Assembly (NCBI GenBank): GCA_951406725.2
Contig: OX597831.1
Location: forward strand, 23,436,001-23,500,000
Reading direction: 5' to 3'
Origin: Octopus vulgaris
Lineage: Eukaryota
Length of the DNA stretch: 64,000 nt
Shown here in pieces: positions 1 through 64,000 of the stretch. The position numbers and the translations under genes are program-made. The notes beneath the pieces are model-generated. The model made no database searches. It was not told the DNA's origin and was given only the letters and a program-made list of their open reading frames with translations. Position 1 is the first letter of the stretch, and every line of letters starts with the position of its first letter.

Positions 1-29
1 TATGCTGGATCAAAGTTAAAGGGTAAAGC

Positions 30-340
30 TCCACTTTTAGTCATGAATGACCATGGGATTGCACCTAAAAGGTTAGCCTCCAAGGCACAAACCCAGGCAA
101 GGTTGTTTGTGGAAGACCAGCAGTCGCCCATGCATACCAGCTTCCTCTCTCCATGCCAAGGGAAATCAAAAGCTGATACAGCATGGCACCAGTGACGTCA
201 CAACTCATTTCTACCGCCAAGTGGACTGCCGCAATGTGAAATAAAGTGTCTTACTCAAGAACACAATACACAGACCAGTCCCAGAATCAAACTCACTACC
301 TCATGATTGTGAGCCTGATGCTTTAACCACTGAACCATGC
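30..340 (-). mobile_element. tRNA-derived SINE, family B (older copy; last 8 nt of head displaced to 698-705)
   Basis: Colinear with 341-684, 1197-1501, 19424-19740 and 31810-32110. Minus strand shows A/B-box-like head and a CORE-like block (gtgttcttgagtaagacactttatttcac...). Confidence 0.85.
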
Positions 341-684
341 TTTTTTTTTCTACCCCCTTCGGTCATGAATGACCATGGGATTGCACCTAGAAAGTTACCC
401 TCCTAGACACAGGACCGGGCAAGGTTGTTTATGGAAGACCAGCAGCCACCCATGCATACCGGCCTCCCCTCTCCACGCCACCAGTGTTATCCAAGGGAAA
501 TACAAAGGTCGATACAGCTTGGCACCAGTGACGTCGCAACTCATTTCTACAGCTGAGTGAACTGGAGCAACGTGAAATAAAGTGCCTTGCTCAAGAACAC
601 AACACGCAGCCTGGTCCGGGATTCGAGCTCACAACCTCACGATCGTAAGCTCGATGCTCTTACCACTGAGCCATGCGCCTTCAC
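341..684 (-). mobile_element. tRNA-derived CORE-like SINE, family B (young full copy)
   Basis: Minus strand: tggctcagtgg (A box), ctcgaatccc (B-box-like), CORE-like cttgagcaaggcactttatttcacgttgctccagttcactcagctgtagaaatgag, A-tail. Flanked by 11-bp TSD ctgaaccatgc (330-340, 687-697). Confidence 0.9.
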
Positions 685-1196
685 TTCTGAACCATGCACC
701 TTCACAATAAAAAAATATACCGGAAGAAAATCATGAAGAATAGAAAGATATAAAAATGCATAATTAAAGAGACTGATTAATTTTATATTAGAGAAGAACA
801 GCAGGTCAATTCATTGCCCAAAAATCAGGACACAAATATATAAATACAATACAGTATAAAAAAATATGATAATATAAAAAAAAATATAATTATTGTTATT
901 TATTAGAATGGTCATCTTTTGTCAATAAAACACATATTATTTATTTGATCTTCCCTTTATTATCTCTCTTTATTGCCCGCAGGTGGTGGATAAACAAGAG
1001 GGGACAAACAAAGGGTTTAAGTTGATTACATCGGCCCCAAAATCTGTCTTCGGGATATGCCAGCAGTGTATCACCAACTGCAGTTGATGTCCCATTTTTT
1101 TTTTTTTCTTTTTTCTCCTTTTATAGGAGTGGCTGTTATAACAAAAAAAATATGTATAGAAAAAAGTTACAAGTTTATTATAGATCTCACCTTATA

Positions 1197-1501
1197 TACT
1201 GCATGGCTTAGTGGTTAAAGGGGCTGGGCTCATAATCTTGAGGCAGTGAGTTTGATTCCCAGACTAGGCTGCATGACACTTTATTTCATGTTGCTCCAGT
1301 TCACTCAGCCATAGAAATGAGTTGTGACAGCCAAGCTGTATCAGCCTTTGCCTTTCCCTTGGATAACACCAGTGGCATGGAGAGAGGAGACTTTTATGCA
1401 TGGGTGACTCCTGGTCTTCCATAAACAAAATTGCCCAGACTTGTGCCTCGGAGGGGAACTTACTAGGTGCAATCTCATGGTCATTCATGACTGAAGGGGG
1501 G
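1197..1501 (+). mobile_element. SINE family B
   Basis: Reverse complement of 341-684: gcatggcttagtggttaa ... catggtcattcatgactgaaggggg. Confidence 0.88.
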
Positions 1502-1731
1502 TCCTTTATAAAGATTTACGTACTTGTGTGTGTTTGTGCGTGTGTGTATTTTATTTAAAAGCTTACACTCCAATCCTTTGAAGTCCTGGTTATCCTCAGA
1601 CAGCTGAGGATGGCCAGTGGTTAAATCAAATCTTTAGATAAACATGGAAATTTACTCTCATATTTTGTCTGGAGTACTGTTTATGGAAGTAACACATTTC
1701 ATTTGACCTAAATTTAGTGAAGTAAACATTT

Positions 1732-1823
1732 AATGTGTGTGTATGTGCATACATATATACATATATTTATATATATATATAAGTGTTTGTGTGTGTGTAT
1801 ATACATATATATGTATATATTTG

Positions 1824-1866
<43 letters not shown>

Positions 1867-1924
1867 ATATATATATAGATAGAAATAGATACATAGATAT
1901 GTATGTTTGTATGTGTGAGTGTGT
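1732..1924. repeat. (TA)n/(TG)n compound microsatellite
   Basis: Direct reading. Many similar tracts occur, e.g. 8630-8995, 12070-12665, 28368-28620, 30905-31222, 38740-39400, 39700-40070. Confidence 0.95.
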
Positions 1925-2476
1925 AGTGGAGAATTCCTGTCTGAGGAAACGTACATCTACCTACATGCGATGAAGAATATTTCGACAACATATTGCTTTC
2001 TAAAAGATCGATTCTTGTATTCTTCTTTGGAAGTAAAAATAGATGACTGTTTTGCAAGAAAATCACTCTTATTGCTGTGAGGTGTTGCAGCAGCAACAAC
2101 ACCAATGCCAACATCACCAATAAGAAAATAAAAAAAAAATAATATCTAAGTACAGAAGTTTTCTCTCTGAATTTTTTTTTTTTTTTTTCTCAGAGGAAAA
2201 GTTTTCAAAAAAAAAAATTAAAACTCCAACATGAATCATGACAAACAAAGAGTTAACATTTAATTCTTGTCTTTTTTTTTTTTTTTCTCCTTTTAAGAAA
2301 AAATTTATATTTATCGTATCTTTCATTTGTCTGACATATTGTTGACACAAGAACAATATTGATAATTAACCTAGAATAGAAACTGTGATAAACATGTTTC
2401 TCACCATTTCATAATGAATTTTTCTAATTTATTACCTTATTTCCCCATAGTATCAAGACCATCTAGGTAGTTGTTT

Positions 2477-2514
<38 letters not shown>

Positions 2515-4097
2515 TTGGTCACTCTACGCAATTGAACTAACCACTGCATATTTGCTCTGTGTCTGATAAACAATTGGATATTTAAGAGAACTGTTTGGAG
2601 ACTTTTGCTTTTATATGCCTTGAGTTAAAATGAGTACACGAGTTCTAATCAACTGCAAGCATTTTGTTCTGTTTATTATAATCAGAATAATTTATTCTAC
2701 GTTGCATCTCTTCCTTGATCAAACATTTGGGAATAAGAATGAGATTACGAGCAGTATGTTGCCTGCAGTAGATTGGCTTTCTATCCAGAAGAATGATTTA
2801 TTTCTTATCAATTTATTGCCTTGCAACAACAGCCAAGTGCTGATCTGTAAAAGCTATGACCAGAGCTTAAGAGATATTTGCATTATTGTTATAAGTCAGT
2901 TTGGCTGATGTCATCTTCCACCAAGTTATATTATTCGAAGAGTTTGAGGAATTCAGTGGTGCTGCAGGCTAAGGAAACACAGAACAAAGTTATTGTGCTC
3001 CTGTCTGTTTAGTGATGAACTGTTTTGTATAATTATATTTATTCAGAGTTAAGTGGACTGGGTCAGCTATGCCAAGCCTGTCTGTCTACTTCTAGGCTGG
3101 TAATCAATCTTTGTGTTGACTTCGTTATATACAACTACAGTTACACACACATATATATGTGGACTTTCCTAAACTACCGTTTACGTATCTTAACTAATAG
3201 TATGTTGCAAATTAAAGACTGTGACTCAGCTGGTTAGAATAAAAGAGCTAAGTTCCTTTCAATCATATCACTACAGAATCACGTTTAATGTATTATGATA
3301 TGAGCCAACAAATGAGCCGAGCCTCTACATGGTCACTGGATCTGCTAGAAATGTTAGCCAAATCTTTCTCACATTATATACAACCTTGTTTAATAAAGAC
3401 AGAACACAATACAGTATAAAGTAGTCCTAGTTCCTCAATGTTTGAGAGAATGATGGGATGATCATGGTTGGAATGCCTTTGATCTTAGGATGTTTTGTCA
3501 GGGCAGACTTCAGATTACACAAGAAAATCTTACTGCAATATTTCACTGTTTATATACCTGGAGTTTTTGATATGGATTAACCTCAGTTCCTTTGCCTTTT
3601 ATCATTGATATTTTCACTTTGGTAGTTCCAGTGGCAAAAAGCCACTGTGAATAGCTAATGAATGTCCAGAGCAATGATGTAAACAAATATGACAAAATGA
3701 AATAATTATAATAATCATACAAATACAAAAAAAAAATAAAGAAAAGCCACGTAGCTGCCAGGCAGATGAACATGGGGTAATGCAAAAGAAAATGAAAATG
3801 TGCTGTAGGACTAGAGATGAGAGAGGGTCAGATGGAAAGTCTGGATGAAGGAAGAAGCAAGCAAACTGTGTGGGAAAAAGATGCAGGAGTGCAAAGAAGC
3901 ATGACTGATCTGGTCAACAGCAAAACTGAAAAAAGGATGAGAGAGGTTTAGATGGTCACGGGTCATGTGGTAGTGGGAGGAGAGAGAAAAAGTCATGAAG
4001 AGCAGTGGGACAGAAGCAACAGAGAAATATATATATGATGGGCTTCTTTCAGTTTCTGTCTACCTAATCCACTCACAAAGCTTTTTTATTTATACTA

Positions 4098-4462
4098 TTT
4101 ACATTTGACAGATATTTGCCCTCATCTTGTTTGTTGTTAACACAACGTTTCGGCTGATATATCCTCCAGCCTTCTTCAGGTGTCTTTGGGAAATTTCGAA
4201 CCTGGGTTCTCATTCCTAAGGTATTTTTCGTTATTATGATTATTATTATTATTATTATTATTCAGGTCACTGTTTGGAATTGAAGTCGGAATCTTGGGGT
4301 TAGTAGCCTGCACTCTTTTAACCACTATGCCATATGCCCATGGGCATATGGCATAGTGGCTGGAGGGTATATCAGCCAAAACGTTGTGTTAACAACAAAC
4401 AAGATGAGGACAAATATCCTTCAAATGTAAAGAAGGTACATAATTCCTCATCTCTTAAATAT
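4098..4462. mobile_element. Head-to-head inverted pair of a tRNA-headed, hammerhead-bearing short element
   Basis: Inverted repeat 4098-4171 vs 4358-4431 and a perfect 38-bp palindrome at 4322-4359. Minus copy reads: A box tggcatagtgg, degenerate B box, (AAT)n, then HHR tail. A second family copy lies at 13355-13750. Confidence 0.75.
4139..4184 (-). ncRNA. Minimal type I hammerhead ribozyme motif (PLE-type)
   Basis: Minus strand: gacac-CTGAAGA-a-ggctg-gaggatatat-cagcc-GAAACGTT-gtgtt. Helix I gacac/gtgtt, helix II 5 bp, no helix III (palindromic ACGU). Confidence 0.8.
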
Positions 4463-5235
4463 ACTTGCTCAAGGTGTCATGCCGTGGGACTGAACTCGGA
4501 ACCATGTGGCTGGAAAGCAAGTTTCTTACCACACAGCCACGCCAGCAGCTATGTATAAGTATGAAAGTAAAACAGGAACATTTCAAGTTGTAAACACGGA
4601 ATAGTTTATGTGTAACTTTATGAGAATATCGTGAAAAACAAAGTTTTCTGGGGTTGTTTTTCCACTCCAATTAGAAAGATGAAAGTACTTTTAAGTTTTA
4701 GACAAGATTAAAGATGTTATAAGAACGTGAAATAAGCCATCTTCTTATCTCTATCATTTATACACCAGTCAAAATAATTTAGCCCATTCATGGAAAAAAA
4801 AAAAAAAAGAGGAAAGAGAGAGAGAGAAAAAAAAAAGTCCAAGAATTGCAGAGATCAACTTAAAACTTCACAACATTTATTAATAGGATATCAGTCTACG
4901 GATTTAGCTATAAGTCATTGTAGAATGCAAGGAAGCAGCATTTGTTATGGGCTAGAATGAAGCTAATATAACAGCTTGGTGAAACGGCTACCAGATTTAT
5001 GTCAGGAAGAAAGAGAGAGGAAGAGAGAGAGGGAGAGAGAGACAGACAAAAGCAGGCGAGGGGGGTAGCTGTTCAGTAGTGCAAACAGGGATATATATGA
5101 CTTAATCTCTGAATTACAGTTTAGAATTGTAGAAGTCTTTCTTTTTTTTTTTTTTTTAATCTCTAATGCTTTCATTTTAGTCTTGAATTTTATTGATCAT
5201 AAATACATTTTTGGAAAATTTTAGAAACCTCTGTA

Positions 5236-5970
5236 TTCTTCTTCTTCTTCTTCTTCTTCTTCTTCTTCTTCTTCTTCTTCTTCTTCTTCTTCTTCTTCTT
5301 CATCATCATCATTTCTTCTTCCCCTCTTGCATTCTGCTCCTCCTCCCCCGCCTCCTCCTCCCCTCCCCTCTTCTTCTTCACCCTCCTCTCTTCCCTTTCG
5401 AATCCTGCTCCTCCTCTTCTTCATCATTTCTTCTTTTTCTTCTTCTTCTTCGCCCTCCTCACTCCCCCTCTTACATCCTGCTCCTCCTCTTCTTCATCCT
5501 TTCTTCTTCTTCTTCTTCTTCATCATCATTTCTTCTTCCCCTCTCGCATTCTGCTCCTCCTCCTTTTCCTCTTCTTATTCTTATTCTTCTTCTTCGCCCT
5601 CCTCTCTTCCTCTCTTGCATCCTGCTCCTGCTCCTTCTCCTCTTCATTATTTCTTCTTCTCTCACATCTTGCTCTTCTTCTTCATCATTTCTTCTTCCCT
5701 GCTTGCATCCTGCTCCTCCTCCTCCTCTTCTTCTACTCCTTCTCCTTCTCTTCGCCCTCCTCTCTTCCCCTCTTGCATCCTGCTCCTTCTCCTCCTTCTT
5801 CATTTCTTCTTCTTCATCATTTCTTTTTCTTCTTCCTCATCATCATCATTTCTTCTTCTTCTTCATCATCATCATCATTTCTTCTTCTTCTTCATTTCTT
5901 CTTCTTCTTCTTCTTCTTCTTCTTCTTCTTCTTCTTCTTCTTCTTCTTCTTCTTCTTCTTCATCATCATC
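5236..5970. repeat. (CTT)n/(CCT)n/(CAT)n polypyrimidine low-complexity tract with higher-order units
   Basis: Pure (CTT)n at both ends and a recurring internal unit catcatttcttcttcccctcttgcatcctgctcctcctc. Confidence 0.9.
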
Positions 5971-6357
5971 TTTCAGTCCTATGAGTTCTTTTTTCTATTC
6001 TAACTTTTTGTTCTAGTTTCCTTATTTCGCCTTCTCCATCCTCATCACCATCTCCTTCTCATTTTCTGCCTGGTTGTTTATGCTGTTCTTGTTGCTGTTT
6101 CTTACCTTCACAAAGCATCTTTTTTTCCCAATTCTGCCAATTTTCCAAATTAGGATGATATTTTTTTTGTAATTTGTTTATGATCAATTCAACAGCATAA
6201 ATACATACTAAGTGAAAAAAAAAAAAAAGAGAGAAGACATTTTGAAAAACGTTTTCTGTAAGTCTGACACTCAACACGAACATGTCAACAAAACAAGCCT
6301 CCAAAACAGGCAAAAGAACCCTCCTGGCTTTTGCACAGAAAAGGCACAAAAGTTCAA

Positions 6358-6578
6358 CCCTTTCGTTACTGTATTTATTTTGAGATGCTCTGTGTTTCTT
6401 TCAATTGATTTTAAATATAACGAAGAATTTAGTAAAATAATTTTGTTATCATTCAGCTAGTGTTAGGAACATAAATTGTGACTAAGGTTTGGTGGAAGAT
6501 TTTAATTCAAAACTTATGAAAACAAGATATTTGTACTCAGAGCCAGAGCCGGTTTCAGCCGGGTTGGTAACAAAAGGG
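6358..6578. mobile_element. piggyBac-like TTAA MITE
   Basis: TIRs ccctttcgttac / gtaacaaaaggg, flanked by tcaa (6354-6357) and ttaa (6579-6582). Confidence 0.75.
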
Positions 6579-6867
6579 TTAAGTAAACATATTGAAGAAA
6601 ATACTATCATTTTTGCAAAAAACAATGATAATTCCTGTATGTCTGTTATAAAGTTCTTAATCCTTTGCTTGTCCTGTGTTTCACATGTGATACATGGGAC
6701 ATATTTCTTTGAAACTCATGTATCCTATGTGATAAACATTTCCAGTTTTTTTTTGTTGTTGTTTTCATATGCTGTATTCAATTGGGATTTACATATGGCA
6801 TGTTTTATATCAATCAGAGCCTGTATGAAACAAGGGATGATAACTAAAAGTCTGGAAACAAGCATTT

Positions 6868-7068
6868 GTCATCATCATCATCATCATCACCCTCATCATC
6901 ATCATTGTTGTCATCATCACCGTCATGATCACCATCATCACCATTGTCATCCTCATCATCAGCATCAGCAGCAGCAGCATCGTTATCGTCATCAGCGTCA
7001 GCATCATCATCATCATCATCAACATCATCATCATCATCATCATTGTTGTTGTTGTCATCGCCATCATC

Positions 7069-7109
<41 letters not shown>

Positions 7110-7152
7110 TGTTGTTGTTGTCATCGCCATCATCTTCATCATCATCATCATC
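6868..7152. repeat. (CAT)n-based compound trinucleotide repeat
   Basis: Direct reading. Source of the poly-H/D/M ORFs. Confidence 0.95.
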
Positions 7153-7979
7153 TGATAAGTCAGAAGATTGCGCCAAGCCCTATATTCTACTTTGGCATTG
7201 GTTTCTATGGTCAGACGAATATTTTCCTTGCCAAATAAAGAAATGAGTGCACATGCCAATAGTTTCACATTTGTCTGCAACAACAGGCAAATTTTGAATA
7301 CGAACATGTCCAAGAAAATATATATTGGCAAAATTTTGTAACAAAATTAAATGCCAGTCTACTGGACATTTTTATTTAATAAGAAAGGAAGAAAAAGTGG
7401 GACAATCTCCTATGCATTACAAAAAGCATTTTCCTCTTGGCCACAAATATACAAATATAAACCTACTGCAACTGATGGGTGGGGTACTATTTCCTTTATG
7501 GAACAAGTAAAGTCCCTTGGAACCATGTGACTGATGTTTGCAATGTGGCAAGCCACTTTAATAAATTGCATATCTGGCAATATGTGCATGTCAGGATACT
7601 TAGGTTGATTAGATTGAGGGCCACAATCAAATATTTGTAACAATGTCATTTTTGTGTTTCGAAGTCATTTTTGTAGTACATATGGACGGGTGGTGAGTGC
7701 TGATGTGACTAGGAAGCTATATAAATGGAGGTACATTATAGATTCGCACAAAACCTACGGTTATATTCATCTATCCATCTATTTATCTACTTTTTTCTAT
7801 CTATCTATCTTTCTATCCATCCATCCTTCCGTCTGTCCATCATTCCGTCTCTCTCTCTCTATCTATCTGTCCATCTGTCAGTTTTTCTATATTTATTTTC
7901 ATATCTGTCCCTCTCTCTCTCTCTCTATCTGTTGGCCTACCTGTCAGTCTATCTATCTTTACATAAAGAGTACTACTTT

Positions 7980-8282
7980 TAGCCGAGCAAATCTATCCCA
8001 GGACTTAATTTTTGTAAGCCTAATACTTATTCTAATGGTCTCTTTTACTGTGGATCTAAGTTACATGGATATAAGCATCCCAACATTGGTTGTCAAGCAA
8101 TGATGGTGGGTGGCAAACACAGACACACAAACATATACATACATATATATATATACATGATGGACTTCTTTCAGTTTCTGTCTACTAAATCCACTCACAA
8201 GGCTTCGGTTACCCCAAAGTGCCACACAGTGGGGGGGAACTCTGAACCTTGTTGGGAATCAAGTATCTTATCACACAGCCAC
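7980..8282 (-). mobile_element. SINE family A (internally deleted)
   Basis: Tail part 7980-8125, internal microsatellite, head part 8157-8282; matches 60945-61347. Confidence 0.75.
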
Positions 8283-8314
8283 TATATATACATATATCTA
8301 CACACACATATATA

Positions 8315-8630
8315 TCATCATCATCATCATCGTTTAACGTCCGTTTTCCATGCTAGAATGGGTTGGATGGTTCAGCTGGGGTCTGGGAAGCCAGAAGGCT
8401 GCACCAGGCCCAGTCTGATCTGGCAGTGTTTCTACAGCTGGATGCCCTTCCTAATGCCAACCAGTCCGTGAGTGTAGTGGGTGCTTTTTATGTGCCACCT
8501 GCACAGGTGCCAGACGAGGCTGACAAACGGCCACGATCGGATGGTGCTTTTTACATGCCACCAGCATGGGGGGGGGGGGCCAGACAAGGCTGGCAATGGC
8601 CACAATCGGATGGTGCTTTTTATGTGCCAT
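8315..8630 (-). mobile_element. SINE-like family C with (GAT)n tail and tandem 5' subrepeats
   Basis: (cat)n-cgtttaacgtcc...gctgcaccagg...tttctacagctggatgcccttcctaatgccaacc...ggtgctttttatgtgcca, shared with 22757, 35536 and 51453. Confidence 0.85.
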
Positions 8631-8662
8631 ATATAAATGTAAGTTGTGTGTGTCTATGTGCT

Positions 8663-8697
<35 letters not shown>

Positions 8698-8737
8698 AAA
8701 TATAAGTTTTGAGTGTGTATATATTTATATATATCTT

Positions 8738-8769
<32 letters not shown>

Positions 8770-8856
8770 TATAAATGTAAGTTGTATGTGTATGAGTGTG
8801 TGTGTACATACATTTATATATTAAGTTGTGTGTGTGTATATATATATAATATATAC

Positions 8857-8907
<51 letters not shown>

Positions 8908-11257
8908 ATATACATACATATATATATATATAAATATAAGTTGTGTGTGTGTGTGTATATGTATATATATATATAAAAATGTGTCTATATATGTATCTCA
9001 TACATAAATATTTAGGATATGTAGTGGTCCATGATATCTTCTAAATATTTTCTTAAACTTCCTTTCGATTACCTCCACTATGTTGGTTATTTTTCTTTTA
9101 AATATTTTAGTTCTTCCTTCTGTACTTTTTCACCCTAAGTTTGTGTGTGCATGTGTCTCTTTGTGTGTGTCTATTAGATGAGTAACAAACATTTTTTGAA
9201 ATAACAGCAGTAGTATTTAGAAACAGCTGTAGTTTTTATTGCATGAACGATTCTGAGCCTTCGTGAAACCAATATTCCTGATTGGAAATCATTCATGCAA
9301 AGAAAAAATGATTTTTTCTCCTTTTCCGAAATTTACTTTTTTACTTGATATCTAATTCCATTTCCCCCACCCTGATTTTTTTTTTTTTTTTCAAAAAGAA
9401 GAGAGCGAATAAGAATAAATTCTAAATGGGTTGGAAGCGACAAGCTTCGGTAAATTTTGGCATATAGTTTGAAGACATTGCTTGGAGAATTCTTGATATT
9501 TGCTGTAAAGAAATAAAGAATAAAATTTTAAAAAATATAACGCAAGAAATGTTTAAGAAAGGATGATCTATTTATAGAAAATAACATATTGAAAAATGTT
9601 TAGTCTCATAATCAGATCTGTTAAATGAAGCAGCAGTGCCTGATATTCTGGTTCCGAATTCATCCGTATGGTACACGTTTTTGAATAATGGTCTGCTTGA
9701 TGCAAAAGACACCATCATTAAAGAAAAATTCTAAATGTTTTGGTGTCTTTTTATGCTGGTTTTGTAGAAATGATTATCTACTTTGCTGTATTGTAGGGTG
9801 ATATTAAGGAAGTTTTGCTGTTATTTTTTAGGAAGTGAAGCAGCTATGTAGAGCAGGGGTTTCAAATATAGCCTGTGTGCCAGATCCAGTTGACAATGTT
9901 TAGCCCAGCACCTGGATCAATTTTATATAAAAAAAAAAATTATGAATTATCAACTTTTAAGTCTAAAATATTCTCTGCATTGCCTACATTCAGCACGTAT
10001 TCAAAGCCAGAGCTGAATTACAGAGGATTAGCACCAGTTCTAATTAGTTAAATCTGTGTTTCTGAAGGAATCTTTTGCTTTTTTTTCAACAATTGAGAAA
10101 GAAGCCTAAAAATCACTATCGTCAAAGATGTAACTTATTTCCTCTTCACTTTCACTGTACAAACTAAGCCAAGTCGAATTGTTTTCCATATAAAAAGTCA
10201 TGCATGTGATCCACTAATATAAATGATGCTGGATGGTTTTGTGTCTGAAACAGAGGAGGCTTTCTGTTTAGCTTTGGTCTTCTCGGGAACTGTATGTGAA
10301 ATCAGAGAAAGAAATAGTCATTTGAATAATTCCTATCTCTGATCTCACTATTTTGGTTGGACTGTACACACACACACACATACACACACAAATGCGTATA
10401 TATATAAATATAAATATATATATAAATATATCATACAAATGAGTTACTTTCATATCACTATGGAAAATAAGTAATATACTAACACCTCATACTCTTATTT
10501 TACCTTATTGTTAATGAAGTTATTATAATGTATATTAACCTCTTGATGCATTTACTTTGGTGTACATCATGAATAAGGACTTTAGGGTTACTTGCCCCTA
10601 TCTGGCCAATTTAGATTATGCTTCCTTCTGGCCTGCTAAGACAAATGATTTTGATATACTTAAGGTAGAGACTGCCTAATTGGCTTAATACATCGTTAGG
10701 TAATGAGAGCTGTGCTGTTTTCTGACTTTGTAAACATGTCCACGGGTGTTAGACAGGTGGAGTTTGAAAAGGTGTTTAGAGTTATTGTTTGTAAGATGGT
10801 TAATAATTTTATGGGTGTCTGCCAAGTCAGCTGCAAGACGTCAGAGTTTCGATGTATCCATGCCCAGGGAAGTAAGGCATTCAGAATATAGCGAATGCCT
10901 GATGGAGGGTATTCTCTGTTGTGTTGGACTTTGTTTATTAAATAGAAGACATGACGTTTGATAATGAGCCAAACTGCAACAGTTTCTTTTTCAACAAATC
11001 TATGAATGTTTTTCAATCAAATTTTGAAAAGTTAAAAAGAAAAACAATTGCGATTATTAGTTTTGCAAGGTGAGAAAAACTAGCATTTTATGTCTCTTCT
11101 TTCTTCTCAACCATTTTTTTAATAAAAAAAAAAAACTTCATTTAATAATTTCATAACTGCTTGAATTAATGTTCATCATTTTCTAAATGTCTTGCATTTA
11201 ATCTTTGCAAAGGGAATCCATGAAGTAATATTTAGAACTTCTAAGAAGAGAATAATT

Positions 11258-11283
11258 TATTATTATTATTTTTATTATTATTA

Positions 11284-11336
<53 letters not shown>

Positions 11337-11340
11337 GTTA

Positions 11341-11413
<73 letters not shown>

Positions 11414-11437
11414 ATTGTTGTTGTTGTTGATATTATT
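11258..11437. repeat. (ATT)n microsatellite
   Basis: Direct reading. Similar tracts at 21321-21548 and 60125-60320. Confidence 0.95.
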
Positions 11438-12117
11438 AAAGCAGAATGTTCATAGAATTTACTGGAATGAATTTCATGGCACACAATTTAGAGTAAGCTG
11501 CAATGTTATGTAATGTAATTTTATTCAAACAGATGAAAATTTCTTCTTTCTGAATTTTTTTTTTTTTTTTAGACATTTTATTTTTTTGAACTTTCGAAAA
11601 TATTTTCGAATTTTATTTTTTTATTACTTTCACAATTTTCTTTTTTTTTGTTATATATGATGTTCAAGCTAGCTTCAAATATTCCAGGGAACTATATGAA
11701 CCTCTTTCTAAGCTTATTAACTGATAGCATGTATTTATTAATTTTTTTTTGTTTTTTGGTTGTCTTTTCCCTTAAATATTTTTCATGTCCTTTCTGTTTT
11801 GTTATACAAAAAAAATGCGATTTTACTTTGAAATTGAAAATTATGATGATGATGATGATGATGAAGCTACTGCTGCTGCTGCTAGTAGTGTTGGTGGTGA
11901 TGATGATGATGGAGGAAGAAAGGGTGGTGGTGGTGGTGGTGGTGGTGGTGGAGCTGATGTGGTAGTGGAGAAACTTTTTTTTATATTTTAAATTTTATTT
12001 GGAAAAGCGGAGTTTCAGGTTGGATTAATTTAATATTTATGTAACTTGACTTAAATAGCTAAATCTGTTGAGCATATATATACTCATATATACATACATA
12101 CGCACATATATGCATAC

Positions 12118-12155
<38 letters not shown>

Positions 12156-12487
12156 GAATATATATATGTAAGTATATATATATATGTGTGCATGTGTGTA
12201 AATATATAAATACATAGATATAGAAACATATATATAGATATAAATATAGAAATATATATATATATAGATAGATATAGATATATAGAAATATATATATAGA
12301 TATAGATATATAAATATATATAGATATAGATATATAAGTATATATATATATATATAGATATATATAGATATATGAATATGTATATATATATATTTATATA
12401 TCTATATATATATATAAATATATATATACATATGTACATATATATATATATAAATATATATATATACATACGTACATATATACATAC

Positions 12488-12536
<49 letters not shown>

Positions 12537-13036
12537 AGTATATATTTGTGAGAGTCTGTATTAATGGGTGTATGTATATAAACATAAATGTATGTATTTG
12601 CATACATATATATATATGTATATGTACATATACATATACATGTGTGTGTGTGTATAGTGTGTATAACTCTTTAACTCTTTAACTTGCTTCAGGTTTAAAG
12701 CTATGTTATGCCAAGGTACCACCTTTGGCTGTGTTACACCTTCATTATTTGTAACCTCCTCTGGCTGCTGTGTCATTGTTTCTTTTTTCTTTGATATTGC
12801 TATTATTGTTATTATAGTTGGACATAGATGGTGCATTCATGGCTGTGTGGATAAGAACTTTGCTTACTAATCACATGATTTCAAATTCAATCCCAATGCA
12901 TAGCACCTTGGGCAAGTGCTTTGTGAGTGGATTTGTCAAACAGAAACTGATTTTAAATTCTCAAATGTAGGATAATGCTAATAATATAGACTGAACAGTA
13001 TAAGCTACCCCTATTTTTCAGAAAAAGGTGTTGGCA

Positions 13037-13109
13037 GCCAGCTATGAGACTCGAACTCACATCTCCATGATTACGCATCATGGTGCTCTGATCCATTAAG
13101 GTAAACTGC
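13037..13109 (-). pseudogene. tRNA-like sequence (Thr-CGT-like pseudogene or isolated SINE head)
   Basis: Minus strand: anticodon arm catga-tgCGTaa-tcatg and T arm gtgag-ttcgagt-ctcat. Acceptor stem and D arm are imperfect, and position 33 is G rather than U. Confidence 0.6.
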
Positions 13110-13354
13110 TCACACTACAAATTCTTCCACGAGTTTAAGATATATAGAAATCTTGCTTTATGAAACGCTATCATAAATTAAATTCAAATTACAATGAACG
13201 TAAACAAACAAACAAAGTTTGCTTTAGAAGCATTGAGATGTCTTACAATGAATCTTATCTGACCCATGAGAGCATAGAAAAATGGATGTTAAATTATACT
13301 AATGATGAGTGGAAATGCTTCTGTCAATTTTGCTTGAGAAACTAAAGTTATGAT

Positions 13355-13750
13355 ATTATTTACATTGGATGGATATGTATCCTCATCTTGTTTGTTGTCA
13401 CCTTGGCGTTTCGCCTGATTTTCCCTCTAGCCTTCATCAGGTGTCCTGATAGAATTTTGAACCCAGCCCTGGGTTCTCATTCCTAAGGCATTTTTTGCTG
13501 ATGCTATCATTATTATTATTATTATTATTTATTCAAGGGACTGTCTGAAATTGAATAATAATAATAATAATAATAATAGCATCAGCAAAAAATACCTTTG
13601 GGTTCAAAATTCTACCAGGACACCTGATAAAGCCTGGAGAGTAAATCAATTGAAACACTGTGGTAACAACAAAAAAGATGAAGACACATATCTGTCCAAT
13701 GTAAATAATGTAAATAATGTACAGAATTTCTCATCTCTAAAATATAGAAC
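13355..13750. mobile_element. Second head-to-head inverted pair of the 4098-4462 family; both HHRs decayed
   Basis: Arms 13355-~13535 and ~13551-13709 are reverse complements. Minus arm gacac-CTGATGA-a-ggcta...caggc-GAAACgcc; plus arm gacac-ctgataa...tgaaacactgtggt. Confidence 0.8.
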
Positions 13751-13834
13751 AATACAAGACAATGGCATTAGTAAACAAAGCTCTCAAAAATTCTTTCATG
13801 GTTATAATAAAATAGATGACTTTATCTAGGAAAT

Positions 13835-14172
13835 TAGTCCACGTGAATTTGAAGCCTCTGCCACAGACAGATCAGCATGGAGATCTCTCAGCTCATGAGC
13901 AGCGGGTCTCTTTGAAGAGAACCAGTGAAAGTGTCTCAATGTTGCAAGGGAAAGAGACATCCCAGGGCAGCATCCACCTCATTAGCAGCAGGTACCTTCG
14001 AAGAGGAGACCAGTGACAGCGTCTCACAGCATCCACCTCATTCCTGTCAACAGACTATCACTGTGATATCTGTGGATGCCTGTGTGCTCCCTGCTTTGGA
14101 CAGCAGACTCACAAGCACTGTCATTACTGGGAACACAGATTTTGTAATCATCAGACACCGATGAACTACCAA
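13835..14172 (+). mobile_element. RTE-clade LINE 3' remnant (pseudogenised)
   Basis: Manual translation gives PREFEASATDRSAWRSL...FEE (with stops), then DYHCDICGCLCAPCFGQQTHKHCH. This resembles the A.DR..WR motif plus C-terminal C2H2 finger of RTE ORFs. Confidence 0.7.
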
Positions 14173-14346
14173 CACCTAGGACAAGAGTGTGGGATTTATT
14201 TAGTATCTGAGTAAAATCCTACAGGGGTTGCAGCTGTGCTGAGAAAAATAATGGATCTTTAATTTTAGAAATTTGTATTTATTTAATCTATATTAAATAT
14301 TTAACATGCGTTATTCATTTGGTATTAAGCTATAGAATAGGTGTAT

Positions 14347-14498
14347 GAGTGGCTGTGTGGTAAGTAGCTTGCTTATGAACCACATGGTTCCAGGTTCAGT
14401 CCTACTGCATGGCACCTTGGGCAAGTGTCTTCTACTATAGCCTCAGGCCTTGTGAGTGGATTTGGTAGACGGAAACTGAAAGAAGCCCGTCGTATATA

Positions 14499-14546
<48 letters not shown>

Positions 14547-14768
14547 CGTGTGTATATGTTTGTGTCTGTGTTTGTCCCCCCTCAACATCACTTGACAACC
14601 GATGCTGGTGTGTTTATGTCCCCGTCACTTAGTGGTTCGTCAAAAGACACCGATAGAATAAGTACTAGGCTTACAAAGAATAAGTCCGAGGTCAATTTGC
14701 TTGACTAAAGGCGATGCTTCAGCATGGCTGCAGTCAAATGACTGAAACAAGTAAAAGAGTAAAAGAGT
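14347..14768 (+). mobile_element. SINE family A, near full length, with internal (TA/TG)n
   Basis: Head gagtggctgtgtggtaag...ggttcagtcc, CORE-like ccttgggcaagtgtc, microsatellite, then tail ending aagtaaaagagtaaaagag. Confidence 0.9.
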
Positions 14769-15495
14769 ATAAGATTTCTTTTCAATATGAGTTCTTAGGG
14801 AACTTTACTAGAGAGTAATTCAAATTTTTATGTGGGTTACTTTTGCCAGGGAGGGTTTCCCCATATTTGATGTATGAGATATACAGTTGGCTTGATTAAT
14901 TGATTGGTCTTGATTTCAGATATATGACAGATTGGATATCATTTCATTGTTTCGTCTCTGTCCCCCACTGTCTATCTGTCTCCATCCCCCTTTTTCACCT
15001 CTCTCACTCTGTGGATAGTTCCCAAAGCTCACAAATCTATTACCTGTCAGCAATAAGTTTTCCATTGTGTTCCGAACTATAAATTGTGATGGACTGGTAT
15101 ACTATACAGACAGATATCTCTATCACATTTGTTTAAAACCATAGAACCAGCAAGCTGTTAAAGGAATTGCTATTTTGTCAATACATCTTGTAAGTCTAAG
15201 CAATAACACTACCATGAACGCAAACAGCATCAAATAAGATGTAGCAAATAGTAGCAAATCTCTTTTAAATCAAAACCTGTTTTTAAAGAGGAAGAACACA
15301 TTAGATGATGTAGTGAAGCAACACTGCTTTAGAATAAAGAAATAACTAGAATGGATCACAAAATCAAATCTCATTTGGAGCTAATCAGTGAAGACATCAA
15401 AACCTCATGGCATTAATGGTATAATTGAGAAATGAACTTCAACTGAAAACTCAAACTAAGATACAACCTTACCATCTTTTCTTTTTATTCTACAC

Positions 15496-15650
15496 CAGTG
15501 GTTCTCAACCGGGGTCCATATGGCCCTGGGGGTGGGGATGGGGTCCATGTAAGATTTTAGCGGTAAAATTTATCTGCAATAAATTAGTTATACATCAACT
15601 AGACACAAAATATTGTAATTTTTTTAATACAGTTCCTAATAATATTTGAT
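15496..15650 (+). mobile_element. hAT-like MITE end (single terminus)
   Basis: Starts cagtggttctcaaccggggtcc, a typical hAT/Charlie-type terminus. No partner TIR found. Confidence 0.4.
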
Positions 15651-15667
15651 TATAAAAAGACAAGTGT

Positions 15668-15823
15668 AGGAGTGGCTGTGTGGTAAGTAACTTGCCTACG
15701 AACCACATGGTTCTGGGTTCAGTCCCACTTTGTGGCATCTTGGGCAAGTGTCTTCTGCTATAGCCTCGGGCCAACCAAAACCTTGTGAGTGGATTTGGTA
15801 GATGGAAACTGAAAGAAGCCAGT

Positions 15824-15825
<2 letters not shown>
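15668..15825 (+). mobile_element. SINE family A head
   Basis: Matches the head of 14347 and ends in (TA)n. Confidence 0.88.
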
Positions 15826-15870
<45 letters not shown>

Positions 15871-15955
15871 AAACCACTTGCAGCGTGGAAGGTGTTTATA
15901 AACCACTTAAGAAACACACAAAAGCCGTTCGATTCACTTCAACATTTAAGTTTAA

Positions 15956-16005
15956 TTTGTCAAAATATTTTCGGCGCTAAAATCCGCGACCTGTTCACTG
16001 ACAAA
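15956..16005 (-). ncRNA. Hammerhead-like motif with G3:C8-swapped core
   Basis: Minus strand: tttgtca-GTGAACA-ggtcgc-ggatttta-gcgcc-GAAA-atat-TT-tgacaaa, with a perfect 7-bp helix I. Confidence 0.7.
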
Positions 16006-16052
16006 GTCCGTGCTGCATCACCGTGCAGTCCGTGCTGAGATGCAGCATGGAC

Positions 16053-16102
16053 TTTGTCAGTGAACAGGTCGCGGATTTTAGCGCCGAAAATATTTTGTCA
16101 AA
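16053..16102 (+). ncRNA. Hammerhead-like motif with G3:C8-swapped core (mirror copy)
   Basis: tttgtca-GTGAACA-ggtcgc-ggatttta-gcgcc-GAAA-atat-TT-tgtcaaa, with one mismatch in helix I. Confidence 0.65.
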
Positions 16103-16242
16103 TTAAATTTAAATGTTGAAGTGAATCTAACGGTTTTTGTGTGTTTCTTAAATGGCTTATAAACACCTTCCATGCTGCAGTTGTTTTCGTTTCAGCACAC
16201 GATCTCAGATCAAATTACTTGCTATGCGAGTACATCTCCGTA

Positions 16243-16273
<31 letters not shown>

Positions 16274-16657
16274 ATGCTGTTTGGTTTCCACAGAGCAGCT
16301 TAGAAATAGACTATCCGATAACTACAGCCACAACACATAGACATCTGAAATTAACTTTATATATGGATATATTTCTAGCGTTGTTATCGAACAATATTAG
16401 CATTATAACCACCATATTGAGATATGTATCTGAAAGATGGAGATCTCATAAATAAAGCATTTATATCCTCCCTGCAAAGATGTAGATCTTACAATCGTAA
16501 AAGTAATAACTCTCGTACAGAGATATAGATCTTACAAATATAGCAGTTACGACTACCACACAGGGGTGTATGGTTGGTAAATAAATGCAGGAGTTATAAT
16601 CTCTGTCAGAGATATGGAATTGCTAAGTATAAGAGTTATAACATATATTATAGGCAT

Positions 16658-16866
16658 AGGAGTGGCTGTGTGGTAAGTAGCTTGCTTACCAGCCATATGG
16701 TTCCAGGTTCAGTCCCACTGCATGGCACCTTAGGCAAATCTCTTGGGCAAGTGCCTTCTACTACAGCCTCGGGCCGACCAAAGCCTTGTGAGTGGATTTG
16801 GTAGATGGAAACTGAAAGAAGCCCATCATATATATATGTATATATATATGTGTATATATATATATA

Positions 16867-16925
<59 letters not shown>

Positions 16926-17132
16926 ATGTTTGTGTGTCAGTGTTTGTCCCCCCAACATCACTTGACAACCAATGCTGGTGTGTTTACGTCCCCGTAACTT
17001 AGCAGTTCGGCAAAAGAGACCGATAAAATAAGTACTAGGCTTCCAAAGAATAAGCCCTGGGGTCGATTTGCTCGACTAAAAGTCAGTGCTCCAGCATGGC
17101 CACAGTCAAATGACTGAAGCAAGTAAAAGAGT
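16658..17132 (+). mobile_element. SINE family A, full length
   Basis: Colinear with 14347-14768 and 58396-58815, with a short internal duplication of cttgggcaa. Confidence 0.9.
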
Positions 17133-17359
17133 AAGTGATATGAATCCAGCAAACACACAAATGGAATTTTAACATTGTTATTATTGTTGTCTAGAACCAG
17201 TTAGCTCAAGTAAAGCTGGTTTTTGTACTTAGAAATTATAACCAAATATTAGGGTGCAATCTATTAGCACAAGGCTCTAGAAATACTGCTATAATGGATG
17301 GCAAGGATTACGATATCAGGAGAATATCATCTTCTTCCATTATCTCTTTTTGTTCTTTG

Positions 17360-17771
17360 TGTAGTTCAGGCTCTGGCAAGCGAAGAGAGAAGACTTCAAG
17401 TACAAATGCAATTTACAACTGATTTATTTACAGGATTCACAGGATAGGTGAAGTGTGCTGCTCTCAGCAACCATCTTTAGCTGTGTGCATTGTGTAGTAG
17501 CTCCGTTTGTGCAGGAACTTTGCCTCTGGAGGCACAACATGCAGACAGGCCCAGCCAATGTAGTGTGCTCAGCCAGCACTGCTGCTAAGAGACGGAAAGA
17601 GAAGCTGAATCTGTTTCTGTTTTTCCCTTATATACAGTTTGCCATCGTGAGCCTCGTTGTGATCTCGCGCATGACAAATGGATGCAAGTGAGGTCTCGCT
17701 CCAGTCTCGAAGATGGCAATGGCTGCCACAAGATCTCATCCAATATGGCGCTGACTGCTTGTGCCGCTACT
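17360..17771 (-). mobile_element. Probable solo LTR
   Basis: ~410-bp GC-richer island with tgtag.../...ctac termini. Minus strand has a TATA (tatataa, ~17630) upstream of AATAAA (~17425). Terminal CA is imperfect and no TSD was seen. Confidence 0.45.
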
Positions 17772-17774
17772 CTA

Positions 17775-18480
17775 CTCTTTCACCTAGTTGAGGTTCACAC
17801 AGTGTTTTACGAAGACAGGAGCTGTGCCAAATGTGGCCGTGCTATAATGGATCCTTGCAGAACTACAATTGGATAATTCTAGTACCTGTATGCATTGTAT
17901 ATTGCAAAGGCTTAGTAACTTAAAAATCTGGGGCGATCTGTGGGTGCAGGGTTCTAGTCATACTATTTTCTTACCTAGCTGAGGCTTACACTATGTTTTG
18001 TGAAGACAGGAGTTATGCCAAAAGTGGTCATACTATAATGGATCCTTGCAGTACTTCAGTTGGATAATTGTAGTTCCTGTATGCATGGCATATTGCAAAG
18101 GCTTAGTAACTTGAAAAATTTGGGTGCAGGTTTCTAGTCATACTGTTTCCCCACCTAGCTGAGGCTTACACTATGTTTTGAGATGACAGGAGTTATGCCA
18201 AAAGTGGTCAAGCTATAATGGATCCTTGCAGTACTTCAGTATAGTTCCTGCATGCATTGCATATTGCAAAGGCCAAGTAACTTGAAAGATTTTGGTGCAA
18301 TCTATCGATGTAGGGCTCTAATCCTTGTTTTTCCACCTAGCAGTGGTTTGCATTGTGTTTTGTGAAAGCATGAGCTTAGCAAAAAGTGGTGGAGATATCA
18401 TACATCCTTGACGTGCTTCATTTTGGCTAATTATAATTCCTGTATGTATCATATATCGTAAAAGCTTAATAGCTTGTAAG
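17775..18480. repeat. Tandem repeat, ~180-190-bp unit, ~4 copies
   Basis: acctag anchor at 17782, 17973, 18153 and 18335; shared ctataatggatccttgcag...atattgcaaagg. Confidence 0.9.
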
Positions 18481-18984
18481 ATTACTCGACAGCCAATGTT
18501 TTATGCTGTTCAGTGTTTAGCATTTTTTATATGTCAGTAACAGATAATGGCATGAAAATTCTCTATTGATCATACTTATACTAGTAAATGTTGGTAAATG
18601 CTGGAGATGTTTGAGAATCCAGTTCCAAACTATCAATCTAGTTGTCTCATTCAATTTCAGTGTTGTTTAGAACATTGCATGTTCTCTGTCAGACTTTATA
18701 TATCAGTGCAGAAGTGAAATAAATCATCTGGTCTTATAGATTTGGGGATTAGTAGATGAGAAAAATTAGGTAAAACAGCAGCAGAGCATAGGAGTTAATT
18801 CTATATATAAGAAAGCATTTCTAGTTCTAAAAGATTCTAGACTCAATGGCATGTTGTGTAATCTTCCCAAAATATCTTAAAGAAAATCTAGGTAAGAGCA
18901 TTGCACAGAAAATTTTTAATCTACGACCTAAATTTTTATGGTGCTAAGCATCATCATCATCATTATTATCATCATCATCATAAC

Positions 18985-19023
<39 letters not shown>

Positions 19024-19423
19024 AACCATCATCATCATTATATTTACCTGTTATTTATTTATTTATCATAAAACATGAGATGGTGTTGGAAGAGTAAATA
19101 GTGGAAAAGTTCTACTGTTTAGCTATGATCTTTTATATTCTGAGTGTAAGGATTTGATTTTTATCCGTTTTTTGGCAATTAAATATCAGTCAAATTGTTG
19201 TGGCTGATTAAATTAGTTACCAGTTCTGATTCCAAAATTCCGAGGCTTATAGTGAAGTAAAAAAATTATCAACATCAATAGTAAATAAGGATGAGGTTAA
19301 AGTGGTCGACAACTGAACACATAAGGGTATGAGTAAACTAAGATGCAATGGTTGGGAGTTACCACGTGGGCCTAGACATATAAAGAACAAAAAAAAAGGA
19401 AAAATATAGAGACTAATTTCAAC

Positions 19424-19740
19424 CTGGCTCAGTGGTTAAAATGTCAGGCTCACAATCATGAGGTAGTGAGTTCAATTCCTGGACTGGGAGGTGTGTTGTG
19501 CTCTTGGGCAAGACACTTTATTTCACATTGTTCCAGTTCACTCTGCTGTAGAAATGAGTTGTGATGTCACTGGTGCCAAGCTGTATCAGCCTTTGCCTTT
19601 CCCTCACATAACATCGGTGGCATGGAGAGGGGAGGCTGGTATGCATGGTTACTGCTGGTCTTCCATAAACAACCTAACCTAAACTTATACCTTGGACGGT
19701 AACTTCCTAGGGGCAATCCCATGGTCATTCATGACCAAAG
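19424..19740 (+). mobile_element. SINE family B
   Basis: Colinear with 1197-1501. Followed by minus-strand head fragments at 19741-19805 and 19822-19962. Confidence 0.88.
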
Positions 19741-20168
19741 TCTGTCCAGGGATCGAAACCCTAATCTTATGGTCGTGAATCCCATACCCAATCCACTAAG
19801 TGATGTGCCTCCAGTAGTGGTCTTCATTTCTACAGCTGAGTAGACTTGAGCAACATGAAATGAAGTGCTATGTTCAAGAACACAACATATCACCTGGTCC
19901 AGGGATTGAAACCCCAATCTTACGGTCGTGAGTCCACCCTAACAACTAAGCTACATGCATCCACATTGTTAAGATACAAAATCACAAATTTCTTTGGACT
20001 GTAGAGTGGGCTGCACAGATAAAAGGCTCCAAGTACCTTTGAGGTATAGGACACACTGCACTGATAGAATGCCATAAATTTTGGTAGTATATAGCTGGGC
20101 TGTACAGATACAAATTTTTTTGGGGTGTAAGGTGGGTTGTACAGACAAATGGTCACAAGTATTATTAA

Positions 20169-20693
20169 CCCCTTGATGCCAGTATTACCCGAAGCATGCG
20201 AGACACTACTCCGTTTTTTTTTTTATCTAATGAGGGCCACACAAACACAAAAGTGCCAACGAGCTTGTGTCTATTTACGTTCACCGTTACAATAACATAG
20301 CGTCGTACATTTACGTCTACCGGTTTATGAAAATGAACCATGTGAAGCTATTTATCATAATATGATATGCACAAGTTATTCTGCTCAAGTTAAAAAAATA
20401 GCTTGCGAATGGTACAACTCAAAACACGGTTTTATGCAAGTAAAGTATCCGCATGTCATTGGTCTACTGCTAGTCTCATGACTTGAACGTAACCTAAAAT
20501 AGCTAAGATAATGTATGGGACGGCGAGCATGCACACCTCAAGAGATAAAGTACATTATAGTGAACGTAAACATATGTCAGCCGCTAAAAAGTCCTTGATA
20601 GATGTAGGGCAGTTCTACATCATATATTTTTGTTAAGCGTGGGTAGGCAAGCAAAAGTGTGATCGCATATTTGCATCAACTGTTGTTAAGGGG
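20169..20693. mobile_element. piggyBac-like non-autonomous element with TTAA TSD
   Basis: ttaa|ccccttgatgccagt ... actgttgttaagggg|ttaa. It interrupts a degenerate tandem repeat (19975-20164, 20698-20800). Confidence 0.8.
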
Positions 20694-21347
20694 TTAAGGT
20701 ATAGGGGCCACCGTGTAGACACATTGTAAAAAATTTCGGTAATTTATGGGCTGGTTGTGTAGATAAAAAATTTCTTTTGGGGGTTGGGGTTTAGGGTGTG
20801 CTGCAGTGAATTTAATTGACTTCAGTACTTGACTGATTAAGGATTTATTAGCCCCCACTTTGCCCTGAAGATTTGAAAGGTAAACAGAATTCTGACAATT
20901 TCAATCCAAACACAACTATAAGAACATAACTAAATTCCAGCAAGACTTAAGCAATCAAATGCTTCTGAGAGTCAACCACCATAAAAACAACAGCAACAAC
21001 AACACTAAAGATTTCTTCAATTAAGAACAGTAAAAGGTTGAAATATACAAAAAAAAAATAGACAAAGAAAACAAACAAGAAACAGCAGTGGATTTACTTC
21101 ATGTAAAGGACCATATACACAGAGCAGGTCCATGTAGCCATGACAATGAATCTACTCTAAACGTACAGCTGTATAATCAATAAATAACGACAGTTGGTCA
21201 GTGTCAGATTTAAGAAATTATATTTGTTTAAACGTTTTATGTATCTTAGAGTAAAGTAGATCTATTGAAATTTAATCTTTATTGATTGTCACTCCTTCAA
21301 TTTGACTTTTGTTATCTTGCTTATTATTATTATCATTATTATTACTA

Positions 21348-21529
<182 letters not shown>

Positions 21530-22431
21530 GTTATTATTATTATTGTTATCGTTAATGCATTTTAAACCCCCTTGACTTACATCCTTCTCTGCTGTTGTAT
21601 GAAGAAGGGTGAGGTGCTCATGCCAGATTATATAAGACTCATATGCTGGAGGTTGAGGGTGGGTTAGTGTTTCCGTTTTAAATCTCTTACAAACACAGCT
21701 GTGTGCACAGCTTTCTTGATGCAGTACTTTGAAATAAAACCAGGAGATGGGATTTTCATGTTGTCTTTTACTTCGTATCGCTTCAGTTTCCCCCTCTGAT
21801 CATCAAGATCAGATCAGATCATATGAAAAACAAAACAAAACAAAAAAAAAACAATTGCGAAGAAAATAAAGAAGAAAGGAAGAAACTTTCACTAGCTTCT
21901 TCTATCTTCCCTTTGTCTTTTTTTCCCATTCTTATCATGAACCTCTTGACCTGTAGCTCTTTCGTGATGAAGTCAGTCAAGATTAATTAAACTGATAAAG
22001 CAATCAGAACATTGGCAATATTCCAAATTATCTAAACAAATTTCTTTTGACTGGACAACAACAGGTCTCATTTATGTTGTGTGTATATGTGTATATATGT
22101 GTGTTTGTGCGTGTAAAAGTGAGAGAGAGGTGGGTGAAATATTGTGCTGCTTAGTTTGGATTTTTCTTCAGGTTCCAGTCCAGTTTCACAAGTATCTTCA
22201 AGGTATAGAATGCACTGCACAGACACACTGCTATAAATTGCCATAGATTTGCAGGGTCCTGTGCACCTTTTGAGTTTGGAGTTGGTGCTTTAAAAAATGC
22301 AATGAGTATCTTCTGTATAAAGTGGTAGACGTTAGGAAGGTACCCAGCTGTAGAAATCGAGCTGAAATAGAATGAACAAGTGAGATGGTGCCCATCAATG
22401 TGTTTAAGTGGTCAGTAACATAAAATGAGAT

Positions 22432-22577
22432 CCCAGTGTTTCACTGGTACTTAAATTATTGACCCTGAAAGGATGAAATGCAAAGATGACCTCAGCAGAA
22501 TTTGAACTCAGAACATAGTGACAGGTGAAATAACGATAAGCATTTCGTCTAGCATGCTAACAATTTTGTCAGCTCAC
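22432..22577 (-). mobile_element. SINE family D (tRNA-like head)
   Basis: Matches 49087-49260 and 54937-55143 (ttctgagttcaaattctgctgaggtc...ctttcatcctttc). Other fragments at 27780-27936, 32725-32880 and 50495-50661. Confidence 0.75.
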
Positions 22578-23840
22578 ATAGTAAGAAGTTTTCTTCCAAA
22601 ATACATGGTCTCAATTCAGTTCCACTGTGTGGCACCTTTAGCAAATGGCTTCTACAATAGCCTCAGGTCAACCAAAGCCTTATAAGTGGATTTGGCAGAC
22701 GGTAACTGAAAAAAACATGCCATATATATGCATATACATACATACATACATATATATCATCATCATCATCGTTTAACATCCACCTTCCATGCTGGCATGG
22801 GTTGGACGGTTTGACTGAGGACTGGTGAGCCAGAGGCTGCACCAGGCTCAATCTGATCTGGCAAAGTTTCTACAGCTGGATGCCCTTCCTAACACCAACC
22901 CCTCCAAGAGTGTAGTGGGTGCTTTTACATGTTACTGGCACGAGGGCCAGTCAGGTGGTTCTGGCAATGACCACGCTCAAAAGGTGTTTTTACATACTAC
23001 CGGCCTGGGAGCCAGTCTGGCAACACTGGCAATGACCACACTCAAATTTTGCTTTGCACGTGCCATTGGCACATGTGCTGGTGAGGCGATGCTGGCAATG
23101 ATCATGCTCGAATGGTGCTTTTCACATGTCACTGGCACAGGAGCTAATCCGTGGCCCTGGCAACAATCACGCTTGGATGTGCTTTTAACGTTCCACTGGC
23201 ACAAGTGCCAATCAGGCAGTACTGTCATCGGCCACGTCAGCAATTTTGATTTATTGCCTCAATAGGTCTTCACAAGCAAAGTTCCTTGTCCAATGAATGA
23301 GGGGTACTCGTAAATGGGCTGGTTACTCCCCCACATTTGGATGTGCTTTTAACGTTCCACTGGCATGAATACCATCAGGCACTTCAGCGATTTTGATTTT
23401 GATTTCACTTGCCTCAACATATATATATATATATATATAATCAGCTGAAATTGCGAGGATGATCCGGTTCTTGACTGAAGATTAGAGGCTTTGAATGACC
23501 CGTCTGTTTTTTGTGTCGTCTATTTGAGTGTTTTGTGTTCTTGTCCGATTTTGTATTTTTATATATATTTTTTATACATATATATATATATACATGTATG
23601 TGTGTGTTTGTGTCTGCATTAGTCTACCGCCACGACCACTTGACCACTGGTGTTGGTGTATTTATGCCCCTGTAAATTAGCGGTTTGGCAAAAGGGTCTG
23701 ATAGAATATGTGGCAGGCTTTACAAAATGTTAAAAGTACTGGGGTTGATTTGTGAGACTAAAACCCCTCAAGGTGGTGCTCCAGCATGGTCACAGCCAAA
23801 TAACTGAAACTGAAACAAATGAAAAATAAAAGATAAAAGA
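22578..23840 (+). mobile_element. SINE family A whose internal microsatellite hosts nested insertions
   Basis: Head 22578-22720 and tail 23610-23840, separated by a family C copy (22757-23410) and a short module at 23436-23565. Confidence 0.7.
22757..23410 (-). mobile_element. SINE-like family C, long copy with ~6 tandem subrepeats
   Basis: (cat)n tail and family C core, then repeated gtgcttttacatgt(c/t)actggcac...ctggcaatgaccacgctc units. Confidence 0.85.
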
Positions 23841-23878
23841 TTCTTTGTGTGTGTGTGTGTCTTACCATTTCTATCAAT

Positions 23879-23933
<55 letters not shown>

Positions 23934-24022
23934 AAATTGAATAAGGGTAGAAATTGATATTAATCAATTAAAACCAGTGGCCTAGCATCTTAAAAAAATC
24001 CAAAGATGAAAATATTTTTTAC

Positions 24023-24180
24023 ATACAAAATTTAAAGGACTGACCACTAAAAGTGGACAGTCAATATGCTAGATATAGACGTCAAAATCACTATTTTCTT
24101 CGTGGAAAATAGCGATTTTAATGTCTATATCTAGCATATTGACTGTCCACTTTTAGTGGTCAGTCCTTTAAATTTTGTAT
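24023..24180. repeat. Inverted repeat (76-bp arms, 6-nt loop) inside (TA)n
   Basis: 24023-24098 vs 24105-24180, three mismatches, loop ttcgtg. Confidence 0.93.
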
Positions 24181-24296
24181 ATATATACATATATATATAT
24201 ATATAGACTTATATATACATACAAATGACTTCTTTATTAGGATGCTTGTCTCCAGTATACATCTTTAATTCATCATTTCTATAATGCAAAAATATT

Positions 24297-24336
24297 CTAA
24301 TCTCATACCTTTTTCTATCATCTTTTGCAGGTAAGG
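24297..24336 (+). promoter_or_regulatory. Candidate recursive splice site (3'ss fused to 5'ss)
   Basis: Branch-like ctaat, pyrimidine tract, then cag|gtaagg. No other AG between 24256 and 24328. Confidence 0.45.
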
Positions 24337-24724
24337 AGAATCATTTTTTGCTTTATATGTTTGCTTGTTCCCTGTAAAACAACAAATATAAGAAAAGAAA
24401 AAGAAAAAGGAAAGTATAATAAAGAAAAATATTTAGGTATGTATTTTAAACACAGATATTTATTATCATAATTCTAATGCCCGGGAGACTTTTGGAACCT
24501 TTCATTTCATTTCTTATCATTTAATATTGATTTTTTTAATACTTTTTTCTGAAATTTGATTTTGCATAAACTTTCCACTATTTTTGTCATGATTTCATAC
24601 AAAATAGAGCAAAATATATTTTGTAAGTATTAAACTTATAAAACAATGTTATTAAAGAGATAAGTTTTACTCTTCCTAACTGAATTTTATAATAAAAGCA
24701 TCAAGTGACGAAGGAAAAGAAATG

Positions 24725-25570
24725 CATGTCTCTACCTGCCTGTCTACCTGTCTATTGATCTATTTGTCTGTCTATTTGTCTATCTATTTGATCAATCAAT
24801 CTATCTGTTTATCTGTCGATCAGTCAGTCAGTCTCTCTCTCTAGTTATCTATCTATTGACTGGTCTATCTGTCTATTTATTTATTTATTGATTGATCTCT
24901 CTGTCCATCTATTCATCTATCTATTGATCTGTCTACCTGTCTATCTATTTATCTATTCGTTGGTCTGTCTGTTTACCTAGAGATCAGTCTGTCTATCTAT
25001 CTATTTATCTATTGATTGATCTCTCTGTCCATCTATTCATCTATCTATTGATCTGTCTACCTGTCTATCTATTTATCTATTCGTTGGTCTGTCTGTTTAC
25101 CTAGAGATCAGTCTGTCTATCTATCTATTTATCTATTGATTGATCTCTCTGTCCATCTATTCACCTATCTATTGATCTGTCTACCTGTCTATCTATTTAT
25201 CTATTGGTTGGTCTGTCTGTCTGTTTACCTATAGCTCAATCTGTATGTCTGTCTATCTATTTATCTATTGATCAGTCTCTCTGTCTATTTATCTATCAAC
25301 CAGTCTGTCTGTCTATTAATCAGTCTGCCTACTTATTTATCAATCAATCTATTCATCTATTGATCAGCCTATCTGTCTATCTATCTGCTTATCTATCAGT
25401 CAGTCTGTTTCTTTAGTTCTCTATTGGTCAGTATGTCTGTCTATCTACTTATCTGTCTTTATGTCTATTCTACCTATATATCTAGCTGTCTCTATTGATC
25501 TCCCAGCCTATCTGCCTGCCTGTCTTTCTGTCAGTCTGATTATCTGTCTGTCCATCTGAATGTCTGCCTT
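24725..25570. repeat. Degenerate (CTAT/CTGT)n with a 124-bp higher-order tandem unit (~3 copies)
   Basis: gatctctctgtccatctattca recurs at 24894, 25018 and 25142. Confidence 0.9.
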
Positions 25571-25594
25571 CTTTGTTTCCTTCCAGTTTCAGTA

Positions 25595-25880
25595 CACAGA
25601 CATGTGTACCCTTATGATAGTTCTCAGAGAAATTAACATGCTGAGCACTCCACAGACACATATACTCTTAAGATAGTTTTCATAGAAATTAAGCAAGACA
25701 CAGAATATGACAAGCATAGCCCTTTGAAATACAAGTACAACTTATTTTTGCGAGTTGAATGGACTGGAGCAATGTGAAATAAAGTGTTATACTCAAACAC
25801 ATAATTCACCCCTAGGAATTGAACTCACGTCCATATGATTGAGACCCAGATACCCTAACCACTGAGCCATGTGCCTTCAT
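25595..25880 (-). mobile_element. SINE with family B head/CORE and a different 3' tail
   Basis: 25740-25880 matches the family B head and CORE. 25595-25740 (gagcactccacagacac...ccctttgaaatacaag) is unrelated to the family B tail. Confidence 0.7.
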
Positions 25881-26099
25881 TTGTATTCCATTAACTGTAT
25901 GCCTAATCTGGACAGGTGGTGTTGAATCTCTGCTCAGTTTTTGTCAATTTATTTTCACTTATCAGGTATTAGAGAGCTTGAGACTATTGTAGATGACTCT
26001 TGTCCAAGGTGCTGTACAGTTAGATTGAACCCAGGACCATATGGTTGTGAAGCAAAATTCTTAAACATATTATGCTTTGCTAAGCATAGGCTAAGCGTT

Positions 26100-26487
26100 T
26101 AGGCACAGGCATGGCTGTGTGGTAAGAAGTTTGCTTCCCAACCATGTGGTTCTAGGTTCAATCCCACTGCACAGCATCTTGGGAAAGTGCCTTCTGCTAT
26201 AACCTTGGGCCAACTAAGGCCTTGTGAGTGGATTTTGTAGACAGAAACTAAAAGAAGCTGGTCATGTGTGTATGTGTGTGTTTGTCCCCTACCACTGCTT
26301 GACAACCAGAGTTGGTATGTTTACATCCTTGTAACGTAGTGGTTCAACAAAAGAGACTAATAGAATAAGTACCAGGTTATACAAAAAATAATAAGTACTG
26401 AGGTGGATTCATTATATGAAATTTCTTCAAGTTCTGTTCCAGCATGGCCACAGTTTAAGGATCAAAGCAAGTAAACAAGTGAAAGAT
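26100..26487 (+). mobile_element. SINE family A (older)
   Basis: Head, short (TG)n and tail colinear with other copies. An inverted degenerate head lies at 25955-26065. Confidence 0.8.
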
Positions 26488-27936
26488 ACTGCTATACTAT
26501 GCACTTGTAAAACATATATAAAGTAGATTTTAAAAGTGTTTCATAGTGAAACTCATTTTCCTTTGGGACAACTGGATAATGTTTGGAACATTAGAACAGT
26601 TGGTTTATATAAAAGTTCCAACCTCAGTCCTTTGCTTTGCTTAGAAATCTCACTTGGAAAACATGTAAAAATTTTATCAATCAAAACTTTGTGTCAACAA
26701 CACATCAAAAGATGAAGAAATGGTCAGAGAAAAAAACAAAAAAAAAAAAAAAACAAAAAAAAAAAAAAAAAAAGACGTTGCTAAAGGAACCAATTTTTTT
26801 TTATTGTATAATTTTTTACTTTATATTGTAACAATTTTGTTTAATGAGAATCTTTCGTGCCTTTAATTATCTTTTCAACACAAGGAATACACTCGTCAAG
26901 TATTTCAGCTGTATCTAGTACAAATTACAATCTGAGAAGAAAAAAAACTAAAAAAACATTTTATTTTTTTATGTCTTGCTTCATTACCATTTTTCCCTTT
27001 TTATTTATTCATTTATTTTTACATTTTGTTTTTTAGTTTGTATTTAAAGAACAAACTTAGAATGTAATAACATTTCTAATTATTGAGTTTTGGTCCCAAA
27101 TCCCAAACAGCGAACAATTTAACTTGAGCAACGCAGAACATTTCACAGCTGTGTGGTTATATTCAGTTATACTGATAATGATTCTGTGGTGTATCTCACC
27201 GGTAATTTTGTCTAATGTAATTTAGTGCTTTTATTCAGACAAGTCTCAAAGCTACACCAGTGACTGTTGGTCTTGACGTGACACAAAATTAGTAATCTAA
27301 TCAGCCTTTTTATTTATCATTTATTTTTGTTTTTATGTGTGTGTTATGTAAATATTTCAAAATCATTACACTACCATATTTTTTTGGCAAAGAGGGACAA
27401 GTGGCTGTTTTTTTTTGGGGTTTTTTTTTTTCATGTGTGGTGGCAATGGGGCAAGAGGTTATGTGGGAGATACAATTGAAAGACAAAAATTTCTATCGTG
27501 TTAACCAGCCCTTATCAAGTTTTCCAGTATGTCTTAAAATCTTGAAATGAAAGTTGATGGTAGCGGGTGAGTAGCTGCTTACAATATGAATGCAATGAAA
27601 GGTGAAGTGAATGCATGCTGTGAAATTGAGGCATATAAGCACAAGCATGGCTGTGTGGTAAAAAGCTTGCTTCCCAACCACATTGTTCAAGGTTCAGTCC
27701 CACTGCATGGAACCTTGGGCAAGTGTCTTCTACTATTGCCTCCAGCCAACCAAAGCCTTATAAGTGGATGCTTAATGGTATTTTGTCCCTCTTGTGTTCT
27801 GAGTTCAAATTCTGCCTAGGTTGACTTTGCCTTCCATCTTGAGTTCAAGGAGATAAGCACCAGTCAAGCACAGGGACCAATATAATTTACTAGCCCCTCT
27901 CCCAAAATTTCAGGACTTGTGCCTATAATAAAAGGT

Positions 27937-27976
<40 letters not shown>

Positions 27977-28209
27977 GTAGCAGTAGTTGTACATTTGATT
28001 CTTGTAGTGTGAAAATGTTTTTCCTTCTCCTTTCAAGATATAATTTATTCAAGCACTTCCAGATGAAATTTCCTTTGGAGTACTTGTAAAAAAAAAAAGA
28101 ACTTTATTCAAATATTACCAGGCAAAATGTTTTTTAGATAATTTGTGAAAAGGAACCTTACATCAGGAAAACTTGCTGTCAATACAAGAAAAAAACATAA
28201 GTGAACATG

Positions 28210-28362
28210 CAGGAGTGGCTATGTGGTAAGAAAGTTGGTTCCCAACCACATGGTTCTGGGTTCAGTCCCCCTGCGTGACACCTTGGGCAGGTGTCCTCTG
28301 CTACAGCCTCAGGGCAACCAAAGCCTTGTGAGTGGATTTGGTACACAGAAACTGAAAGAAGC

Positions 28363-28368
<6 letters not shown>
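28210..28368 (+). mobile_element. SINE family A head followed by ~250 bp of (TA)n
   Basis: Matches family A head. Another partial head at 27645-27770. Confidence 0.88.
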
Positions 28369-28445
<77 letters not shown>

Positions 28446-28449
28446 ATAT

Positions 28450-28499
<50 letters not shown>

Positions 28500-28548
28500 G
28501 TATATATATATATGTATGTATATATATATATGTATGTATATATACATG

Positions 28549-28622
<74 letters not shown>

Positions 28623-29871
28623 TAAGACCAATCTATAGTGTAAAAGAGTTTGGGTTGGGGAACGCTGCTCTTGGTGACTCCCAGCCTTGGGGATGTCACG
28701 TGCTAGCAACTGAAAAAAGTGTAACAGCCTTTACAGTGTTCATAGAATTAAATAAGAAAATGATAAAAGAAACTAGTAAAAACTCCTTAAACTCCCTTCC
28801 ATCATACATCTCACAATGTAGTTTAATCCGCCTTAAATGTCACTAAGTGGTTGAATGCTAACAGAACTGTAGAGGGATGATTTCCAATAATTAGTGCTAC
28901 AGTGTAGCATCACTGATAAACTGATTATCATCTCATTGATTTCGTTTTAATTAATATCGATGAGTATGCAAGTATCATGAAAGGAGAATTTGGATCCTTC
29001 TCCTTAATATGAACTCAATAAACAGAGAGCCTCACCACCACCACCGCCACCACCAACAGCACCACCATCATCATCATCATCAACAACAACAGCAACACTA
29101 CCAACAACATCACCGTTCTGTCCTGGTCTTCTTTTCAATTGCTAAGATCCAAGTCTGATTCATTAAGGTTCTCCTTCAGTGAACAGCAGGAGAAACTTGA
29201 AGCATGTTGCGTCTTCATTAATTCCTAATTTCTTGGTCCTTTTGATGTGATGTAATAAGGATTTGGAAGGGGGGTCAGAGTTTCTGTTGCAATTAGGTAA
29301 TCTCTAATTTCAAGAGAAGCAGTGGCAGTAATCTTTAGAACTAGTAGTATTAGTGGTGGTGATGGTGGAGGAGGAGGAGGGGGAGGGGAGAGGAGAAAGG
29401 GGAGGAGGAGTCTTAGTACCTGGATTTGTATCAGTTATCTGCTGTAGTAATTTTACAAATGGAACCATTAACGTAACCGACCACTCATGCCATGGCCTAT
29501 CATCAACATCCATGATATCAATCCAACCACTTGTCATTCTCAATGCATTCACCCACCACACCTAAAATTACATAACTGGTAAAGAGATCCGCCCCCCTCT
29601 GTGGACACTTTAGATATGTGAAACAACAGCCAAATTTCATTCAAATCTGTTTAAGTTGTCGCTCAGTTTAATAATGCCTTACAGCTCATAAGTGCTTTTA
29701 GCAGAGCCCATTCTGTTGTACGAATTTCTGCCATATACGTACATAAGTATGTGTGTGATGGAGGCACACATATGCTGTCCATCAGGTGCCATGCAGAGGG
29801 ATTGAACCTGAAATAATGTTACTGGGAAGCAAATCTCTTAGCACAAACCCATGCCTGCATATATATGGTGC

Positions 29872-30205
29872 AAATGTGGCTGTGTGGTAAGAAGCTTGCT
29901 TCCCAACCACATGGTTCCAAGTTCAGTCCCACTATGTGGCACCTTGGACAAGTGTCTCCTACCATAGACTCAGGCCAACCAAAGCCCTGCGATTGGATTT
30001 GATAGACGGAAACTGAAAGAAGCTTGTCGTGCATATATATACATATGTGTGTGTGTGTGTATGTATTTCTGTGTGTGTGTGTTCGTGTCTGTCATTCCAT
30101 CCCACCACTACTACCACCATCGCTTGACAATTGATGTTGGTGTGCTTGCATCCCTGTGACTTTGCAGTGCTCCAGCATGGCCACAGTCAAATAACTGAAA
30201 CAAGG
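29872..30205 (+). mobile_element. SINE family A, tail partly deleted
   Basis: Head 29872-30030 and tail to aactgaaacaag. An inverted head fragment lies at 29760-29857. Confidence 0.8.
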
Positions 30206-30247
30206 TAAATGAGGAAAAGAGCTTTTTATTGCATCTACTCATCTTCA

Positions 30248-30278
<31 letters not shown>

Positions 30279-31239
30279 CATACATATATACATAGACTTA
30301 GACAAGCACACATAGACACATACACATGTACACACACACACACACACACACACATGCATATCAAGAGAGACAGACATACAGAAAGGTATAGACACATACA
30401 TTCCCACATACACACATATATACACACCTATTTAAGAGTGTATATGTAAGAATGCTACTACAGATGTACAGTTCCCAACTATCAGAAATTTACGTAATCC
30501 TGTAGATCAGGATAATTGTAATTCCTTAACATATTGATTTCCATTTTGGAATGTATCACTTGTAATTCTTCTTTTAACCTATAGATTTTACTCTGCTGCA
30601 GCAACAAGATACTGCAACAATCCTAAGCTGACATACGAAATGGTTTAAATCTAAAGCAAACTAGTACTTATTATTAATTTCTGTCAATCTGTGATTTAAT
30701 TAAATCATTTGATCAATGCCCCCCCACCCAAGAATGTCTTTTTTTTTTTTTTTTTCATCTCTCTCTTTTGTTCCTTTGTAACGATGAGGCAGCTACGTGC
30801 TATGTGCACCGACAAATAAACCATTACACCGTACTAGACACACACGAGTAAAAGGAAAAGGAATGCTATATACATACATCCGTACATAAATACACACATA
30901 CATGAAGCATACATACATACATACATATATATATGTATATGTATGTATGTATGTATGTAGGTATGTATGTATGTATGTATGTGTGTGTCTGTATACATGT
31001 ATATATATATATATGTATATATATATGTGTATATATATATATATATGTGTATATATATATGTATATATATATATGTATATATATATGTATATATATATGC
31101 ATATATATGTATATATATATATATGTATATATATATGCATATATATATATGCATATATATATATGCATATATATATGTATATATATATATGCATATATAT
31201 GTATATATATGTATATATATATTGTGGCTGATGACAGTA

Positions 31240-31478
31240 CAGCCTGATCGGCACGCAAAAAGCACCATTCAAGCATGGTCAATGCCAGTGCCGCCTGACT
31301 GGTTCCGTATTGGTGGCATGTAAAAAGCACTATTTGAGCATGATCATTGCCAGATGGGATTGGCGCCTGGTGCAGCCTTCTGGCTCACCAACCCTCAGTC
31401 AAACTGTCCAACCTATGCCAGCAAAGAAAGCGGACATTAAACAACAATAACGACAACGATGATGATGATGATGATGAT
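31240..31478 (+). mobile_element. SINE-like family C (internally deleted)
   Basis: ggcacgcaaaaagcacc subrepeats, cctggtgcagcc, and ...gcggacattaaac followed by (gat)n. Confidence 0.75.
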
Positions 31479-31809
31479 GATTATGATATATATAACACTC
31501 ACTGCTAGAAATGATAGTCAAACAACTCAGCCATGAGAAAGCACTTATCTTATGACAAGGGAAGCAAGCTCCCCACAGCAACCAGGACTTAGCCAGATCA
31601 CCAGTGATTTTACATTTGATTAATGCTTGACAGTGGCTCTCACCCAGCTGCCTAGGGCTAAGCTAGCTCATCTTGTCAGTTTATAAGAGTTACTGTACAA
31701 ATCATACACTGAATTCATAAATGGTAAAAGTGAAAATTATAAATAATAAAGGTGGCTTCAGTTGTAAATTGTGAATAAGACACCTTTATGACATACATAT
31801 GATTGACTG

Positions 31810-32110
31810 TAGGATTGCGCCTAGAAGGTTACCCTCCCAGGCACAAGTCCGGGCAAGGTTGTTTATGGAAGACCAGCAATCGCCCATGCATACCAGCCTC
31901 CCCTCTCCATGCCACTGATGTTATCCAAGGGAAAGACAAAGGGGCCGATACAGCTTGGCACCTGTGACGTTGCAACTCATTTCTACAGCTGAGTGAACTG
32001 GAGCAACGTGAAATAAAGTGTCTTGCTCAAGAACACAACAGGCAGCCCGGTCCGGGATTCCAACTCACAACCTCACGATCGTAAGCTCGACGCTTTAACC
32101 ACTGAGCCAT
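31810..32110 (-). mobile_element. SINE family B
   Basis: Highly similar to 380-676. Confidence 0.9.
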
Positions 32111-32204
32111 TCTGTGACAGAGGCAACGGCAACATGTCATTGGCCACAAGGACAATGTCAGCAGTAACAACTGTGACACTTAAAGGTGTGGTAACAATGA
32201 CGAT

Positions 32205-32425
32205 GGTAGAAGAGGTGATGGTGGTGATGGTGGTGGTGGTGGTTTAGGTGGTGTTTTAGGTGGTGTTTTAGGTGGTGTTGGTGGTGGTGATGGTGGTGGT
32301 GGAGTTGGTGGTGGCGGTGATGGTGGTAGTGGTGGTGATGGTGATGGTGGTGGTGGTGGTGATGGTTGTGGTGGTGGTGGTGATGGTGGTGATGGTGGTG
32401 GTGCTGGTGCTGGTGCTGGTGCTGG

Positions 32426-32456
<31 letters not shown>

Positions 32457-32520
32457 GGTGATGGTGGTGGTGGTGGTGGTGGTGGTGGTGATGGTGGTGG
32501 CGGTTATGGTGATGGTGATA
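32205..32520. repeat. (GGT)n microsatellite
   Basis: Direct reading. Confidence 0.95.
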
Positions 32521-33059
32521 CCGATGGGTCAGCAGCAGTGACACTGGTGACTACTTGAACAAAAGAAGATACAGACATACATAAATTTGCCCTGTACACT
32601 CATACACATAAGTGCATTTGAAATTTTGAAAATATATATCATAGTTAACAATCGCAAATTGATAGATTACACCAACGGTGACAGACGAAATACCTTGGGA
32701 TATTTATTTCCCCGGGGTCCCGAGATAAATGCCATCGAGGTCGGCTTTGACTTTGATCTTTCCTCAATTCAATCAAATAAATATAAGTCACTTATGTTGA
32801 TTGAATTAACAATACTTTTTCTCCAAAACTGATGGCTTTGTGCCAAGACAAGAAATTATCTTTTTAATATTATCATCAAGTGCCATTTGTTAATTGTCAT
32901 GAGCAACATATTTTGAATATATAGACACTTTTGAAGGTTGTTCTTCATCATGGCGACAGTCCAGTAATAGAAACCAGTAAAAGAACAAAAATAAGCTGAA
33001 TTCTTCAATGGTTTAAAGCAGCAAAGATTCCTGTATCGAAGCAACAAAGATTCTTGCCT

Positions 33060-33340
33060 GTCTCTTATCTTTAACCTGTTTCAGTCATTTGACTGTAGGC
33101 CATGCCGGGGCACCACCTTGAAAAAATTTAGTTCAGCTTATTAACTCCAGGACCTATTAGATTTTGTAAAACCTGCTACTTATTCTATAGGTGTCTTTTG
33201 CCAAACTGCTAAGTTACATGGTCGTAAACACATCAACACCAGTTCTCAAGCAGTGGTGGGAGATAAATATATAGACAGACACACACATATATATATATAT
33301 ATATTACAAGCTTCTTTCAGTTTCCATCTACCAAATCAAT
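33060..33340 (-). mobile_element. SINE family A tail plus partial head
   Basis: ctgtttcagtcatttgactg...gcttctttcagtttccatctaccaaatc. Confidence 0.75.
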
Positions 33341-33408
33341 ATATATAAATACATATATATATGTTGTTTACTGTTTGGTGACGTCCTGTACCCATATATT
33401 CATGTGTG

Positions 33409-33448
<40 letters not shown>

Positions 33449-33529
33449 CACACACACACACACATATATATACACACACATATATATTATTTATATTATA
33501 TATATACATATATATATCTATATCTATCT

Positions 33530-33738
33530 ATCACTGCGTGTGTACCGTTGGCAATTTTTTTTCCTCCGTCTTACCTTCTTTGGATCTTTCCTTTTCCTAT
33601 GTTTCCAACATAGAGCTCCGCTCGAAACGTTAAACCCTCCTTCTTTCCTTCTTTCCTGAGCGTCCAATAATACTATATTTGTTCCACGTCCTCGCGTTGT
33701 TGTGTTTTCTCTTTGTGTTTTCATGTTTGGATTAACTA
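33530..33738 (+). mobile_element. PLE pseudo-LTR-like module with decayed minimal hammerhead (33601-33635)
   Basis: gttt-ccaacat-a-gagc-tcc-gctc-GAAACGTT-aaac. Downstream ttcctgagcg...aatac...ttgtt is shared with 48705-48918. Flanked by (TA)n. Confidence 0.65.
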
Positions 33739-34636
33739 TATATATATATTTCCAACCCATGCTAGCATGGAAAGCGGACGCTAAATGATGATGATGATGA
33801 TGATGATGATATATATATATATATATCTTATTTGTAATATATATATATGTATATATATTTCGTTGATGCTCATCATTAGACATCATCAGAAATTGGGCAG
33901 AATAGCAATTACTAAAAACTTTAAAGAATTTAGTAGTGTGCGGTTCATAACCAGCGAAGATAATGTGACCAGACTGTCAATGTTAACGTGATGTTACAGA
34001 AAATAAAGAAGGACATCGCTTACTTCATTTCCTAGTATTGTCTCATAGAAGGATGCCTTTAATAGAAGGAGGATGATACATAACCAGAGTGGAAACTGAT
34101 GAAGCAGCTGTCAATCATCCAATACTCTAGGATGAAGTATTAATCTTTAATGAACTCATGATAACAGCTTGTAGTTTAGTACATCTCTCTTAGAAGAATG
34201 AAGAACCCTGTCTAAGTGGATTAATGGGGATAGAAAAATGATCTGAAAATCAAAGGAAACTTTTAAAATCCATCTAAAAATATAGAATTGATGATGGCTA
34301 ATCAACAAACAATTTTTCAGCATTTAAAAGACATCTTTTGTATTTTGTTTTGTTTCGATCAATTGAATGTGGCCATCCTGGGGCACTTCATTGAGGAATT
34401 TTAGTTGAATTTATCAATCCCAGTACTTGTTTTCATGTTAAGCCTGGTACTTACTCAGTTGGTCCCTTTTGCCAAACTGCTAAGTTACAGGGATGTAAAC
34501 ACACCAACACCAGTTGTTAAGCTCTGCTGGGGGAGAAACACAGGCACAAAGACACATATGCATACACACACACATATGTGCACACACACATGCATGCACA
34601 AACACACACACACACATTACAACTTTATGCCTTTAC

Positions 34637-35030
34637 ACCTTTACTTGTTTCACTCATTTGACAGTGGCCATGCTGGAGCACCACCTTTAGTCGAGCAAAT
34701 CAACCCCTGGACTTATTATTTGTAAGCCTAGTACTTATTATATCGGTCTCTTATCAAACCGCTAAGTTATTTGGACGTAAATACACCAGCATTGGTTGTC
34801 AAGCGATGTTGGGGTGACAAACACAGACACACAGACATACACACACACATACATATATATATACATATTTATGACAGGCTTCTTTCAGTTTCCGTCTACC
34901 AAATCCAATCACAAGGCTTTGGTCAGCCCGAGGCTATAGCAGAAGGCACTTGCCCAAGGTGCCACACAGTTGGACTGAACCTGGAATCATGTGGTTGGTT
35001 AGCAAGCTACTTAGCACACAGCCACTCCTA
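34637..35030 (-). mobile_element. SINE family A, full length
   Basis: Reverse complement of 58396-58815. An additional tail lies at 34345-34550. Confidence 0.9.
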
Positions 35031-35535
35031 CATATATATATAATTAAAAGGTAATGTAATAATGCATTATAGAGGCTATATTATACACAATTACTAATTA
35101 TTTATGAATATATCAATGGCCAAACATGTTATCATAAAATACATAGAAGAAGAATGTTAATTATGAACAAGTCTCAATTATAACTAAGTGGGTTTCAAAA
35201 CCCTTACATGTTTAGAAATAGCAGTCAAAACCACTATAAAGTCATTTAAATCACTCGTATTATTTCTCTTCACAATAAAAGCTGTCTGTGGGTGACATGA
35301 CAAACAGAATCCACAACTTAAAAATAACTGGTTAATTCCCTATTGCAATTTCAACATTAGGGATCTATTGAGGGATCCATTTGTCTCTTCAGGGGAATAT
35401 TCCTGCAGATAGAAATCAAAACAAGACCTTACCTTGGGGCTAATATGTATCCCAGCAGGCAAGAGAAATGTGTCAACCTCTATCTACCCATTATTCATAC
35501 ACACACACACACAAACACATACACACACACACACA

Positions 35536-35893
35536 CATCATCATCATCTTTTTACGTCCGTTTTCCGCGCTAGCACGGGTTGGATGGTTCGACCGGGGTA
35601 TGGGAAGCCAGGAGGCTGCACCAGGCTCCAGTCTGATCTGGCAGTGTTTCTACAGCTGGATGCCCTTCCTAATGCCAACCACTCCGCGAGTGTAGTGGGT
35701 GCTTTTTACGTGCCACCTGCACAAGTGCCAGGGGAGTCCGGCATCGGCCACGATCGGTTGGTGCTTTTAACGTGCCACCGGCACGGAAGCCAGCCAAGGC
35801 GGCGCTGGCATCGGCCACATTCAGATGGTGCTTTTTATGTGCCACCAGCACTAGAGCCAGTCGAGGCAGTGCTGGCACCGGCCAAGCGGTGCT

Positions 35894-35897
<4 letters not shown>
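35536..35897 (-). mobile_element. SINE-like family C (young, CpG-rich)
   Basis: Core as at 8315, with three ggtgctttt subrepeats. Confidence 0.88.
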
Positions 35898-35935
<38 letters not shown>

Positions 35936-36041
35936 CATACAAGAGAATTTGTTTTGTGGTTTGCCTTTCTGTACGGGAATACATTCCTCTCCATATATAT
36001 ATATATATGTATGTGTGTGTCTATATTTATATATACACACA

Positions 36042-36196
36042 CATATATAAAGAATATGAAAAAATGGAGAGATGATTAATAAAACCATTTATTAATTATA
36101 AAATATGGCAACTCTGACAGCTGTTGTCATATTTTATAATTAATAAATATTTTTATTAATTAACTCTTTATTTTCTCCTTATTCTTTAAATATATA
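36042..36196. repeat. Imperfect palindrome centred near 36118
   Basis: atttattaattataaaatatggcaac / gttgtcatattttataattaataaat around tctgacagct; outer arms are more degenerate. Confidence 0.75.
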
Positions 36197-36335
36197 AATA
36201 TATGAACCATGGTTTATATGGTTACCTTATAGTTGAACTTTTTTATGGATTGGTAACTAACCAGTATTTTCAACGGATTTATGATCCCTCAATGAGGTTT
36301 ATTACCTTTACTTGAATATATATATATATATATAT

Positions 36336-36418
36336 AGGGAGAGTTTACGAAAAAAACAAAGGACGAAGACAGGTGATGTACAAAACAAACAGATGTATTA
36401 GTATAACACTCAGGAATA
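36336..36418 (-). mobile_element. 3' fragment of the 48705-48918 module in (TA)n
   Basis: Minus strand attcctgagtgttatactaatacatctgtttgttt...cacctgtcttcgtcctttg aligns with 48835-48915. Confidence 0.7.
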
Positions 36419-36420
36419 TA

Positions 36421-36516
<96 letters not shown>

Positions 36517-37196
36517 CACCTAGTTGTCCGGATGTTTTGTGTTCTTGTCCCATTTTGTATTTTATTTTATATATATATATATAGCGGCGTATGTACTCTT
36601 TGTTCTCTCTCTCTCTATATATATATATATGTATGTATGTATAGGTTTCTTTTCAGTTTCCATCTAGCAAATCCACTTTGATCAATTTGTGGTTATAGTA
36701 GACGATGCTAGCCCAATGTGTCACACGGTGGGAGCGATCCTGGAACAGTGTGGTTGGGAGGTAAACTTCGTCCATAATCCTTCAGTGAAATGATCTAAAT
36801 ATGAAATCCGCTGACACTTTTATAAGAATTTGGAGACTTGATTAAAAGAAAAGAAAAGTCTCAGCAATTAGAAAGTGAACTACCAATCTTATAAGAAGGT
36901 AGGGACTAATGTAAGAATACCGTTGAGGTTTGTTGATTGGGAATTAATGTGGCAACCTTAATAAATTTAAGAAACTTGTTTAAGAGCTTCAGTGTAATTC
37001 TGCTAATGGGAAATTAATTAACAAACATTCAGACATTAAAACAACTTACGATTTTGCATGAAAACTCTGTCCCTATGAGGGAGCTTTGTTACTAAATCCC
37101 GCAGCATACTTGAAATAGCATTAACATTAATTTTCCCCAGTTTACATTTCATTGTCCTAAGAAAAAAAAGAAAAGATTGGATGGTATGAGCTTAGG

Positions 37197-37825
37197 GGTG
37201 GTGTGTGGTAAGAAGTTTGCTTTCCAACTAGATTGTTCTAGGTTCAGTTCCACTATGTGGCATCTTGGGCAAGTGTCTCCTTGAATAGACTCATGCCAAC
37301 CAAAATCTTGTGATTGGATTTGATAGAAGGAAACTGAAAGAAGCCTGCCATATATATATGTATACTCATGTGTGCATGCATGTAAGTGTGTGTGCATGTA
37401 TGTGTTTGTGTGTGCATGCATGTATATGTGTGTGTACATACATGTATATGTGTGTATCCATACATGTATATGTGTGTGCATGCATGTATATGTGTGTGTG
37501 TGCATGCATGTATATAGGTGTATGTGTGTGCATGTATATGGGTGTGTGTGCATGCATGTATATGGGTGTGTGTGCATACATGTATATGCTTTTGTGTATG
37601 TGCGTGAGTGTGTGAGTATGTGGGTGTGTGTCCTTCTGTCTTTGTTTGCTCCCACCACTGTTTGACAACAGGTGATGGTTTGTTTTCATCCCTGTAAATA
37701 AAAGAAGTACCAAGGTTTAAAAATAGTAATCACTGGGGTTGATTCAATTGACCAAAATTTCTCCAGAATGGTGCCCCAGCATAGCCACAGTCTAATAACG
37801 GTAACAATTAAAAGATAAAAGAAAA
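37197..37825 (+). mobile_element. SINE family A with expanded internal (TGCA/TG/TA) repeat
   Basis: Head 37197-37348, ~280 bp of internal repeat, tail 37630-37825. An inverted degenerate head lies at 36640-36770. Confidence 0.8.
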
Positions 37826-39067
37826 TCCTTAAATTCTTAAATTCTAAACATGATGGTCATGGCTGGCTATGCCTTTGATCATAGTTCTGCTTAATCGAAC
37901 AAATAACAACAGTGACAACACGAACAATACATTATCTTTTAATAATTCTGTTCGTTTGTGAAAATTATCAATTAAATAAAGCATTTAAATATCGTTAGTA
38001 TGTCAATGCAAATACTTCAGAAATATTTGAATATTTAATAGCCATTTATCACATAGATATTTAGTACAAATATTTGATGTGTATGTAATGTTTTAGAATA
38101 TTTGCATAGTTTTTGAATGACCTTTGTGTATCTGTATGTCTTTAAATGTGTGGATATGTGTATATTTCTGTGTCATTGTATGTGTATGTGTGTGTGTGTA
38201 TATGTCTGTCTGTGAATGAGCATTTGTGTGTGTTTGTGTGTGTGTGTTCATCCCAATGAATGAGTATGTGTCTGAATTTATCTATTTACTTGTGCACATC
38301 AGCATTTGTGTGTATAAGCCTGGAGAAAGAGAAACAGAAGTAGAGAGGGATAGGTTGACAGAGACACAGAGGGAATGCAAGAGAGAGAAAAAGAAAGAGA
38401 GAGAAAGAGAGAGAGAGAAGAGGGGAGGAATCCTTTAAAATATACAATTGTAAACTAGTAGGAAATAGAGTCAGAAGAGTGATTTCAATTACCAATAAAT
38501 AAAAACAGCTGAACATTAACAGGTAACCAACCATATATATATATATAACAGAAGTAACTGTTTTTGTTAGCACTAAATATTATACTGAACAAAGATTCAG
38601 TCTTAAATAACAATAAAGCACATTGTAGTTTAACTACTTAAGCACACACATACACATATAGTCTCTTAGATAACAATATAGATAGGATGGGAGACACTGC
38701 GAGATACATAGACATAGAATAAGAACTTTAGATAAATGGACACACATATTCATATATATATATATGCACATATATATATGTATAAACATACACACACGCA
38801 CATATATATATATACATATGTATATATACATATGTGTGTGTATATATATATATATATATATACATGCATATATATATATGCATATATATATGTACATATA
38901 CACATATACATACATATATATATATATATGTACACACACACACATATATACTTACATATATACAGATATGTGTGTGTGTGTATGTGAGTATGCATAGATA
39001 TGTGTGTATGTATTGTCTTTATACTTTTGTATTATGACCCTCATAAATATACATATGTACATATAAG

Positions 39068-39128
<61 letters not shown>

Positions 39129-39229
39129 CATATATAATATATATATAACATATAATATACATACATATATATATAACATATGTATTATATATATATAAAA
39201 TATGTATTATATATATATAACATATATAT

Positions 39230-39293
<64 letters not shown>

Positions 39294-39729
39294 TATATAT
39301 ATATATAATATATATATATATACACGTATGTACTTATACACATATATATACATATATATATATATAATTCTGCACAAACACACACATACATATAGTTATA
39401 GGTTATAGTTGTAGTTATAGCATACACACACACACACAGAAAGACAGGCAGATGGATGCATAAATAGATGTGCATATAAATATATATATATCAAAAGCTG
39501 TTAAGGTTACTATGTACAAAGGGAATAGTATTTTGTCAAGAGGACAGCAATTAAATTATCTTTTATGACAGTTGAGGGTCTCTAGGCAATGTTGGGTTGG
39601 AAAATATACTCCAAGACTCTTGAAACTAATACAATAAATAAAACTGCTCAGTGTATCTATCCGAGATTTCCTCATGCATTAGAATTCTGATTGGATGTTT
39701 ATATCTATATCTATCTATCTATCTATCTA

Positions 39730-39789
<60 letters not shown>

Positions 39790-39876
39790 TACATATATAC
39801 ATATATACATACACACACACACAGATATACATACGTATATATGTGTGTGTGTACATATATATATATCTATATATCT

Positions 39877-39907
<31 letters not shown>

Positions 39908-39985
39908 TATACATAAATGTGTGTATATATATATCTGTATCCATCTGTCTTTCTATCTATCTATCTATTATATATATATATACAC

Positions 39986-40670
<685 letters not shown>

Positions 40671-40999
40671 ATATTATTAGTGATATTGTCATTAACCTCT
40701 TAGTCATGATTAGCAAAAGTGAAACCAGTCGACTATGTAGATACTTTTTTCCTTAAGATATACAATATATTTCGTCCAGTGTAAAATTTCTCTTCGTTTC
40801 CTTTCTTTTTAAACTATTTACTACAAGTAACCATGTGAAAACATTTTTTCATCTAACCTCTTCACTCTGTATACACACACACATGCTAATATCAAACAGT
40901 GAGAATGAGAGCTCAACACTGCATTAGTGGATAAATATACTTAATTTGTTAATTACAAGGCAACCACTGGTTTCAGTTGGATGAGATCTCCACAATTAT

Positions 41000-41245
41000 T
41001 TAAGTTAACCATTTGAGAATGTTTGAAAGATATGTGCTGGAAGGGAACTCCAGAGAGCTGCCATTGTGTGAAAGAAAGATTGTGTGTAAGGGTTGGTAGA
41101 AGGTGTTTAGGGACAACATATGGAGCAAGGATAGTAATGCCTGAGTGGAGGTGGTTGACGTTAGCTGCTAGGATCAGAGGCTATTAGAGTAACAGTGAAA
41201 ATGTAAAGTGAGGAGACATCACACCTGTGGATCAGAGACCGGAGC
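41000..41245 (-). mobile_element. CR1/L2-group LINE ORF2 C-terminal remnant
   Basis: Manual translation: SLIHRCDVSSLYIF ... PYTQSFFHTMAALWSSLPAHIF, resembling L.HRR.V.SL..FY and SFF.R...LWNSLP. Frameshifts and stops are present. Confidence 0.65.
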
Positions 41246-41973
41246 ATGATTGTCAGTGATTTTATGGAAACCAGTCAGGTGATATATTTCTAAATGTGGT
41301 CCAGAATTTCTGTATGTGTAGTATGAAAGATGGAAATACTATTGAAGTTAGAATATAATTATTTCTTTCATTATTTTACATTTAAAGTTGTATATATAAA
41401 TATATTTCAATATTTAAAGGGTTGTATATATACTGTATATATTGTTTACTTTAAATTCTTTAGCAGAATCCATGAAAATACATGGAAGAAACAATTATAT
41501 TTTATACGACGTATATTGATAGTTTAGGCTGGAACACTGTTGTTATTAAAATTCCTAATTTGAAAATATTTTATCTTCAAAAACTTACTATTATTTCTCA
41601 TTACATCTGTATGTAATGCTATAAAATATTCCAATATTATGCACTCTGAAGCGAACACTTAATTTTTATAAGATTTGAAACATATCAAAAGTTTACTCTT
41701 GACTTGTGAAGCATTAAAATCTGAATATTTTGGAAATATAAATAAATTGAAATGTGAACCAATGACTGGATTCCTTATTTTCTATCTTCCATCTTATTTC
41801 AACTGTGTGTTAACCTATTCGAATTTTTTTATATGTGGAATATTAATAACAGCAACATTCAAAATATATTCTGCTGATAAATATATGTGTGTGTGCACGT
41901 ATAATAGTAAGAAATAATCGGTTATGTACATTTATTTATTAGAGCTTTACATATATATATACATATATATATA

Positions 41974-42355
41974 CTAGTAACCCCCCCCCCCCATCTGGTG
42001 GACGGTGCTGAGTTGTCAAACATTTAAACCCTTTTTTCCTCAAAACAACTTGTCTGACCATCCCATAGGCATCCTCTTTCAAAAACAGTGATTTAACCTA
42101 AATTTGAGACACATACATTTTCTCACATACATATAGTATCGATCGCAACAGCTGATGTACTTGCGCATACAAATGCACGTTCCCACGGCTTTATCGATCG
42201 CATTCTCACCTGGAATCGATTTATGTAATTTTTTCAAGACTTATACACGCCCCGATACCGTCGGTATCTACATATCAAATTTGAGCGCAATCGGATAGAG
42301 GATGCCCGAGATCCTAAAAGACACACACACAGACAGACAGAACAGATTTTATATA
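41974..42355 (-). mobile_element. Non-autonomous Helitron-like element
   Basis: 3' CTAG at 41974-41977 with a subterminal imperfect hairpin; the other end has aaatttgagcgcaatcgg and (CAGA)n, as in microsatellite-bearing Helitrons. Confidence 0.6.
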
Positions 42356-42358
42356 ATA

Positions 42359-45101
42359 CTAGCAGTATAACCCGGCCTTGCCCGGGATTAAGTTACAATT
42401 ATTAAGCTAATCAAGTTCTTTATTTCGAACCAAACTAAGAAATATGGACGTCAACTTTGGGCAAAATCTGTTGAAATTGGTTATATTATATATATATTAT
42501 ATATATATATAATATAATATAATATAATATAATATAATATAAATATATATGAGCAACAGACACGAACACACATGTACGTACACCTATTGCATGTTTTGTG
42601 CATGCATACATGCTCATAAACAGAAATGAATGGAAAAATGTTGTTAAATTTGTAGATTAACACTCGCACGATTTTCACTAAGAAAAATAATCAGTTTTTT
42701 TTGTGTGGAATCAACTACTCTGGCCTCTTAATATGCTACAAAACCCTTTTTGTGGTCTGTGAAATGGAGTGGGTGTGGTGGAAGCCTCGGAAATTGTAAC
42801 CATTTATATTGTGCAATTCACTGACAAATTGCTACTCACCTCTTTGTTAAATAAATGGATTGTCAACAAAACACTTTTTTACTCGGCGTAATATAAAAAC
42901 AAAACTCTTTCGCACCCAAAGTAATGTGTGTGAGAGAGAGGGGGGGAGAAAGATGAAAGATTTAAAATAAATTAATGATTTAAAATAAATATACTGTAAT
43001 TGTTGTGTGAGAAAGTATATATACTATGATTATAAAATATAGTGTCTTTCAAAAACATCCTGAATTTGAACACTATATCTCGTGTTTAAGAAAGCACAAA
43101 ACATTTTACATTTTATATTTTATGAAGGTCGTCACTTACTCTCTCTCTCCGTCTCTCACTTTGTCTTTCCCGTGAAACTCTCTGCTTCTCTTCCACTTTT
43201 CTTTAGCTTATTTTTTATGTTAGACGCCGTTAAAAAGCTATGGCTGCAAATAGATTTTTACCACTATCCGCGGGTGCCTCGGTGAAAAAATATGTTGACA
43301 AAACCCAGATAGGAGGTTGATGAATGTCCTCTTAAAATTTCAGCGACATGCGTGCTAATTTGTGGAAAATTTTTGGGAAAATTTTCAAAAAATTTTTCAA
43401 AAACTTTTTGGAAAACTTTTCAAAATTTTTTTGAAAATTTTGCTCAAAAATTTTCCCAAAGAATTTGTGAAAAATTTTTGAAAAATTATTCGAAAATTTT
43501 TCCCAAAAATTTATGAAAAATTGTTTGAAAGTTTTCCCCAAAGATTTTTGAAAAATTTTTTGAAAATTTTCCCCAAAAATTTTTGAAAAATTTTTTGAAA
43601 GTTTTCCCCCAAAATTTGTGAAAAATTTTTTGAAAATTTTCCCAAAATATTTTTAAAATTTTCCCCAAAAATTTTTGAAAAATTTTTTGAAAATTTTTTG
43701 AAAGTTTTCCCCAAAATTTTGTGAAAAATTTTTCGAAAATTTTCCCCAAAAGTTTATGAAAAATTTTTTGAAAGTTTTCCCCAAAAATTTGTGAAAAATT
43801 TTTCAAAAATTTGTGAACAATTTTTCGAAAATTTTCCCCCAAAATTTATGAAATTTTTGGGAAGATTTTCAAAAAAGTTTAGGGGAAAATTTTCAAAAAA
43901 TTTTTCAAAAATTTTTGAGGAAAATTTTCAAAGGATTTTCAAAAAATTTTTCAAAAATTTTGGGGAAAATTTTCAAACTATTTTTCGAAAATTTTTGGGG
44001 AAAATTTTTTTTTTTTTGAAAATTTTCCCAAAAATTTATGAAAAACTTTTTGAAAATTTTTCCCAAATATTTATGGAAAATTTTCCCGAAAAATTTTTTC
44101 CAAAATTTTTTGAAAATTTTGTTGAAAATTTTATTCGAAAATTTTTTGAAAATTTTTCCTAATATTTATGGAAAATTTTTTGAAAATTTTCCCGAAAAAT
44201 TTTTCCAAAACTTTTTGAAAATTTACCCCAAAACTTTTTGAAAAATTTTTGAAGATTTTCTCCAAAAATTTTTCCAAAATTTTTTGAAAATTTCCGTCAA
44301 AAATTTTTGAAAAATAACAATTTCGATCAATTGGATCTTGTCCTCCCTTTTGTATAGAAGTGTACGGTTGCAGCGAAATTAATATTTGGACTTTCTTCTA
44401 TCGAAGGCATTTAACAAAAATGCTTCCGTAAAGCCTGTGAAAATATTGTCAATTTCCCCAAACAGGGACACAATTCAATTTTTAAACAATAACCAAAGCC
44501 CCTTCTCTGAAAGGGGGAGGGTTACAGTTTACAATTATTTAACAAATGCAACACAACAACGTTTGCCTGACGAGGAACCAACAAATGTGATTACAATAGT
44601 CAAACAGTAATAATGATAACAACAAACCTTTTTAATTTATCCCCATTTATGTGAAACCACTTATTCAAGTTCAAGTCATTGATGCAATTTTATACGAATT
44701 GCTAACACACACACACACACATATAATAAGATTGAAAAATTGAATATTAATTTGATTAATATGAATTGAAAACCAGTGGTGTAGCATATAAGACCATAGT
44801 GGATCTTCTTCTAGCAAAATGGATGACCATTGTTAATGGTTCATCCCTGTTATATAATACTTTCACTTTAATAGTGAAAGTGTCTACAAGAGAGATGTTT
44901 TTGTTTCACTTTTAACACATAATACTGAAATAGTGGAGAAGATATAATATTGCTGTGGGGTCGCCCTAGGGAAAAAGTTAAGAACCTTAAGTAAGGCATG
45001 TGTAAAATTTGAATGAAATTGGTTGTGTAGTTCTCAAGTTTTAGGGAAACACACAGACAGACAGACAGACAGACACACATTCTCAGTTATAATTATAGAG
45101 A
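42359..45101 (-). mobile_element. Helitron-like element (termini clear; interior may be composite)
   Basis: 3' end CTAG (42359-42362) plus hairpin cccggccttgcccggg (42371-42386). 5' end TC at 45101 followed by (CTGT)n. Termini are consistent with A|T insertion. Confidence 0.55.
43357..44316. repeat. A-tract/T-tract low-complexity array (aaaatttttg / gaaaattttcc)
   Basis: ~960 bp of alternating A3-6 and T3-7 runs punctuated by G/C runs, roughly 10-12-nt units. Confidence 0.92.
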
Positions 45102-45113
45102 TATATATATATT

Positions 45114-45400
45114 ACCGTGATCGACCAGGCTATCAGATGTTGCTACACATCGCTGGTCACAATGCGCTTTGCATTGTTTTAGCCTTCAAGTGACGCCACC
45201 CCACTGGCTAAGCATGCAGGCCAACAGAAGAAAGAGTGAGAGAAAGTTGTGGCGAAAGAGTACAGCAGGGATGGCTACCACCCCCTGCCAGAGCATCGTG
45301 GAGCTTTAGGTGCTTTCGCTCCATAAACACTCACAACGCCCGGTCTGGGAATTGAAACCATGAGTCCGCTGTCCCAACCACTGGGCCATTGCGACTCCAC
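45114..45400 (-). mobile_element. tRNA-derived SINE, head type F, tail type 1
   Basis: Minus head gcaatggcccagtggtt...gtttcaattcccagacc. 45230-45400 aligns with 54207-54394, but the tails differ. Confidence 0.8.
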
Positions 45401-45674
45401 TGATATATATGTGTGTGTATGTGTGTGTATATATATATATATATATATTGTTCGATAAAAACAGTGTATATTTTTATGAGCTGCTAATAGTTTCATGTGA
45501 TAAAAACTACTCAGACAGCATTTTATAACACATTTGCTGTCCAAGTTGTTATCATTGTGTGAGACTGTGAGTATACTCATCAAGAAATATACTGTGCTTA
45601 ATAAATAATATTTATCCCGCACCAGATGGAGTACCTTTTTTGTTGATCTTACCTTCATGGAACAGTATGCTGTA

Positions 45675-45892
45675 CTGGGTGCCAGTGCCCCCTGTCTGGC
45701 TCCTGTGCTGGTGACATGTAAAAAGCACCCACTACACACTCGGAGTGGTCTCCGTTGGGAAGGGCATCCAGCTGTAGAAACGTTGCCAGATCAGATTGGA
45801 GCCTGGTGCAGCCCACTGGCTTGCCACTCCTCAATCAAGCCATCCAACCGATGCCAGCTTGGAAAGCAGACGTTAAACAACGATGATGATGT
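45675..45892 (+). mobile_element. SINE-like family C
   Basis: aaaaagcacccactacac...gaagggcatccagctgtagaaac...gacgttaaacaacgatgatgat. Confidence 0.85.
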
Positions 45893-45904
45893 ATGTTCTT
45901 TTAT

Positions 45905-46540
45905 TCTTTTCAGTCATTTAACTGCAGCCATGCTGGAGCACCACCTTTAGTTGTGCAAATCGACCCCAGAACTTAATCTTTGTAAGCGTACTACTTATTC
46001 TATCAGTCTCTTTTGCCGATCCGCTATGTGACGGGGACATAAACACACCAGCATCAGTTGTGAAGCGATGTTGGGGGGACAAACACTGACACACCAACAT
46101 ACATATATATATATTATAAATAAACTGATCAGTCCAGGATGTATCGGTAATGGTAAACATTTTTGATTTTCACTCTCGATGAATTTATCCCTTTTTTGTG
46201 TCCCTAGCACTTGGCATCCTTATTTAGGAGCCCTTAATTATATTTCTATATGAATAATATTTTTCTATATGAATAATACTTTGTCTAATGACTAATTCGT
46301 CTTTTGTGCTGGGCCACTGGTAGTAATCTATGTTATTACCCTTTTTTGATTATATATATATATACACACATATATACGATGGGCTTCTTTCAGTTTCTGT
46401 CAACCAAATCCACTCACAAGGCTTTGGTCAGCCCAAGGTTACAGTACAAGACACTTGCCCAAGGTGCTACACAGTGGGACTGAACCCAGAACCATGTGGT
46501 TGGTAAGCAAGCTACTTACCACACAGCCACTCCTGTGCCT
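45905..46540 (-). mobile_element. SINE family A with an insert (46115-46350) in its internal (TA)n
   Basis: Tail 45905-46095 and head 46376-46540. Confidence 0.85.
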
Positions 46541-47666
46541 ACATATGTATGTATATGTATATATCTTCAACACTACTACTCTGCTACAATTTTGTCCCCC
46601 TATATCTCCTTTCTAGATTTATTTCTTCTCCACCCTAAGGGGATTTCAGACCTGGGAATTGTTTTCTTCATGCACGATTCCAGGCAACAAATGGTAATCT
46701 TCTTGTAACATTTGGTGAAGATTCATTGAGAAATGATTACGTTGCTTCGAGATAATCTGCATGTTTTGTAGACATCGATATTTATATATGTATCTCTCTA
46801 TTTACATCTGTGTGTGTGTATGTGTGTTGTTTATAAAATGCTATTTATAGAATAATATTAAAGAAAAGACACCTTTGTACATAACTCTTCTCACCTAGCA
46901 TTGTGTGTTTACATACATTCTTTTTCCCATATACACAGTGCTATTTCATTTTACCAATATCCCCAGAGACCTCAGATAATTATATTACATATGCACTGTG
47001 AAATACTATACTCAAAGTACATTTATCCATTGTTAAGACGTTTCTATATTTCCACCTTTATCCCTGATATTTCAATAAGGAATCAGACAATGTTCTTAAG
47101 ATGAATTCATTCATCCAGTCCTCGACATACCTTTGTAGCTTTGAGTCATAATTAGGTTTCGTAATGTAGTTAGAAAATTTCTTGATTTATCATCTTGTTT
47201 ATTTTTACTTTTTTGTGTTACTTGTTTTATTTATTAGACTCCGGCCATGCTGGGGCAATGTCATTTTAAAGTAATTTTTTTTTTTCATAAGCTTAATGCT
47301 TATTCTATCAATATCTTTTGATGAACCACTAAGTTATGAGAGCATAATCACATCAACAGCAGCTGTCACTTGGTGGTCGAGAGACAAACACACATACACA
47401 CACAGTCACAGAACTTCAGCCAGCCTGAGACTATAGTAGAAGGTGCCATGCAGTGGGACTGAATTCAGAAACATGTCGTTGAGAAGCAAGCTTCTTTCCA
47501 CACAGCCATTCTAACAATAAAAGAAAAAAAGACACCATCTCATAGTACAGTTTAGTGCACTATTTAGTTCCACACTAAGCATGTGTGCTCTACCAGATAT
47601 GAGAAATATCAGGCTCTTTATCTATTCCTTAAGCTTAAAACAATAAAGATGAATATAAATACGATA

Positions 47667-47813
47667 TCGGTTCGGCAAAAGAGACCGATAGAATAAGTAC
47701 TGGGCTTACAAAAGAATAAGTCCCGGGGTCGAGTTGCTCGATTAAAGGCGGTGCTCCAGCATGGCCGCAGTCAAATGACTGAAACAAGTAAAAGAGTAAA
47801 AGAGTAAAAGAGT
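47667..47813 (+). mobile_element. SINE family A, 5'-truncated young tail
   Basis: cggttcggcaaaagagaccg...(gtaaaaga)3 with CpGs retained. A degenerate minus copy lies at 47235-47510. Confidence 0.88.
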
Positions 47814-47906
47814 ATATATATATATATATATATATAGATAGATAGATAGATAGATAGATATAACAAATGAAAGACAGAAGATGGAATATACAAGAATATA
47901 GCATTA

Positions 47907-48010
47907 ATCACAACAATTGTTTCAACACATCTAGCATTGATTCCTCTTGTGAGATACACAAAAGCTGGTACTGGAGTACCCGGTGGTGCATACGTATCTC
48001 GTCGGGTGAT
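47907..48010 (-). ncRNA. Type I hammerhead-like motif with 65-nt loop II
   Basis: Minus strand: atcac-CCGACGA-gatac-[65 nt]-gtgtt-GAAAC-aatt-GTT-gtgat. Helix I atcac/gtgat, palindromic AATT loop III, U4C core variant. Confidence 0.65.
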
Positions 48011-48122
48011 AAAGAAATTTTTAAAAAATCTCGTTAAAATGACAGTTCCATAATGCAACTTCCCATCTTGTAGAGAGAAAAACAGCCAGCCAGAAGAAAA
48101 TTCTTCATATATATAGAAGATC

Positions 48123-48157
<35 letters not shown>

Positions 48158-48369
48158 TTGCTATTATGCAAAAGTGTCAAAAACAAAAAATAATTTCCCC
48201 ATTCCATAGCAAATCTACTACACTTTCATAATTTTTGATATCTTGGCATCTAAAGCAGCTGGAGATACGACAGTTTGACTAAAAGAACTGGCTATTGTAA
48301 GCAAAAATAAATATTGTAAAAGATGCATTTGGCCAAATTTGGACAAACAACAGTTTAACATAACAGCAA
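48158..48369. mobile_element. Possible small MITE in (TA)n
   Basis: Imperfect 11-bp TIR ttgctattatg / cataacagcaa, with (TA)n on both sides. Confidence 0.35.
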
Positions 48370-48376
48370 ATATATA

Positions 48377-48416
<40 letters not shown>

Positions 48417-48781
48417 CAAACTTTAGGTTAGTTAAAATATGTTTATGACATATTTACACTGCAGTTACCATGGAGATAATATCTCTCTTATGGTAAAAGG
48501 TGTGAAAACACTCAGTTTGTTTAGTGTTGCCATTTATCAGGAATCCCAGACATCAATGTTTCAAGTTTATTGACTCTTGTCAATAGGATATACTCAAGAG
48601 AGGCAACATGTTTTATAAGCATACTATTTGGGGCATGCCCAACGCGCAAAGTTTAAATTTTAAATTTAAATTAAAACTTTGATTTTAACCTATATATATA
48701 TATCGCCATGTTGGTTCGTTAGTTACTGCACGCATTTTTTTCTTCTCTCTCCTTCTTTCTGTGTTTTTTTCTCTCTGTGTA

Positions 48782-48819
48782 TCTTTCTGTTGAAGAGCGT
48801 AGGCTCGAAACGTTAAAGA
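48782..48819 (+). ncRNA. Minimal hammerhead-like motif with CUGUUGA core (within module 48705-48918)
   Basis: tcttt-CTGTTGA-a-gagc-gtag-gctc-GAAACGTT-aaaga. Helix I 5 bp, helix II 4 bp, A6 replaced by U. Confidence 0.7.
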
Positions 48820-49086
48820 CTTGTTTTATTTATATTTCCTGAGCGCCATACTAATACAATTGTTTGTTTGTTTTCCACCTGCCTTCGTCTTTTGTCTATT
48901 TTCATAAAGCTTCCCGTTATATATATATATATAACACACACACACGTGTCTGTGTGTTTTGATTTTAGCCTATATATATGCATACATACATATGTGTGTA
49001 TATGTGTGTGTAAGAGCATCTCAAAACAAGCACATACACTTACACCCGAAGAGACACTACTCTATGTTTGATGTTATAAATTACGT

Positions 49087-49455
49087 ATTGGCAGAAACGT
49101 TAGCACGTCAGGCAAAATGCCTAGCAGTATTTCATCTGCTGTTAGGTTCCGAGTTCAAATTTCGCTGAGGTCGACTTTGCCTTTCATCTTTTCAGGGTCA
49201 ATTAAATAAGTACCAATTAATCACTGGGGTCGATGTAATCAACTTAATAGCCTTGTCTGTGTTTGTTTGTTAAGTTAAGTTAATTTAATTTTTTAGCTCA
49301 AAAAGCAAAAAGCAAGGCCATGTAGGGGGTCATGGAGTTATGTACAGGGTGGTGTTCATGCAAAGAGTTCAGGCCATTTGTGGTCAAGGGAGACTCTGAA
49401 CCGAGCGGTCGTCGGCATCTTCACTATCTCGTAACCCCTTGTGGGCAATAAAAAA
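49087..49455 (+). mobile_element. SINE family D, interrupted by a LINE 3' end
   Basis: Head tggcagaaacgttagcacg...gagttcaaatt; tail resumes at ccccttgtgggcaataaa. Candidate TSD ataaattac at 49076-49084 and 49456-49464. Confidence 0.82.
49269..49431 (-). mobile_element. 5'-truncated CR1-like LINE 3' end
   Basis: Minus translation EIVKMPTTARFRVSLDHKWPELFA*, short 3' UTR, (AACTT)n tail. Confidence 0.6.
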
Positions 49456-50157
49456 ATAAATTACATATGGAGTCACTTCCTAGCTTCAAAATAATAGTTT
49501 AATTTACTCAATATCATATTACAACAACCTCCAGTACTGCATTCCATCCTAAAGATGGAGACAATTTCTATCTGCCAAATCTTACTGACAAGGTATTGAT
49601 CAACATGAGACAATGGTTACAGATTTTGCCACATTATGGGATTGAACACAGCCCCCACATGGTTAGCAGTCACACATTTTAACATACATACACTTATATA
49701 TGGATTGGTTACAAATGGAAAGTGTTCATAAAATGGTCAATATAGTGAAAGGATATCCAAATGATTCAAATTGAACTCAGATTTAATACAGGTATTTCAC
49801 TGAGTCTATTGACTGGATATTCCTAGTTTTGTAGGAATGCAAACAGCATTCCTACACCCATGCTTTACCGTTCTCATTTTTGCCATTCCTTACCACATCT
49901 AATTGGCATACAGATTCTGTAGAAAGCCCACCCCGCCCCACCCGTTTGTTTTAATCAATTAAAATAACACCTAGTAACAATTTCTTTAATTAATAACAAA
50001 GATTTCTTTTATAAAGTTATACTAATAATGAAAAATAAAAACCATTAATGTCAATAATAATTACTATCAAAACAAGTAAAAAAGAAAGGCTCTGAAATTT
50101 GTTATTAGATCAAGCTGAAGTTTGCAGCAAGTAACATGCTTAATCTGATTTTTAGCA

Positions 50158-50440
50158 AGTGTACTGACAAAGTCTTGTCGTATTTCTATCTTATTAAACC
50201 TCTTCTATGAAATATAGCCTTCCTCTTACATTTCAGACTTTAGAATGACTGAAAGAATATATAAGTTCTTAAGGAATAATCATTTCCTGACAAGGGAAAA
50301 GTATGCTGACAATGTCTTGTCATGTTTCTACCTTATTAATCCTCTTCTATGAAATATAGTCTTCCTCCTACATTTCAGACTTTAGAATGACTGAAAGAAT
50401 ATATAAGTTCTTAAGGAATAATCATTTACTGACAAGGGAA
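50158..50440. repeat. Tandem duplication, ~142 bp x2
   Basis: ctgacaa(a/t)gtcttgtc at 50164 and 50306; both copies end aataatcattt(c/a)ctgacaagggaa. Confidence 0.92.
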
Positions 50441-51277
50441 TTTAGAATAATTCTTTCTAGTATACACTAAAGGCCTGAAGGTATCGAGGGGAGTATAGTT
50501 CATTGCATTGATCTCAGGGCTCAACTGGTACTTACTTTGACCCTGCAAAGATGACGGGCAAAGTCAGCTTCAGCAGAATTTGAATGCAGAATGTAAAACT
50601 AGAAGAGATGGTGCTAAGCATTTTGTTTTATATGTTAACAATTCTGCCAGCTCTCCGCCTTAAGGAAAACGAAAATAATGACATAAGAGAAATTCCTTGC
50701 CCTGCTTACCTGCATCTCTCAACATATGTTCATGATAAACATCAAATACACTGACCTCACTAGTGTAAGAGATCTACCACAAAAGCCATGTGCACTCTTA
50801 ATTCTTTTCTCACAGAGAAACACCCCAGTTCAGTTCATCCTACTGTAGTGGTTAGTGAGTGGAACTTCTGTAACTGTTACCAGCATTTGACTGATATATG
50901 GCCCAAGGGTAAAGTACAGTGATTATTTATTCATTTAAAGTGAGGAAACAGGAGAACTTAATACTGTTCTTTCGCTAATGCTTTGCGTCTTTGGAGACAT
51001 TAATATTTATTGCAACAGTTACAATAACAACAAAATGGTCCTTTAGTTGGCTACTGCCAATGTGTTGAAACAAGACATAACTGCCTGCTACAGTACAACA
51101 CCATCCTGTTACCAACAATGTCATTCAAAGTTGGAAGCAGTGAGGTAGAATTAATGCAGTTACTCGACTTCACCTGCTCAAAACAGCAGCCAAGTGTCTC
51201 TTAATTCACATATTAGAAAGAAAAGATATATTGGGTGATATATGTCTAACAGAAGATGGGATGATCACAATAACATT

Positions 51278-51357
<80 letters not shown>

Positions 51358-51403
51358 CATATCTCTCTATCTATCCATCTATCTGTCAGTCTGTCTGTCT
51401 GCT

Positions 51404-51437
<34 letters not shown>

Positions 51438-51452
51438 ATATATATATATATC

Positions 51453-51862
51453 AACATCATCATCATCGTTGTTTAACGTCTGCTTTCCATGCTGGCATGG
51501 ATTGGATGGTTTGACTGAGAGCTGGCGAGCCAGAATGCTGCACCAGGATCCAATCTGATCTGGCAAATTTTCTACAGCTGGATGCCCTTCCTAATGCCAA
51601 CCACTCCAAGAATGTAGTGGGTGCTTTTACATGCCACTGGCATGAAGACCAGTCAGGCAGTACTGGCATTGGCCATGCTCAAATGGTGCTTTTTACGTAC
51701 CACCAGTACAGAGGAGCCAGTCAGATGACACTGGCAACGATCACGCTTGAACATATATATATATATTATCATCATCATTATCATTTAACATCCATTGTCC
51801 CCGCTAGTATAGGTTGGATGGTTTGACCAGGTCTGGCAAGCTGGAAGGCTGCACCAGACTCC
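51453..51862 (-). mobile_element. Two family C copies (51453-51750 and truncated 51767-51862)
   Basis: (cat)n tails and core as at 22757. Confidence 0.85.
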
Positions 51863-51864
51863 TG

Positions 51865-51898
<34 letters not shown>

Positions 51899-52969
51899 TG
51901 TATGTATGTATGTATATACATATGTATATATGTGTGTGTGTGTGCGTCTGTGTATGCATGCATGTTCATGCATATTCTAATGAAGCTTAAATGATTAATG
52001 TGATTTTAAGTTGAAAATGGTTCTTTGTTTCGTTTTTACTTCAAACATATGAAATATTTGTGTTCTGTAGCGACTTTGCAATGTGTATGCAATATTTCTG
52101 CTGTGTTCCATACTGTTTTGACTTTTGTGTGTGTATATGTGTGTGTATGTATGTGTGCGTTCTGCATTGTGCATTTTGCGTAGTGCTTGTATTATGAATG
52201 TGTGTGTGTGTGCACGTATGTGTATTTATATATATATGTATTTGTGGTAGAATTGTCAGGTATTGAAACAACAATTGAAACCAGGAAGGAATGCATACAC
52301 GTGCTTACGCATATACTGACATACATATATATATATATACATACATACATACATACATGCACACACACACACACGCATATATATACATACATACATAGAT
52401 ACATCTATGTGATATGAGAACATAAACACACACGTCTACACACGGATACACGCAGACACACACAGCTTTTCACAGCATAACATAAACATGTTTGTACATG
52501 TATAAACTTGAGGTATTTCATTACACACACACACATGCACACGCACACACTTATGTATTTATACTTACAGATATACACACGAATGCAAACTAATACACAC
52601 ATGCATTTCCCCATATATTCACACACGTACTCACGCACATCTATAAATACATACACATCTACTCACTGATCACACCTGCTCATACACAGATACACACACG
52701 CACACACACACACACACACACACGCACAAACACACACACACTGCTCTGCTCGGCATATAAAGCACGTAGTCTATGTAATTAGATAGTGTTTGTGGTTATA
52801 ATGTTTCATTCCAACGTGACTATGTTCCATCATGTTCAGCCATGACAGCGATCCATCGTAAAGTTAAATTAAACATGTAACTAATTCACACAAGCTGAAC
52901 AATTAAATTATATATCAGTGTTGAAAACCAATAAGAAATTGTCTTCACTAACTAAGAATAGAATTTAGA

Positions 52970-52998
52970 TTGTCATTATCATCATCAATACCATCATT

Positions 52999-53029
<31 letters not shown>

Positions 53030-53785
53030 CCGGCAGCATCATTTTCATAATCAGTATCTTCGTTGTATCATCATCTTCATAATCCTCATCTTCTTCATCC
53101 TTGTTATTCTCATCATTTCTGTTGTCATCGTCAGTGGTGGCGTTATCATCATCATCGTCGTCATCGTCATCATCATCATCAGTATCCTTGCTGTATCCTC
53201 ATCTTCATCCTTGTTATTCTCATCATTTCTGGCATCATCATCATTGGTGGCGTCGTTATCATCATTATCGTTGTCATCAACATCCTTTTCATCATCAGTA
53301 TCCTCGCTGTATCCTCATTCTAATAATCCTCATCTTCATCCTTGTTATTCCCATCATTTCTGTCATCATCATCATCATCATCGGTGGCATCATCATTATC
53401 ATCATTATAGTTGTTGTCATCATCATCAACATCATTTTCATCATCAGTATCCTCACTGTAATAATCTTCATCTTTGTTATTCTCATCATTTCTGGCATCA
53501 TCATCGTCGTCGGTGGTGGAGGCCTCATCATCATCATAATAAGCATCAGCATCTTTATCCTCTTAATTATTTTTATCGTTATCATCATCATCATATTCTT
53601 CAACTTTGTCATCTTCATCAGCATCTTCAGTGTCTTCCTTCACTTCACCATCATCATCATTCTCAACTTTCATCCCCATCTTTGTTATCATCAAGTTCCT
53701 CTACTTCCACTGTCATTCTCATCATCATCATTATAATCGTCATAACAATAATAATCATCATAATCATCATCGTCATCATCATTTC
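52970..53785. repeat. Degenerate (CAT)n low-complexity tract with ~110-130-bp recurring unit
   Basis: cttgttattctcatcatttctg recurs near 53100, 53210, 53341 and 53474. Confidence 0.88.
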
Positions 53786-54078
53786 TCCCTGCTACTATAT
53801 TAAAAGACAATATGTGTACCGAAGGGATGAAAAGCTACACAAATGGATCAATAAATACAAACACAGACCTAGAACTAATGTACTGGAAATAACAAAGAAA
53901 TGACAAAATGAAACAAAAGTAAACCAAATAAATTATAAAATAATACAAACCAAATCATTATGAATTATTATCAACAATATGGTACAATGATATGTGCAAT
54001 TGTTTCTAAATCATATTCAATATACAAAAACCTCTCCCAGTGTTTTAACAGCAAAGAAATACAATGTAACGCTTTCAT

Positions 54079-54394
54079 TTTTTTTATTTACGCACCCTTT
54101 TCAAGCCTAGCCAGGCTCATGGGCCTGGTTTCCCAGTTTCTATGGCGTATGTGTTTCCCCAAGCTGGACGGGACGCCAGTCCATCGCAGCATTACTCAAG
54201 AAACAGGAAAAGAGAGTGAGATAAAGTTTGGGTGAAAGAGTACAACAGGGGTCACCACCACCCCCTGCTGGAGCCTCATGGAGCTTTAGGAGTTTTCGCC
54301 CAATAAAAACACACAACGCCTGGTCTGGGAATCAAAACCACGATCCTCCAGCTGCGAGTCCACTGCCCTAACCACTGGGCCATTGTGCCGCCAC
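54079..54394 (-). mobile_element. SINE, head type F plus tail type E
   Basis: Tail ctgcgatggactggcgtcccgtccag...gagcctggctaggc and poly-A. TSD taa(c/t)gctttcat at 54067-54078 and 54395-54406. Confidence 0.85.
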
Positions 54395-54544
54395 TAATGC
54401 TTTCATAGATTTGTATAAATTGGATGCACACAATCACACACATACGTTCATACCAGCTTTAGTTCTTCGTGGAGATATAAATACACCAATGGGTTGGCAC
54501 TGGCAGAGAGTCTGATAACCAAAAAAAAACAATGCCACTCACAT

Positions 54545-56050
54545 GGAGAAGAACTACCAACAATTACATGCCAGCTTGCCTGAACCTATTTCTTTAGCAT
54601 CGCCATGATAGCTGATAGTTATAGTATCATCACAACTGAATAAAGTAGCTGGGCAGAAAAGAGTTTGGAATGTGCAAAACAACTTCTAATTAACAGAACT
54701 GTGATGACACGGGTGTGATGGCATAAAAGGAATTTGATTGGAGTCTGAATAGGTTACAAGAAAGCATTTGGTCCTCTTTGCTTTTTTCTAGATGCTAGAG
54801 GCCTTCAACATGCTGTTCCAGACTTCATTTTCCAAACCATAGACAATTTGGCTTCATTCTGGCCTAGTAGCCCAAAGCTTAATTCAGAAAATGATTGTTT
54901 TGTCTTTGATAGAACAAATTATCACAGGTGTATATACCTATTTCTTTATTACCCACAAAGGGCTAAAGACAGAGGGGACAAACAAGGACAGGCATAAGTA
55001 TTAAGTCGATTACATCGACCCCAGTGCGTAACTGGTACTTAATTTATCGACCTCGAAAGGATGAAAGGCTAAGTCGACCTCAGCGGAATTTGAACTCAGA
55101 ACGTAACGACAGACGAAATACGGCTACGCATTTCGCCCGGCGTATATACCTTGGTGTATATACCAAGGAGACAGTCACTCTCTTTATAAGCTTCTACAAT
55201 TGTGGTGCACTCTTAGCTTATTTGTTGAGAAAATCTAAAATGTATATAACTGGCTCACAAAAAGATGGAAGCACCAACCTAATTCAGGTGACTTGAATAT
55301 ACATACAAAACACATGAATAATATGAAGAGTCTTGAATTGGTTGTGACATTCTCAGTGGATGTTGATATGGAGTTTGAAAAAGTTGCTTAGATTTGCTCT
55401 TCCTTTGAAGGGTATCCTTTTGCAATCCAGGAATTAGAAGTGGCAACAAAATATTTGATGGAAAAAAATGGAATAGAAATGCAGATAAAAAAAAGACATG
55501 ATGATGCGACAACTGATTCAGATTTTGTAATTAATCTCAGAAATGTAACTCATTTTATATGCAACTGTTCAAAATCGCCATGGTTTTATCTACCTATGAA
55601 GTATGTTGTTGTGATCAAAATTTTACTCATAGGATAGTTCTGGTGATCTAAAACAAAAACAAAAAAACGTAATAGTTAAGTCAACAACACATTCACTCAT
55701 AACATGAATGAATACTTGTAGAATGTTCTTGTTAAAATCTCGATAAAACAAACCAGACATAATGATTCAGGACAGAGGGAAAAGAAAGTGTGCGCAGTTG
55801 TAGAAATCAGTTGTTCGACAGATGATAGCACAGTGTTAAAAGTAAGGGAAAAAAAATAAAGTATCTATGTTGAATTAATGAGAAATTTGCTGACGCTACA
55901 GCTAGACTACAACTTTAAATTTACACTTGTAACCATTGAAACACTCACTTATGGAATTAACTGTCTCAGCGCCAATCTTAATAAGCTGCGCTTCACATAA
56001 CCAGAAAAGATTTGGTTAAGAAATTACAATTATAAGCCATTAATGGAACT
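54545..56050 (+). mobile_element. Highly degenerate, internally deleted RLE-type (R4/Dong-like) non-LTR retrotransposon
   Basis: Motifs occur in the expected order by manual translation: QLLINRTVM, RNLIGV*IGYKKAF, FSVDVDMEF, EGYPFAIQELEVATKYL, VTHFICNCSK, KPDIMIQDR, CAVVEISC (RT, zinc knuckle, PD-(D/E)xK nuclease). Confidence 0.7.
54937..55143 (-). mobile_element. SINE family D (young), nested in the LINE remnant
   Basis: Reverse complement of 49100-49450 without the insert. Direct repeat ggtgtatatacc at 54927-54938 and 55153-55164. Confidence 0.88.
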
Positions 56051-56409
56051 TCAACAATATAAAATGTTACAGGAGTTTAGTCTTTAGCAAGTATAAATAC
56101 ACTCACATATACTAACCAACGTATATGTGTATATGTACACATATGCAAGTCAGAAGGTACATATTCACAAGAGACATAAACACAGTCATATACATGCATA
56201 AATGATTGCCTAATTGATGTTGTCTGAATGTCTGTGAAGGAATCTTGTTTTGTAGGCTGGAAACTAGCTCTTTCTCTGTTGGGGAGAAATTTTATAAATG
56301 AAATAAAAAGCACTTGACTTACATATAGGCTTATATAAGAGTTACAGTCCATATATATTTCTCTCTAATGGAAAGAAATTCGAATAATCAAACCATTACA
56401 ACCTACATA

Positions 56410-56610
56410 CAAAGGTGTGCTGAAAAGTTTCTGGCTTTAAGGGTATCATGAAAGGCCTAGCTGGAGCCCTAGCTTTCAGAGTTCTTTTACAGGGCTAAAA
56501 AAACTGAAGGACTGCTGCACTGAGAGGGGAATAAGTTTAATAGAACCATTATTAGCTGACCCCACTGCATTTTCTTTTACTGACAGCCAGAAACTTTTCA
56601 GCACTCCTTG
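56410..56610. mobile_element. Tc1/mariner-type MITE
   Basis: TIRs caaaggtgtgctgaaaagtttctggct / agccagaaacttttcagcactccttg, with TA on the left flank. Confidence 0.8.
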
Positions 56611-56694
56611 AACACCTGTAAATTTACAGACGTATATAAAAATTCACATATAATTTCATGCATATATACATATAAAAATGCATTCATAAATGCA

Positions 56695-56921
56695 TACTCT
56701 TTTACTTGTTTGAGTCATTTGGCTGCGGCCATGCTGGAGCACCGCCTTTAGTCGAGCGAATCGACCCCAAGACTTATTCTTTCTAAGCCTAGTACTTATT
56801 CTATCAGACTATTTTGTCGAACTAAGTTACGGGGACATCAACAAACCAGCATCAGCTGTCAAGCGAAGTTGTGGGTGACAAACATAGACACACAAACATA
56901 TTCACACACACACATACATAC

Positions 56922-56988
<67 letters not shown>

Positions 56989-57147
56989 ACGGGCTTTTTT
57001 CAGTTTCTGCCAACCAAATCCACTCACGAGGCTTTGGTCGGCTTGAAGCTATAGTAGAAGACACTTGCCCAAGGTGCCACACAGTGAGAATAAACCCAGA
57101 ACCATGTGGTTGGTAAGCAAGCTACTTACCACACAGCCACTCCTGCA
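56695..57147 (-). mobile_element. SINE family A, full length
   Basis: Reverse complement of 58396-58815. Confidence 0.9.
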
Positions 57148-57555
57148 CATATATAGATTTTCATCCATTCTTTATTCTTTTTAGTTAGTTTTCATCATGA
57201 TCTTGTACACACGTATACATATATACTCATGTACACACACATACACACACACACATGTAGCACCAATGAGCTGTTGAAGCAAGATTCTTTGTAGCCCTGC
57301 GAAACATTCATTGTAGTAAATATATCCAAAGGACGAATAGTTTACAATGAACTCCTCCTTGTTGACCATCTTTAAAATGGTGTCCAGTTTGAGGTAACAT
57401 GACTATCAGACTATTAAATGTCAAGGTGATAAGTGGAACGTCTGTATGGTTGTTTGATATAGTAGAAAATTAGACATGCTTGTATGTGTGTGTGTGCATT
57501 TGCTTGTTTGAGTGTGTGTGTATATGAGCGTGTGTGTGTGTATTTATATAAGAAA

Positions 57556-57820
57556 AATAAAAAACAAATAAATGCACCCTTTTAAAGCCTAGCCAGGCTC
57601 ATGGGCCCGGTTTCCCGGTTTCTATGGCGTATGTGTCCCCCACCTGGACAGGACGCCAGTCCATCGCAGCGTTACTCATTTTTACCAGCTGAGTGGACTG
57701 AAGCAACATGAAATGAAGTGCTTTGCTCAAGAACACAATGTGTCACCCGGTCCAGGAATCGAAACCAGAATCTTACGATCATGATGCTGACACCCTAACC
57801 ACTAAACCACGTGCCTCCAC
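57556..57820 (-). mobile_element. SINE, family B head/CORE plus tail type E
   Basis: 57574-57679 is nearly identical to 54092-54198, and 57680-57820 matches the family B head. TSD att(t/c)atataagaaa at 57542-57555 and 57821-57834. Confidence 0.85.
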
Positions 57821-58395
57821 ATTCATATAAGAAACAAGTTGAAAATAAGGGTCATTACATATTTTCATTTATTGGAGCAAATGTAATAACCATTGTTTTT
57901 AACTTGCTTCTTATATACCAATCTGTGCGAAAACCAGTTTGCTTGGAGCCCATCCATGGATCTAACACATGGAATTGTGATGAACCATAACCTTGGACCT
58001 TGCCACAAGTTTATTCGGAGTTCTTCACTAAGCTAAATAATATTGTTTGCCTGGTGTACCAACAGAGAGCTTATGAAGTATTTTGTCTGGATTGATAATT
58101 CCTCATTACTTGTTCTGTATATATATATATAAATTGAAGTCATAATATATTGATTAAAGTAATCCAGTGGTAGTCATGGAAAGAACTTTCTTTCACCTGA
58201 GGACATAGCTTAAATTCACAATTATTTTGAAGGATCTTCGCAGTTTGTATTAAAGTAAGCATGCAGGTAATTTATTTATTTATTAGATAAAACAATATAA
58301 ATTATTTACATGCTTTCAATTACAAAACAATTGGTCAAGAAATTAGTACTTCATTATTGTTAAATAAAATTTCCTCATCTACATCTTCATTAATG

Positions 58396-58562
58396 CAGGA
58401 GTGGCTGTGTGGTAAGTAGCTTGTTTACCAACCACATGGTTCCAGGTTCAGTCCCACTGCATGGCACCTTGGGCAAGTGTTTTCTATTATAGCCTCGGGC
58501 CGACCAAAGCCTTGTGAGTGGATTTGGTAGATGGAAACAGAAAGAAGCCTGTTGCATATATG

Positions 58563-58595
<33 letters not shown>

Positions 58596-58815
58596 ATATA
58601 TGTTTGTGCGTCTATGTTTGTTCCCCCAACATCACTTGCCAACCAATGCTGAAGTGTATACGTTCCAGTAACTTAGCGGTTAAGCAAAAGAGACCAATAC
58701 AATAAGTACTAGGCTTACAAAAGAATAAGTCCTGGGGTCGATTTGCTCAACTAAATGCGGTGCTCCAGCATGGCCACAGTCAAATGACTGAAACAAATAA
58801 AAGAGTAAAAGAGTA
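58396..58815 (+). mobile_element. SINE family A, full length
   Basis: Head, (TA/TG)n, then tail ending aaaagagtaaaagagtaaaa. Confidence 0.9.
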
Positions 58816-59397
58816 AAACAATTTGTCAAGAAATTGGAATTTCCTTATTGCTAAATAAAATTTCATCAAACTATATCTTTGTTCACTTCTTCAAAGTAAA
58901 GCTTGACAATGGCTTCAAAGTATCAGTTTGCTTACCTTTATCAAACTGTGATTTACATTGGCTTTATATAGTCCTTAATAGACTGCTTTTTATAGGTGGA
59001 GTAATGTGAATGATAGTTCAGTATGTTACAGGTAGACAGGAGAAGTAATCATGTAGGAAGTGGGTAGTTTGGAAGAATAGGAGTTACGTATGTGTTTGTA
59101 GGGTGTAGGTTGATAGAAAGGAATGTGAAGAAATTTATTCTGGTTTGATAGTGGAATTTTATTTTTGTTGTTTAGTGCTCAGTTAGTGGGGTAAAGAAAG
59201 AAGTAAATCCCTGTCATATTCAGGCCACGATATTATTTGTATACAAGTATAGCTTTGTTGCAGTTTAGGGATCATAAAGGAAAGCAGCATAATATATATA
59301 TCGCATGTTTTTGTAACGCTCATTTTATATTGTGTGGATGTACTTTTGTGTGGTCAACAAAGAAAGAATTATCACGGTTGCATATTAGATCAAAGTA

Positions 59398-59679
<282 letters not shown>

Positions 59680-60125
59680 TCGCAAGAAATACAAAGAAAT
59701 GGAGACCAAATGTTAACTGTTGATGGAAGAAAGAAAGCAAGAGTGATCTAACCAAAAGAATAAAAAGTTGAGGTGTGGAGAAATGAAGAAAGTAAACTCT
59801 GAAAATGAATGAGATTAAGTGCAGAGCAAGCATTTTCAATAATTTCCAGCTATTTTATTTTATTTTATTTTATTTTATTTTATGTCATTTTATTTCCTTT
59901 CCAATCCTCCTTCATTTCTATTTTTGCATTTTCTTTATTTTTCTGTTTTCTTTTTCTCTTTCATTTATTTATTTTTTTTTGTTTCATTTAATTTTTTTTT
60001 TTTTTTTTTTGGTTTCTTCTTACTTTGATCATCATCTGTCTTCTCTGCACTTCGGTGATTCTTCGATTCTTCTTTGATTTTTCCTTTTCCCTCCCCCAAT
60101 CTTTGATGCTAGTTTTCCAGTCTTA

Positions 60126-60171
<46 letters not shown>

Positions 60172-60188
60172 TACTATTACTATTATCA

Positions 60189-60319
<131 letters not shown>

Positions 60320-60944
60320 TTCCCCTTGTCTTTGATTGTTATTTTTTTCTTTGATTCTTTCCTGCTTTAATTTATATTCTTCCTCTCTCTTTCTCAACTT
60401 CTATTTTGCTTCTCTGCTTTACTTTTCACCATCATCATCATCATCAACATCAACATTTGTTTTCCTTTTACCATACTTCTTTGGTACTTCTTCCACTTCT
60501 TTTATTTTTCCTCGTGTTTTCTTTCCTTATTCTCTCTTTCCTTATTCTCTCTTTCTTATTCTTCACATTCCCCTTTTGCCTCGCCCTTTCTTCTCTCCTC
60601 TTCCTCTTCATTATATACAGTCATCAACTTCTGTTATATTTCTTTCAAACCCTTCCACTTTACATTCTTTAAGTGCTTTATTTTTACTTTCCTCTTTTAC
60701 CTCATTCCAACAAAATTCCCAAAGTGGATCCCATAAACCTGTCTTCTACATAGCGAGTCAATCGCTAATTATTCTTGCTTCACTAAAATATTTGCTAATT
60801 ACAAAGCATTGAAATAGTTTCCAGTATCAAAGAGGGTACTTTTCCATAAACTTAAATATTAGGGGTTGTTTTTGTTATTCCTCCTTCATTCTTGGTAAGG
60901 ATAGGAGTTGCTATTCTCAAATCAGTCCTAATTCCATCCTGTAT

Positions 60945-61153
60945 ACTCTTTACTCTTTTACTTGTTTCAGTCATTTGACTGCAGCCATGCGGGAGCACCG
61001 TCTTTAGTCGAGCAAATCGACCCCGGGACTTATTCTTTGTAAGCCCAGTACTTATTCTATCAGTCTCTTTTGCCGAACCGCTAAGTGACGGGGACGTAAA
61101 CACACCAGCATCGGTTGTCAAGCAACGCTAGGGGGACAAACACAGACACACAA

Positions 61154-61188
<35 letters not shown>

Positions 61189-61347
61189 CATACATATATA
61201 CGACAGGCTTCTTTCAGTTTCTGCCTACCAAATCCACTCACAAGGCATTGGTCGGCCCGGGGCTATAGCAGAAGACACTTGCCCAAGATGCCACGCAGTG
61301 GGACTGAACCCGGAACCATGTGGTTGGTTAGCAAGCTACTTACCACC
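60945..61347 (-). mobile_element. SINE family A (young), followed by two older tails (61350-61545, 61615-61790)
   Basis: CpG-rich copy colinear with the others. Confidence 0.9.
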
Positions 61348-61579
61348 ATTTATTTGTTTCAATCATAAGATTTTGGCTATGCTGAGCCACTGCTTTGACG
61401 AGCTTTTTAGCTGCGCAAATTGACACCAGGACTTAATTTTGTAAGCCTAGTACTTATTCTATCAGTCTCTTTGCCAAACCGTTAAGTTACAGGGATGTAA
61501 ACACACCAACACCGGTTGCCAAGTGGTGATAGGTGGGGACAGACACACACACACCACACACTCACACAAACACACACAT

Positions 61580-61617
<38 letters not shown>

Positions 61618-61823
61618 TCTCTTTTACATTTTTCAGTCATTTGACTGTGGTCATACTGGAGCCCTGCGTTTAGTTGAACAAATCAACCCCAGGACTTATT
61701 CTATCAGTCTGGTTTTACTAAACAGCTAAGTTTTGGGGACATGAACACACCAGCATCAGTTGTCAGGTGATGGGTTGGGGGACAAAAACATAGAATCACA
61801 CACACACATACAAATATATATAT

Positions 61824-61885
<62 letters not shown>

Positions 61886-62264
61886 ATACATGGTGATAGT
61901 GGTGAGGATGATGATGATGACAGTGATAGTGATGATGATGATGAGAATGGATCCTTTTACCTCTTTATCATATTAAAAAAACAAACAAACATAAAATGGA
62001 CTATTTTGAAGTTTTGCATATTTATGTTACGCACATGATGGGTAATATTTTATTAAGTGTTTTAAGGTTCATTTATTTATTTATTTATTTTTTCCTGTAA
62101 CCTGTAAATTTTCATTTTTCTTTCAAATTTAGAATTCCAAGAGATAAAAATAAACAAAAAAAAAAACAGAAAATCTTACACAAATTCTACCACATAACAA
62201 ACCTACACTACCTCAGGCAGTCTATAAATAGACTCTCTTAAAGTTTGATGTGGGTGCTGTTTTT

Positions 62265-62604
62265 ACCTCCTCCTCCTCCTCCTCCTCTCCCCGCCTCCTC
62301 CCCTCCCCCTCTTTTTTCTTGTTGTTGTTTTCTTCCTCTTCTTCTTCTTCTTCTTCTTCTTCTTCTTCTTCTTCTTCTTCTTCTTCTTTTTCTTCTTCTT
62401 CTTCTTCTTCTTCTTCCACTTCTTTTCTTCTTCTCCTTCTTCTTCTTCCACTTCTTTTTTTCTTCTTCTTTTTCTTCATCTTCCACTTCTTCCACTTCTT
62501 TTTCTTCTTCTTCCACTTCTTTTTCTTCTTCTTCTTCCACTTCTTTTTCTTCTTCTTCTTCTTCTTCTTCTTCTTCTTCTTCTTCTTCTTCTTCTTCTTC
62601 TTCT
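62265..62604. repeat. (CCT)n/(CTT)n polypyrimidine tract
   Basis: Direct reading. Confidence 0.95.
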
Positions 62605-63120
62605 GCGTAAATTTTTTACTCTAAAAAAAAAAAATATTGGCAACTAGAAGCTGCAAAGAACATTTAAAAATAAATGTCATTTGATCATCCCGGGGAAGTT
62701 GCAGAGAAAAGTGAACGGAGTGAAACAGAGAGTTTGGATATTACTGCTGCTGATTCTGTGGCATGTATGTGTTTATGTGTGTGCATGTGTGTGTATTTAC
62801 CTGTGCATATATATATATATAAATATGTACACACTCACACACCCACGTACATATAAACACATATATTTATAGAGAGAGAAAGAGGTGATATTTAATGTAC
62901 GTGTAACAAAGTGTAACATTTACCTCTTAGATTCATTATGTTCTTTAGCATCCATCCAAACCTGCTAAACCTGCTTGCTCTGATGCAACAAAGAGCTATT
63001 TGATACATAAATAAGGCAGGAGTAGGGCACTGTGTGCTCTCTCTCAACAGGCTAGATATAGTCACAAAATCTCTCTCAACCACGCCATATATTCTTTAAC
63101 CTTTTAGCACTTAAACCAGC

Positions 63121-63900
63121 TGAACCTGGCCCAGATATTCTATCTGTTTTATACTCAAACAAACTGGATCTAAACTGTCATTTCACTGAAATCTTGGCCC
63201 AGATATTCGATCTGTTTATGTTGAAACAAACTGGATCTAAACTGCCACAGCATTGAAATCTTGGCCCAGATATTGTATCTGTTTATGTTGAAACAAACTG
63301 GATCTAAACTGCCACAGCATTGAAATCTTGGCCCAGATAATCGATCTGTTTATGCTCAAACGAACTGGATCTAAACTGTCACAGCATTGAAATCTTGGCC
63401 CAGATATTGTATCTGTTTTATATTCAAACTGGATCTAAACTTCACATCACTGAAATCTTGGCCCAGATGTTCAATCTGTTTATGTTGAAACAAACTGGAT
63501 CTAAACTTCACATCACTGAAATCTTGTCCCAGATATTCAATCTGTTTATGTTGAAACAAACTGGATCTAAACTTCATATCACTGAAATCTTGGCCCAGAT
63601 ATTATATCTGTTTATGTTGAAACAAACTGGATCTAAACTTCACATCACTGAAATCTTGGCCCAGATATTCTATCTGTTTACGTTGAAACAAAATGGATCT
63701 AAATTGTCAGAGCATTGAAATCTTGGCCCAGATATTCTATCTGTTTATGTTGAAACAAACTGGATCCAAACTTCACATCACTGAAATCTTGGCCCAAATA
63801 TTCTATTTGTTTATGTTGAAAGAAACTGGATCTAAACTGTCACAGCATTGAAATCTTGGCCCAGATATTCAATCTGTTTTATGTTCAGACTAACTGGATT
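63121..63900. repeat. Minisatellite, 66-67-bp unit, ~12 copies
   Basis: gaaatcttg anchor at 63188, 63255, 63322, 63389, 63452, 63518, 63584, 63650, 63717, 63783 and 63850. Preceded by ttaaccttttagca (63096), resembling a TTAA-MITE end. Confidence 0.93.
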
Positions 63901-64000
63901 TAAATAATCACATCATCTGTTTATCTTGAGTAACAAGATAAAGCATGATTAAATATAAAACCATGTGAATGAATAAGCATTACATTTCAAAGAATAATCT

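Follow-up and report, generated by a model that had tools for sequence, protein, structure and literature searches.

The window, the whole stretch of 64,000 nucleotides of Octopus vulgaris DNA analysed here, holds a palindrome. Each of its two arms carries a motif laid out like a minimal hammerhead ribozyme, with GUGAACA in the place of the CUGANGA core. The locus raises the question whether this core is a natural exchange that keeps the pair between positions 3 and 8, from which element the arms derive, and whether their back-to-back arrangement serves a ribozyme. The palindrome is probably a two-armed stub of an abundant Penelope-like element (PLE). The pseudo-LTR (pLTR) of the element would carry a minimal hammerhead with a natural G3:C8 pair, likely slow-cutting, and the stub likely derives from capped, uncut RNA. 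As part of the same probable reading, the palindrome is a by-product of integration which, once transcribed through, masks its own hammerhead.

The arms, 15871-16019 and 16039-16187, form an inverted repeat of 149 nt each, 93% complementary, with 19-nt spacing. (TA)n runs border the repeat on both sides, and it is located inside the TA tail of one of the window's short interspersed repeats. A palindrome with two back-to-back motifs, as described by the sequence-only reading, is present; the motif has 2 exact matches in the window and 0 reversed-control matches genome-wide. The features are as follows.

15826..15870, left flank, (TA)n target, tail of the neighbouring short repeat.
15871..16019, minus strand, short arm, inverted pLTR stub, stops at the putative proximal RT start site.
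15956..16005, minus strand, left minimal type I hammerhead motif, core GUGAACA at 15998-15992 (G3, C8), helix I intact (7 bp), predicted cut after U17 at 15963.
16020..16037, strand not applicable, junction, two short patches like the minus strand of the element, G directly before A+1.
16038..16244, plus strand, long arm, pLTR stub from the putative transcription start A+1 (16038) to the putative distal RT start site, one-sided tail of ~60 nt included.
16053..16102, plus strand, right hammerhead motif, core at 16060-16066, a single U.U mismatch in helix I, cut predicted after U17 at 16095.
16152..16244, plus strand, first 31 codons of the PLE ORF; in locus L180 the same frame runs on into the ORF N-terminus.
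16245..16270, right flank, (TA)n target.

Short interspersed repeats with TA/GT tails, which we take to be like octopus SINEs, lie at 14341-14687, 15664-15864 and 16654-17134 of the window. A degenerate tandem repeat with a period of ~180-190 bp occupies 17750-18491.

Read outward, each arm gives the helix I 5' strand, GUGAACA, one extra G, helix II, GAAA, AUAU, UU and the helix I 3' strand. The three-way topology is complete: helix I, core, helix II, GAAA, palindromic III, UH. Present are a Watson-Crick 3-8 pair, U4, G5, A6, A9, G12, A13, A14, A15.1-U16.1 and H17. Helix I, expected as tttgtca/tgacaaa in both arms, has this form in the left arm only; the right arm reads tgtcaaa, with the U.U mismatch. 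A helix II change in both window arms, present in 7/170 family copies, re-registers helix II around a bulged U. The literal CUGANGA is absent, and the motif is filed as a hammerhead variant. A CUGANGA search would miss it, as predicted, but the miss by Rfam is independent of the swap. The Rfam scan of the window gave no hammerhead match, and the control gave 0 hammerhead matches at 3 loci of canonical-core sister copies, so the result in the window is not attributable to G3:C8. With a model from C3:G8 sister copies (families B and C only, described below), the left arm ranks first in the 64-kb window at 15.5 bits (E about 0.006), by a thin margin over a runner-up of 14.7 bits; the right arm scores 8.8 bits.

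Single-strand folding z-scores of the arms are not significant (-1.5 left, +0.2 right). The active-register dimer is predicted at -25.0 kcal/mol, versus -23.6 for two monomers and -27.4 for a slipped 10-bp register. The predicted monomer fold pairs G3 with U17. Each strand has one sense hammerhead, so the motifs of the two arms cannot dimerise in cis. Read-through RNA had been expected to form dsRNA that masks the ribozyme, and folding agrees: a long duplex is predicted on either strand (-247 and -238 kcal/mol). Cleavage by the G3:C8 motif is likely slow or weak, as a dimer or with the protein of the element. Single descriptor matches at window position 59821 (minus strand) and at loci L148, L152 and L206 are candidate PLE-type hammerheads, with C3:G8 or U3:A8 cores.

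The parent element is an EN+ PLE. In locus L180, pLTR, ORF and pLTR follow one another as a direct tandem, and the right-arm sequence of the window enters the ORF there in frame; the one-sided tail is therefore coding sequence. The frame has 1,025 aa and the motifs YSRYVDD and DKS. GIY-YIG domain PF01541 is matched at residues 915-1005 of the protein (E 1.8e-5). The translation has a CCHH motif whose two Cys stand between GIY and YIG, and CCHH is among the defining features of EN+ PLEs in the available text of PMC8557442. RVT_1 gave no match on the 1,025-aa protein and only sub-cut-off matches on 2 of 4 homologues; a PDB sequence search gave 0 hits. Loci L151 and L168 have an inverted pLTR, the ORF and a pLTR. 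The element has its pseudo-LTR by partial tandem, an inverted 5' copy, and a one-sided tail within the ORF start. The proposed origin from an inverted pair of PLE pseudo-LTRs is upheld by the L180 tandem, which runs into an ORF with RT motifs and GIY-YIG.

A long upstream sequence is common to some copies (423 exact matches to the junction) and leads to a CA/TA-rich 3' UTR of ~950 bp and to the ORF end. A protein search gave 134 matches, many at 92-95% identity; 15 exact ORF-continuing copies are present in the genome. A spacing of ~13 aa separates the CX3CxxC linker from the GIY motif that follows it, versus ~30 aa in the Neptune-like L037, and this short linker may point to the Nematis clade. 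Counted from the start-like A, the anatomy is: TATA-like box at -30, hammerhead at +16 to +65, ATG at +115, 3' termini near +145 and +206 in the ORF.

The first GIY-YIG search returned mostly a distinct Neptune-like family. A Neptune-like ORF was rejected as the parent, its L086/L155 link being a chimera or nested insertion with the endonuclease cut off. The Neptune-like family (L038, L040, L041, L044, L049, L055; 3' of GIY-YIG) has 781-aa frames, and some members carry a minimal hammerhead that combines U3:A8 with a palindromic CAUG loop. Many members have tandem CCAAT/CRE-like repeats in the 3' UTR. A non-LTR retrozyme, defined in the available text of 10.64898/2026.07.22.740005 by units in head-to-tail tandem that all have a type I hammerhead, was rejected; the sampled loci are solo or head-to-head.

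The family of the window copies is named family A. Its core pattern, left free at positions 3, 7 and 8, was searched in the genome (G000, 2.8 Gb), with 6,272 exact matches versus 0 for the reversed control. The downstream anchor has 8,639 matches in the genome. G3:C8 is present in 5,747/6,272 core-pattern matches (any N7). Both positions are changed in 14/6,272, none of them to C3:G8, and the remaining 511 carry single changes. G3 and C8, for which the sequence-only reading raised the test of joint fixation in the family, are fixed together genome-wide, with C3:G8 revertants at 0. Covariation at 3/8 was not detected inside family A; 14 double changes are about the expectation from independent mutation. 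As far as the copies record it, G3:C8 is the inherited state of the family, and its fixation inside family A is by descent. No alternative letter at position 3 or 8 was found among the rows listed for four sequencing runs (contigs). A narrow A3:U8 pattern has 20 matches versus 6 in the reversed control, partly family A mutants. Among 170 copies, the shared subfamily variants inside the motif are confined to 4 sites in loop II and a single position where U-A becomes U.G, with 0 in the core; of about 156 sites outside the motif, 22 carry such variants. That the core is spared is only weakly informative, since the core pattern served to choose 49 of the 170 copies.

Two sister families provide a natural comparison of the 3-8 pair. 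Family B has 51% protein identity, 3,287 anchor matches and 1,312-aa frames; 40/40 scored copies are identical over 281 nt. Family C is older, with a same-clade ORF upstream in L246. One sister-family protein of the genome has 100% identity to a record labelled Octopus vulgaris. Both have a hammerhead with C3:G8 at the homologous place before the start codon. Invariant in the alignment of the three families are U4-G5-A6, the helix II start, G-U-C, GAAA and UU. Changes compensated on both sides occur at the 3-8 pair and at a single pair in each of helices II and I. As the homologous site reads C3:G8 in two sister families whose helices are compensated, G3:C8 is a real natural swap, and the earlier claim of a double swap that keeps the 3-8 pair stands. 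U17 is present in all three families. Judged from a remark in PMC3884650, U17 may avoid a G3-C17 trap and may have permitted the swap. Twelve copies of family C (12/30 loci used) have C3 in 12, G8 in 10 and A9 in 9. In family B, C replaces the conserved A9 in 24/25 readable copies, and the loop is a non-palindromic GAAC (L171:4386-4431 on G000:C15; L323-L352). The C9 of this very young family hints, at the level of sequence, at a relaxed catalytic constraint in the clade. The Neptune-like family of the same genome has U3:A8 in 6/30 GIY-YIG loci. With canonical, G3:C8 and C9 cores side by side in three related families, this genome offers a natural series for studying the function of PLE hammerheads.

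Ends of family A copies were mapped for 99 of the first 100 listed anchor matches, in L180 numbering. The 5' ends lie at 716-723 in 46/99, with the mode at A720 (17); the 9 scored at 735 stem in part from alignment artefacts, the 7 at 745 belong to one composite repeat, and two rows are duplicates. The 3' ends form two clusters holding 90/99, namely 39 at 861-870 and 51 at 921-927. The long arm of the window aligns to 720-926, the family's most frequent 5' end and most frequent long 3' end, and the short arm maps to 721-869. The start of a TATA-like box lies 30 nt upstream of A720. The base before A720 in promoter-bearing copies is C (54), T (20) or G (1). Counted over the copies, it is a purine in 688 (87 G and 13 A in the first 100) and a pyrimidine in 832. 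Bases upstream of the extra G vary between copies, which points to one extra, non-genomic G and not to an exon. An extra G in L1 insertions marks full-length capped templates and reflects the mRNA cap (available text of PMC11702581). The junction G before A+1 in the window is likely cap-templated; some G junctions of the family could come from microhomology.

The 5' boundary might instead be a 3' splice site, the stubs then coming from spliced or splice-cut RNA and not from a capped start. CTAAC, which resembles a branch point, stands before the boundary together with a pyrimidine tract and YAG, and the intron of D. virilis Penelope ends at helix I (available text of PMC4209133). The modal end, however, contains AG (720, not 722), the bases upstream beyond G are not constant, and a TATA-like box stands at -30. 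A splice origin is considered quite improbable, and a capped start is preferred.

The predicted cut site is at 778. A 5' end at this position is found in 1/99 stubs, a fold-back junction, and 95/99 stubs span the site. Among ORF-continuing copies, 7/15 start at 716-723 and 0/15 at 778. No 5'-end peak at the cut site was detected in family A (99 stubs, 15 ORF-continuing copies); in family B 1/30 ends fall within 2 nt of it. Run-off copying of capped RNA that had not been cleaved likely produced the stubs. The same counts are compatible with a motif that is hammerhead-derived and dead or nearly so, its G3:C8 having come by drift or for RNA shape and the family multiplying without cleavage. Family B, which has C9, thrives, dimer formation is predicted to be unfavourable, and PAc insertion in vitro is unimpaired by hammerhead mutants in the available text of PMC11167929. 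Against a dead motif, a double transversion restoring the 3-8 pair, combined with compensation in helices I and II, would hardly be expected unless a contact of the active fold were under selection, and cut RNA, perhaps no template, would leave no genomic trace. A dead motif is held unlikely, and a slow-cutting hammerhead remains the preferred reading.

A DNA transposon (MITE or Helentron-like) with a hammerhead likeness arisen by chance would accord with the TA targets and with an apparent subterminal inverted repeat in L021. It would also accord with L059:930-1380 (G000:C26), which has ~15-bp inverted termini in TA and holds the last 115 nt of a family A stub, as if captured. Yet the sequence enters the RT/GIY-YIG ORF and recurs as the 3' pLTR, the apparent 'TIR' of L021 is a tail fold-back patch, and a homologous canonical hammerhead is present in the sister PLE families. 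The form of this idea with fixed inverted-repeat termini was rejected, the ends being a start-like site and two sites in the RT ORF, and L180 refutes it. A DNA transposon is scarcely credible. Locus L021 itself (G000:C30:8690627-8693835) is a tandem array of several short-arm units split by (TA)n, each beginning with a tail fold-back patch.

About half of the sampled loci have the inverted pair; it is the ordinary form in which the family inserts and no ribozyme device. The mapped sample has 56 head-to-head rows and 49 solo copies. The head-to-head rows comprise 48 long+short, 1 long-long, 1 short-short and 6 unclassified. Long+short accounts for 48/50 classifiable pairs, or 41/43 with 8 composite copies collapsed. 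Loci L104, L105, L107, L108, L111, L266, L269 and L304 are one palindromic insertion with an identical junction, amplified inside another repeat. L319 and G000:C20:54253009 have a 5'-truncated ORF-continuing copy joined to few telomere-like CCCTAA repeats.

The pairs might be made by fold-back self-priming of one cDNA, or by later hairpin repair, and not by two-ended RNA priming. The arms of one pair mostly share subfamily alleles (23/350 diagnostic sites differ, versus 36% for random pairs), and minus-strand patches and microhomology are frequent at junctions. Both termini nevertheless also occur in solo copies (34 long and 13 short of 49), which makes both real RT starts. At least 2 diagnostic sites differ in 6/39 pairs, and the window pair differs at 3/10; such pairs are impossible from one molecule, although later gene conversion could explain them. 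Fold-back is somewhat unlikely, and priming at both ends of the break is preferred.

In the preferred two-ended reading, Pol II would start at the A 15 nt before the hammerhead, and the transcript would be capped. The RT-endonuclease would nick (TA)n DNA, and both break ends would be primed on RNA at two internal sites in the ORF start. Each cDNA would run off at the cap, adding C opposite the cap. Head-to-head joining of the two cDNAs would give one long and one short arm. A further proposal is that, in this PLE clade, the hammerhead fold is kept mainly as a module for RNA pairing or protein docking. A single dimeric RT-endonuclease particle would hold two capped, uncut RNAs, with palindromic helix III and swapped helix I as possible contacts, and each RNA would be primed from one break end at a different internal site. 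The thousands of long+short palindromes would then be fossils of this mechanism with two RNAs, and the G3:C8 (A) and C9 (B) cores would be detuned ribozymes that keep the fold and spare the capped template. This proposal is speculative and rather doubtful.

Known insertions of EN+ PLEs are compared on the available text of PMC8557442 and of Schostak et al. 2008 (PMC2377424). Shared are the inverted arrangement, a tail at one end, (TA)n targets and a promoter/start in the pLTR; insertions with an inverted 5'-truncated copy are reported by Craig et al. 2021 (PMC8557442). Different are the 5' ends of the octopus stubs, piled at one start-like site with an extra G and not random truncations, the pairing of long and short arms, and the tail of ~60 nt versus 30-40. 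The octopus element has a TATA-like box, unlike the TATA-less promoter of Penelope. Among the literature matches listed, nothing relevant to capped PLE stubs with an extra G was found. The available text of PMC11167929 reports for PAc in vitro that both strands undergo extension and that the tail is defined by two internal RT starts; cleavage needs protein and is dispensable for insertion, and the main substrate is uncut RNA. For retroelement biology the copy ends weigh more than the core. They lend in vivo support to this in vitro view of PLE integration, with its two internal RT starts, priming of both strands and an uncut template. The ends also suggest that the abundant solo pLTR stubs copy the capped transcript 5' end completely by run-off and are not random truncations.

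With the minimal type I hammerheads that metazoan PLE pLTRs carry (Cervera and de la Pena 2014, PMC4209133, available text), the motif shares an extra nucleotide after A9, G10.1-C11.1, palindromic loop 3, U17 and the pLTR position. Opposite-strand hammerhead pairs 100-700 bp apart and a natural U3:A8 covariant are already reported there. The extra nucleotide of family A is G, outside the H consensus of that paper though in one row there. In its Fig. S3, 0/56 representative PLE hammerheads begin with G3, unlike octopus family A. Covariation at 3-8 in nature is also described by Perreault et al. 2011 (PMC3088659, available text), with U3:A8 as the named variant. The available text of PMC11014351 and PMC6765202 has nothing on G3:C8. 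Natural G3:C8 was not found in the literature searched, only laboratory mutants; Lunse et al. 2017, the source likeliest to list PLE core variants, is outside this comparison. If the motif cleaves, it is a natural G3:C8 hammerhead, with a core otherwise known to us only from laboratory rescue mutants. Descriptors fixed to CUGANGA or UUGANAA would miss thousands of copies, and 'no hammerhead' calls in some PLE clades may need rechecking. The closest laboratory counterpart is the PAc double mutant C3G/G8C, the same swap, which partly restores cleavage in a PLE hammerhead (PMC11167929, available text). A remark in the available text of PMC3884650 (data not shown) gives G3:C8 as poorer with C17 than with G17. 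Unlike the laboratory mutants, G3:C8 with U17 is the wild-type state of >5,700 octopus copies.
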